Source: Octopus vulgaris (Eukaryota). From it: a stretch of 64,000 nucleotides of DNA. A program made the translations under genes and the position numbers. The DNA is taken from positions 2,666,001 through 2,730,000 of the forward strand of contig OX597820.1 of the NCBI GenBank assembly GCA_951406725.2. The letters run 5' to 3'. How positions within the stretch are numbered: position 1 is the stretch's first letter; every line of letters starts with the position of its first letter. Below the pieces are notes generated by a model. It was given only the letters and a program-made list of their open reading frames with translations. It ran no database searches and was not told the origin of the DNA. This document shows positions 1 to 64,000 of the stretch, piece after piece.

Positions 1-289
1 TGCTGTCTGTGGTTCATTGTAGGAAGCATGTCAGACAGGCTACACAAGCAATGATCAGGGCTCAGCTCTAAACGAGAACACCTGTGCTCAACGGTATTCA
101 AGCCCTAATTAACTTGTTCTCCTCTCAGACATTATACATCAAATCTACTTTGTCCAATATGTATGTCTCTCTCTCTCTCTTTACAAGATAGGAGAGTGTA
201 ATTTGAAGGATATTTGGTTGCTATTTCCAGAAGCTTGTGTGTGTGCACAGAGCTTCTTTCTCTGGCTTGTCTAGTCTATAATAGAATTT

Positions 290-688
290 ATCTTGCGAAG
301 ACCCATCAAGCCAAGTGAAATTGTAGTTGTGGCCGATGCCAATGTCACATACCTGGCACGTAAAAAGCACCCTTTGAACTTTGGGCCTCACAAAAGCAGT
401 GAGAAGTGACCAAGACCTTTGGCAATATACCATGCTCGCGAAGACCTGTCAAGAACCAAGTGAGATCATAGTCGTGGCCGAAGCCAACGCTTTGTAACTG
501 GCACGTAAAAAGCACCCACTACACTCTTGGAGTGGTTGGCATCAGGAAGGGCATCCAGCTGTAGAAGACCATGCCAAATCAGATTGGAACCTGATGCAGC
601 TCTCCAGCTTACCAGTTTTCAGTCAAACCGTCCAACTCATGCCAGCATGGAAAGTGGACGTTAAACGATGATGATGATGATGATGATT
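290..688 (+). mobile_element. RTE-LINE 3' end / RTE-tail SINE (family A)
   Basis: GAAGACC...AAGTGAAATTGTAGT repeat units, then GTGGTTGGCATCAGGAAGGGCATCCAGCTGTAGAA...CATGCCAGCATGGAAAGTGGACGTTAAACGATGATGAT tail. Same 3' end as the RT-bearing copy at 7479-9455. About 30 copies of this end occur in both orientations, e.g. 1612-1870, 4930-5092, 7027-7225(-), 11551-11838(-), 16125-16503, 21078-21497, 23250-23709, 41185-41687, 47425-47800. Confidence 0.85.
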
Positions 689-1007
689 TGTGCTTTGTAA
701 AGACTGAGCAGCTGTTCAGGGCGTAAGGACATAATGAGTTTTTATTCTAAAAGGGAACTACTTAACATTTTTAAGCAAGTTTTAACCTGAAACTCATTAG
801 AACAATGACAAACACATGGACATAGAAGTATATACACAGCAGATACACATGTTCGTACGGACACCCTCCCCACCACCCCCACCACATCCTGGATTTGTCT
901 CGTGTGACATAAACATCCCCACTACTGCCTAAGCTCTACCAATTCAAAGACATGGCAACACACACACACACCATTTACACGATGTGAAAGGAATACAGAA
1001 AACCTAC

Positions 1008-1152
1008 CAGTGTCGCGATCTTCACTTTTATCAATTTCATCCTTTCGACTCAACAGTTCCTTTTTCAAGTTATCCAACATCACTGCTCTTTCTTCTTGTT
1101 TCATGAAGGCCACCAAATCATATGGTCTTCGCATATTAAATACTGTATCAAC
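1008..1152 (-). CDS. TTC17: Tetratricopeptide repeat protein 17, second coding exon (VDTVFNMRRPYDLVAFMKQEERAVMLDNLKKELLSRKDEIDKSEDRDT-G)
   Basis: Minus-strand acceptor ...TTTTTTTCTTAG|GTT at 1153 and donor G|GTAGGT at 1007. The peptide aligns by eye with human TTC17 VDSPMNLKHPHDLVILMRQEATVNYLKELEKQLVAQKIHIEENEDRDTG and joins in phase 0 to the exon at 37784-37897. The gene continues left of the window. Confidence 0.92.
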
Positions 1153-1923
1153 CTAAGAAAAAAATTTTTAAAAAAACACAAAAGAATTAAAAAATAGAAT
1201 TTCTTCTTTTCTCTTCCTTCAAAATATATTCCCTACAAATGTATGCTTCCAGCCTGCTGCTACTGCTGCTGCTGCTACTACTGCTGGCTGGAACGAAATG
1301 GAAATAGAAATCCCGATTTGTTTAATTCCGGGATTCTCTGGTGGCCTCTTTCTTGCATTTTGGCATCCTTTACATACACACTATATCGCTAAAATGTGTC
1401 GCTGTTTTTTTGTCCCCTATTTCATTCAAAGAATAACAAAGAAATTTCAAGGGAAGACAAAGCACAACTATCTATCCTTGCCCACTACTGCTCAGCTATT
1501 GTTTACCTATCTGCCATGGTGAACCCATTAACCATATTATATCCCTATTCATATGGGGCTAAAAAAATAAGCAACCTTTTCTCTCTGAATTTTCTTTTGG
1601 TGATACACCCGGCTCGAGAAGACCTGCCGAAGCCAAGTGGGATTGTAGTCGTGGCTGATGCTGGTGTCACGTAACTGGCAACCATGCCAGTGGCACGTAA
1701 AAGGCACCCACTATGCTCTTGGAGTGGTTGGCATTAGGAAGGGCAACCAGCTGTAGAAACTATGCTGAATCAGATTGGAACCTGGTGCAGCTCCTCAGTT
1801 TACCAGTTTTTCAGTCAAAACGTCCAACCCATGCCAGCATGGAAAACAGACGTTAAATAACAATGATGACCAATGCCTTAAAAGTGAAGTTGGTAGATAG
1901 AAACTGTGTTGTAGCCCCTTATA

Positions 1924-2085
1924 TAGTTCTATATTTAAGAGATGAGGAATTATGTACACTATTTACATTTGGCGGATATTTGCCCTCATCTTCTTTGTTA
2001 TCACAATGTTTTGGCTGATATATCCTCCAGCCTTCATCAGGTGTTTGGGGAAATTTCGAATAATAATAATAATAATAATAATAAA
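1924..2085 (-). mobile_element. 5'-truncated single arm of the tRNA-head/hammerhead element (tail, hammerhead and AAT linker only)
   Basis: Reverse complement reads AAACAC CTGATGA A GGCTG GAGGATATAT CAGCC AAAA CATT GTG...CATAATTCCTCATCTCTTAAATATAGAACT, homologous to 18961-19138. Confidence 0.8.
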
Positions 2086-2809
2086 ATTATTAACAGCAGC
2101 AGCTGATCCCTGATGGCATCCCCTCTGACTTTTGCATCATTCAGCCATAACCAGTCCTAATATTGTGTTTTATGCTAAAACTGACTGGATCCAGCCTCTC
2201 ACACCTACCCTACAATGTCATTCTCCAAATATTCAATCACATCCTTGAAATCTTGAAGCTACAAAACAATGCCCGATTAATTCAAAACAATGTGAAGAAA
2301 TAAGCATTCTATTTCACAAAGAAATGTGAAAGCTAAAGGGTTAATGTATGTTTTTAGCAATTAAATCTACATTGTATTTACTTTTTAATGGTGGGCATGG
2401 CAAGATGGATGCTGAGCTTGCTTTGCAACCACAAGAATAAACATGTTTATTCACTAAAAGAATAAACATGTTTACATATTTCAAACAGTTTTTGTGGTGT
2501 ACACATACAAAGCTGACATGAAAACCAAATAAAAAGTTAAGATGTTTTTTGGCAATGAAGCCACATCTATGTTACTTCCAAGGTGTAAGGGATGTTGAAC
2601 CATAACCCCCCTCTCAGGGGGTTGTGGTTCAGCCTTCATACTAAAGAACAACGTAGATTAAGTGAAGCGATATTAAGACCCCCAGCTGGGAACATTGGTG
2701 GCTCCATCTGGCTTGAGTACAAGTGTTGAATGTTAAGGCTAAAAACTTGTTTGCTGGTTCATAGTACAGCAGTAAGTATTCTGAAGTCAGTCAATAAACA
2801 AAATGTAGG

Positions 2810-3135
2810 TTCAATTCTTCAATGGATGTGTAATGTCAGAGTGCAACAAAGTACAAATGTGCTGAGAGAAAAATTGGGCATAAAGGGCATCAGATGTGGT
2901 GTGCGGGGGAGAAGACTGCACCGGTGTGGTCATGTGATGCGAATGGATAAGGACAGTTGTATACAGAAGGTCTAATCGCTAAGCATGGAAGGGACCTGGA
3001 GAAGAAGACCCAGGAAGGTGTAGAATGAAATGGTGAAGACTGACCTCAAGGTGTCGAGCCTCTCAGAAGAGTTGATGGAAGACCAAGCTGAATGGTAATA
3101 TACCATGTTTGAGAAGACCCGTCCGTCTAAGCAGA
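2810..3135 (+). pseudogene. Degenerate RTE-LINE ORF C-terminal fragment
   Basis: SILQWMCNVRVQQSTNVLREKLGIKGIRCGVRGRRLHRCGHVMRMDKDSC matches the C-terminal part of the RTE at 8372-8788; in-frame stops follow. Confidence 0.8.
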
Positions 3136-3608
3136 AATGAGGTTCTGCCAAGCCTTCTCACATCCACTCTTCTGCATCACACTATTTCCTTCTTTCACTT
3201 CCCGCTCCACTGAACTGTTGCTATCCACTGCATCCAACTCATTCCCAACCTCTAGTCATCTCTCACACTATTTTCCCTCAGTACACTTTTCTACACATCC
3301 ACCTTCTCAGTTCTTCTATCCCCTCTTGTCTCATATCCACCTTATACCTGGATTTCACCCCCCTCTCTCGCTCTCTCTCACTTTCCAGGTGGGTAAATAT
3401 GTATTCACCTCTTCAGCAAGACACCTAATCTTCTATCATAGCTGGAGGGTCTTATTTTGCAAGTACTTGCTGAACTCATAGGTGCCAATTCCAGGTGAAA
3501 GGCATCCAGAAAACTCTGTTAAGTGGTTGGCATTAGAAACCACACCCAAGCGAAAACAGAACCTGGCAGTGCCTTCTTGCTTGTCTGTTCTCGTTGAACC
3601 ATCTAACT

Positions 3609-4141
3609 CAGTGCTTCTTAAATTATGGGTTGTGACCCCAAACGGGGTTGCAAAGTGAAATGCTGGGGCCGTGAAAATTGAATTCAAACATTTGAATTTC
3701 AGTTTATATGTTATTCCACAAATTTCTGAAATAGCATCGTACGTTCTTTTGTCGTTTAGCACCACATGCCTATGTGAAACGACCTGTTCAGCTTTAACCC
3801 TTATTAAGACCAAATATCGTTCAACGCTGAAAAACATTGAAGACGCTTTACATCCAACAGTGTCAAATATTACTCCAAGGATTTGTTATGCAGCAAAAAA
3901 CCAGGAACATCCGTCACACTGGGTTTTACTTTGGTTTATTTTTGGACTTGAAACAAATCCTAAAACTACTCTTATTTTGACAAATAATATAACTCTTTTT
4001 TTTTTATGTATCTTGTGCAGCAAAGAACTAAATGATTTATGTATTTATTAGTATGTTTTATTTCATATTTAATATCTGGGATCACGAAACATCGCGTGAT
4101 GAAAATTTGGGTAATGAATGAAAAAAGTGTAAGAAGTGCTG
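3609..4141 (+). mobile_element. Internally deleted hAT (Buster/Charlie-type) DNA transposon
   Basis: TIRs CAGTGCTTCTTAAA / reverse complement CAGCACTTCTTACA. 8-bp TSD ATCTAACT (3601-3608) / ATCTAACC (4142-4149) with central TA. Encodes a hAT C-terminal dimerisation-like peptide LLSFSTTCLCETTCSALTLIKTKYRSTL...HPSH. Inserted into a family A tail. Confidence 0.88.
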
Positions 4142-4573
4142 ATCTAACCCATGCCGGCATGGAAAGGGGGACATTAAATGATAATGATGATGATCAAATT
4201 ACAATTATATTAGCATTAAGTAAAACAGTTTGAGGAACCAAGGAGCCAGTATAAACTCAATGGGTTGGTGTAGAACCAATATATGTTGCACAGCACAAAA
4301 AAAGAAAAAAACAATTTGGCTTCAAAACAAGAGAGAGAGAATATGAAAGAAGTCAATAACAGATATGAACACGGATGTGGTTGAGAAGGAAGTCTTGAGG
4401 CAGATATTCTCAAATGCATGATAAGAGATTGTTGATATCCAGAGGAAAGCATGTGTGTGTGTGTGTGCATCTGTGTATATCAAAAGCACAAAAAAATTCA
4501 AATTCTGCTTCTATTTATTCCTAAAACAGATTAAACTACAAACTGCCATAATAAATTGTGCATACACACATGT

Positions 4574-4628
<55 letters not shown>

Positions 4629-5912
4629 GGGGGGAGGGTGCAATGGCCCAGTGGTTAGGGTAGCGGACGCACGGTTGTAGGATCATGGTTTGAGCGAAAA
4701 CACCTAAAGCTCTATGAGGCTCCAGCAGGGGGTAGTAGCGAACCCTGTTGTATTCTTTCACCACCACTTTCTCTCACTCTTTCTTCCTGTTTCTGTTGTA
4801 CCTGTATTTCAAAGGGGTCAGCCTTGTCACAGTCAGTGTCACGCTGAATCTCTCTGAGAACTACGTTAAGGGTACACGTGTCTGTGGAGTGCTCAGCCAC
4901 TTGCATGTTAATTTCACGAGCAGGCCGTTCCTTGGAGTGGTTGGTGTTAGGAAGGGCATCCAGCTGTAGAAACCTTGCCAGATAATACTGGAGCACAGTG
5001 CAGCCTCCTGGCTTGCTAGTCTTCAATCAAACTGTCCAACCCATGCCAGCATGGAAAGCAGACGTTAAAAGATGACGATGACGATGATGGTGCTATATAC
5101 ATATACATAAAAACCTCTGTCAGTTATGACGACGAGGGTCCCAGCTGATACGATCAACAGAACAGATTGCTCATGAAATTAAAGTGCAAGTGGCTGAGCA
5201 CTCCACAGACGTACTCTTTTACTCTTTTACTTGTTTCAGTCATTTGACTGCGGCCATGCTGCAGCACCGCCTTTAATCGAGCAACTCGACCCCGGGACTT
5301 ATGCTTTTGTAAGCCCAGTACTTATTCTATCGGTCTCTTTTGCCGAACTGCTAAGTAACGGGGACATAAACACACATTTTCCATCGGTTGGTCAGTTTGA
5401 CTGAGGTCTGGAGAGCCAGTGGCTGCATCAAGCTCCAATCTGATTTTTACAATGCTTCTACAGCTGGATGCCCTTCCTAATGCCAACCACTCTGAGGGTG
5501 TAGTGGGTGCTTTTTACGTGCCACTGGCACAGAAGCCAGTCAGGTGGGCCTGGCATCGATCACATTTGGATTGTGTTTTTTATGTACCACCGGCACAGGG
5601 GCCAGTCAGCAGGTACTGGCATCAGCCACATTTGGATGGTGCTATATATAATAAATTAATTTTACTCTGCTATGTATTGAGTACCTTATTTACTGTGGTT
5701 AACCCCGAATCAACCTGGGACCTACATATATATATATATATATATATATAGTGAAGTCCATGAAGGTGTCAGTAGATCCAGTGGTAATCCGGGTGGAGTG
5801 CTGGTATGTGGATGAGGAGAAGTGCTGAAAATTCAGGAAGTGGTTCAGAAATGCAAGTCCAAAGGGCAGGAAATTCAGTTAAGGTCAAACTTGAGTAACC
5901 ACGTGAGCGTAT

Positions 5913-6096
5913 ATAACATAGAGTTGAAAATTATAGAAAAACAAAAGACAAAGAGAGGTGTATGAACAAACAACAAACAAGTGTATTAGTTTGACTCTCA
6001 GGAAACGAATATATGTCAAACTAAACTGTTTGCTTGTTCTTTGTTCATACACCTGTCTTTGTCTTTTGTTTTTCTATAAATTTCAACTATATATAT
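5913..6096. repeat. Inverted repeat (~75 bp arms, ~19 nt spacer) from a second Penelope-like terminal repeat family
   Basis: AGTTGAAAATTATAGAAAAACAAAAGACAAAGAGAGGTGTATGAACAAA...TAGTTTGAC pairs with GTCAAACTA...TTTGTTCATACACCTGTCTTTGTCTTTTGTTTTTCTATAAATTTCAACT. Related sequence at 39813-39935 and 29125-29200. Confidence 0.7.
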
Positions 6097-6479
6097 ACTC
6101 TTTTACTTGTTTCAGTCATTTGACTGCGGCCATGCTGGAGCACCGCCTTTAGTCGAGCAAATCGACCTCGGGACTTATTCTTTTGTAAGCCCAGTACTTA
6201 TTCTATCGGTCTCTTTTGCCGAACCGCTAGGTGACAGGGACGTAAACACACCAGCATCGGTTGTCAAGGGATGCTAGGGGGACAAACACAGACACACAAA
6301 CACACACACACATATATACGACAGGCTTCTTTCAGTTTCCGCCTGCCAAATCCACTCACAAGGCATTGGTCGGCCCGGGGCTATAGCAGAAGACACTTGC
6401 TCAAGATGCCATGCAGTGGGACTGAACCCGGAACCATGTGGTTGGTTAGCAAGCTACTTACCACACAGCCACTCCTGCG

Positions 6480-6481
<2 letters not shown>
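6097..6481 (-). mobile_element. tRNA-derived CORE-type SINE (family C), full length
   Basis: Minus strand GCAGGAGTGGCTGTGTGG (A box)...GGGTTCAGTCCC (B box)...CATCTTGAGCAAGTGTCTT (CORE-like)...CA microsatellite...GACTGAAACAAGTAAAAGAGT tail. Other copies at 5212-5376, 6763-6977, 12762-12980, 31117-31507, 42975-43367, 43500-43870, 50363-50510, 51980-52372, 58088-58440. Confidence 0.85.
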
Positions 6482-6547
<66 letters not shown>

Positions 6548-7422
6548 AAATATACATCTAAGAATACTAGATGTTCATTTCTACAGTAATCCCTATTTTC
6601 TATCCCAGTTCACCTTTCACACACTCAGTACATTGCAATCTTTTCTGGCCAATATATGTAAATTAATATCACGGAGTCCTCAGAATATCGCAGGTTTCTG
6701 TCGGCGATACGTATTTATATTCTTTTTAGATTTTAATTATTTCTGTGGGAGCTTTTGGAACGTTTGTGTTTGTGTGTCTGTGTTTGTCCTCCTAGCATCC
6801 CTTGACAACCGATGCTGGTGTGTTTACGTCCCTGTCACCTAGCGGTTCGGCAAAAGAGACCGATAGAATAAGTACTGGGTTTACAAAAGAATAAGTCCCG
6901 GGGTCGAGTTGCTCGACTAAAGGCGGTGCTCCAGCATGGCCGCAGTCAAATGACTGAAACAAGTAAAAGAGTAAGAGTATCACCCATGATAGTCGAGGGA
7001 TTGCTGTATATACTGTATGCATATATTATCATCATCATCATCATCGTCATCTTTTAACGTCTGCTTTCCATGCTGGCATGGGTTGGACAGTTTGACTGGG
7101 GATCTAGCAAGCCAGGAGGCTGCACTGCGCTCCAGTCTTATCTGGCAATGTTTCTACAGCTGGATGCCCTTCCTAACGCCAACCACTCCATGAGTATAGT
7201 GGGTGCTTTTTACGTGCCACCCGCACATATATATATATGTATATATATATATACACACACACACATAAACTCAGTCATGAACTTTCAGAACTTACAATTT
7301 CATATTAACAGAGAGAAAGACAGAATGCATAGGGGATGATTGTAAGAGGAAGAGTCACCAACTGAGGTTTGTCATATAAACAATAAACACACACACACAC
7401 ACACACATAAAAATACTACATA

Positions 7423-7478
<56 letters not shown>

Positions 7479-7482
<4 letters not shown>

Positions 7483-9455
7483 CTAGGAGAAATACCTAGG
7501 CTACCTTTCTCTTTGGCTAGGAGAAATACCTAGCCAAAGATAAGCCCCTGTACCTGGCTTTCGTTGACATGGAGAAAGCCTTTGATAGGGTCCCCCGATC
7601 CCTCATCTGGTGGTCAATGAGGAAACTAGGGATAGATGAATGGCTGGTGAGGGCTGTGCAAGCCATGTACAGAGATGCCGTAAGTAAGGTTAGGGTTGGC
7701 AACATGTACACAGAAGAATTCAAAGTAGAGGTTGGGGTCCACCAGGTTTCAGTACTCAGCCCCCTCCTATTTATCATAGTCCTCCAGGCAATTGTGGAGG
7801 AATTCAAGACAGGTTGCCCTTGGGAGCTCCTCTATGCTGACGACCTCGCTCTAATTGCTGAGTCACTATCAGAACTGGAGGAGAAGTTCCAGATGTGGAA
7901 GGAGGGTTTAGAATCGAGGGGCCTTAGAGTCAACCTAGCTAAAACCAAAGTACTAATAAGTAGGAAGGTAGACAATCCACAAATATCCTCAGGAAGATGG
8001 CCCTGCTCGATCTGTAGAAAAGGTGTAGGTAGAAACTCTATAAGATGTACCCAGTGTAAGCTATGGACACATAAGAGGTGCAGCAATGTCAAAGGTAGGC
8101 TAACTGGGAAGATAGTTTTTGTATGTGGCAGATGCTCGGGAGCATTGACCTCCGAAAATCTGCAGAAAACAACTTCCGTCACTTTCCAGGGGGAAAAACT
8201 AGAAGTAGTTGATAGCTTCCGTTATCTAGGTGACCAAGTCAGTAGTGGGGGTGGGTGCGCTGAAAGTGTAACTGCTAGAATAAGAATAGCCTGGGCAAAG
8301 TTTAGGGAGCTCTTACCTCTGCTGGTGACTAAAGGCCTCTCGCTCAGAGTAAAAGGCAGACTGTATGATGTATGTGTACACGAACAGCCATGCTACATGG
8401 CAGTGAAACATGGGCCGTGACTGCTGAGGACATGCGTAAGCTCGTGAGGAATGAAGCCAGTATGCTCCGATGGATGTGTAATGTCAGTGTACTTACTCGA
8501 CAGAGCGTTAGTACCTTGAGAGAAATGTTGTACCTAAGAAGCATCAGTTGTGGTGTGCAAGAGAGACGATTGCGCTGGTATGGTCATGTGGCGAGAATGG
8601 ATGAAGATAGGTGTGTGAGAAAGTGCCAATCCCTAGCAGTTGAGGGAACCCATGGAAGAGGTAGACCCAGGAAAACCTGGGACGAGGTGGTGAAGCACGA
8701 CCTTCGAACGTTAGGTCTCACCATGGAAATGACTAGAGACCGAGACCTATGGAAGTATGCTGTGCGTGAGAAGACCCGGCAAGACTAGTGAAGCCATAAC
8801 CCGTGGCCCCTACCTGGGACGTAGTCAGTCCACCTGTGCATACCTTCCTTCTTGTGACACTTGTGAAGACCTGTTGAGGCAAGTGAAAATCAAAATCAAA
8901 ATCAAAATCAAATCAAATCAAATCAAACCAAATCAAAATAGATGAACATCAATGGAATTTGTATCCTTGTGGTACCAGTGCCGGTGGCACATAAGAAAAC
9001 CATCCGAACGTGACCGTAGCCAGTACCGCATCGACTGGCCTCCGTGCTGAGGGCACGTAACAAACACCATCCGAGCGTGGCCGTTCGCCAGCCTCGTCTG
9101 GCACCTGTGTCGTGTGACACATCCGAGCGTGGCCGTCTGCCAGAACATAAAAACACCATCCGAGCGTGGCCGTCTGCCAGCCTCGTCTGGCACCTGTGTC
9201 GGTGGCACATAAAATCACCATTCGAGCGTGGCCGTCTGCCAGCCTCGTCTGGCACCTGTGTCGGTGGCACATAAAATCACCCACTACACTCTCGGAGTGG
9301 TTGGCGTTAGGAAGGGCATCCAGCTGTAGAAACACTGCCAGATCTGACTGGCCTGGTGCAGCCTTCGAGCTTGCCAGACCCCAGTTGAACCGTCCAACCC
9401 ATGCTAGCATGGAAAGCAGACGTTAAACAATGATGATGATGATGATGATGATGAT
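7479..9455 (+). mobile_element. 5'-truncated RTE-clade non-LTR retrotransposon (RT C-terminal half with PHD-like insert, tandem 3' UTR, (GAT)n tail)
   Basis: ORF 7569-8420 has RT motifs FVDMEKAFDRV, GVHQVSVLSPLLF, YADD (7833-7844) and FRYLG. A frameshift near 8378 continues into ORF 8372-8788 (RRLRWYGHVARM, GRGRPRKTW). Flanked on both sides by (TA)n. Confidence 0.95.
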
Positions 9456-9486
<31 letters not shown>

Positions 9487-9571
9487 ATATAATAAATAAA
9501 GAAATAAAATATATGCATATATACATACATATATGTACATACATACATCTACATGTATATATACATACATA

Positions 9572-10710
9572 CAGAACACCTCAATTTATCCAGCAAGTTC
9601 AACAGATCATTGATTACAATGCCAGAAAGTCCATGAGTTCAATTGCAAAAGATCTCCATGTGTCAGAAGGAACAGTCAGAAATGTTGTCCAAGAAGACAT
9701 CAGATATAATTCTTATGTGATGAGGAAAGGTCAATTTATGTAAGAAAAAGCAAAAGAAAATCACCAAATCAGATCTAAAAGGTTCTTAAACAAACTGAAA
9801 AATCCAGCAGAAGAAGATTTGATTTGGTTTTTCTCAAACGAGAAAAACTTCGACCAAGATAAAAGTTAACAGAAGAAATGACAGATGATTATATGCAGAC
9901 CCTTCTGAAGTTCCAAGTGTTATGCATACAAAATATCCTGCAACTGCCATGGTTTTAGGGGTTGTCAGCAATGAAGGACATGTGATGCCCCCTTACTTCT
10001 TTCCACAAGGCCTTTGAGTTAACCCTGTCGCCTACATTGAGGTCCTGGAAATATTTGTTAACCCCTGGATAGACAGTGTATTCAATGGAAGGCCATATAT
10101 GTTTCAGTTAGACTCTGCACTATCACACATGGCTCTAGTAACACAGGAATGAATGGCTGAAAATTTTCATGATCACATAACCCCTAACATTTGGCCTCTG
10201 ATTCCCCAGACCTCAAACCATTTGACTATTAGATGAGGAACGTTGTTGAGAGAGAGAGAGAGAGGTCAATGAACATGCCCATAACTTCAAAGATTCTTTG
10301 AAAACCGTCAAAGTAAATGAACCAGGATTTGAGTATGTAGATGATTTAGATCACATATAGAAGTTGCTGAAGCTGAAGGTGGCTTTATTTTTTTATTTCT
10401 TTATTGCCCACAGGGGGTTAGACATAGAGAGGACGAATAAGGACAGACAAAGGGATTAAGTCGATTACATCAACCCCAGAGCATAACTGGTACTTATTCA
10501 ATCGACTCTGAAAGGATAAAAAGCAAAGTCGACCTCAGCAGAATTTGAACTCAGAACGTGATGGCAGGTGAAAGAAGGTGGCTTTATTGAACAACATTAT
10601 AGAAAAGAAGGTTTATTTTTGTCCTTGATAAATAAAGTTATTATCTGTTGTTATACATCTGTTTTTTTTTTTATAAACATAAATCTGCCCTCAAATATCT
10701 TACAAACCCT
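9572..10710 (+). pseudogene. Degenerate Tc1/mariner-superfamily transposase, maT (DD37D)-like
   Basis: RTPQFIQQVQQII..KSMSSIAKDLHVSEGTVRNVVQEDI (HTH), FFSNEKNF, MVLGVVSNEGHVMPPYFF, YMFQLDSALSH, NIWP...PDL. Several stops and frameshifts. Ends in a TIR-like TCTTACAAACCCTG. Confidence 0.8.
10390..10573 (-). mobile_element. tRNA-derived SINE family B, 5'-truncated, inserted in the maT remnant
   Basis: 15-bp TSD GAAGGTGGCTTTATT at 10375-10389 and 10574-10588. Minus strand carries GAGTTCAAATTC (B box) and GTCGACTTTGCTTTTTATCCTTTC. Other copies at 20826-21060, 24130-24348, 28726-28953, 39984-40190, 44532-44760 (TSD CCAATCATTTCT), 48220-48420, 55121-55352. Confidence 0.88.
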
Positions 10711-10961
10711 GTGTGTATGTATATGTATAAGGGCATCCAGCTGTAGAAACATTGCCAGATAAGACTGGAGCCTGGTGCTGCCTTCTGGCTTCCCAGATCC
10801 CCGGTCGAACCGTCCAACCCATGCTAGCATGGAGAACGGACGTTAAACGATGATGATGATGATGATGATATATAACATGAAATAAGTAAGAGGATGTCAG
10901 GTATTAATGCAATACCTGACCATTTCAAGCAGCTACATTTAATTGATCAATGCAAGCATTA

Positions 10962-11494
10962 CATCAGCGACGTGCAACCAAAAGAATACCCTCCATCAGG
11001 CATTTGCCATATCCTGAACGCCTTACTTCCCTGGGCATGGACACATTGAAACTCCGACGTCTGGCAGCTGACTTGGCAGACACCCATAAAATTATCAACC
11101 ATCGCACAAACAATAACTCTGAGCACCTCTTCAAACTCCACCCATCTAACACCCGTGGACATATTTACAAAGTAAGAAAACAGCACAGCTCCCATGACTT
11201 CAGGAAACATTTTTTCACGCTGAGAGTTGCTGAAGCGTGGAACAAACTGCCGGCATCGGTTGTTAGTTGTCGGAGCACTGCATCCTTCAAAACTTCCATG
11301 CTTCCTGAGATTCGCCAACACTTCACCTGATTTTCTCCCCTCCATACACATACAAGCATGTATCTGACTCATACATTGTTCACTTTCCAGACATTTGTAC
11401 ATTACTGCATGTACTTTATATGCACTTCCTGACAAGTTGTGGTGCACCTGAGCACTGTATACAATAATTTCATTATTATTATTATATTATTATT
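10962..11494 (+). mobile_element. CR1-clade LINE 3' fragment
   Basis: QRRATKRIPSIRHLPYPERL..LGMDTLKLRRL...TRGH...RKHFFTLRVAEAWNKLP is the typical CR1/L2-group ORF2 C-terminus. Stop at 11330, then a short UTR and (ATT)n tail. Confidence 0.88.
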
Positions 11495-11955
11495 AATTTT
11501 AATAAAGTGCCATCTTCAGTTGCAAAAAATATGGATCTTCAACAGACAAGATCATCATCATCATCGTTTAACATCTGCTTTCCATGCTAGCATGGGTTGG
11601 ACGATTTGACTGAGGACTGGCAAACCAGATGGGTGTACCAGGCTCGAACCTGAAACCTGATCTGGCAGAGTTTCTACAGCTGGATGCCCTTCCTAACACC
11701 AACCACTCTGAGAGTGTAGTGGGTGCTTTTTACGTATCACCAGCATGAGGGCCAGTCAGGTGGTACTGGCAACAGCCATGTCCAAATGGTGTTTTTTACG
11801 TGCTACCTGCACAGAAGCCAGTCCAGTGACACTAGCAAAAGTAAGCAAGTGATTCAAGATTCGACAGTTTCCTGTGTTGGCACTTAGTAAATGCCAATGC
11901 AGGAAATCCTTAGACCTGGAGTCACTCTGTTACTTCTACAAAATATTAATAAAAA

Positions 11956-11988
<33 letters not shown>

Positions 11989-12515
11989 AGTATGTAGAGA
12001 TAGCGGCTAGAATAACCATCTAAGGGATAAGAATATCTGTTAATACTATTGGTATAAATTATGTATAAAAAAATAATAACTGATTGTAGTCAGTTTGTTT
12101 GTTGATCAAAATTTTCTCCATTTTCTGCTTAATTTAAATTTATAATTATACATGTATATGCTATAGTAATTCAACAGTATTGCAAAAGCCTTAGAGTGCC
12201 TTTAGAAAATTAGAAGAGGTACACCCAGGGAAGATGAATGAGGCTAAATTGGCTTAGCTGGAAAAGACTTCATATATATATATAGAGATAGATAGATAGA
12301 TAGATAGATAAATATATGTATACCTACATACACATATTTAGTGTGCTTTGTTTGTCCCAAATTCACTCAAATAGTCAGCCTGGGTTAAAGACTTGTACTA
12401 CTAAGTGCCATGTATCTGGACAGAACCTGAAACCACATGGTTACAAAGCAAGATTCTTAACCACACAGCCATACAAGCACCTATCCACAACAAAAACCTG
12501 TGCTTGTGCGTATGG

Positions 12516-12559
<44 letters not shown>

Positions 12560-13066
12560 CAACATTTAACATCTGCTTTCCATGCTACACACACACACAT
12601 TCACATATAGTGTAAATAAAATATAGAAAAGACACATTTCAGCAAGACATATTCACAAGCCTAGTACAGATCCCTAACTCCAGCCTCAGCTGTCAGCTTG
12701 GACCCTAACGGTTGACCAATTACACCACTTACGCATATATATATAGATTCAAATACCATCATGTGTGTGTGTCTTTGTGTTTGTCCTTGACCACTGCTTG
12801 ACACCCAATGCTGGTTTTGTTTATATCCCCAAAACTTAGTGGTTCAGCAAAAGAGACTGATAGAATAAGTACCAAGCTTTAAAAAAAAAAATTTACCGGG
12901 GTCAATCATTTCACTAAAAATGTTTAGAGGCCCCAGAATGGCCAGTCTACTGACTGAAACAAGTAAAAAATAAAAGATAAATATTCATATACATACACAT
13001 ATATACAAACACATACCCATATATGTACACACCCACCCCAGTAGAAAACATACACATATATACATA

Positions 13067-13615
13067 CTAGCCTTGAAGCCACCCTTCAAGCAGCATTCTG
13101 TCTAGATCCTGCATAGGGCACCTTTGAGGCCTATGGCCCCACTATCGGGCTGTTTCACGACCCCCTACCCTTCAATAATGTAATGCCCAAACTTATTTCT
13201 GCAAATGTTCTAAGCACTGATGCTGGTCATAGTTTAATCAATAAGCACAGGGGCAAGGTAAATGCAGTAAAAATAGGAGGAGAGCAGCATCAGTGGGGGC
13301 CCCATTTAAGCAGCTCTTCAGAAACTGAACCTCCTTATGATACTCCCAGGTAGTTCATGGTATGAAATTCATTGACATTGCTCTGATTTGATCGCTAATG
13401 CAATGTATATAGTTTAAAATGTAGTAAAATAGGGGGTGGGGTCTGTTGGGGCCCCAATTCGGGGGCCCTTAAAAAAATAAACTTCCTTAGGACATTCCCT
13501 AAGATTAGGGAGTTGCTGGTTTGAGTTTCATTGTCCTTGCACCAATGGTCTAGGAGGAGTTAACGAACATAAAAACATAACAGACAGAGAAACATCACTT
13601 AAATTCATAACAGGA
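13067..13615 (-). mobile_element. Non-autonomous Helitron-like element
   Basis: Minus strand starts A|TC (13615) and ends CTTGAAG-GGTGG-CTTCAAG (hairpin)-G-CTAG|T (13067). A/T target, no TSD. Confidence 0.65.
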
Positions 13616-13883
13616 TATGCAGAGACACACAGACACACAGAAAATGTTTCAAGATGGATTTTCTGGTAGACACAAGTTGGGTAAGTGAGGATAATATCAA
13701 GTCAATTCTGGATTATTTGAAGCAAGTCCCAAAGCAAGTCCAAGCTTGTTTAATGAATATCAAGATTCAGAGAAACCTGTTCAATGAAGTAAAGACATCG
13801 CAGAAGAGAAAAGCCAGAAACAGTGAAAGGGAAAAAACTATTTCTGGATGATGCATCTGATGAAGAAGCGGACATGGATATTA

Positions 13884-14466
13884 CAGTAATCCCTCGCTAT
13901 GTCACGGTTCATTATTTAAGCCTACATCAATTCCTCTTTTATTTTGCATTTATAATAAAATAAACACAGTGATACCTCGCAGTACGAGTTTAATTCATTC
14001 CATGACCGAGCTCGTCTTACGATTTATTTGTGTTAGAAATCAATTTTCCCCCCCTTGAAATTAACTAAAATATAATTAATCCTTTCCAGCCCCCCACAAA
14101 ACCACTCAAAAATAATTTCTTATGGGTTTTAAAACAGAAAAGGTGTAGCTACAAGTAAAATGACATTTATATAAAAGAGGGAGTACAAAAGAAATATGGG
14201 TTTTATTAACTGAATCCCTTTAAACAAGATGGGGACAATTTGGATGATCGTACTGCGGATTTCCGCTCGTACATCAAGACAAAAATTCGCACGAGTCTCT
14301 CGGATCGTACAGCAAATTACTGGTACAATGGGACACTCGTAGAATGGGACACTCGTACTGCGAGGTTCTACTGTATATAAAAATAATAGAAGAACAGATA
14401 CAGTACTGTTTCTACTTTGCGGAAGGTTTTGGAACGTAACACCCAAAACAGTTGAGGGAATTACTG
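13884..14466. mobile_element. Tigger/pogo-like MITE (outer element)
   Basis: TA|CAGTAATCCCTCG ... GAGGGAATTACTG|TA terminal inverted repeats with TA TSD. Confidence 0.7.
13967..14373. mobile_element. pogo-like MITE nested inside 13884-14466
   Basis: TIRs CAGTGATACCTCGCAGTACGAG / reverse complement CAGTAGAACCTCGCAGTACGAG; right flank is TA. Confidence 0.75.
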
Positions 14467-15617
14467 TATTGGATGACAACGGGGCAGAGAGTGACTAATT
14501 TAGAACTACTGTCACTAAGACTGATAGAAAGACATAGCCCCCACTCCCAAAATAAAGCTCTGTAAATATGTTGGTTTGTGACTTCATTTTTAATTCTTAT
14601 AACTGCAGGTGTGGCTGTGTGGTAAGGAGTTTGCTTCCCCACCACATGGTTTTGGGTTCAATTCCACTGCGTGACATCTTGAACAAGTGTCTTGTACTAT
14701 AGCATTGAGTTGACGAAAGCCTTGTGAACAGATTTGGATGATGGAAGCTGAAAGAAGCCCACCATAAGTGTGGGTATGTGTTTCTGTCTCCTTGCTTTGA
14801 CATCATGTAATAGTTGTGAATGAATGTCCCCATCATGCAGGTGGGTGTCCCTCGTTTCCAATATTCTGTGAAAACATGTCTGTTAGGAAACAGGTGAGGG
14901 TTGCCGACAGGAAGGTATCCAGCCATAGAAAATATGCCTCAACAAAATTCCCTCCAACCCATGCAAGCATGGAAAAGTGGACATTAAAATGATGATTGTG
15001 ACATTTGTAACTTAATTTAATGTTCCAGTTGGAATCATTTCTCATTCTGGTAAGGTCTTAGGGAAAGATATGGCCCTTGTCTTGTGAGCAATTTGGCAAC
15101 CTTGCTTGTGCTGGCGACATGAAAAAGCATCCAGTGTACTCAGTAAAGTGGTTGGCGTTAGGAAGTGCATCTTGCCATAGAGACCATGCTAGAACAGACA
15201 ACGGAACATGGTGTGGACCCTGGCCTTGCCAGCTCCTGTCAAACCATCCAGCCCATGTCATGATGATGATACTCACCAACTCATGCCAGTGTGAGAAACA
15301 GACATTAAAAGGTGGTGATGATGATATATACATACATGCACAATACATATATATATATACACATACCCATATAAATACCACCAACTACCCACATGTGTGT
15401 GTGTGTAAGAATTAGTCAGAAAAGAAACAGGCTCTCGTATATTTGTGAACAGAATGGGTATATTCATGTTTATAGAATATTACAGATCCATTTCATCCCG
15501 TATTAATAATCAGTTTTGTAAACAAGATTTAAGAGAAAAAAACCCAATCCCAGGTCACTTGAGAAGGGCCGCTAGGAAATGCATGACCCTGGATCTATAA
15601 CACTGTGTTCAATATAT

Positions 15618-16063
15618 AAATGAAAAGATGTATTGTAAATAAACACCGACAGGGTAAAAAATATACAACGTATGCAGAGTGTATAACCAAATGGGAGACG
15701 GACAGAGAAGGTCCTTAATTCTTCATCAGTTATCAACCAGATGGTATTACTCAGTTTCGTATCATTAATGGTAAGACTGAGAACTTCCCATGTTGGCAGT
15801 GCCTGGAAAAGTTGCAGAGAATACACGGCTGAAAGCAAACAAAACAATACAGCCCTGTATTCTCCGCAACTTTCACAGGTACCACCAGCATGGGAAGTTC
15901 CCAGTCTTATCATTAATGGTACGAAACTGAGTAGTGTCAATTGGCTGAGAACTGATGAAGAATAAGGACCTTCTCTCTCTGTCTCTCGTCCGGTTGTACA
16001 CTCAGTATATGTCGTATGTTTTTTACCCTATTGTTTGTTTATTTACAATATATCTTTCCATTT
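15618..16063. repeat. Long imperfect palindrome (~215 bp arms, 18 nt spacer), foldback/MITE-like
   Basis: Left arm 15618-15831 is the reverse complement of right arm 15850-16063 (e.g. GAACTTCCCATGTTGG / CCAGCATGGGAAGTTC; CTCAGTTTCGTATCATTAATG / CATTAATGGTACGAAACTGAG). The ORF track shows mirror-image peptides. Confidence 0.85.
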
Positions 16064-16733
16064 TTTAAACAACGGAAGGCTACGCAACCTGACTTTTATT
16101 AACAGTAGGTTTTATATAGATTGTTCATCGTTGCCAGTACCAGCTGACTGGCTCCCGTGCTGGTAAAAAGCAGCATTCAAGCATGGTCATTGCCAGTGCC
16201 ACCTGACTGGCTCATGTGCTGGTGACACTATTTCCTATTTATATATATGAATGTGGCTGATGTCAGTATCCCGTAAAAAGCACTATCTGAACATGATTTA
16301 TGCCAAGCCTGCCAGCAGGTGACACGTAAAAAAGCACCCACTACACTCTCGGAGTGGTTGGCATTAGGAAGGGCATCCAGCTGTAGAAACATTGTCAGAT
16401 CAGATTGGAGCTTGGTACAGCCACTGGCTCTCCAGACCTCAGTCAAACTGTCCAACCCATGCCAACATGGAAATCGGACGTTAAACAATGACGATGATGA
16501 TGGTAATTAGAAACTAATGTAAAAAAAACATTGTGGAGGATATATTATAAATAATTAAGATTATTTATGAATAAAATTATCATAAAATACATAGAAGTAG
16601 GACGTTTATAATTATGAGTCATAAAATGGCTTTATAGCGGTTTTGGCTGCTACTTTTAACATTAAGGGTTTTGAAACTCTCTTAGTTATAATTGTGACTT
16701 GTTCATAATTATAAACCTTCTTCTATATATATA

Positions 16734-18145
16734 TAATTGCTGAGTCACTATCAGAACTGGAGGAGCAGTTTCAGGTGTGGAAGCAAGGATTAGAATCGAA
16801 GGGCCCTAGAATCAACCTAGCCAAAACCAAAGTCCTAATAAATAGGAAGGTAGACAAGTCACAAACGCCTTCAGGTAGATGGCCTTGCTCGATCTGTAGG
16901 AAAGGCGTAGGTAGAAACTCTATAAGATGCACCAAGTGTAAGCTATGGACACATAAGAGGTGCAGCAACATCAAAGGAAGGCTAACTAGGAAGATAGTTT
17001 TTGTATGTGGCAGATGCTCAGAAGCAATAAACACTGAAAATGTGCAGAGACCAACTTCCGCCACATTCCAAGGAGAAAAACTAAAAGTAGTTGATAGCTT
17101 CCGTTACCTAGGGGACCAAGTCAATAGCGGGGGCGGGTGTGCTGAAAGTGTAATTGCTAGAGTAAGAATAGCTTGGGCAAAGTTCAGAGAGCTCTTACCT
17201 CTGCTGGTGACAAAAGGCCTCTTGCTCAGAGTGAAGGCAGACTGTATGACGCATGCGTACGAACAGCCATGCTACATGGCAGTGAAACATGGGCTGTGAC
17301 TGCTGAGGATATGCGTAAACTCGCAAGAAATGAAGCCAGTATGCTCCAATGGATGTGTAATGTCAGTGTTCATACTCAACAGAGTGTAAGTACCTTGAAA
17401 GAAAAGTTGGACCTAAGAGGCATCAGTTGTAGTGTGCAAGAGAGATGATTGTGCTGGTATGGTCATGTGGCGAGAATGGATGAAGATAGTTGTGTGAAAA
17501 AGTGCCACACCGTAGTGGTTGAGGGAACCTGTGGAAGAGGTAAACCCAAGAAAACCTGGGACAAGGTGGTGAAGCACGACCTTCGAATGTTGGGCCTTAC
17601 AGAGGCAATGGCAAATGACCGAGACCTCTGGAGATATGCTGTGACGGTGAAGAACCCGACAAATAACGTGAACTCATGGCTGTTTCCTGCACCAGCTTCA
17701 CATAACCAGCTCCAGCCCATCCAAAGTACCTTGGATTGTAGGGTCACCTTCTGTGCTTGAGGAGACCTATTGAGTCAAGTACATCAACATCAAAATAAAA
17801 ATCAAATGGAAATTGTAGTTGTGATACCCGTGCCAGTGGAACGTAAAGAGCACCATCAGAATGTGGCCGATGCCAGCGCCACCTTGACTGGTTTCCGTGC
17901 TAGTGGCATGTAAAAAGCACCAACCAATCATGGCTGTTGCCAGCCTGCCGTAGCCCCTGTGCTGGTGCTACGTAAAAAGCACCCACTACACTCATGGAGT
18001 GGTTGGCATTAGGAAGGGCATCCAACTGTAGAAACACTGTCAGATCAGACTGGAGCCTGGTGCAGCCTCCTGGCTTCCCAGACGCCGGTCAAACCGTCCA
18101 ATCCATGCCAGCATGGAAAACAGACATTAAACGATGATGATGATA
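16734..18145 (+). mobile_element. Second 5'-truncated RTE-LINE copy
   Basis: ORFs 16775-17299, 17173-17448 and 17449-17760 are frameshifted or stop-interrupted pieces homologous to 7850-8788. PHD-like insert at 16886-17017; family A tail; (TA)n on both sides. Confidence 0.93.
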
Positions 18146-18518
18146 TATATAAAACAGGTTTCCTTCAGAAGGCTTTTGGTACAGAGAGCAGAAAGAGTTA
18201 ATAATTGTAGGTCATTTTATAATATGTTAGTGCAAAATGATAAATGTGAGCTAACCACAATAATTTAACAATAAAATATAGCAAAGTATAAATGAAATAA
18301 TCATAACTTAGCAGACAGGGTGGTCATGTGTAAGTTTGGATTGAGATTACAAAGTAAGTAATTTAACAACATGAGGTAATAAACTTTCTAAACAAGATGA
18401 CAACAGAAGTTGGAGGGGAGATTTGTAATGTAAATAATAATAATAATAATAATCATAGTAGGAAGTGACAATACTGTGTGAAATGGGGGACGAAAATATA
18501 GTGTGAAATGATGGTGTT

Positions 18519-19138
18519 CATTATTTACATTTGACAGATATTTGTCCTCATCGTGTTTGTTGTTAACACATTTCAGCTGAAAACCCCTCCAGCCATCATC
18601 AGGTGTCTTGGGGAAATTTTATTATTATACAGGTCACTGCCTGGAATCAAACTCGGAATCTTGGGGTTAGTAGCCTGCGCTCTTAGCCACTACGCCATAC
18701 ACCCAGGGCGTAGTGGTTAAGAATGCGGGCTACAAACCCCAAGATTCTGAGTTCGATTCCAGGCAGTGACCTGAATAATAATGACCACAAACCTGAAGGC
18801 ATCGTCGAAAATAGAAATGCAAAGATCCTATGGCATTTTATGATTCAGTGCGACAATGAGATAGAGAATAGGAAGCCAGATATAGTCTTAGTTGAGAAAG
18901 AAAGCAAACTATGCTGGATGAAAGACATAGCATGCCCAGCTGACAATAATAAAAATATCGAAAAATACCTTAGGAATGAGAACCCAGGTTTGAAATTACC
19001 CCAAGACACCTGATGAAGGCTGAAGGGTATATCAGCCAAAATGTTGTGTTAACAACAAACAAGATGAGGACAAATATCCGTCAAATGTAAATAATATAAA
19101 TAATGTACATAATTCCTCATCTCTTAAATATAGAACTG
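18519..19138. mobile_element. Palindromic tRNA-head/hammerhead non-autonomous element (Penelope-like), copy 1
   Basis: Left arm 18519-18696 is the reverse complement of the right arm starting at 18706. A box GGCGTAGTGG 18707-18716, B box GAGTTCGATTCC 18749-18760, hammerhead-like motif 19005-19050. Only the right arm carries the tail ending TTAAATATAGAACTG. Confidence 0.8.
18783..18944 (+). pseudogene. R4/Dong-clade LINE restriction-like endonuclease fragment
   Basis: DHKPEGIVENRNAKILWHFMIQCDNEIENRKPDIVLVEKESKLCWMKDIACPAD matches the L-W-D-F-x-I-Q-x-D...R-(K/R)-P-D-I...D-(I/V)-A-x-P pattern of R4/Dong RLE domains. Flanked by AATAAT on both sides. Confidence 0.8.
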
Positions 19139-21503
19139 GGTACTGTTATTGTTAATATAAATTAAAAAGTATAGGATATATAATTAGTGATCTTCTGATA
19201 TCATCAATCAACTGCCCCAACCTCCCCAAAAGTTTCGGGCTTTGTGCCTAGAGTAGAAAAGGATATCATCATCATTATTTAATGTCTGTTTTCCATTAAA
19301 TGATGTTTATGGTATAAAATGAATATATAAATAGACAAAGGTAAAAGCATGGTTATATGGTTAAAAAGTTTGCTTTGTAACCGCCGGATTTCAGGTTCAG
19401 TCTTGCTGCTGGGCAGCTTGGCCAAGTGTCTTCTATTATAGCTGTGGGTCAACTAATGACGCATGCGTACGAACAGCCATGCTACATGGCAGTGAAACAT
19501 GGGCTGTGACTGCTGAGGATATGCGTAGACAGAAACACTATGGAAGCCTGTCATGTATATATATGTATATGTGAGAAGCAAAGGCCTCATGGGGGCAAAG
19601 TGGCCGAGTTCCTTTCGAGTGTTGGGCCTCATGGAGGCAATGACTGAGTCCTTTGGCATTATGTCAGGCTTGAGAAGAAGACCCATCAAGCTGAGCAAAA
19701 TCGCAGTCGTGGCAGATAGTGGTGTCACACAAATGGCACCCCTGCCGGTGGCATGCAAAAGCACTTGTTACATTGGTTGGCATTAGGAAGGGCATCCAGC
19801 TGTAGAAACCCATGCCAGATCTGACTGGAGCCTGGTGCAGCCTTCCAGTGTGTCGGCCTAGTCAAACCATCCAACGCATGCCAATATGAACAATGGACAT
19901 TTGATGATGATGATGTATTCACCACCACTGCTTGACAGCTGGTGTTGGTTTGTCTACATCCCCATAACTTAGCATCTAAGCAAAAAAAAAAAAAAAACTG
20001 ATAAAATAAGTACCAGACTTAAAAAAGCAGAAATAATAAGTATTGGGGTAGATCGACTAATAAACCTGTAAATGCAGTGCTCCAGCATGGCTGCAGTCCA
20101 ATGACTAAAACAAGTAAAAGATAAAACGAAAATATAATAAATAAAACGTAAAATATAGAGTAATAAAAGGGGTGGGGCCAAGATATGCAAGACAGAAAAT
20201 ACTAGAATTATGCCAGGTGAGAGATTCAAACCTGGTGTATTTTGCTTGGAGTTCATATACAACATGTATATTTTATGCAAACATGTGGCAACCTCTGATT
20301 TTTCTTTTATTTAGAAGCAGTGTTTTATCAGAGAAGACATGAGTTGCTTCTGCAATTCAAAGATTTCACCCTGTTCCATTGCTTTAGACCACTGTGGGTT
20401 TTATCCTAAGTTGGTATCCTTCAAATACCATAGATAGTGTGATAGAGCGCTTTCGTTTTTTGTTTTTTTTTTTTCTCACAGAAGGATTTCTGTGAAAAGG
20501 TTGACAATATCTGAACTTAAATTTGTTTTTAGATCAATATATGTTATCGCAGAAGAGCTGGTCATAACAATGCAGCAGGATAAGATATTTTTTGCAGGCA
20601 ATTGGAGAATATTCTGGAAATAGTAAACTTGCAACCAGAGCTAAATGACCTGCCTTTTGTACCACTGGAACAAGGTTTGTTGTTTTAGGTAGGGAACAAA
20701 TAAATACTTTTTCATCAGAACATTTATCCCCAAAAAGTGAAGAAGTAAAAGTTACATAAATCAGAGATAAAATACATATTACTTTTTACTGTTGCATGTA
20801 TTTATATAGATGTTATATATATATATATTTCTTTACTACCCACAAGGGGCTAAACACAGAGAGGACAAACAAGGACAGACAAAGGGATTAAGTCGACTAC
20901 ATCGACCCCAGTGCGTAACTGGTACTTAATTTATCGACCCCGAAAGGATGAAAGGCAAAGTCGACCTCGGCGGAATTTGAACTCGGAACGTAACGACAGA
21001 CGAAATACGGCTACGAATTTTCGCCCGGCGTGCTAACGTTTCTACCAGCTCACTGCCTTTGATGTTATATATATATATAGACCAGTTGAGGCAAGTGAAA
21101 TTGCTGTTGTGGCCGATGACAGTACCACTTGATTGGCACCCACGCCAGTGGAACATAAAAACACCATTTGAGTGTGATCACTGCCAGGGTTGCTGACTGG
21201 CTCCCCACCAGTGCCAGTGCTGCCGAACTGGCTCCTGTGCAGGTGGTATGTAAAAAGCACAATTTGAGTGTGGCCAATCCCAGTACCGCCTGACTGGCCC
21301 TCATGACAGTGGCATCTAAAAGCACCCACTACTCTCTCAGAGTGGTTGGTGTTAGGAAGGGCATCTAGCTGTAGAATCTTTGCCTAATCAGATTAGAGCC
21401 TGGTGCAGCCTTCTGGTTTGCCAGCCCTCAGTCAAACCGTCCAACACATGCCAGCATGGAAAGTGGACGTTAAACAATAATGATGGTGATGATGATATAT
21501 ATA

Positions 21504-22200
21504 CCCTAGGGGTTGAGGGAACCTGTGGAAGAGGTAGACCCAGGAAGACCTGGGATGAAGTGGTGAAGCACGACCTTCAAACATTAGGCCTCACCGAGGC
21601 AATGACCAGTGACCGAGACTTTTGGAAATATGCTGTGCTTGAGAAGACCCAGCAAGCCAAGTGAGACCATAACCTCCTATGCCAGGGGTGTAACCAGCCC
21701 ACTTATGCATACCTGCTCTTCATTGGACACTGCTTGCAAAGACCTGTTGAGGCAAGTGAAATCGAAATCAAATTCGATGACTGACATCCGTGCTAGTGGA
21801 GCACTAAGAGCACCATCCAAGTGTGATCGTTGCCAGAGCGGCTAACTATCCTTTGTGCCGGTGGCATGTAAAAAGCACCATTCGAGCGTGATCGTTACCA
21901 GCATCGCCTTACAGGCACTTGTGCCAGTGTGCAGGTGACACGTAAAAACAAAAAAACACGATTTTTTCGTGGCTACTGCTAGTACCGCCTGACTGGCCCT
22001 CATGCCAGTGGCACATAAAAGCACCCACTACACTCTTGGAGTGGTTGGTGTTAGGAAGGGCATCCAGCTGTAGAAACTCAGCTCGATCAAGATTGGAGCC
22101 TGGTGCAGCCATCTCGGTTCGCCAGTCCTAAGTCAAATCGTCCAACCCATGCTAGCATGGAAAGCGGATGTTAAACGATGATGATGATGATGATGATGAT
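21504..22200 (+). mobile_element. RTE-LINE 3' fragment
   Basis: LGVEGTCGRGRPRKTWDEVVKHDLQTLGLTEAMTSDRDFWKYAV, then tandem UTR units and (GAT)n. Sits directly behind another tail copy (21078-21497), separated by (TA)n. Confidence 0.88.
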
Positions 22201-24564
22201 TTACATTCATGCTTTCAAATCCAGCTGCTGTACTCAAGACATTCAATATATAATATGTAGCTTAAATATATAACTGTGCAATATACAATTAAATTTGTAT
22301 TTTTTTACAAACTTTAGTAATACTTATGTATTCTCGTCTATGTCACCCTACATTGTGCATTGGTCAATTCAAGTGACCACCACCTACCCACCAAGTCCCA
22401 TCTCAGTACTTCCTCCCATGTTTACATGCACTGATTCAAGTAACCTGTGTTTTGTTACTAACTTTAATCATACAAAACTTCCTCCTACTTCACTCCTGCA
22501 TTCATTTTCATTTTCTCATCTTTCCACATCTAAAGTGATAAGACAACTATTTCTCATCATCCTCATCCAGAGTTTTAAATCTGGGTTTTGTCCCCATTAA
22601 CAGGGGTGGGCCGGATCTTCCTCAATGCCATAGCAACCGAGGTAGGCAGTTGCAGCTCACCCCAACCTTTGGGCTGGCGCTGGTGCCCTTTCTCCTTTGC
22701 TGTCATAAAGCATTTTCTGGAGCTGGATTTTCTATGGGGAGCATGCCCTTGCTTACCCTCAACCTCAGTTTCTAGACATGAGTGGTCCTGAGACCAAGGC
22801 CTTGATCATGATTTTTAAGAAATGTGGTGGAAAATTAGCTCAGGAAGGCAGGGACTCTACTCCCTATGACCCCTTTCAGAGCCCACACACACCTTCTAAC
22901 CAATATAAAGCATAATTACTTTTGCCCAGTTCTACTACTTTAATGGCATCAAGGAAAGTGGGGTGGGGTGCACCACAAAATAAATCACTTTAAGCCTGCT
23001 AAAATAGTATTCAAAGTGGTTTCTATGGTGGGAAATATATTTTTGAAGTGTTCATGGTGTCACAATGGGTATCTAATCGAGGACTTTGCAATTCCAAAAA
23101 GTAGCAGGAAACTTTTCCAATATAAATAAAGTGAAAGTAGACAAAAATAAACATTATTTTAGCCTCTTTCTGTTAGTTTTGTTTCGTTTTGAAATATAAA
23201 AATTTATTTTATTGCTTATTATTGTTTATATTTTAAATTACATGTATGTGTGTGTGAAGATCTGTTGAGTCAAGTGAAATCCTTGTCATGTCCAATGCCA
23301 GTACTGCCTGGCTGGTACCTGTGCTGGTGGCACATCAAAAGCACCATTCAAGCATGGTCGATGCCAGTCCCACCAGAATGGCTCTCATGCCAGTGGTGCG
23401 TAAAATGCACCATACGAATGTGGTCGATGCCAGTACCACCTGACTGGTCCCGTGCTGGTGGCACATAAAAAGTACCATTCAAGTGCGGTCAATGCCAGTA
23501 TTGCCTGACTGGCCCTCATGCCAGTGGTACATAAAAAAACACCCACAACACCCTCAGAATGGCTGGTGTTAGGAAGGGCATCCAGCTGTAGAAACCTTGC
23601 CAGATCAGATTAGAGCCTGGTGGAGCCTACTGGCTTGCCTGTCCTCAGTCAAACCGTCCAACCCATGCCAGCATGGAAAGTGGATGTTAAATGATGATGA
23701 TAATGATATGGGGGCACCAAAATCTTTTAAATGCTTAGGGCCTTAATGAGTCTTAACCCAGCTTTGACTAACATACAAGACATAGAACAGTACTTGAATT
23801 CAAGACGACTGGAAAGGGACTAATAAATATAAGACAGCAGAGTGAAAAGGGGCCATAAAGAGATTACCTTATTTGATGGATGGCATAAAAGATGCAAGGG
23901 CATTTTAGACACACCTAAATTTCAACAGCTCATATTCAGAAAAAACAGTTTTTTGTGCATTAAGGTATGTAATAGAAACCCAACTTTGCATATAGGACCT
24001 AGGATGATCGTTTTGAGATTTTCTTCTTTCATTTTTGGTTTATGTGCCACTGAATACAGCACATTTGATGCTTTCCAAAGATTTGAGGTGGGAGAGAATT
24101 GCAGTCATATTACAAAAAAAAATTGAGGCCGTAAGCAGGCAGGCTGGTTAGCACATTGGGCAAAATGCTTAGCAGTATTTCATCTCTCTCTCTCTACGTT
24201 CTGAGTTCAAATTCTGGCAAAGTCAGCTTTGTCTTCCATCTTTTCAGGGTCAATAAAGTAAGTACCAGTTGCATACTGGGGTCGATGTAATCAACTTACA
24301 CCCCTCCCTTGAAATTACTGGCCTTGTGCCAACATTTGAAACCAATATTACAAAACCATTGAAGTTGGCCAAGTCTACAATGGGAATCTGAGACAATTAT
24401 GATAAATTTGGTCAAGTGCATGAGCAGGGGCTCCATTATAAACCCAAACACTGAAGAGATGCTTAAAATGGAAAAGCTCTTGAGGGTGAGGATCAACAAG
24501 CAGACAGGATGTAATATACTTAGAAATACAGTTATGGCCAAAAGTTTGGAACATAGCTCTGAAG

Positions 24565-25201
24565 CATTATTTACATTTGATGGATATTTGTCCTCATCTT
24601 GTTTGTTGTTAACACAATGTTTCAGCTGATATACCCTCCAGCCTTCATCAGGTGTCTTGGGGAAATTTTGAAACTGGGTTCTCATTCCTAAGGTATTTTT
24701 CAATGTTGTTGCTATCATTATTATTATTATCATTGTTGTTATTATTGTTGTTGTTGTTGTTGCTGTTATTATTATTATTATCATTGTTGTTATTATTATT
24801 ATTATTATTCAGGTCACTGCCTGGAATCAAACTCTGAATGTTGGGGTTAGTAGCTCGCACTCTTAACCACTACACCATATGCCTGTGGGCTGCACTCTTA
24901 ATCACTATGCCATATGCCCGTGGACATATGGCATAGTGGTTAAGAGCACGGGCTACTAATCCCAAAATTCTGAGTTCAATTCCAGATAGTGACCTGAATA
25001 ATGATGATGATGATGATAACAGTGAAAAATACCTTAGGAATGAGAACCCAAGTTCGAAATTTCCCCAAGACACTTGATGAAGGCTGGAGAGTATATCAGC
25101 TGAAATGTTGTGTTAACAACAAATAAGATGAGGAGAAATATCGTCAAATGTAAATAATGAAAATAATCTACATAATTCCTCATCTCTTAAATATAGAACT
25201 G
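24565..25201. mobile_element. Palindromic tRNA-head/hammerhead element, copy 2 (most complete)
   Basis: Inverted arms about the centre GCCATATGCCCGTGGACATATGGC (~24909-24932). A box 24929-24939, B box 24972-24983. Imperfect TSD ATAGCTCTGAA (24553-24563) / ATAGGTCTGAA (25203-25213). Confidence 0.85.
24611..24656 (-). ncRNA. Minimal type I hammerhead ribozyme motif (best-preserved copy)
   Basis: Minus strand GACAC (stem I) CTGATGA A GGCTG-GAGGGTATAT-CAGCT (stem II) GAAA CA TT GTGTT (stem I'). The consensus of six arms restores CAGCC GAAACGTT. Catalytic activity is not shown. Confidence 0.65.
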
Positions 25202-25344
25202 TATAGGTCTGAAAATTACATTTTTTCATATTAAATGCCCAAACTTATATTTAATATGTAAAATATTATTACTTGGCCAAAAGTTTGGAACATAGGTCTG
25301 AAAATTAGATTTTATATATTAGATACCCAAATATATACATAGTA

Positions 25345-26096
25345 TATATCATATATACTCATGTAATTGTCGAATTTTTTGGACCCTTTTTTATAAAGAT
25401 CAAATTTATAGGGTCAACATGGATATTACTTTTCAGGAAGTGGAATCCAAGCTAGAATCCAAAGTGCTGTATGAGCAGCAGCAGAAGCCCAGCTGATCTC
25501 TAAGCGAATAAAAACAAATGAATTACAGAAATATTACCAATTCTAGGCATCAAAACACATGCCCTAGTAAAATATAATGGCCTAGTGATTAACTGAATGC
25601 TTTTAGGTTTACCAAAGTCAGGTCTTTGCATGAATTCAGACAATGGCGTTTGCCAGGGTTCACCAAAAGTGCTGTTTGTGAAACAAGTTTCTCACCATCT
25701 AAACAACGAATGTATGATGCATGTGTTTATTGTGCTGCAAGATGTGTGCAGACTTGCAGCATATCCTGTGCATACATTTTAGTAATGGTGATGTAGCACC
25801 CATCAACACATGTGTAGTGCTCACTATTAAATGGTGTCTTACTATAAGCACTGAGCATTCCACCTCTAGAGGCAGGCTACAGTAAGGTGGCCACACAATT
25901 TTGTGACAGTGTTATTTCTACATAAAGGATGATACGGAACCTTGACCCACAAGTGTTGTCCTGTTGTTCATGAAATACTAGGATCAACTTTTATACAGGG
26001 TCTATGGAAAATTCCTAATTTTTTGGCCAAAAATAGTGGCAGGGGGGGGGGGTCGATTTTTACATGAGATCAACAGTTACTTGAGTATACACAGTA
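25345..26096. mobile_element. Degenerate pogo/Tigger-like element inside the Tc1-like MITE
   Basis: Left end CATATATACTCATGTAATTGTCGA and right end GTCGATTTTTACATGAGATCAACAGTTACTTGAGTATACACAGTA resemble the CCGTATATACTCGAGT..GTCGAC type of pogo TIR. Confidence 0.5.
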
Positions 26097-26774
26097 TTTG
26101 AATCGAATTGTATTTGAACATAATTTTAATTTTTAAAAAAATGTTCCAAACTTTTGGCCATGACTGTATGATGGTCATTCAAGTAAAAGCTAAAAGTTTG
26201 AAGGAAAATTTGAAGAAACCAGAAGGAGCAGCTTTTAATGTAAAACTTTTCTTTCTAGTAGGCTGGGTGAACGACATCACTTGTATTAAATTACACAATA
26301 TCAAATTAAGGATATGCACAAATATACAAATACACATGAATGATGGGCTTCTTTCAATTTCTGTCAACCAAATCCACTTACTAGGCTTTTTCTGGCCTGG
26401 GGTTGTAGTAGAAGAAACACGTCCAAGGTGCTGTACAGTGAAGAAAAATCAGCACCAAGCTTTAAAGCTTCCAAAAATTTGTCTGATGACTCTTGCAGGA
26501 AGAAATGCTACAGTGACATGAAACAACCCCCCCCCCTTATGTATCACTCCTAAAAGTCAAGGGTTTTCAACATCTATGCTAAGTTTACTCCACCTGCTAT
26601 TTGGTGTTTAAATAAGACTTGAATAGCTACAAGCCTTTTCCAAGACTGGTCTACAAACTTTATTTGCCTTGCTGTACAAAGACACAGTGCCAACCATTAT
26701 ATTTCCACCAATGCAGACAATGCATCTAACCATCTGCTGAACTTTAAGAATTGTTTCTCTATTATATATTTTAA

Positions 26775-27250
26775 CCCTTTCGTTACTGTATTTCTGTTGA
26801 GATGCTTTGTGTTTCTTTCAATTAATTTTAAATATAACAAAGAATTTAGTAAAATAACTTGGTTATCATTCAGCCAGTGTTAAGAACATAAATTGTGACT
26901 AAGGTTTGGTGGAAGATTTTAATTCAAAACTTTTATGAAAACAAGACATTTGTAATACAGAGCCAGAAGCACTTTCAGCTGGGTTGGTATCGAAAGGGTT
27001 AAGAATTGTTTCTCTATTATATTTTTTAACCCTTTCGTTATTGTATTTATTTCGAGATGCTCTGTGTTGCTTTCAATTGATTTTAAATATAACAAAGAAT
27101 TTAGTTAAATAACTTAGTTATCATTCAGCTAGTTTTAGGAACATAAATTGTGACTAAGGTTTGGTAGAAGATTTTAATTCAAAACTTATGAAAACAAGAC
27201 ATTTGCACTCAGAGCCAGAGGTGGTTTCAGCTGGGTTGGTAACGAAAGAG
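26775..27250. mobile_element. Two tandem piggyBac-like MITEs (26775-26998, 27030-27250)
   Basis: Each reads TTAA|CCCTTTCG...CGAAAGGG|TTAA (second ends CGAAAGAG), with TTAA TSDs and ~220 bp homologous bodies. Confidence 0.82.
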
Positions 27251-28595
27251 TTAAATGATCTTTCTGATAATAAGAGTGTGGAATATACATCCAAGACAGG
27301 TCCACACTAATACAAATCCTTGACCCCTAACAGAAGTATAGAAGAGCTCAGGATCTCAAGACAAAATCACTAATTGTATTTGTAAGATTTCTCCAAGACA
27401 TTTAGTGATTTTAACAGAAGTGTCATGTTATATATTCTATTGAAATACAGGTAAGATGATCCTAGATAAGATAACCAAAGCTGCTACCATCAGGTGTGGA
27501 AGCACAGAAAATCTATCATCATGCAACGTCTGTTTGTCATACTGACATGAGTTGGACAGTTTGACAAAAGCTGGTTAAGCGGAGGGCTGCACCAGATTCC
27601 AGCTGCCTGTTCTAGCATGGTTTTTACAGCTGGATGCCCTTCCTAATGCCAACCACTTCACTGAGTGTGGACTGGGTGATTTTTACATGGTAACAGCACA
27701 GGAGCTTCTTATGTGGCACCAGCTAAAGAGCTTCCAAAAGCAGCAGGAATCCTTCAAGGAGACAACCCATCTGCTCTTTTCTTTGTCACAGTATAGGACT
27801 ACATCTTCAGATAAAGGCTTGATGTCAACCAACAAAAAGGCTTCGCCGACAAGCAGAAGTATTCAAGACACCAGCAGAGACTATGTCACTCTGACCTTCA
27901 CTATGGTAACGACCTTTTCCTGACACTTCATTAACAGGACTGTTAACATCCCTTGAGAATATTACAGCTAAAGTCAGTCTATTTCTCAATACAGAGTATA
28001 TGAACATCAAAAGGTATGAAAACCACCTGCCAATTTGATCCAATGATATAAAATGTTTGTGATGCCAACCATCACTGTCGTAAGTACCCAGTCGATCAAA
28101 TAACTGGACAGAGACACGTGGCAATCGGGAAACGAAAGACACTGTTTCAGTGAACCTTTTATTTACAATGATCGCACAACAAGTCAAGACATGCTAAGAG
28201 AGCTGGACATGCTTACGTGGCAGGCTGCAAGCGATCGGCATCATCTATATAAACAGGAAGACCTTTGTTTACACTGAGTGGACACAAGTCTAGAGAAAAT
28301 AGGAACTCCCTCCCTCTCTCTCTCATGCACACACACACACACACACACACATGCATATATGATGTGTGTGTGTATATGTATATGTATATAGATGAAGGAT
28401 CTCTCCCAGATTCCCTCAATCACTTTCACTCACAAAGTATTGGTTGGTTTGCTACTATAGCAAAGAACAACACTGATGCAGTGGGACCAAACTCCAAACT
28501 AAATGATTCTGAAGCAAATTTCTTAACTGCACAGCCATGGCTGAATACACACACACAAGCATATGTATAATGTGTGCATGTGTGTTTGTGTGCAC

Positions 28596-28643
<48 letters not shown>

Positions 28644-28686
28644 GTGTGTGTGTGTGTATATATATGTATGTATATATACATATATA

Positions 28687-28718
<32 letters not shown>

Positions 28719-29158
28719 TATATATATTTCTTTACTGCTCAGAAGGGGCTAAACATAGAGGGGACAAACAAGGACAGATGAAGGGATTGAGTCAATTATA
28801 TCGACCCCAGTGCGAAACTGGTACTTTATTTATCAACCTCGAAAGGATGAAAGGCAAAGTTGACCTCGGCGGAACTTGAACTCAGAACGTAACGACAGAT
28901 GAAATACCGCTAAGCATTTCACCCAGTGCGCTAACGTGTCTGCCAGCTCGCCTTATATATATATATATATATATATATACATACACACACACACACACAC
29001 ATATATATATACACACACACACACACACATATATATATACACACACACACACATATAAATAGTCAAATTGAATAATCTTACATTAAGCATAAGTATAACA
29101 AATCAACAAGAGGATGTGCACATGGAATGTATTAGTTTGATGCTCGGTAAAAAGATTT

Positions 29159-29192
29159 TTAACGTTTCAAGCATAGCTCTTCGTCAGAAAGG
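29159..29192 (-). ncRNA. Minimal hammerhead-like motif of a second Penelope-like repeat family
   Basis: Minus strand CCTTT CTGACGA A GAGC-TAT-GCTT GAAA CG TT AAAA. Degenerate homolog at ~39885-39920. Confidence 0.5.
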
Positions 29193-30216
29193 AAAACGAA
29201 ATAATCCAGAGAAGGGAAAAAAACACCAACAGCACGTGTGTAGTTACAGATAGATACATACCCACACACACACACATATAGCATCATCACTATCATCATC
29301 GTTTAACGTCCACCTTCATGCTGGCATGGGTGGGATGGTTAGACAGGAGCTGGCCAGGTAGGAGCCTGCACCAGACTCCTGTGACCGTTTTGGCAAGGTT
29401 TTTACGGCTGGATGCCTTTCCTGACACCAACCACTCAGCAGAGTGAACTCAGTACATTTTACGTGGTACAAAACACAGGTGAGGTCAGTTTTGGTAAGGT
29501 TTTTTACAGCTGGAAGCCCTTCCAAATGCCAGCCACTTTATAGTGTGGACTGGGTGCTTTTTAAGTGGGACCCACACTGACAGGTCACCAAGTAACTTGC
29601 AAGATAAGGAATTTTGAGAGGGTGAGGGTATTGGAGGAGGTGATCTCGTGTCGGATGATGAAAAGGTTATAGTGAGACAGAGAGACTGAAACAGGTGTCT
29701 TGCTGTAGAGGAGGTACAAGGTTACCTGGCCAGAGAGAGCAGGTGATACAAAGGGGAAAACTGAGCTCAAAACATGAGTATATATTTATATATTTTTTAT
29801 TAATGATCAGCAGACATTACAGAATGGCTTCAGGGTTAAGAGATTTGTACATTGGCATTTACTGATAAGTGCTTATGCACAAAACTTTCAGCCCCTTGAG
29901 TCACTCTGTAATTTCTACCAATTATAAATATAACATATATACTTTATATATATCACCATTTAACATGCATTTTCTAGGCTGGCATAGGTTGCACGGCTTG
30001 ACATGAAGCTGGCCAGCCGGGGAGCTGTCCACAGTTCAACTGTCTGTTGTGGCATGATCTCCACAGCCGGATTTCCTTCCAAACATGAACCATTTTGCAG
30101 AGTGTGCTGGGTGCTTTTTACATGCATACATATATATATATATATATATACACACAAATATAGTTAAATACATATATGTGTGTGCACATGTGTATACACA
30201 CACACACACACACATA

Positions 30217-30821
30217 TGAGGTTCAAAAAGTATCCGATTTTATTTTTTCCTGCCAAAACTAATGCCGTGTGGGCAAAACCCTTTGGATGGGATCAGATGT
30301 CCCCCTGCCTTCACATGTGTTGAAACCTTCACTCCGATAAGCCGTGTCTGTTCCCAGTTGTTACACTTAGAGTACAGACGTGTAGTGTACACTTATTGTA
30401 TTTTTGTTTCTACCGAACACATTCAGCAAAAATATTGTATCAAGTGTTACCACAAACCTGGGCCCAAGGGGCTGGCAGAGCATCAAAAGCAACACTACAT
30501 GGAAATTGCCCAGGACATGCTGGACTGTGCAAAACCATGACCCAGGCTTCATGAAGACCATCATCACCGGAGATGAGGCATGGGTTTATGGTCTCTGCTC
30601 GATACGTTCGGACATCAGGCATGGAAATGAAAATCTGAGTGTGCATTATACATCTGTCCTCCAGGCATAACAGCCAAGAACTGACATTGCTTAGCAGCAT
30701 GAAAATGTTCCTGCCTGCACAGGAAGGATGGTGGCATCACTTCCTACCCAAAAGGTTTTGCCTATGCAGCATTAGCTTTTGGCAGGAAAAAAAAAATCGG
30801 ATAACTTTTGAATGCATCTCA
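30217..30821 (+). mobile_element. Internally deleted mariner element
   Basis: ~50 bp TIRs (TTCAAAAAGTATCCGATTTT...CCTGCCAAAACTAATGC), TA flanks. Transposase remnants QQKYCIKC, MEIAQDMLD and FMKTIITGDEAWVYG (first catalytic Asp motif). Confidence 0.85.
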
Positions 30822-31280
30822 TATTCATTCTGAAGGATTCATGGGAGCAATGTACAGCCTCCCCTCATTTGTGGTTATGGGCCAGCCTTCAGTTTCTACT
30901 AATGATTTACTTGTCCATTCCTTGACATTTGCAGTGAATCCTTTCCTCTACCTCCTCCCATCTCCATGGTTCCTCAAAGAATGGCCTCTACAAGGCTATG
31001 GGATTTTACCATACTATCACATTCTCCTATTTCTTCACTCACACAGTATTGGTCTTCGAAGTGAGAAGGTATTCATGAAAGGACAATGTAATACAGGATG
31101 GTTCTTTTATGAACCTGCACCGACGTGGCTGTGGGTAAAGAAGTTTGCTTTCCAACCACAAGATTCCAGGTTCAGTCCCACTGTGTGACACTTTCATTGA
31201 ATGTCTTTTACTACAGCCTCAGGCTGACCAAAGCCTTGTGAGTAAATCTGGCAGACAAAAACTGGTAGAAGCCCACCATA

Positions 31281-31318
<38 letters not shown>

Positions 31319-31706
31319 TGTCCCCCACCACTGCTTAACAACTAGTTTAAATGTCCCTGCTACTTAGTAGTTTGACAAAAGCAACTAACTGAATAAATAT
31401 CAGGCTTTAAAAAAACACAAGTACTAGGGTTGATTCATTCAACTAAATATTGTTCAAAGCGGTGCCCCAGCATGGCCAGTCTAATGACGGAAACAAGTAA
31501 AAGATAGAAAACAAATTTGAGATGTAATATAGATAAAACATGCAGCTGTGTGGCTAAGAAGCTCACTTTGCAGACAAGTGGTTTCGGATTTAATAGCACC
31601 GTGGTGACTTGCATAAGTGTCGTCTGTTATAGCCTCAGACTGACTCACACTTTGTCGGTGAATTTGTTGAATGGAAACTGTGTGGAAGCCTGTTGTATGT
31701 ATGTAT

Positions 31707-32292
31707 ATGGGATGAGGTGGTGAAGCATGACCTTTGAATGTTGGGCCTCACAGAAGCAATGACAAAAGACCGAGACCTCTGGAGGTATGCTGTGACTGCA
31801 AAGACCTGGCAAATAAAGTGAGTCCACAGCTGTAACCTACACCAACATCACATAACCAGCCCCAGCACATTCAAAAGTACCTTGGATCGTAGGGCGACAG
31901 GCCGTGTTTGAGGAGACCTGTTGAGTCAAGTACATCAACAATAATACCAAAATCAAATCAAATGGAAATTGTAGCTATGACCCCCATGTTGGTGGCACGT
32001 AAAAAGCACCATCTGAACGTGGCCGATGCCAGTGCCACCTTGTCTAACTTCTGTGCCGGTGACACGTAAAAAGCACCATCGTGGTCGATGCCAGCTCCTC
32101 TGGCCCGTGCCAGTGACATGTAAAAAGCATCCACTACACTCTCAGAGTGGTTGGCGTTAGGAAGGGCATCCAGCTGTAGAAACACTGCCAGATCAGATTG
32201 GGGCCTGATGCAGCCTTCCGGCTTGCCAGTCTTCAGTCAAACTGTCCAACCCATGCCAGCATGGAAAACAGATGTTAAACAATGATGATGAT
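31707..32292 (+). mobile_element. RTE-LINE 3' fragment
   Basis: WDEVVKHDL*MLGLTEAMTKDRDLWRYAV followed by the family A UTR and (GAT)n. Confidence 0.85.
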
Positions 32293-33019
32293 ATACATAC
32301 ATATGCACTCATCATCATTTACTGTCCTTTTTCCATGCCGGCATGGGTTGGATGGCATGACACGAAGCTGGCCAGTCGGAGAGCTGCTCCAGATTCCATT
32401 TGTCAGTTGTGGCATGGTTTCTGTGGCTGGATGCCCTTCATAATGCCAATCGCTTTACAGAATGTGCTGGGTCCTTTTTTTACGTGCCACCGGCAGGGTT
32501 GCGTTTACACAGCATTTTATGTGGCACTGGCACCCGTAAAGGACAAGCCTGTGTGTATGGATGACGTGTCTTCTCAAGTACAGCAAATCGCTGCCACTAC
32601 CAGCCCTTTGTCATGTATGTACACACACACATACACGTGTGTGTGTATGTCTTCATGTATGTGTTTGCACCATCACCACTTGGTAACTAGTGTTGTTTTA
32701 TTCCAGTGACTTAGCAGTTTGGCAAAAGAGACCAATAAAATAAGTACCTGACTTTAAAAAATACATAAGTATTGGGGTCAATTCGTTCAAGTAAAATCCT
32801 TTAAGGTGGTGCCCGAGCATGGCCACTGGCTAATGACTGAAACAAGTGAAAGATAAAAAGATGCCAAAGATGTTATAACAGCATCTTATTTCTGTCATTA
32901 TTCCCCGCATCACTAAAGAAATAGATTCACATGTGGACAGACAAATAGAGAGCACCAGCACATGTGGGAGCCTGATTTTGCAGGCTGATGTCTCTCTCGT
33001 TTATCTGTGATCCTTTCAA

Positions 33020-33645
33020 AGTGGCAAGCTGGCAGAATCGTTAGCATGCTGGACGACGAAATGCTTAGTGGGATTTCGTCTGTTGCTACATTCTGAGTTC
33101 AAATTCCACCGAGGTCGACTTTGCCTTTCATCCTTTCAGGGGGTCAATAAATTAAGTACCAGTTGAGTACTGAGGTCGATGTAATCGACTTACCCTCTCC
33201 CCCCAAATTCCAGGACTTGTGCCTATAGTAGAAAGGATTATTAAAGTGGCAAGTTGGCAGAATCATTATCACGCTGGACGAAATGCTTAGCGGTATTTCA
33301 TCTGTCTTTACGTTCTGAGTTCAAATTCCACCGAGGTCAACTTTGCCTTTAATCCTTTTGGGGTCGATTAAATAAGTACCAGTTACACACTGGGGTCAAT
33401 ATAATCAACTTAATCTGTTTGTCTGTCTTTGTTTGTCCACCCTACGTTTAGCCCCTTGTGGGTAGTAAAGAAATAGGTATTTCGCCAATCCCAACAATCT
33501 GAGTTCAAATTCCACCAAGGTTGACTTTGCCTTTCATCCTTTCAGGGGGTCAATAAATTAAGTACCAGTTACACACTGGGGTCAATCTAATCAACTTATC
33601 CCCATCCCCAAAATTTCAGGCCTTGTGCCTATAGTAGAAATGATT
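33020..33645 (+). mobile_element. Trimeric family B SINE flanked by a 21-bp direct repeat
   Basis: Three tandem units, each with GAGTTCAAATTCCACC..GGT(C/T)(G/A)ACTTTGCCTTT. TTATCTGTGATCCTTTCAAAG at 33001-33021 and TTATCTGTGGTCCTTTCAAAG at 33646-33666. Confidence 0.8.
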
Positions 33646-35421
33646 TTATCTGTGGTCCTTTCAAAGATTTCTGGTCCTGATTGTTTTTGGATTTGGTTTG
33701 CAAGATCCTTTATGTGAATTCCTCTGTTGAAACAAATCTCCGTGTCTTGGGAGCGTCATTACACCAATACGAATAACACATGCACCAGTGTGAGTGTTTG
33801 TTTAATATTGGCAGAAAGACTCTCCCTAGCTGATTCCCGTATCTACCTTCCCCTTTTCTTCTTTCCTAGTAGGTAGGTTCCCTAGAGGCCAGTCAGACAA
33901 ATGTTATGTTTTAACCGAGGAGAATATTACACAAGTGCTCTCTTACACAATTACTTGAAACATGTATATTAGATGCATTCAAAATATCAACATTTGGTTT
34001 TTGTCTTTATGACATATATTGATTCCATTCCATATTCCATAACAATTTGTTAAGTCCTTGGCTTCAATTACATGATTAATATAGCAAAAATTTAGGAGTG
34101 GCGTATTTTACTGGATCCATCATTATCATTTAACAGTCATTTTCCATGTTTGCATGGGTCAGACAGTTTGATAGGAGCTGGTAAGACTGGGAGCTGCACC
34201 AGGCTCCATTGTCAGTTTTTGCATGGTTTCTACAACTGGATGCCCTTCCTAACACTAACTATTTTACAGAGTGTACTGGGTGCTTTTTGGACCCAAGTCA
34301 AAAAATTCTGGTAAAGTGCATCAAAGCAGACCCTTCTCTCCCTCGATATAAATATTACTCCACAGCTTTAACTTGCAACTGAATAAACTTGGTAATGTGG
34401 CATGCTTTTCCTAATTGTTTTCGGTGCCTTTGTAATCGCAAGAAGACAGACATCTCAACTGCCTTGAACCCAGTAGAATAACCAGAATAACACAGCTGGA
34501 AGGAAGGACGGCTGCACCAACACTGAGCTGGCACTCATTCTCAGCAACATGAAATAAAGTGCCTTGCTCAAGGAAACAAGACACTGCCTGGTCTAGTAAT
34601 TGAACCCATGACCTCACAATCCTAACACACTAACCACCAAGCCACAGATCGTCTCCTACATACATACATACATATATGGTTGTGTGGTTAAGGATAAGTG
34701 CAGGCATGGCTGTATGGTTAAGAAGCTCACTTTGCAACCAGTCCCAGCACGCAGCACCATAGGTAAGTATCTTATACTACAGTCCCCAGTCGACCAATAC
34801 TCTGTGAATGAATTTAGTAGACAGAAACTCTGTGTGTGTGTGTGTGTGTTTCTTTGCCCACCACCTCATGACAAATCGGTGTCGGTTTACTTACGTCCCC
34901 GTAATATAGCGATTCGGCAACAGTGACCGGTAGGGGTCGATTTGTACGACTAAAACCGTTCAACGAGATGCTCCAGCGTGGCCGCAGTCCAATGACTAAA
35001 ACAAGTAAATAGTCAAACACACACACGCACGTATACTTCTTCTATAAACGGTTGAGAGTTACAATATAAACAGTACATTTGTTTATGACGACCAACTTTC
35101 GAGTAAAATCTATTAAACATTTGGGGAAATTAATGACGCATGTTCCTTGCCATTCGGCAATAATCCACACAACACGTTTCACACGATAACGAAACTACAC
35201 ATCACTTCAGAATGATGGATAGTATTTATAGATGTGTGTCTTTGTTTATTCTGGGGGACAATTTTACCTTAGACAGCGCTGTCGAATATTATCTGATAGG
35301 ATTTCATTTTACCTACTTCGTAGCGAGCAGGGATAGGTTACTGCGACTAATGTTTTAGTGCTAAACCTAACAACCATACCTCTTATTGATTGAATGAATA
35401 AACTAGAAACTTACGCCAGGG

Positions 35422-35511
<90 letters not shown>

Positions 35512-36215
35512 TGCATACAAGCAAACATGGACATATACGTGTATGGGTGTATGAGGTAAACCAGAAGGAGAGACTGTAAGTGGTTATTAGACGTACAAGA
35601 AATAGCAGCCGAAATCTCCCACAAGCACACTATACCGTCTTTAAAAAAAAAAAATGGGACACATTGCATAGCGTGGCTATAGGTTACCTACATAGGTGTC
35701 TAAAACAGGGTCTAAACAGCAACACAGCAAGAAATTTAGGGATTGTACTGCAAAATAAACAAACTCCCCCACAGACACACACACATATACGCCCACACAT
35801 GTTTTGTCAATGAAACTATTCAATTCAGACAGGTGCAGTGACACAAACGCATAAATGCATGGCTGTTAAATAATTAAAATGTGCCTTTTTTTTTACCTTC
35901 AACAACAATACTTAACTAGTTGTAACCTCTGTTATTGTTGTTAACTTATAATATGTGTGTGTGTCCGTGTGTCCTATACATAAAGTGATGGTTGTTTATG
36001 AAATACAAACACCAAACTACTTTGACAGAAATTAGTCAGAGAGGGTAATAACAGGAATAATTTTGTCACACCAACCATGCTAGTAGCATGAAGCCTTCGA
36101 TACACACGCGGGGAGTCTATTATTAACTAATAATTGCCATGGGAGAAACTCGAGAGTTTAGAGTTTCGTGTTGTGACACCTATGAATCTCACCTTTTATG
36201 AATAGGGGCATACCT

Positions 36216-36390
36216 TACAGAAGTGAGCCAAACAACACCAAATTTGTTTCTTCATAACTTTAAGAAAAATAGATGTCTTTTGATATAATTTTCTGCAAAT
36301 ATCTTTCAGATGGCGGAGATACCAAATTTTCTGAAAGTTATGAGGGAACAAAATTCGGAGCGGGGACACAACTGTTTAGGTATGACTATA
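36216..36390. mobile_element. Small MITE-like inverted repeat
   Basis: CCAAATTTGTTTCTTCATAACTTTAAGAAAA is mirrored by TTTTCTGAAAGTTATGAGGGAACAAAATTCGG. Confidence 0.5.
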
Positions 36391-36407
36391 CTTTATACGT
36401 ACATACA

Positions 36408-36457
<50 letters not shown>

Positions 36458-36549
36458 AAAGTAAATAATACGTACACCCGGTGGTTAAGGGTTAGGACTG
36501 GGGCTTTTGTTATGCCGAAAACGGGTGGTGTACGTATTCTTTTCCTTCG

Positions 36550-36604
<55 letters not shown>

Positions 36605-37094
36605 GAGAGAGAGAGATGTAGAATAAAATGAAATAAAGATAAACATTAGATGGAATAAAATAAGGAATGATGAGAGAAAGGAGTGAGAGATTGGTGTGAA
36701 AACAGAAAACGGTTGAGACATGTTTTGAAAGATGTGGGGGGGGGGGGGAATGTATTGGGTCCAAAGAGATTTGAAAGTAGAAAACGGATGCAGCAATGAA
36801 GACGTGTGTTTGTGGATAGCAGGGATGGAGAGAAGAATGGAAAATACGGTGAAGACGAATGAGAGATGGAGTGAAGAGAGATGCTTATGAAAGGGGTTGA
36901 GTTGAGAGATAAGAGGAAATGTAAATAATGGAGAGATGTGAATGAAATATAAAAGATGGGATATAGAGCAGAACAGAATTTGAGAAGAAGAAGAATAGAG
37001 GAAGAAAGAGAATGTGTTTATATCCTTTAAAAATAAGAGAAGAATATTGAGTAATGAGATGAGAGGAACGTATGAGAATGATTATATTAAGGAG

Positions 37095-37238
37095 ATAAAT
37101 AGATAAATAGGATAGAGAGACAGACAGATAGGTAGATAGATAGATAGACATAGTTAGATAGATGGATAGAAAGACATAGATAGGATAGATAGATGGATAG
37201 ACAGATAGAAAGACAGATATATATATATATATATAGAT

Positions 37239-37279
<41 letters not shown>

Positions 37280-37413
37280 GATAGATAGATACATACATAC
37301 ATAGACAGATAGATAGATAGATAGACAAGTAACAGACGGACAAGTAGGTAGGTAGGTAGATAGATAGATGGATGGATAGCTAAACAGATAGATAGATAGA
37401 TAGATAGATAGAT
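37095..37413. repeat. (GATA)n/(GACA)n microsatellite, preceded by a ~500 bp purine-rich tract
   Basis: Direct reading of the sequence. Confidence 0.9.
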
Positions 37414-37783
37414 GTGTGTATGGCTAGGAGTTTCTTGCCTCTTCGAAGAGTGAGAGGAAACATACACAAGTGCAACGGTAGACGAATAACGGACGGTCGT
37501 CTCTCATCTGCAAACATAATACGATGCTGTGTGCAGAAAATAAAAGTACATTCACACACACACACACACACACACATGTCTGTGTGTACGTACGTACGTA
37601 TATATATTTATATATAAAGATGTATATATATATACATACATGTATGTATATGTATAAAGCTCTGGGATAATGGACAGTCGTACAGCAATAATATGATGAT
37701 TATTTAACACGCTTATGGGTTTTTTGTTGTTGTTTGCGTTGTTATTGTTTGGTGTATATAGTTGAAATTGAATGTGAGACTAC

Positions 37784-37897
37784 CTGTGCTTGAATCCTTC
37801 CATCCTCGGTAACAACCCAGTGAGTTGCAGTCTGAACTGCCTCCAGATAAACGATGAGAAGCAGGGAAAATATCAACAGAACGACACGAGCCGCCAT
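37784..37897 (-). CDS. TTC17: Tetratricopeptide repeat protein 17, first coding exon with signal peptide (MAARVVLLIFSLLLIVYLEAVQTATHWVVTEDGRIQAQ)
   Basis: ATG at 37897, 38 codons, donor CAG|GTAGTC at 37783. A hydrophobic leader is followed by THWVVTEDGRIQAQ, matching human TTC17 TTHWVVTEDGKIQQQ. Confidence 0.93.
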
Positions 37898-37945
37898 ATT
37901 GAAAGATGGTAATGAATATTCATAAGATAGAGCGGTCACGTGAGA
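37890..37945 (-). promoter_or_regulatory. TTC17 proximal promoter motifs: palindromic E-box TCACGTGA (37936-37943) and YY1-like AATATGGCGGC over the start codon
   Basis: Both motifs are read directly and lie in a locally CpG-retaining region. Function is inferred from consensus match only. Confidence 0.5.
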
Positions 37946-38184
37946 CCTGCCAAACAAGTATCGTCAGAATTGCCCAGTTTAACTATTCTCTTATTCCGTT
38001 CCATTCTATTCGCTTTCGGTTTTGTTTTTCATTTGTCTATTTATTTATTTATTTATTTATTTATCTTTTTAATTTCTGCGCGTTCTCTCATTTGATTCAC
38101 TAATGTGAAGATTGTGCATACGTATTGCATTCACATTAGGTTCACGAGCAGCAATATATACACACACTCACATATATATGTGAG

Positions 38185-38217
<33 letters not shown>

Positions 38218-39213
38218 CTATATCATCATCATCATCATCATATAACATCCGTTTCCCATGCTGGCATGGGTTGGACGGTTTGACAGGAGGAGGAGGAGAG
38301 CTGCCCATGTTCCATGTCTGTATTGGCATGATTTCTACAGCTAGATGCCATTACATACATCCATCATCAGCTGCCAAACAGATACCATTATGGTTTTGAC
38401 ACTTGGGCAGTACCATTCAAGCTGACAGTATCAACAGTGTTAAAAACATAAACACTGCCTGGGAGAAACACACACACACACACACACACATGTAATTTGA
38501 CATAGAGATATTGGTGATGGTGCCAGATAAAAAGTACTGGTGTTGGCACCATATATTATATGGCATATAAAAAGCACTGACGCTGGTGCCTGTTTGCTTG
38601 CTTCCTGCTCGATGGGTCTAGGATCTTCCCAGGTTAGTGGTGCCAGAGGTGTCATCATGCATAGAGCTGACCAGGTCCACCTGTGCTCCCTGTCACTGGC
38701 AGTCCTATTCCAGCCCCTTTACATCCTCCAAGATGACTTCAAGCCTCTGGATATCTTTCTTAATCACATCTGGTGTGGGGCCTTCCATGGGGCCCTCTTC
38801 TAGCCTACAACTGTTATGTTGAATGAGAGTAAAGCCCTGGAAGGACGATATGATGGAAGGCAGAGGACATGTCTGGACCAATGTATGCAATGGATAGCTA
38901 TGAGGTTGCGGGCTGATGCATGCACGCATGCAGTTCTATGTTGGAAGCATGATGATATCATCTGATGCTCTCGATGCTTCTCAGGGCTCTGCTATCGAAG
39001 ATGTCAATCCCCTTTGACCAACCGGTGCTTATGTTATCCACTTGAAAAGGATGAAAGGCAAAGTTGTCCTTGGTAGAATTTAAACTCAGAAATTCTAGCT
39101 AGCAGAGTGGCATCATTTGAAAGCTACCACAATGCAAGGAAACACACTGTGACTAGTGGGGTTTGACAATATCTGGTAGTCTGGCTGGTACAGTAATACA
39201 GTGATATATATAT

Positions 39214-39815
39214 ATCATCATCATTTAACGTCCGTTTTCAATGCTAGCATGGGTTGGATGGTTCGACCGGGGTCTGGTAAGCCATGGAGGCTGCATGAGG
39301 CTCCAGTCTGGTTTAGCAGTGTTTCTACAGCTGGATGCCCTTCCTAATGCCAACCACCCGTGAGTGTAGTGGGTGCTTTTTACGTGAGGGGCCAGAGGAG
39401 ACTGGCAAACGGCCACGATCGGTTGGTGCTTTTATGTGTCACCGACATGGATGCCAGTGAGGCAGCGCTGGCATCTGCCAGGTTCGGACGGTACTTTTTA
39501 CGTGTCACTGGCATCTTAACTACAATTTCCATTTGATTTTTATTTTGATGTTGGTGTTGACGTACTTGACATAATAGGTCTCCTCAAGAACAGCAGGTCA
39601 CCCTATGATCCAAGGTTAGCACAGCAGGTCATCCTGCGAGCCATGAACTCATTTCATTTGTCGGGTTTTCACAGTCACAGCATATCTCAGGGGTCTCAAT
39701 CTTCGTCATTTCCTCTGTAAGGCCCTACGTGCCACCGGCACGGGTATCACAACTACAATATCCATTCGATTTTTATTTTGATGTTGATGAACTTGACACA
39801 ATAGATCTCCCAAAT
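39214..39815 (-). mobile_element. RTE-LINE 3' end, minus orientation
   Basis: (CAT)n, family A tail, UTR units and the antisense of LTEEMTKIE...RYAVT. Confidence 0.8.
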
Positions 39816-40457
39816 TGAAATTGACAGAAAAACAAAAGACAAAGACAGGTGTATTAGTTTGACACTCAGGAAAGTGAGAAAGTCTTTTACATTTCAAGCC
39901 AATGCTCTTTCACAGAAAGGAACATGAGGAAATAAACAAATTGTAGTTAAGGCACCTGTGCCAGTGACACGTAAAAAAGTACCTATTTCTTTACTACCCA
40001 CAAGGGGCTAAACACAGAGGGAACGAACAAGGTCAGACACACAGATTACATCGACCCCAGTGAGTAAATGGTACTTATTTAATTGACCCCAAAAAGATGA
40101 AAGGCAAAGTCAACCTCGGCGGAATTTGAACTCAGAACGTAGCGGCAGACGAAATACTGCTAAGCATTTCCCCCGACGTGTTAACGATTCTACCGTCTGA
40201 ACCTGGCAGATGCCAGCGCTGCCTGACTGGCATCCATGTCGGTGACACATAAAAGCACCAACCGATCGTGGCCGTTTGCCAGTCTCCTCTGGCCCTGCAC
40301 ATAAAAAGCACCCACTACACTCACGGGTGGTTGGTGTTAGGAAGGGCATCCAGCTGTAGAAACTGCTAAACCAGACTGGAGCCTCATGCAGCCTCCATGG
40401 CTTACCAGACTCCGGTTGAACTGTCCAACCCATGTATGTATATGTATATATACACAT

Positions 40458-40497
<40 letters not shown>

Positions 40498-41749
40498 CAC
40501 ACATATATTTTACTGCAATGGTTTTGTTAAGCAGCGTAGACTTATATATAAAGCAATATGAGTTAATGTTTTGCTAATAGCTTTACTAAGATTTAAGGCA
40601 CTTAAACTGCTCCACTAAAAAAACATTCCAAATCCTTAAAACAAATTCCACCTCAGGAAACAGCTGGAGATTGTCCTGTGTCGCTGTGACTTCAATGACA
40701 CACCACTTTATATTAAATGACTCTGATGTAAGTGATACATCACGCATAATTTTGAATGTTTCCTCAGATTGAAAGTCATGGAACACTTTGAATCCAGCCT
40801 CTGAAAACTGATAACAAAGATTCACTTCCATAAATTTTGTAAATAAAATTCTGCCTTCCAAAATAATTTGAAACATGATTTTTTTTTTTTGCAAACAACT
40901 TGAATGTGCAAGGACTACCAGTTGAAAGCTCCACATATCGGATGCCAGCAAGTTTATGGGGTCATCAGGAGAGAATGCATACCATTTCGGGGCCTAAAAA
41001 TAAAATTGATAATAATAATAATAATAACATAGTAATCAGTTAAAAATAGGAAACAGAGAGCCTAATTACAGCAAGCAGGATCAAGCAATGAAAACGAACA
41101 ACTTGAGGGAAAATGCGTTAGAGAAATGTAAAATCTGTGCATAACTGGACCATTTAAAAAACCTTTGAATCATCAAGCAATATGATGCGCTTGAGAAGAC
41201 CTGTTGAGTCAAGTGAAATCGTAGTCATGACTGATACCAGTGCCGCCTGACTGGTACCCGTGCTGGTGGCACGTAATAAGCACTGTTTGAACGTGGATCA
41301 ATGCTGCCGGTGGCATGTAAAAAGCACCATTCGAGCATGGGTCGATGCCAGTGGCACATAAAAAGCACCATTCAAGCGTGTTTGATGCCAGTGCCACCTG
41401 ACTGGTACCCATGCTAGTGGCACGTAATGAGCACTATTCAAATGTGTATCAATGCCAGTCCTGCCTGAGTGGCTCTCGTGCCAGTGGCACATAAAAATCC
41501 CCACGCCTACGGGGCCAGTGCCATGTAAAAAGCATGGAGTGGTTGGCCGTTAGGAAGGGCATCCATCTATAGAAACATTGCTTGATCAGGTCGGTGCCTG
41601 GTGCAGCCTCCTGGCTTGCCAGTCCTCAGTGAAACCTTCCAACCCATGCCAGCATGGAAAGCAGACGTTAATCAATGATGATGATGAAGAGTTAAGTTAC
41701 AATTACAGCCATAATGAAGGAAAATTCATTAGTGTAAAGGATGATTCCT

Positions 41750-42135
41750 CTCAGAGTGGTCAATGGCATTTATTTGAACAACATGGATGAATACAGGTAT
41801 ATCAAATATCTTACAACATAAAGTTTTGGTTCAACATAATTATCTCTTCCTCCAGAGGACATGTCATAATTACCAAATAGCAATTAAGACCAGCCCCACT
41901 TAAGAAGGGGAGATAATATCAGGAGTCAAGAATTCTCCAAAGTTGACACGCCATTAAGGAAAAGAACAGGTTTATTGTCTGGTGATCAAAGAACTGTCAT
42001 GGACACCCGTGCCTGGCTCATTGTCACCAGCTCTGCAATTGGTTGACCCTATCTTCAGTAGCCAACAGACAAGGTACCTGATACACCTATATTTATCTAC
42101 GTTACTCAAATGCATGCCACTGGCCACTCTGAGTT
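41750..42135. mobile_element. Putative MITE with ~28 bp terminal inverted repeats
   Basis: CTCAGAGTGGTCAATGGCATTTATTTGA versus reverse complement CTCAGAGTGGCCAGTGGCATGCATTTGA. No clear TSD. Confidence 0.45.
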
Positions 42136-43146
42136 ATTTCCGTTTGCTTATTCTTGCTTAAATTATGCAAATAACCAAAAACGGATGTTAAATAATGATG
42201 ATGATCATCATCATCATCGTTGTCATTTAATGTCTGCCTTCCATGCTGGCATGGGTGGGATGGTTTGGCAAGAGCTGGCCAGGAAGAAGCCTGTACCAGA
42301 CTTCTTGTGACTGTTTTGGCAGGATTTTTACAGCTGGATGCCCTTCTGAACACCAACCACTTTACAGTGTGGACTGGGTGCTTTTAAGTGGGTCCCTGTA
42401 CTGACAGGGTAACCAAGTACTTGCAAGACAAAATTAAAAAAAAAACTTTCAGGAGGGAAGGGGGCATTGGAGGAGGTGATCTTGTGTCAGATGATGAAAA
42501 GGTTATAGTGAGACAGAGAGACTGAAACAGGTGTCTTGCTGTATAGGAGGTACAAGGTTACCTGGTCAGAGTGAGAGAGATCAGGAATGAAGACAGAATG
42601 AGGTGCGCTACTGCAAAGGAAATACATGGTTCCCCAACCTGAGGGAAGTGCAGGAGAAGGAGAGAAAGAGAGAGATAGAGAGAGAGTGTGGGAAGATGAA
42701 TATTCACAATAATGTTGAAAAACATTTACAACACTTTTGATATCACGTGAAAAGTAGATTATCTTTCATTTTCACAAATTTGACACCTGAAGCTGATATA
42801 AGCTTTATTAGGTCAAACTTCTTCAATTTCAAATCAAACACTTTTTAATATCTTGATGAGCAAATAACTTTATTGAACCAATCTACAGGTCAAAGTTCAC
42901 ACACTTACTTCATAATTTTCCTTAAACAATGCTTTCTTTCTAAAAAAATAAGCAAGTCAAGAGTAAGAAGTTTATTTATTCTTTTATTTGTTTCAGTCAT
43001 TTGACTGCGGCCATGCTGGAGCACTACCTTTAGTGGAGCAAATCAACCTGACCCCAGGACTTATTCTATCGATATTTTGCCAAACCACTAAGTTACAGGG
43101 TCATAAACACACCAGCATTGGTTGTTAGGCGATGGTGGAGGGATAA

Positions 43147-43181
<35 letters not shown>

Positions 43182-46100
43182 CACACATACACACACATAT
43201 ATTCGACAAGCTTCTTTCAGTTTTCATCAACCAAATCCACTCACAAGGCTTTGGTCAGCCCGAGGCTATAGTAGAAAACACTTGCCCAAGGTAGCACACA
43301 GCAAGACTGAACCCAGATCCATGTGGTTGGTAAGCAAGCTACTTACCACACAGCCATTCCTGCACCTGTTTAAGTAATTTCTCTTAATAATAACTTTTAA
43401 AATAAATGGTTGCATCATTAAAATGAATGAGGTCCTCATCAACAGCCAACAATGTTAAACAAACCCCATTTCAGCTTTGGCTGCTCCTGTATTGTTTATC
43501 TATTTCTTGTTCGTCATTAGACTGCGGCCATGCTACGACACTACCTTGATGAATATTTTGTTGAATGAATCAACTTCAGTACATATGTTGTTTTTTTAAG
43601 ACTGATATTTACTCTATGAGTCTCTTATGTTGGATCTCTAAGTTATAGGGACATAAACAAACCAACACTAGTTATTGAGCAGTGGCACAGGAAACACATA
43701 CACACACATGACAGGCTTCTTTCAGTTTCCATCAACCAAATCCACTCACAAAGCTTTGGCCAGTCTGAGGTTACAGTAGAAGACACTTGCCCAAGATGCC
43801 ACACAGTGGGACTGAACTTGGAACCACATGGTTGGGAAGCAAACATCTTACCACACAGCCATATCTGCATCTCCATGGGACATTTTAAAAATTTTCTTTC
43901 ATCTTTCAATTATTCAAAATATTGAGATATTTTCTAGACATAGTAAATCTAACACAAAAACAAAAAGACAACACAAGAAGGACAACTTTTAACAAACATT
44001 GTCTTTATTTTAATTCTTAAAACAACTGACTTTCATCCGCTCTGTTACACCTGGCCAGAATCAGTGTGTGTCAGTTTATCAATGCTTTTTTTCTTGCTAC
44101 TTAAAACCATTTTACCTGTTAGCCACCATTCACTCGTTAATGTTGCTCTCTCCACCTATGTTACATTGATCATCCACCCTACCCACTGAAGCTCCAAATT
44201 ATCTCCCTTCATGCACTACACCTGTCTCCCTTTCCTCCTCACCAACATCTCATCTTTCTCTTGGCGGCCCCCCCCCCCAGTCAACTGTATCATCATTATT
44301 ATCCCACTGCTCTCTCCTGCATCCTTCTACCTTCCCCAACTCCTGCTTCGCTGGGTCTTCCCTCACTGCTTATCCACCAATCCCCACTCCACCTTTCACT
44401 CTTATCCAATCTTCATTGTCGCCTCCTACCTCTTCTCCTCTCTTCCATTGCATCATCTCTTACTCCCCCTTACACTCTTCGCAAACTTTCACCAACCAAC
44501 ACTCTTAGTTCTTCTGTCTCCAATCATTTCTTATTTCTTTATTGCCCACAAGGGGCTAAACATAGCGGGGACAAACAAGGACGGACAAAGGGATTAAGTC
44601 GATTAGATTGACCCCAGTACGCAACTGGCACTTAATTTATTGACCCTGAAAGGATGAAAGGCAAAGTCAACCTCAGCGGAATTTCAACTCAGAACGTAGC
44701 GGCGGACGAAATACCTCTGAGCATTTCACCTGGTGTGCTAACGTTTCTGCCAACTCGTCCCCAATCATTTCTATTCACCTCATACCTTGAGGGGCCACCA
44801 AGACCCCCACCCCCTGATGTAACTCTTTGCAGCTCCTATTGATCATTCTGACATCCTCTTCTAAATAACAGAAACAATGAAGCTTCTCTACAACAACAAG
44901 GCAGTGCTCCAGCTTGGCCACAGTCAAGTGACTAAAACAAGATAAAGCATAGCATGCCAACAACCTGCTCTGTCCTCCCTTCTCTCATACTGTAATCCTT
45001 CATCTTCCAGTGTAAAGCTGACCCCAATCTCCGGGGTCCATAGTCTTCTGAGCTGCACAGTGAGCACCTGGCACACACTATAAAGTGGTTGGCATTAGGA
45101 AAGGCAACCAGCTGAAGAAACCATGGCCAAGCAGACACAGGAGCACAATGCAGTCCTTGAATCATTGGATCTTTTCAAATTGTCCAACACATGCCAGAAT
45201 AGAACATGGACATTAACGATGATGATGATGCTTAAGGGTGTTTGTGTACATGTATGCACAGGATTCCAGTAATTCTAGAATACATATAATCTCAAGAAAA
45301 GGGGTCGCTGGTTTGCAATACAGATAATGGAGGGTGTCTTTACTGTTGTGTATAGGTTGATCAACAGTACGACAAAATCTATTCAAAGGTTATGCTGTGT
45401 ACTAAATTAATTGATAGATAAGCTAAGCAGGCAGTACCATAAGCCACCCTCTTTACCTGGGAATTGCAAAGAAACAAAATTTGGTCAAAGAGCAAAAAAA
45501 AAGATCAATTAAAAATATTTTCATTTATCTTATTTTTATCAGGTTTCTTTTCAGAATTTAGAGTGCAGCTATACTGAGGCCCCATCTTGAAGACAATTGA
45601 TCCTATTGGCCTCAGTAATCACTCCAGTAGATATTTTATTGATCTATATTTGTTAAACTGCTAGGTTTAGTTTTATCTTGTTTTAGTCACTGGACTGTGG
45701 CCAAGCTGGAGCACTGCCTTAAAGGGTTTAAGTCAAATGATTCGACCCCAGAACTTATTTTATCAATCTCTATTGCTCAACTTATGAGTTGTGGGGACAT
45801 AAACAAACCAACATTGGTTAGTTTTAACAAATACCATATTAGTTTGAGAAAGAAAAACGGGAAAGATTATTTAACATTAGTCCTTAACCAAAAGAAAAGA
45901 AGAAGGGTGGGGAGTGAGGGGTTAGGAACAGGGCATGAATGTCGTTCTATGGGGGTCAGATTTAAGAAAGGAGGAAGTGTGTGTATATATACATTTATAA
46001 GAATATATCTGTGTGTTGAGATAGTCATAAGGCGGGGGAGTGGTGTATGTTTTTTTGGGGGGGAGGCTGTGTGTGTAGGTGTGTCAATGCAGAAGTATAG

Positions 46101-48599
46101 TGGTGTACGTCAGTGGGGCGTGAGGTGTTGGTGTATGCATGTAATTGTAATGTGTGTGTGTGTGAGTGAGGAAAGTGGAGAAGTGAGGAGGTGGTGAAGG
46201 TGTGGGTGGGAAATAAGAAGGATAAGAGAAATGGGGAGGGTTTTGATGTGAGAGACTGTTGCATGGAAAGAAGGTGTGAAGGGAGCAAAGGTTGGGCTCA
46301 GGGAGAGAAGTGAGAGAAGAATACAAGAAAAATTGGAGAAAGAATGGTTACAATACAACACTGGTACCAACATTTGGGGGTCAAACAACAACAACAGCAG
46401 CCGTTTTGGAGAAATACCATTAAGGAAGTTTCATGTGAAGCAGGTAGCTATACTTAGCAGAACTGGGTAGATGTTTGTAGTATATCATCATCGTTTTAAC
46501 ATCCACTTTTCCATGCTTGCATGGGTTAGAGAGAATTTGTTGAGGTAGATTTATCTATGGCTAGAACCCCTTCCTGTCGTCAACCCTTATGTTCCCAAGC
46601 AAGGCAATATTTCCCCATAGCCAGACATTTTTCATGGAAAACTGGAAATGAACAACCTTGTGTGTGTGATGCTCATTTACAACTGTCACATGACGGGCTT
46701 CTTTCAGGTTCTGTTTATCGAATCCATTGACAAAACATTGGTCAACCTGAGGCTATAGTAGAAGATGCTTGCTCAAGGTGCCATACAGTGAGACTGAACT
46801 CAGAACCAGATGGTTGGGAAGCAAGCTTTTTAACCACACAGCGATGTGTATGTGTAAAATGTGACGAAGTATCTACGAATGTCAGATGTTGGATCACTGA
46901 CTTCCAAGGACATCAGTCATTATAGGTTTACAGCATTTTTTTGTACTCTTAACATTACAACACAATTATTGTATCAAATTGATTCCAGGAGTTTGGTCTT
47001 GTAGCTAGGGTGTTAGGTTCACAATCATCAACTCACAGGTTCAATTCTTGGACCAGTTGGCATGTTGTGTCCTTGAGCAAGCACTTCTTTTCCAGTTGTT
47101 CCAGTCTACTCAGCTGAAAATGAGTCTCAGCCAAGTGACACTACGGCTCCCTCTCCCTCCAGGGATCAAATCCTTGATGTTCCACACAGTCAAGATTAAG
47201 AGGGTTGAGAAGATGTCTATGGACACCTAAAACAATAACAAAAGCATGGTACTTGCTATTAAATCGCACATGTTCATGAACGACAGCTATGGCACAGACA
47301 AGGGTCTCCAACTACATGGTTCTGGGTTCAGTCCCACTGTGTGGAACCTCGGGAAGGTGTCTTCTATTATAGCCTCAGGCTGATCACAGCCTAGTGAGTG
47401 GATCTAGCAGACAGAAGCCTGGCCCAGTTAAGAGTACCCCTGATGCGTAAAATGCATCATCCAAATGTGGTCGATGCCAAGTCTGCTTGACTGGCTCCTG
47501 TGCTGGTGGCATGCAAAAAGAACCATCCGAACATGGCCAATGCCAGTACCATCTGATTGGCTCTTGTGCCAGTGGTACATAAAAAGCACTGTCCAAACTG
47601 ACTGGCTCCTGTGCCAGTGGCACGTAAAAAGCACCCACTACACTCTCGGAGTAGTTGGTGTTAGGAAGGGCATCCAGCTGTAGAAACCTTGCCAGATCAG
47701 AGTGGAGCCTGGTGCAGCCTCCTGGCTCTCCAGACCTCAGTCAAACTGTCCAACTCATGCCAGCATGGAAAACGGATATTAAACAGTGATGATGATGATG
47801 CATATGTGTATTTGTGCTCCATCAACACTTGACAACTGGTGTTGGTGCATTTATGTCCCTGGAACTTAGCTGTTCAGCAAAATAGACTGATAGAATAAAT
47901 GCCAGTCTTGAAACAAAAGTAGTGGGGTTGATTCATTTGATTAAAACTTCAAGGTGGTGCTCCAGCATGGCCACACTAATGACTGAAACAAGTAAAAGAT
48001 AAAACATGGCATTATTCTAGCATTTGGCACAATACTCGGAGTCTTTTTTCTTTTTTATGACAACTGTATAAGAAGTAATTCTGTAAAGGTCTCTGGATTT
48101 TGAGAAGGTTTTTCCTTCAATGCCTGGGAATAGGTTTTCATGGACTGAAACAAGTAAAAGAGTCACCAAGAAGGCCATATTCGATGGCATAAAAGATGCA
48201 GGGGTATATTAGATGAACCCCAATATTGATTTCAAATTTTGGCGCACAGCCAAGGACGGAGTAAGTCGATTACATCGACCCCAGTGGTACTTATTTTATC
48301 GACCCTGAAAGGATGAAAAGCCAAGTCAACCTTGGTGGCATTTGAACTCAGAACGTAAAGATGGATGAAATGCTGCCAAGCCTTTTGCCCAGCAAATCAT
48401 TCCGCTAGCTCCCTGCCTTGATGCACCCCAATATTGGGAGCATACATTCAAGTTTTAAGTACATTAAAGCGTTTAATAGAGACACAACTTTCCAGAAAAA
48501 GCTGGTTGTGATATGCTAAGAAAATATGGATAACAAACCACCGCATAAAAATTAGTTTGTTTCATTAAAATAGCCAGCTGTATAATTATTCTTTTTAAG

Positions 48600-49295
48600 T
48601 GTCCTTTCTAAGAATGTTGGACATAACCAATCATGTCCTGCTCCAATTCTCTCCTCTTTTGTTTCCTATAACAGTTCCACTTCCTGGTGTTTAATGCCTC
48701 TTTCTTCCAACCAGTTTTCCAAGCTTCACATCCTTCTTTCCCCTTCAATCTTTCGGGTCATTGCTAAATTCTTCAGGCTGTCTTTCCTCATCACACGACC
48801 AAGAAATCTCCAGAGAATTAGATTTCTGCAAGCAAGAAGCAGAATAACGCCTGAGATTGGAACTGAATGGTTTGGCTTTGTTAAGGCTGCTGGTACTAGG
48901 AATGCTATTTCTGTATTGAGAATGGTAATGGAGCAGGCAGTAAAGCTGCAAAAAGATGTCTTCATGAGTTTCATAGATTATACAAAGGCCTTTGACAAAA
49001 TAAGACAACATGTTATTTGAAGAACTCATTAACCTTGACCTGCATGTGAAGGACGTCCAAATCTTGCAGAGCCTGTGTTGGAACCAATCAGCATGCATAA
49101 AAAGGTGAATGGAGAATGTTGTGAATTTGCTGGCATCAGGAAAGGGGTTTAGTCAAAGATTGTTATGTCACCAGATCTCTTCAATTCCTATAGGGAATTG
49201 ATCATAAGGGAACTGAAGAAGGAAAAAAGTCTTGGAGAAGGAGACAGAAACATCACAAACATAAGATATGGAGATGACACAGTTCTACTTGCAGA
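48600..49295. pseudogene. Old RTE (BovB-like) fragment with two oppositely oriented parts
   Basis: Plus strand 48820-49295: GTRNAISVLRMVMEQ..FMSFIDYTKAFDKI...YGDDTVLLAE. Minus strand left of ~48815: WRFLGRVMRKDSLKNLAMTRKIEGER. Confidence 0.75.
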
Positions 49296-51309
49296 ATTAT
49301 CTATTTTATCATTATTTTTCATTTTGTAGAATATGGAGGTGGGGTATTTGGAGAAAGAGATGTTGTTACTGAGTTATAAACAGGCTTAGAACCAATTAAG
49401 TTGTTTGACATTTCAAATTCAAGACGAGCAGAGACAAGTTCATAGAATTTTAATTTAACAACCAAAAGAATATGTCTTATCTTCAAGAAAGTTTACACTC
49501 TTTGGGTGTCGCCCTTTGTTTAAGGCTAAATGTTATAAGTTGTCATAACTGATCATTATAGAAGTGTTGAAGTTCCATTAACCCAGAGAAGAAAACAGCA
49601 GGGTATTTACACATCAACACCATTTTACATCTACTTCCTATAATGGTATGGATTAGATGGATCATCTCAAGACGGTCCTAGTCACTTCTTATCAGCAGCT
49701 ACTACCCTTAAAGAAAGACCGGTGCTTATAAGAGTTATTTGGTTTTGTTTCTATAACTGGAGGCCCTCTCTGTCATCATCCACTTTGCTGAGTGTATTGG
49801 AGCCATTTCCTTGTGGCACCAGCACTAGAGATGTTGAATAGTCCACAGCAAGACAACTAAAAAGGGTTCACAACCCGTCAAGGCCTTCTCAAAGTCAACA
49901 AATGCCAGGAATATTTAGCCAAATATTTCTTTTGGCTAAATTCAAATTCAAAGTTTGTGATAGTTTTTGCAGGCATGAAGGCCAAACTTGAGCTTGCCCA
50001 AGCTAAAACTCTTCCTGACCACTCGATGCTAAAACTCTCTCCATCCCTGCCATAACCAGCTCCAACAATTTCCTACTTCCGTATCCTTCGCTTTCAAGTC
50101 CTTTGCCCTTTGTACCTATTACAAGATTAATCAGGTAACAGTCGTCTGTATTACCTTGTCATATATTATGAGCATCTCAGCAATTAGCCTTCAAGGACCA
50201 GCAACTTTCACTACATTCAGATCTTTAATCACTCTACTATTCTACTGTCAACTTGAATTGCTGGTCCTTCTGTGGGGTAACCACGAGATCGGCTGAGAGA
50301 CTTTTCCCATATTTTGGAACTAAGAAGAACAGGCAGATTTTCAGTGGAAATTTTGGTGGTTGTTACTCTTTACTCTTTTACTTGTTTCAATCATTTGACT
50401 GTGGCCATGCTGGAGCACCGCCTTTAGTCGAGCAAATCGACCCCAGGACTTATTCTTTGTAAGCCTAGTACTTATTCTATCGGTCTCTTTAGCCGAACGG
50501 CTAAGTTACAGGTTGATCGACTTCTGTAGCAGTAAGGAAGAAGAAAGCTTGTGCCATGACTGGCCAGCAACCGGAATGTTCAAACACATGAATAATGTTT
50601 GTCCTTTCATTTAAGTTCCTATCACACCCCCATTCTGCATCCCTTTGCCACACTTGCTACCATAAGTGCTGTTTATCATTATCTTCAAGACAGTAAATAA
50701 TTTCGTTTTTTAGAAAATTCTGGATGTTTCATAGTTGATTTTCTTTCTTTTTTTAGTTAATCTTTGCAATAATTGGAAATATTAAGGAACTGAAGATGAA
50801 GGAGAAAAAGAATCAATCTACAAAGCTTATGATAAAGCTTCATAACAAACGAGAATCTTACTCTGACAGTTCACACAAATGGACAAGTCAGGTCAGAGGT
50901 GGAGGTATGTGCTGTTTGCATTCACCATTTGTCAATATATTCCTGAGTGCTCCCAGGTGACTCATCCAGCAGATCTCAGTCAGTCCCTGTTTTTGTGAGA
51001 CACCTCATCTGCCGTGACTATGTGGTTGACCAACATGAACCAGATCCTCAGTGAAGAGAACATGGTAAGTAGGGTCTAAATTGGAAAATCAAGCAACATG
51101 GCCAATATGCCTGAGCTGGTGCTCCAAAATCATTCTTGTACGATTTGGAATAATGGATGTGTGATGTTTTTTTTAATTTTTTAATTTATAGCTTTCCATA
51201 CAAAATAGTCATATATAAAATTTCCAAACAAAGTTTGTCCGTAAACATTTTTTAATTGATTTCCAGTGATTTCTGAAGACAAGAAGATTCCCAGTCACTA
51301 ATCTAAATA

Positions 51310-51644
51310 CGAGGGTGGGTCAAAAAGTAACGTCATTTTGTTTAGGACTGGTATAATTACTGACACAGGAACATGTATCATGCATCAAAATGAAGCTGGT
51401 CCTCTGTGGATCACATCCCTACTTCTCAACATAGTCACCGTTTCTCTCAATAGCAATGTTCCACCTTCAAATGAGAGCATGTATCCCTGCCCCGTGAAGT
51501 TCTGTCGACTGTTCTTTGAGCCACTGCTTCACTACAGTTTTCACTTCCTCATCAATGGAATAATTTAGCGCCTTCAGACTATCATCTCTTTGGCCCCATG
51601 AAAGAGGGTTTGAAAGGCAAGCATTACTTTTTGACTCGCCGTCG
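51310..51644. mobile_element. Mariner-derived MITE with internal inversion
   Basis: TA|CGAGGGTGGGTCAAAAAGTAA ... TTACTTTTTGACTCGCCGTCG|TA. Minus strand encodes DEEVKTVVKQWLKEQ...GDYVEK*; plus strand encodes LAPSDYHLFGPMKEGLKGKHY. Confidence 0.85.
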
Positions 51645-53625
51645 TAGGATTAAAAATTGAAATAAATTTTCCAATAAAAAAAAACATCTATCCAAATCCA
51701 GTCAATGAAGGAGCAGACATAGCACCCAATTCTTCCTCGAATTGCATCCATCTTTAAAAAAGTAGGTGTTTTCTAGAGTTTTTAACATTAGACAATGTAA
51801 TCCTTGGAATGCCAAAAGATAGGATGGCCACAAGTAGAATGTCTGTAACTGTAGGTCTGCTCAATAGAGCTGATAACTTAGGACTGATAGAAATTAAAAA
51901 ACAAAAACAAAAACAAAATTGCAGCAGGAACAATTTTTTCCTCTCTAAATGAAAAAGTATGAAAAAAAAGAAAATTCAGGTGCAGGAGTTGCTGTGTGGT
52001 AAAAAGCTTGCTTATCAACCACATGGCTCTGGGTTCAGTCCTACTGCGTGGCACCTTTGGTAAATGTCTTCTACAGCCTTGGGTTGACTGAAGCCTTGAG
52101 TGGATTTGGTTGACAAAAACTGAACGAAGCCCATTGTGTATATCTATATATCTATATATATATCTATATACACATATATACACATATACATATGCACATA
52201 CATACATACACACACACACAAGTGTGACTCCCCACTGTCACTTGACAACTGATGTTGGTGATGTCCCCATAACTTTCCAGACTTCAAAAAATAAGGGGTT
52301 GATTTGTTCAATTAGACCCTTCAAGGCAGTGCCCCACTATGGCCACAGTCCAATGACTAAAACAAGTAAAAAAATATACATTTCCTACGCACACAAATGC
52401 CGCTGCATGCACATGGCTTTGTGTATATTCCAACATTCTATAGCCTTCGTTTCTCATTGACATAAACAGTGATACAATGTTTACATTCCTAGCTTATCAT
52501 CATTAAATGGCTGTTTTCCATGCTGACATGGGTTGGAAGGTTTCACAGGAGCTGGCAAGGATGGAGAGCCACACCAGCTTCCATTGTCTGTTTTGGTTTG
52601 GTTTCAACAGCTAAATGCCCTTCCTAACATCATCCGCTTTACAGAGAACACCAGGTGCTTTTTGTGTGGTACCAGCACCACTGCTTTCTACATGGTACCA
52701 TCACCAGTGCTGGTCACTAAAAACAAAAATCCTTTAAGTGAAAAAACAGTTAAGAATGAACAACAGTGAAGGCATCAGGCCCTAAAATACTGCCTCCAAT
52801 AAGGGTCCATCTTATCCATGTTTGCAGGACACAGAGACATATTAAAAATTAAAATACTGAGTGAGAAACTTTGTTTGAAAAGTTTAAACATGATTGTTGT
52901 AGTTTCCATGGAAACCTGTAGAAAAATATTTAGAAAATTGTTGTTTACCTTGAATGGGGCTACATAACTAAGAAGTTTGCTTGGCAGCCCCATGGTTTGA
53001 AGTTCAATCCCACTCTGCACCACTTTGGCAAGTGTCCTCTCCAATAGATCAGGCTGACTAATGCCTGGTCAGTGAATTTAATTAAGTCTTGGATTCTGAT
53101 GGAATATAGGCCATCCATAACTGTTCTCCTCTCTTCTCAACCTTGGGTTGTCTTTTCTGCTTCTCTTGAGCTGGATCCTTGCATTTTGCTTTCGGATTTT
53201 ACCATTCTGCTCCACGTTTTCCTGAAGGAAGGTGTTCCTCTTCCAGGTTTTGTTAGTTTTCAATTGTCATCAATGCTTTTGGAACTTAGCATTTTTTTTT
53301 TCTAGGTAGAGTTACTGACCCTATGCGACCCCAGTTTTACTTCTGAGAAAAGCAGCTCCAAGTCTAGACTTTATCCACTGACCTGTCCAGCATGGGAGGA
53401 CGTACCAGGACCTTGTGTTCTGCTGGCATATCTCTGAGGGTCATTGAAACACAGCAACAAAGGCTGGGCCTTGTGATGGTTGTGAGTGAATTTGGTAGGC
53501 AGAAATTAAAACAGATGCTAAGCAAAGGAATGAACGAAAGAATCATTTTATGTTGTCTGCGACAGAATTGCTATGAGAAAGAATTACAACTAAACTGGTT
53601 TTTAAAAATTGTTTCAATTTCTTGT

Positions 53626-53631
53626 TTTATT
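53626..53631 (-). terminator. Candidate polyadenylation signal AATAAA for myotrophin
   Basis: AATAAA on the minus strand ~930 nt after the stop, where transposon-free UTR-like sequence ends. Another AATAAA at 54142-54137 borders an (AAT)n tract. Confidence 0.35.
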
Positions 53632-53773
53632 TATCCAAATTGGGGGTCCTTAAAAAAAAAAGCAAAATAAAAGGTCCAGAATATTTCATACAGTCATAAC
53701 ACAGAAAAAGAGAGCCATACATTATACATACATACATATATATATATATATACATACATACATATATATATAT

Positions 53774-53843
<70 letters not shown>

Positions 53844-54556
53844 GTAATGGCAGTATGTGTATTGGTGTAGTTTAGAAGTTGGAGTGCAATATTTCACTGA
53901 GAGATGTTTGAGCCAACACACAAGCAGAAAGTCCCTTTAATGTTGAGCCATTTGTGTACGTATTGGATGTCCATCTAATTAAGAAGAGTGTTTAAATATA
54001 CCTATGATTAGGGAAGAGAGAAAAAAACAAACAAAAAGAGCTGAACTGCTATGAAACTTTCCCATGCATTTGTTACACACACACACACACACACACACAC
54101 AAAGAGAGAACAATCTTAAGCTGTTTTTGTTCATTCTTTATTATTATTATTATTATTATTATTATTTAAATGTAAATATATCTAAAAAAAAAAGAAAAAA
54201 TATAAAGCACTGGATTGATAGAATTTTTCATAATTTGTTGTAATTAAGTTTGGAAACAAGGAATTGGTAAGCTGCTTGCTTGTGTGTCTGTAGTTGTATG
54301 ACCAAGGTAGGCGTGGTAAACGATTACCTCGGTAACAATAGCTATGAGTTTACGAGCATCCAGATATGGAGTTGTGTGTATATCTATGAGACTGTATTCA
54401 TAATTTGTCCGAAAAGAAAGAGAAGGTAGAAGTGGAGTAGAGAATAAAGTCTGTTCTGTTGATGGACATTGTGTTTAGTGTGTGTGTGTGTGTGGGTGTT
54501 GTTGCTACTGGTGGTGGTGGTGGTGGTGCAATGAAACATTTAAACATTTAGGGCAC

Positions 54557-54643
54557 TTATTTCAGTAATGTCTTGATTTCCTCCGAATCTGCACATTCAA
54601 CGATATGACGTCCATCCGGTGCTTTGATCTGTTTGTCGGCACC
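54557..54643 (-). CDS. MTPN: Myotrophin (V-1), last coding exon GADKQIKAPDGRHIVECADSEEIKTLLK*
   Basis: Acceptor TTCTCTTCTATTTTCAG|GGT, 28 codons plus TAA. Aligns with the human MTPN C-terminus [28 protein letters not shown]. Absent from the ORF track because it is short. Confidence 0.9.
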   Translation of the reverse strand, partial: GADKQIKAPDGRHIVECADSEEIKTLLK

Positions 54644-54687
54644 CTGAAAATAGAAGAGAATAAGGGCCTTAATAACATTTAAGATTA

Positions 54688-54917
54688 CCCACATATATAA
54701 AATCCTCTGGGTGTGTGTGTGTCTCTCCTATGCACGCCCCACCCTATATGGCCCTTCTGATTTTTTTTTCTCAGCAGTATAATACCAAATTTCGCATGAA
54801 GGTTTTTCATTACTTGGGGAAGGTTGCAAGGTAGTGGGGACAGTTTCAAATTTTGGCCCCCTATACGACCCTTCAGATTTTTTTTTTGCAGTGGTATAAC
54901 AGTTTCACTTTTATTCC

Positions 54918-54955
<38 letters not shown>

Positions 54956-56413
54956 TTCCTCTATGCATGGCCAAACCGCTGGATCAATCTGTAGCAAATC
55001 TGGCTGTTTGGAAATTATGTCGGTTTTGTTTTTCCGCTTTAAAAGAAAATGATTCTGAAACGCTTCTTAATTGTGATAATGAAACAAGAGGTTTAAAGAA
55101 AAAGAAACAGAAAGGTTTCTTATTTCTTTAGTGCCCACAAGGGCTAAACACAGAGGGGACAAACAAGGACAGACAAATGGATTAAGTCGATTATATCGAC
55201 CCCAGTGCATAACTGGTACTTATTTAATTGACCCCGAAAGGATGAAAGGCAAAGTCGACCTCGGTGGGTTTTGAACTCAGAATGTAGCAGCAGACAAAAT
55301 ACCGCTTAGCATTTTGCTTGGCGTGCTAACGTTTCTGCCAGCTCACCACCTTAGAAACAGTAAGGTTTCTAAATAACTAAAAGTCTTCATACAGACACAT
55401 GTTTATACACTGTAGGATATCTTTCAGTTTATACAATAAACTTAATAAATTTTAAAGTTCAATATTTCCGTGACATAAATTAGAGATATCGACAGGAGTT
55501 ATTCAAACAATTGTTCGTGGAATGGACCTAATAAAATTTGCTAGGGTACACTCGAAATTTCATATTTAAATCTGATGAGACTATTTCTACTTGAATACTG
55601 GTCCTACCTCAGATTTGAAATTGAATCTATAATCTACCCTTAGCCAAACTGCTGGATCAATCTGTACCAAATTTGGCATGAAGGTTTTTCATTAATGGGG
55701 GAAGGTTCGGAGGGGGGGGGGTGTAACTAAATTATTAACTTTTTTTTGCAAAAACAGAAACATGTTTTACATACCTGTTGTACATGTTGGTTTTGTTTTT
55801 TGCTTCAAAAAGTAAACCATTCTGATAGAAGCAAACACGATATTGAATAATTCTCTGCCATACGTCTACGACCCCACCTCTTTATTTTAAAGTAAAGATT
55901 AACGCTTTTTTAATTGTGATAAAGAAACAAGAGGTTTAGTCCTTACCACCAAAATTCATTTCTCTTGGGAATATAAGGGTGATAATGTCTTTATTCTACG
56001 GATCGTGTTAATCCCATCTGACCTCCCCTATGAATTTAAACAGCTCCAGTTCCCAGAGAAACTAAGTTTTGCTATGTCCATAAGCAAATCTCAAGCACAA
56101 TCTCTCAACGCTGTTGGACTTAACCTTGCTTTTCCTTGCTTCTCTCATGGGCAATTATATGTAGGATGTTCGCGAGTTAGAGGTCCCAAAACCCTTTTCC
56201 TTTCTACACCAATTAAAGGACACACTGAAAACACTGTATAGTTAGAAGTTCTACGAAATTAAACTATGATGGATTTCAGGATTTGTTTTAATAACTTTGT
56301 TTATACTCACGTCATCTGATAGAATTTTTCTGAAAATATCTTTATCAGAATAAATATATCTATTTCCTTTAACATTCTTTAAACTTCTGAGCAACGCTGG
56401 GTACTCAGGCTAG
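54688..56413 (+). mobile_element. Internally deleted Helitron with Pif1-family helicase C-terminal fragment
   Basis: 55975-56255 encodes RIVLIPSDLPYEFKQLQFPEKLSFAMSISKSQAQSL..GLNLAFPCFSHGQLYVGCSRV (helicase motifs V-VI). 3' hairpin CTGAG..CTCAG then CTAG|T at 56413. The 5' end is approximate. Lies in the last MTPN intron. Confidence 0.85.
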
Positions 56414-56429
56414 TGTATGTGTGTGTGTG

Positions 56430-57246
56430 TGTGTAATGTCAGTGTGCATGTGTAATGTTAGTGTGTACACACGACAGTGTAAGCGCCCTGAGAGAAAAGC
56501 TGGACATAAGAAGCATCAGATATGGTGTGCAAGAAAGACGCTTGCAATGGTATGGTCATGTACTGCGGATGGATGAGGAGAGATGTGTGAAGAAATGATA
56601 CTCCCAAACAGTTGAAGGTATCAGGGGGAGAGGTAGACCCAGGAAGACATGGGATGAGGTAGTCAAGCATGACCTCTGAGTGTTGGGCCTCACAGAGGCA
56701 ATGACAAAGGACCGAGATCTCTGGAGATATGCTGTGACTGCAAAGACCCAGGCTGCTTCCTGCACCAGTTTCGCATAGCCTCAGCCCATTCAAAGTACCT
56801 TGGATTGCAGAATGCCCTGCTGTGCTTGAGGAGACCTACTGAGTCAAGTATATCAATATCAAAATAAATATCAAATGGAAATTGTAGTTACGATACCTGT
56901 GCCGGTGGCACATAAAAAGCACCATCCGAACGTGGCTGATGCCAGTGCTGCCTTGACTGGCTTCTGTGCCGGTGGCACATGACCTGCTGTGCTTGAGGAG
57001 ACCTATTGAGTCAAGTACATCAACATCGAAATAAATATCAAATGGAAATAGTAGTTGAGATACGTGTGCCAGTGGCATGTAAAAAGCACTCACTACACTC
57101 ACAGAGTGGTTGGTGTTAGGAAGGACAACCAGCTGTAGAAACACTGCAAGATCAGACTGGAGCCTGGTACAGCCTCCTGGCTTCCCAGACCCTGGTCGAA
57201 CCGTCCAACCCATGCTAGCACAGAAAATGGACGTTAAACGATGATG

Positions 57247-57249
<3 letters not shown>
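56430..57249 (+). mobile_element. RTE-LINE 3' fragment
   Basis: LREKLDIRSIRYGVQERRLQWYGHVLRMDE...RGRPRKTWDEVVKHDL followed by the family A tail. Confidence 0.88.
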
Positions 57250-57295
<46 letters not shown>

Positions 57296-57297
<2 letters not shown>

Positions 57298-57490
57298 GTG
57301 GTTAGGGCAGCGGACTCGCGGTCGCAGGATCGCGGTTTCGATTCTCAGACCGGGCGTTGTGTGTGTTTATTGAGCGAAAACACCTAAAAGCTCTACGAGG
57401 CTCCGGCAGGGGGTGGTGATCCCTGCTGTACTCTTTCACCACAATGGCGGTGCCCCAGCATGGCCACAGCTCAAGAGCTGAAACTGGAAA
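57296..57490 (+). mobile_element. tRNA-derived SINE family D (chimeric with a family C tail)
   Basis: TAGTGGTTAGGGCAGCGGACTCGCGGTCGCAGGATCGCGGTTTCGATTCTC head, then GAGCGAAAACACCTAAAAGCTC. A homologous copy starts at ~4636. Confidence 0.7.
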
Positions 57491-57509
57491 AAAAAAAAAA
57501 AAAAACAAA

Positions 57510-57549
<40 letters not shown>

Positions 57550-57888
57550 AGTGTATAGTTTTTTTATTTTATTTATTGTAACTGAAACCTCTCAAGTCTC
57601 ATGGCTTGAATTTCACACCACCATGACCTGAGAATAACTTGAGTCACAAGACAAACTGCATTTTCAGTTTCAATAACCCCCCCCACCCAAAAAACATCCG
57701 CAACACGTGTGTGTGTGTGTGTGTGTGTGTATGCACACATACACTAATACAATGCGGAATATTTGAAAGGAGAGTGTAGAAAGACGAGGAGAGAAAGAGG
57801 TATACAGAAAGAGAGAGAGAGAGAGAGAGAAAATGAAGCAGAGACCGACAGATGGTGATGCATAAATAAATGAATCTTTAGTTCTCAC

Positions 57889-57972
57889 CTGGGATATAAG
57901 GTATTTGACACACTCAGCATGGCCTTCCCATGTGGCTGCTAATAACGCACAGATTCCATGTTTGTCTAATCG
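57889..57972 (-). CDS. MTPN: Myotrophin (V-1), penultimate coding exon RLDKHGICALLAATWEGHAECVKYLISQ (ankyrin repeat)
   Basis: 84 nt, acceptor TTTTGCAATATAG|CGA, donor CAG|GTGAGA, phase 0/0. Aligns with human [28 protein letters not shown]. Upstream exons were not found in the window. Confidence 0.92.
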
Positions 57973-59362
57973 CTATATTGCAAAACAGAAGAACAGTCAT
58001 TTCATTATTACACTGCAAACGATGTTTAACAAGTCATTTAAATCTTCAGCCAAATTTATTAATTAACAATAAAAATAAAATTACAAGGTGTAGGTGAGAA
58101 GCTTGCTTCCCAACCACATGATTCCAGGTTCGGTCCCACTGCGTGTCACCTTGGGCAAGTGTCTTCTACCTTAGACTTGGGCTGACCAAAGCCTTGTGAG
58201 TGGATTTGGTAGACAGAAACTGAAAGAAGCCCACTGTGTGTTTGTTTGACCTCTACCACCACCTGACAACTGGCGTTGGTTTGTTTACATCCCTGTACCT
58301 TAATGGTTCGGCAAAAGAGACCAACAGAATAAATAGCAGGATTAAAAAAAAAAAAGTCCTGGTATCAATTCAACTAAAAATTCTTTCAAGGCAGTGCCCC
58401 AGCATGGCCACAGTCTAATAACTGAAACAAACAACAGGCAAAAAAAGATGATGCTTGAAGCACATCGTTAGTTACAAATCTATAGTCAGCATCAGAAAAC
58501 ATGTGGAGGTGGATGGCTTAATGGGTAAGGTGCTGGGCTCATGATCGTAAGATTATGGTTTCAATTCCTGGACTGGGCAATGTGTTGTATTCTTGGGAAA
58601 ACCACCTTGTTTCATGTTGCTCCAGTCCATTTAGTTGATAAAAATGAGATTCTCTAATGGACCAGCATCCCATCCAGGGAGGAATATAAGCCAGAGAAAC
58701 CAGGAAACCAGCCCTAGGCTCCTTACACAGTAATGTGGGCTTACCTTAAAAAAAACATGAAGCTGTAAGAAAACTTGCTCTACGAGTTAATCCTTTGGTT
58801 ACAATATTTTGGTTGAAATACACCGTCTTGGTTTCCATTTGGTTTGAAAACAATGAAGAATTTATTAAAACGGTTGGGACAGGGGTGCTAGGAATGTGGC
58901 CTGAGTGTCAGCCTGAAAAAGTTTGGGAACCACTGCTTTAAAACATGAGCTTTGTAGCAAGCAACCAAGGGACCTGTTCCACTCTGTCTCTCCTTCTTTA
59001 ATCTCTCATCACCAAGCACAAAGCCACCCCCTGTAATAGTACTCCCACCCCGTCTCAGTCACGGGATCTTGCTTTGCAATTACTTAGTGATCCCACTGAT
59101 GCTGGTGCTACATAAAAAAAACACCCAATAAACTCTGTAAAGTGGTTGGTACTGGGGAGTGCATCCAGCTGTAGAAACCATGCCAGACAGATGGAGTTTG
59201 GTGCAGTTTTTTTGATTCCCCAACTCCTGTCAGACCTGCCAACCCATTACAGCATGGAAAACGGATATTAAACGAGGATGAGCAACTCGTTATTAAACTG
59301 GAATTTGGAGCATTAATTAACATGAAATCTTGATGAAAGAAGTAATTTAGATCACTTTAAAA

Positions 59363-60165
59363 CAGTGGTTCCCAAAGTGGGGGCAGTGGAAAGTTCCAAG
59401 GGGATGTTGAAGTGGGGCGATAAAGGGGGTAGTTATTCAAGTAAAAAGAACAAAATAATGTACATTATTTACATTTGATGGATATTTGTCCTCATCTTGT
59501 TTGTTGTTAACACAACATTTCGGTTTATGTATCCTCCAGCCTTCATATAAGTGTCTTGGGGGAAATTTCAAACCTGGGTTCTCATTCCTAAGGTATTTTT
59601 CAATGTTATTATTATTATTATTATTCAGGTCACTACCTGGAATCCAACTCGGAATCTTGGGGTTAGTAGCCCACGCTCTTAACCACTATGCCATATGCCC
59701 GTCAAATGTAAATAACTTATCATCATCATCATCATCGTTTAACGTCCGTCCTCCATGCTAGCATGGGTTGGACGGTTCGACCGGGGTCTGGGAAGCCAGA
59801 AGGCTGCACCAGGCTCCAGTCTTATCTGGCAATGTTTCTACAGCTGGTTGCCCTTCCTAACGCCAACCACTCCAAGAGTGTAGTGGGTACTTTTTACGTT
59901 CCACCGGCACGGAAGCCAGTCGAGGCGACGCTGGCATCGGCCACGATTTGGATAGCGCTTTTTATGTACCACCAGTCCAGGGGTCCTGGCAACTGCCGGG
60001 TGCCAGTCATAGGATTGGTTCAATTTCGATTCTGATTTCGATTTCTCATCTCTTAAATATAGAATTGAACAAAATAATGGTTTCCTTAGGTTAGAAAGAG
60101 GTCTATGTTTGTGATGGTTACTTGGGATGGGGGCGCTAGTGATGTGGCCTGTTTAGGAACCACTG
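59363..60165. mobile_element. hAT (Charlie/MER5-like) MITE
   Basis: TIRs CAGTGGTTCCCAAA / TTTAGGAACCACTG. Perfect 8-bp TSD CTTTAAAA at 59355-59362 and 60166-60173. Confidence 0.85.
59461..60066. mobile_element. Palindromic tRNA-head/hammerhead element, copy 3 (right arm deleted; family A tail inserted at 59717-60045)
   Basis: Perfect 13-bp TSD GAACAAAATAATG at 59448-59460 and 60067-60079. Left arm intact; centre ...ATGCCCGT fused to CAAATGTAAATAA; ends TCATCTCTTAAATATAGAATTG. Confidence 0.85.
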
Positions 60166-61279
60166 CTTTAAAAGGTGAACTTTGTAGCAAACAATTAGGG
60201 GTGGTCTCAGATGGGTTGGTGACAAAAAAGTTAACATAAATTGTCTTTCTAATACATCTGCTCCCGCATCACTCGCAATGCATTGGATAACATACACAGC
60301 AGAACAGTAAGGTTGATATCAGACCCTACTCGCCAAATAGAAGAATGAACCAACAAGAAGAATCTACTAGAAATAGCAGCTAAATTCAAACCACAACTTA
60401 CAAAAAAAAAATGCATTGGACACTGTGTTATACTAATAAATACACCAAAAGATAGGATGGTCACGACTAGCATTGTTGACCAGAGGCCTTGTGATAGAGG
60501 GCTAAACTAGAACAAACATAAGAGCAGATGGCTAGGCTTGGAAACAGATAAGGGTTGGTGACACAAACGGTATCTGGGCAATTCCAGCTGATCCATGCAA
60601 GCATGGAAAAGTAGGCATTAAACCGTGATGATGATGATGATGATGACAACCCTATCACAACCATCCACTAACAATTCAGTGGATGGCTATCTTATTCAAT
60701 AAGGATATCTAGTTTAGGAGTAGACCAGCAAAGGGGGTTTAATATCTTAACTTTTTGTTACCTATTTTTACAGTGAACCAGACGGGGTTAGTAGTGCAAA
60801 TTGGTGCCACTTTAAATAGCTGCTGCCAGTGGGTGGCTGAAGAGATAAGACAAATTCTGGAGTTCATAGAACGTATCTGTGAATTGAACAAACTGGGTTG
60901 TTTTTGGTTTTTGTTTTTCTGGGATGCTATCTGACAGGAAATTGGTACTTCAGAGGACTGGGAGCGGAAGTGGCTAAGAAGCTGAAAGCCAAATTATCTT
61001 CAACACATGTGGGCAGATGTGAATGACTCCCATCTATCAGTTATCTTATACTGGTTTCAGTCACTGAACCGTGACCATGCTGGGGCACTGCCTCCAAGAG
61101 TTTCAGTTAAACAAATTGTCTCCAGTACTTTCTTTTTTTAAAAAAAATCTGATACTAATTCCATTGGACTCTTTTGCCAAACTGCTAAGTTATGGCCATG
61201 TCAACAAATCCACACAAGTTCTCAAGTGATGTTGGGAGGGGGAAAATACCTCACAAAGACACGCATACATGTGCATTAT

Positions 61280-63226
61280 ATGTGTGTGTGTATGTATACA
61301 CACACATATATATATATACACACACACACAAATATATATATGCACAAATGCTCTAATATCTATACATCATTGGTTTTTTTATCATCTCATTACACAAAAA
61401 TACATATATACATATATACATACACACACACATATATACATATATATACACACACATATACCCATATATACACATATATATATACACCCATATATACACA
61501 TATATATATATACACATATATACACATATATATATACACATATATACACATATATATATACACATATATACACATATATATACACACATATATACACATA
61601 TATATACACACACATATATATATACACATACATATACACACACATATATATATACACATACATATACACACACATATATATATACACATATATATATACA
61701 CATACATATATACACATACATATATACACATACATATATACACATACATATATACACATACATATATACACATACATATATACACATATATACACACATA
61801 TATATACACACATATATACACACATATATATACACACATATATACACACATATATACACACATATATACACACATATATATACACACATATATACACATA
61901 TATATATATACACACATATATACACATATATATATATACACACATATATACACATATATATATATACACACATATACACATATATATATATACACACATA
62001 TACACATATATATATATACACACATATACACATATATATATATACACACATATATACACACATATATATATACACACATATATACACACATATATATATA
62101 TACACACATATACACACATATATACACACACATATATACACACACATATATACACATATATATATATACACACATATATACACATATATATATATACACA
62201 CATATATACACATATATATATACACACATATATACACATATATATATATATACACACATATATACACATATATATATATATATACACACATATATATACA
62301 CACATATATACACATATATATATATATACACACATATATACACATATATATATATATATACACACATATATACACATATATATACACATATATATATATA
62401 TACACACATATATACACATATATATACACACATATATATATACACACATATATATATATATATATACATATATATATACACATATATACATATACATATA
62501 TATATACACGTATATATATACACGTCTGCCAGCCTCGTCTGGCACCTGTGTCGGTGGCACATAAAATCACCCACTACACTCTCGGAGTGGTTGGCGTTAG
62601 GAAGGGCATCCAGCTGTAGAAACACTGCCACATCTGACTGGCCTGGTGCAGCCTTCGGGCTTCCCAGACCCCAGTTGAACCGTCCAACCCATGCTAGCAT
62701 GGAAAGCGGACGTTAAACGATGATGATGATGATGATGATGATACATATACACACACACATATATACACATATATATATACACACACACACACATATATAC
62801 ACATATATATATATACACACACACACATATATACACATATATATACATACACACATATACATATACATACACACACACATATATATACATATACATACAC
62901 ACACACATATATACATATACATACACACACACATATATATACATACACACACACACACACACATACATATACATACACACACACATATATACATATACAT
63001 ACACACACACACATATATACATATACATACACACACACACATATATACATATACATACACACACACATATATACATATACATACACACACACATATATAC
63101 ATATACATACACACACACATATATACATATACATACACACACACATATATACATATACATACACACACACATATATACATACACATACATACACACATAT
63201 ATATATACATACATATATATATATAT

Positions 63227-63275
<49 letters not shown>

Positions 63276-64000
63276 TATATATACACACACACACACATAT
63301 ATATACACACACACATATATATACACACACACATATGTACATATATATATATATACACACATATATATACATATATATACACATACATATACATACATAT
63401 ACATACATATACATATATATACACACATATACATACATATACATACATATACATATATATACACACATATATACATATATATACACACATATATACATAT
63501 ATATACACACATATATACATATATATACACACATATATACATATATATACACATATATACACACATATATACACATATATACACACATATATACATATAT
63601 ATACACACATATATACATACATATACACACATATACATACACACACACATATACATAAATATACACACACATATACATAAATATACACACACATATACAT
63701 ATATATACACACACACATACATATATATACACACACACATATACATATATATACACACACACATATACATATATATACACACACACATATATATACACAC
63801 ACACCTATACATATATATACACACACACCTATACATATATATACACACACACCTATACATATATATACACACACACCTATACATATATATACACACACAC
63901 ACCTATACATATATATACACACACACACCTATACATATATATACACACACACACACCTATACATATATATATACACACACACCTATACATATATATATAC
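61280..64000. repeat. Giant compound (TA)n/(CA)n satellite, >2.7 kb
   Basis: Almost pure alternating purine-pyrimidine with nearly no G on the plus strand. Source of the 300-500 aa low-complexity ORFs. Confidence 0.97.
62522..62741 (+). mobile_element. Young RTE 3' end inserted in the satellite
   Basis: Nearly identical (about five substitutions by eye) to 9233-9455, with a (GAT)n tail. Confidence 0.92.

What the first reader, a model, noticed from the sequence alone, without database searches (positions are those of the whole stretch)
24565..25201. Candidate undescribed retroelement: back-to-back tRNA-promoter arms each carrying a hammerhead ribozyme (putative Penelope-dependent SINE)
Seen: four copies in 64 kb. 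Each complete arm has a tRNA-like head (TGGC(G/A)TAGTGG A box, CTACTAA loop, GAGTTC(G/A)ATTCC B box), an (AAT)n linker and the consensus GACAC-CTGATGA-A-GGCTG-loop-CAGCC-GAAA-CG-TT-GTGTT. The arms are joined head-to-head at a conserved centre (GCCATATGCCCGTGG.CATATGGC). Only one arm has a ~35-45 nt extra tail, two copies have 11-13 bp TSDs, and the right arms have no T4 run between head and tail. Established: Penelope-like elements carry minimal type I hammerheads with a palindromic stem III (here AACGTT) that are thought to act as dimers, often have inverted terminal repeats with a one-sided tail, and make TSDs. An extra A between A9 and G10.1 is tolerated in the CChMVd hammerhead. Inference: a Pol III-transcribed, self-cleaving non-coding element using Penelope RT/GIY-YIG machinery rather than a LINE. 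I do not recall such a SINE type being described but cannot check the literature.
Basis: partly seen in the sequence, partly recalled or inferred. Interest (0 to 1): 0.85.

Follow-up and report, generated by a model that had tools for sequence, protein, structure and literature searches.

The report
Penelope retrotransposon with tRNA-type promoter

Summary
The structure is real, but it is not a stand-alone SINE. The arm (tRNA-like head, AAT linker, minimal hammerhead, optional ~30-nt tail) is the pseudo-LTR of a decayed Penelope/Poseidon element encoding RT and GIY-YIG in the same genome. It follows that ORF's stop codon in 9 of 20 long copies, and its hammerhead and tail are also the ORF's first codons.

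About 42,000 insertions are estimated (15 in 1.0 Mb). Two-armed ones show the Penelope signature: one tailed and one tailless end in 54 of 60, and target duplications of 11 bp or more (mostly 12-13) in 41 of 54. Back-to-back heads arise at insertion, when cDNA stops and folds back at a short palindrome 13 nt before the A box (224 exact fold-backs against 271 read-throughs genome-wide).

What looks new is an intact A/B-box head inside a coding element's pseudo-LTR. Most full-length copies viewed start at that same site, and the ~2.6-kb unit has no TTTT terminator (shuffle p 0.006-0.06; one tRNA-less relative also has a TTTT-free ORF). Pol III transcription and hammerhead cleavage are untested, and no window arm keeps an intact hammerhead.

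The parts
24553..24563 (.). Left target-site duplication (11 bp, one mismatch)
   Evidence: an unbroken copy of the target sequence lies at 25280-25310
24565..24883 (-). Left arm: tailless pseudo-LTR copy (head, AAT linker, hammerhead, end in the 9-nt repeats); reads as the N-terminus of the PLE ORF
24611..24656 (-). Left minimal hammerhead (core intact, stem III palindrome broken by CpG decay)
24823..24834 (-). Left B box
24867..24877 (-). Left A box
24884..24931 (.). Junction: partial extra fold-back (24884-24909) and palindromic centre (24910-24931); inferred RNA 5' end of the right arm near 24916
   Evidence: the 5' end is inferred
24916..25201 (+). Right arm: tailed pseudo-LTR copy, no TTTT
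24929..24939 (+). Right A box
24972..24983 (+). Right B box
25040..25201 (+). First codons of the PLE ORF (putative start codon at 25040), overlapping hammerhead and tail
   Evidence: start codon inferred
25069..25114 (+). Right minimal hammerhead (C3U and broken stem III palindrome in this copy)
25171..25201 (+). Penelope-type tail, present on one end only
25203..25213 (.). Right target-site duplication
1925..2060 (-). Second insertion: 5'-truncated tailed arm without head
18519..19138 (.). Third insertion: two heads back to back, tail on the right, LINE fragment in the right linker, no TSD found
59455..60067 (.). Fourth insertion: one tailless arm (-) joined by microhomology to a short tailed end (+) that another repeat interrupts (about 59716-60040); 13-bp TSD

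Best explanation

Steps. (1) Shown: the element reads pLTR - ORF (RT, then GIY-YIG) - pLTR; the head begins 29 nt after the stop codon; hammerhead and tail are also the first codons of the ORF. (2) Inferred: transcription starts at about +1, 13 nt before the A box, and can run through the whole ~2.6-kb unit because it has no TTTT. (3) Inferred from the Anolis Poseidon element: the endonuclease cuts both target strands 12-13 nt apart and each end primes reverse transcription at one of two internal sites, giving one tailed and one tailless end (the end pattern and TSD are shown). (4) Inferred: priming in the upstream pLTR copies only ~300 nt before RT runs off the RNA's 5' end; the self-complementary cDNA end folds back or pairs with the second cDNA, giving the conserved centre. 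Priming in the downstream pLTR of a long RNA gives copies that reach into the ORF. (5) The hammerhead is predicted to cut only as a dimer, if at all, and may not be needed for insertion.
For: Identity as a pLTR: the head follows the ORF end in 9 of 20 long loci. Upstream copies continue past the tail into the ORF. RT matches RVT_1 (E 1.8e-8). Closest proteins are PLE polyproteins, with an Anolis carolinensis protein at 39%, and a quick tree sets the element with these and apart from this genome's Neptune-type PLEs. A protein at 54% identity keeps the hammerhead-encoded N-terminus (P0010).

Insertion signature; mechanism in PMC11167929 (parts 1-2 of 4 read).

Discrete 5' end: 38 of 42 intact heads in loci picked by their 3' part stop between about -1 and +12 (my count). 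Genome-wide exact matches are 224 fold-back centres and 271 read-throughs, but only 2 fold-backs that include the upstream bases, with a looser pattern. Five of 7 upstream pLTRs viewed start at +5 to +10. The cDNA hairpin is weak (about -2.6 kcal/mol).

Pol III: A and B boxes are kept at tRNA spacing while the acceptor stem does not pair (sequence). There are 0 TTTT runs in the 2,323-nt column-majority of the ORF region against 2.4-4.1 expected (p 0.008 mononucleotide, 0.064 dinucleotide, 0.021 synonymous-codon, 0.006 with the Phe bias removed). All 6 TTT codons have non-T neighbours. The 24 runs seen in 49.9 kb of copies are in one or two copies each. Neptune ORFs of like T content have 8-9 runs, and 64 relatives have 391 against 252 expected.

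Coding sources: two clear non-CpG inherited variants sit at the free core position N7 (177 T / 30 A of 211; Asp/Glu in frame) and in loop II (165 G / 42 A of 215; synonymous).
Against: No transcript evidence: only assembled contigs were on offer. The TTTT test is modest. GGGG runs are also absent (0 against 2.6). Six of 64 relatives have none in the stretch examined, among them L408 with 2,340 TTTT-free nt, no tRNA head and a TATA/CCAAT-type pLTR. A TATA-like TTTATAA lies at -30 to -24 in the ORF end, so Pol II could start at the same place in tandem copies. In the unbiased sample 5 of 11 heads read through into the ORF, and 2 of 7 upstream pLTRs do. Trimming of a mismatched cDNA end could also explain the lack of longer fold-backs. 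How an uncapped Pol III RNA would be translated is unexplained. Kojima 2024 argues that autonomous partners must use Pol II because Pol III is poorly processive (PMC10886601, Discussion read). All long copies examined are broken, so activity is past or unsampled.
Confidence: 0.55

Rival explanations
1. Same element, but the tRNA head is a passenger (an old SINE insertion in the 3' UTR). Pol II makes the RNA, from the TATA-like motif in the ORF end or by read-through, and copies pile up at the palindrome only because cDNA folds back there.
For: TATA-like motif at -30 to -24 and a bulged hairpin around +1. About half of heads read through into the ORF. D. virilis Penelope has an internal promoter like those of LINEs (PMC2377424, abstract). 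One tRNA-less relative has a TTTT-free ORF.
Against: Fold-backs almost never include the upstream bases (2 against 224). Five of 7 upstream pLTRs start at +5 to +10 and so lack the TATA. TTTT is absent over the whole unit. No TSD is visible around the head and linker (sequence).
Confidence: 0.25
2. Split labour: Pol III makes only short RNAs from pseudo-LTRs or from internally deleted masters, which the PLE protein copies in trans like a SINE, while Pol II makes the long coding RNA. This is the nearest form of the first reader's idea.
For: Short arms look slightly younger (3.8% against 5.5% from the column majority at non-CpG sites, selected samples). Internally deleted tandem forms exist (L204, L213, L202, L207, L215, L228, L229). 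SINE-length Pol III transcripts are the norm (PMC10886601).
Against: No base sets short arms apart as their own lineage. The inherited hammerhead-region variants are silent or conservative in the ORF frame. Solo tailed arms lack the sequence beyond the tail, which the Anolis protein needs on its template (PMC11167929). It does not explain the TTTT-free ORF or long copies that start at +5 to +10.
Confidence: 0.17
3. The source was a palindromic non-coding dimer (two fixed arms back to back, as a MITE or a self-cleaving dimeric SINE).
For: Inverted arms with a conserved centre; paired arms share rare alleles about twice as often as random pairs (17 of 6,315 columns against 0.0012 expected).
Against: The centre has both orientations relative to the tail. 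The second arm is often truncated at varied points. Only 2 of 15 random insertions have two heads. The coding element has no left arm of the palindrome. Ends are asymmetric with 12-13-bp TSDs.
Confidence: 0.03

Closest known systems
Penelope/Poseidon-clade PLEs, e.g. Poseidon of Anolis carolinensis (Frangieh et al. 2024, PMC11167929; Craig et al. 2021, PMC8557442)
   Same: RT plus C-terminal GIY-YIG ORF, pLTRs in partial tandem, inverted 5'-truncated second copy, 30-40-nt one-sided tail, hammerhead overlapping the ORF start.
   Different: Here the pLTR holds a tRNA-derived A/B-box head, copy ends pile up just before it, and the unit lacks TTTT. No B box was found within up to 700 nt after the coding match in 64 metagenomic relatives, many of them cut short.
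Minimal hammerheads of metazoan PLEs (Cervera and de la Pena 2014, PMC4209133, passages)
   Same: [quoted passage not shown]
   Different: Nothing structural; the motif is ordinary for the class.
TRIMp3 elements Cassandra, Helenus, Ajax (Kojima 2024, PMC10886601, abstract and Discussion)
   Same: A small-RNA-derived, probably Pol III, promoter inside the terminal repeat of a retroelement.
   Different: Those are non-coding LTR elements of 0.3-1.3 kb whose autonomous partners are said to need Pol II; here the head sits in a coding PLE.
Schistosoma Sm-alpha / Sj-alpha (PMC2770079, passages; the original papers not read)
   Same: tRNA-derived head together with a hammerhead in a high-copy repeat.
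   Different: Described as SINE-like and non-coding, with canonical hammerheads; no link to a coding PLE in the passages read.
Animal non-LTR retrozymes (PMC7229834, passages; bioRxiv 10.64898/2026.07.22.740005, part 1 of 5)
   Same: Hammerhead-bearing units related to PLE pLTRs; this family has ~290-nt tandem derivatives of that kind.
   Different: Retrozymes are head-to-tail non-coding tandems; the finding is an inverted insertion of a coding element's pLTR.

Membership tests
EN+ PLE, Penelope/Poseidon clade | Single ORF with RT and C-terminal GIY-YIG endonuclease | tested here: met
   RVT_1 hit. The C-terminal domain matches the endonuclease of the Anolis protein by eye and homologs are so named, but Pfam gave no GIY-YIG hit on it. 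All copies are broken.
EN+ PLE, Penelope/Poseidon clade | pLTRs in partial tandem and inverted 5'-truncated copies | tested here: met
EN+ PLE, Penelope/Poseidon clade | 30-40-nt tail on one end | tested here: met
   54 of 60 two-armed insertions; sharp tail end
EN+ PLE, Penelope/Poseidon clade | No extra Zn-finger in the RT-EN linker; groups apart from Neptune | tested here: met
   (quick tree; no D. virilis Penelope, Nematis or Naiad rows)
PLE minimal type I hammerhead | Conserved core, paired stem II, extra base after A9, palindromic stem III | tested here: met
   column counts; same layout with other stem II sequences in relatives; Rfam models do not match
PLE minimal type I hammerhead | Self-cleavage as a dimer | not testable with these tools
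   needs an in vitro assay
SINE (tRNA-derived) | tRNA-derived head with A and B boxes at the 5' end | tested here: met
   best match tRNA-Arg(TCG) among 25 distinct genes of six isotypes, so the parent tRNA is not settled
SINE (tRNA-derived) | Non-autonomous, non-coding lineage distinct from its partner, sharing only a 3' end | tested here: not met
   the whole arm is part of the coding element; no diagnostic bases
SINE (tRNA-derived) | Transcribed by Pol III | tested here: inconclusive
   indirect only; no raw RNA reads
Non-LTR retrozyme | Head-to-tail non-coding tandem of hammerhead units | tested here: not met
   the finding is inverted; only minor derivatives are tandem
MITE / DNA transposon | Fixed symmetric terminal inverted repeats | tested here: not met
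   asymmetric ends, variable truncation, RT partner

The most novel reading that the evidence does not exclude
An autonomous, protein-coding retrotransposon whose entire ~2.6-3-kb RNA is made by RNA polymerase III from a captured tRNA promoter, with its ORF purged of TTTT terminators. Its SINE-like short copies are by-products of internal priming near the 5' end of that same RNA, which shows one route from a coding retroelement to a SINE.
Probability: 0.4. Interest if true: 0.85.

Novelty: new variant of a known kind. Interest (0 to 1): 0.6.

Why it matters
Coding retrotransposons are generally taken to need Pol II (R2 uses Pol I; recalled), and Pol III is thought to be limited to short non-coding elements. 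A PLE that put a tRNA promoter in its pseudo-LTR and lost all TTTT runs would break that rule and raise the question of how an uncapped RNA is translated. Even if Pol III makes only short RNAs, the family gives tens of thousands of dated insertions that record both PLE priming sites, the cut stagger and how the two cDNAs join, steps not yet validated for PLEs (PMC11167929). It also warns annotators: these copies look like tRNA SINEs or MITEs but are PLE ends.

Tried and rejected
Rfam and ARAGORN gave no tRNA or hammerhead hit; the miRNA hits reflect microsatellites and the palindrome.

A Pfam GIY-YIG search of the genome returned Neptune-type PLEs (and one apparent host gene) that do not share the arm. 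The partner was found instead from sequence shared beyond the tail in L021 and L050.

A-runs joined to the +1 site in L262 and L276 first looked like template jumps from an RNA 5' end. They can also arise by a deletion between two GCCC repeats, so I dropped them.

Pure snap-back copying of one arm from the other is not supported, since the loop variant is not concordant between arms. The loop A allele is somewhat commoner in tailed arms (25 of 89 against 12 of 87, p 0.026, uncorrected), which is unexplained.

Sequencing runs: no RNA holder listed. Contigs of four runs with four organism codes cover the whole element but cannot show starts or ends.

No relative in viral contigs. tRNA-like hits in L371 and L373 are flanking repeats outside the PLE. 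I could not get DNA for the closest proteins (55-65% identity), so the spread of the head is unknown.

The random sample is 100 stretches of 10 kb from contigs C1-C22; a further 20 could not be fetched. One low-complexity hit (L304) was dropped before counting 15 insertions.

Literature: nine searches showed no PLE with a tRNA head. Repbase and Dfam were not searchable, most subscription papers are absent (for example Ohshima and Okada 1994 on octopus SINEs, seen only as a reference), and the repeat library behind PMC13282606 was not in the one supplement held. The family may therefore already exist there as a consensus. bioRxiv supplements were closed.

Full report
Setting. The window lies in a 2.8-Gb animal genome with about 30 large contigs. 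From size and repeat make-up I take it to be an octopus; that is recalled knowledge and inference, not a tool result.

Observation. Four related insertions are in the window. The focal one has two oppositely oriented arms, a tail on the right only and an 11-bp TSD. Only two of the four have two heads, and none of the six arms keeps an intact hammerhead. In 999,900 bases from 100 arbitrary 10-kb stretches there are 15 insertions, about 42,000 genome-wide (Poisson range about 23,000-69,000). Of the 15, 2 have two heads, 5 have a head that continues into coding sequence, 4 have one head that stops at or after its start, and 4 have no head.

Insertion signature. Among 60 two-armed insertions (best hits of three searches, plus random stretches and the window), 54 have one end at the tail and one in the 9-nt repeats 25-44 nt upstream. 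One has two tails, one none, four are unclear. The tail end is sharp. TSDs of 11 nt or more occur in 41 of 54, mostly 12-13 nt, against 0.13 in shuffled pairs. Craig et al. describe this inverted, one-tailed layout for PLEs (PMC8557442, passages). Frangieh et al. show for the Anolis element that both strands are cut and RT starts at two internal sites that bound the tail, and that hammerhead cleavage is not needed in vitro (PMC11167929, parts 1-2).

The partner. Two loci continued past the tail with shared sequence. Following it gave an ORF start and then near-full-length decayed elements with RT and a C-terminal endonuclease. In 9 of 20 long loci the ORF's stop codon is followed after 29 nt by the tRNA head, then linker, hammerhead and tail. 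The frame runs from an ATG before the hammerhead through the tail into the ORF (L263); the focal left arm itself translates as this N-terminus. A protein at 54% identity has the same hammerhead-encoded peptide. Homologs are PLE polyproteins, and a quick tree puts the family with them and away from this genome's Neptune-type elements. The arm is therefore the element's pseudo-LTR. Across 230 arms, short and ORF-attached classes show the same commonest base in the columns printed by class, apart from CpG-decay columns, and share the N7 variant; the ORF-attached classes are small (15 and 31).

Hammerhead. The family motif has the PLE minimal form: extra base after A9, G10.1-C11.1, palindromic stem III (PMC4209133, passages). 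Relatives show the same layout with different paired stem II sequences. Within the family the one non-CpG core position with an inherited variant is the free N7 (30 A of 211, where T-to-A changes elsewhere are about 1%); a second variant is in loop II. In the ORF frame one is Asp/Glu and the other synonymous. This fits selection in coding source elements but does not prove cleavage.

The centre. The coding element has only a 10-nt near-palindrome at this spot, with no left arm. The back-to-back form is made at insertion: both centre orientations occur relative to the tail, second arms are cut at many points, and some carry only 15-25 nt of head before jumping to the tailed end. Paired arms disagree at the loop variant in 16 of 55 cases, as often as random pairs, though they share rare alleles about twice as often as random pairs. 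Genome-wide, an exact 22-nt fold-back centre occurs 224 times, the exact read-through junction 271 times, and a fold-back that includes the upstream bases twice. So roughly half of the cDNAs that reach this site end within a few bases, 13 nt before the A box. The hairpin is weak, which favours run-off from an RNA end over pausing, but trimming of a mismatched end is not excluded. Five of 7 upstream pLTRs viewed also start at +5 to +10, so long RNAs seem to begin there too.

Pol III. The head aligns best with tRNA-Arg(TCG) among 25 sampled tRNA genes (z 8.4) and keeps consensus A and B boxes without a pairing acceptor stem. The column majority of 30 copies has no TTTT in 2,323 nt, against 2.4-4.1 expected under four nulls (p 0.006-0.064), and the focal arms have none. 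Runs seen in copies are private mutations. Controls: Neptune ORFs have 8-9; 64 relatives together have 1.55 times expectation, but 6 have none, one of them over 2,340 nt with a Pol II-type pLTR. GGGG is also absent here. A TATA-like motif sits at -30. No RNA run could test starts. I put a functional Pol III start at about 0.7 and Pol III synthesis of the full coding RNA at about 0.4.

Comparison. It works like, and by the features tested is, a Penelope/Poseidon PLE. It fails SINE membership on independence from its partner. tRNA plus hammerhead is known from Sm-alpha, and tRNA promoters in terminal repeats from non-coding TRIMp3 elements, whose author expects autonomous partners to use Pol II. 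Nine literature searches found no coding PLE with such a head; repeat databases could not be checked. Two unchecked notes of this scan report tRNA-bearing, PLE-mobilised non-coding tandems in other genomes; they are leads only.

Verdict. Observation partly confirmed; first reading partly supported; a new variant of a known kind. Interest 0.6, or 0.85 if Pol III makes the coding RNA.

Noticed in passing
window 18789-18945; L010 and L015 linkers: Fragments of another LINE (protein motifs recalled as restriction-like-endonuclease, Dong/R4 type) sit inside the AAT linker of several arms, suggesting it targets AAT repeats.
   Followed up: partly
window 24525-24563 and 25203-25348: The focal insertion interrupts one of two direct repeats of another element whose start recalls a Tc1-type terminal repeat (family name recalled).
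   Followed up: no
L181-L184, L199: A young Neptune-type PLE family with intact 781-aa frames in many places, a second upstream frame of 250-380 aa, tandem CCAAT/TGACGTC motifs after the ORF and no canonical hammerhead found.
   Followed up: partly
L204/L208, L213, L202, L207, L206: Retrozyme-like head-to-tail units of about 290 nt (hammerhead, tail and first 119 nt beyond it) with nearly the same deletion junction on several contigs.
   Followed up: partly
window 59716-60040; L204, L202: The same unrelated repeat, starting with a (CAT)n run, is inserted in or next to the tail region of three copies.
   Followed up: no
window 7521-8420 and 16715-17299: Reverse-transcriptase fragments of another LINE family (RTE-like by recall).
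   Followed up: no
window 61237-63930: About 2.7 kb of AT/AC microsatellite.
   Followed up: no
L408: A complete Poseidon-type element in a metagenome contig with a TTTT-free ORF but a TATA/CCAAT-type pLTR; used as a counter-example.
   Followed up: yes
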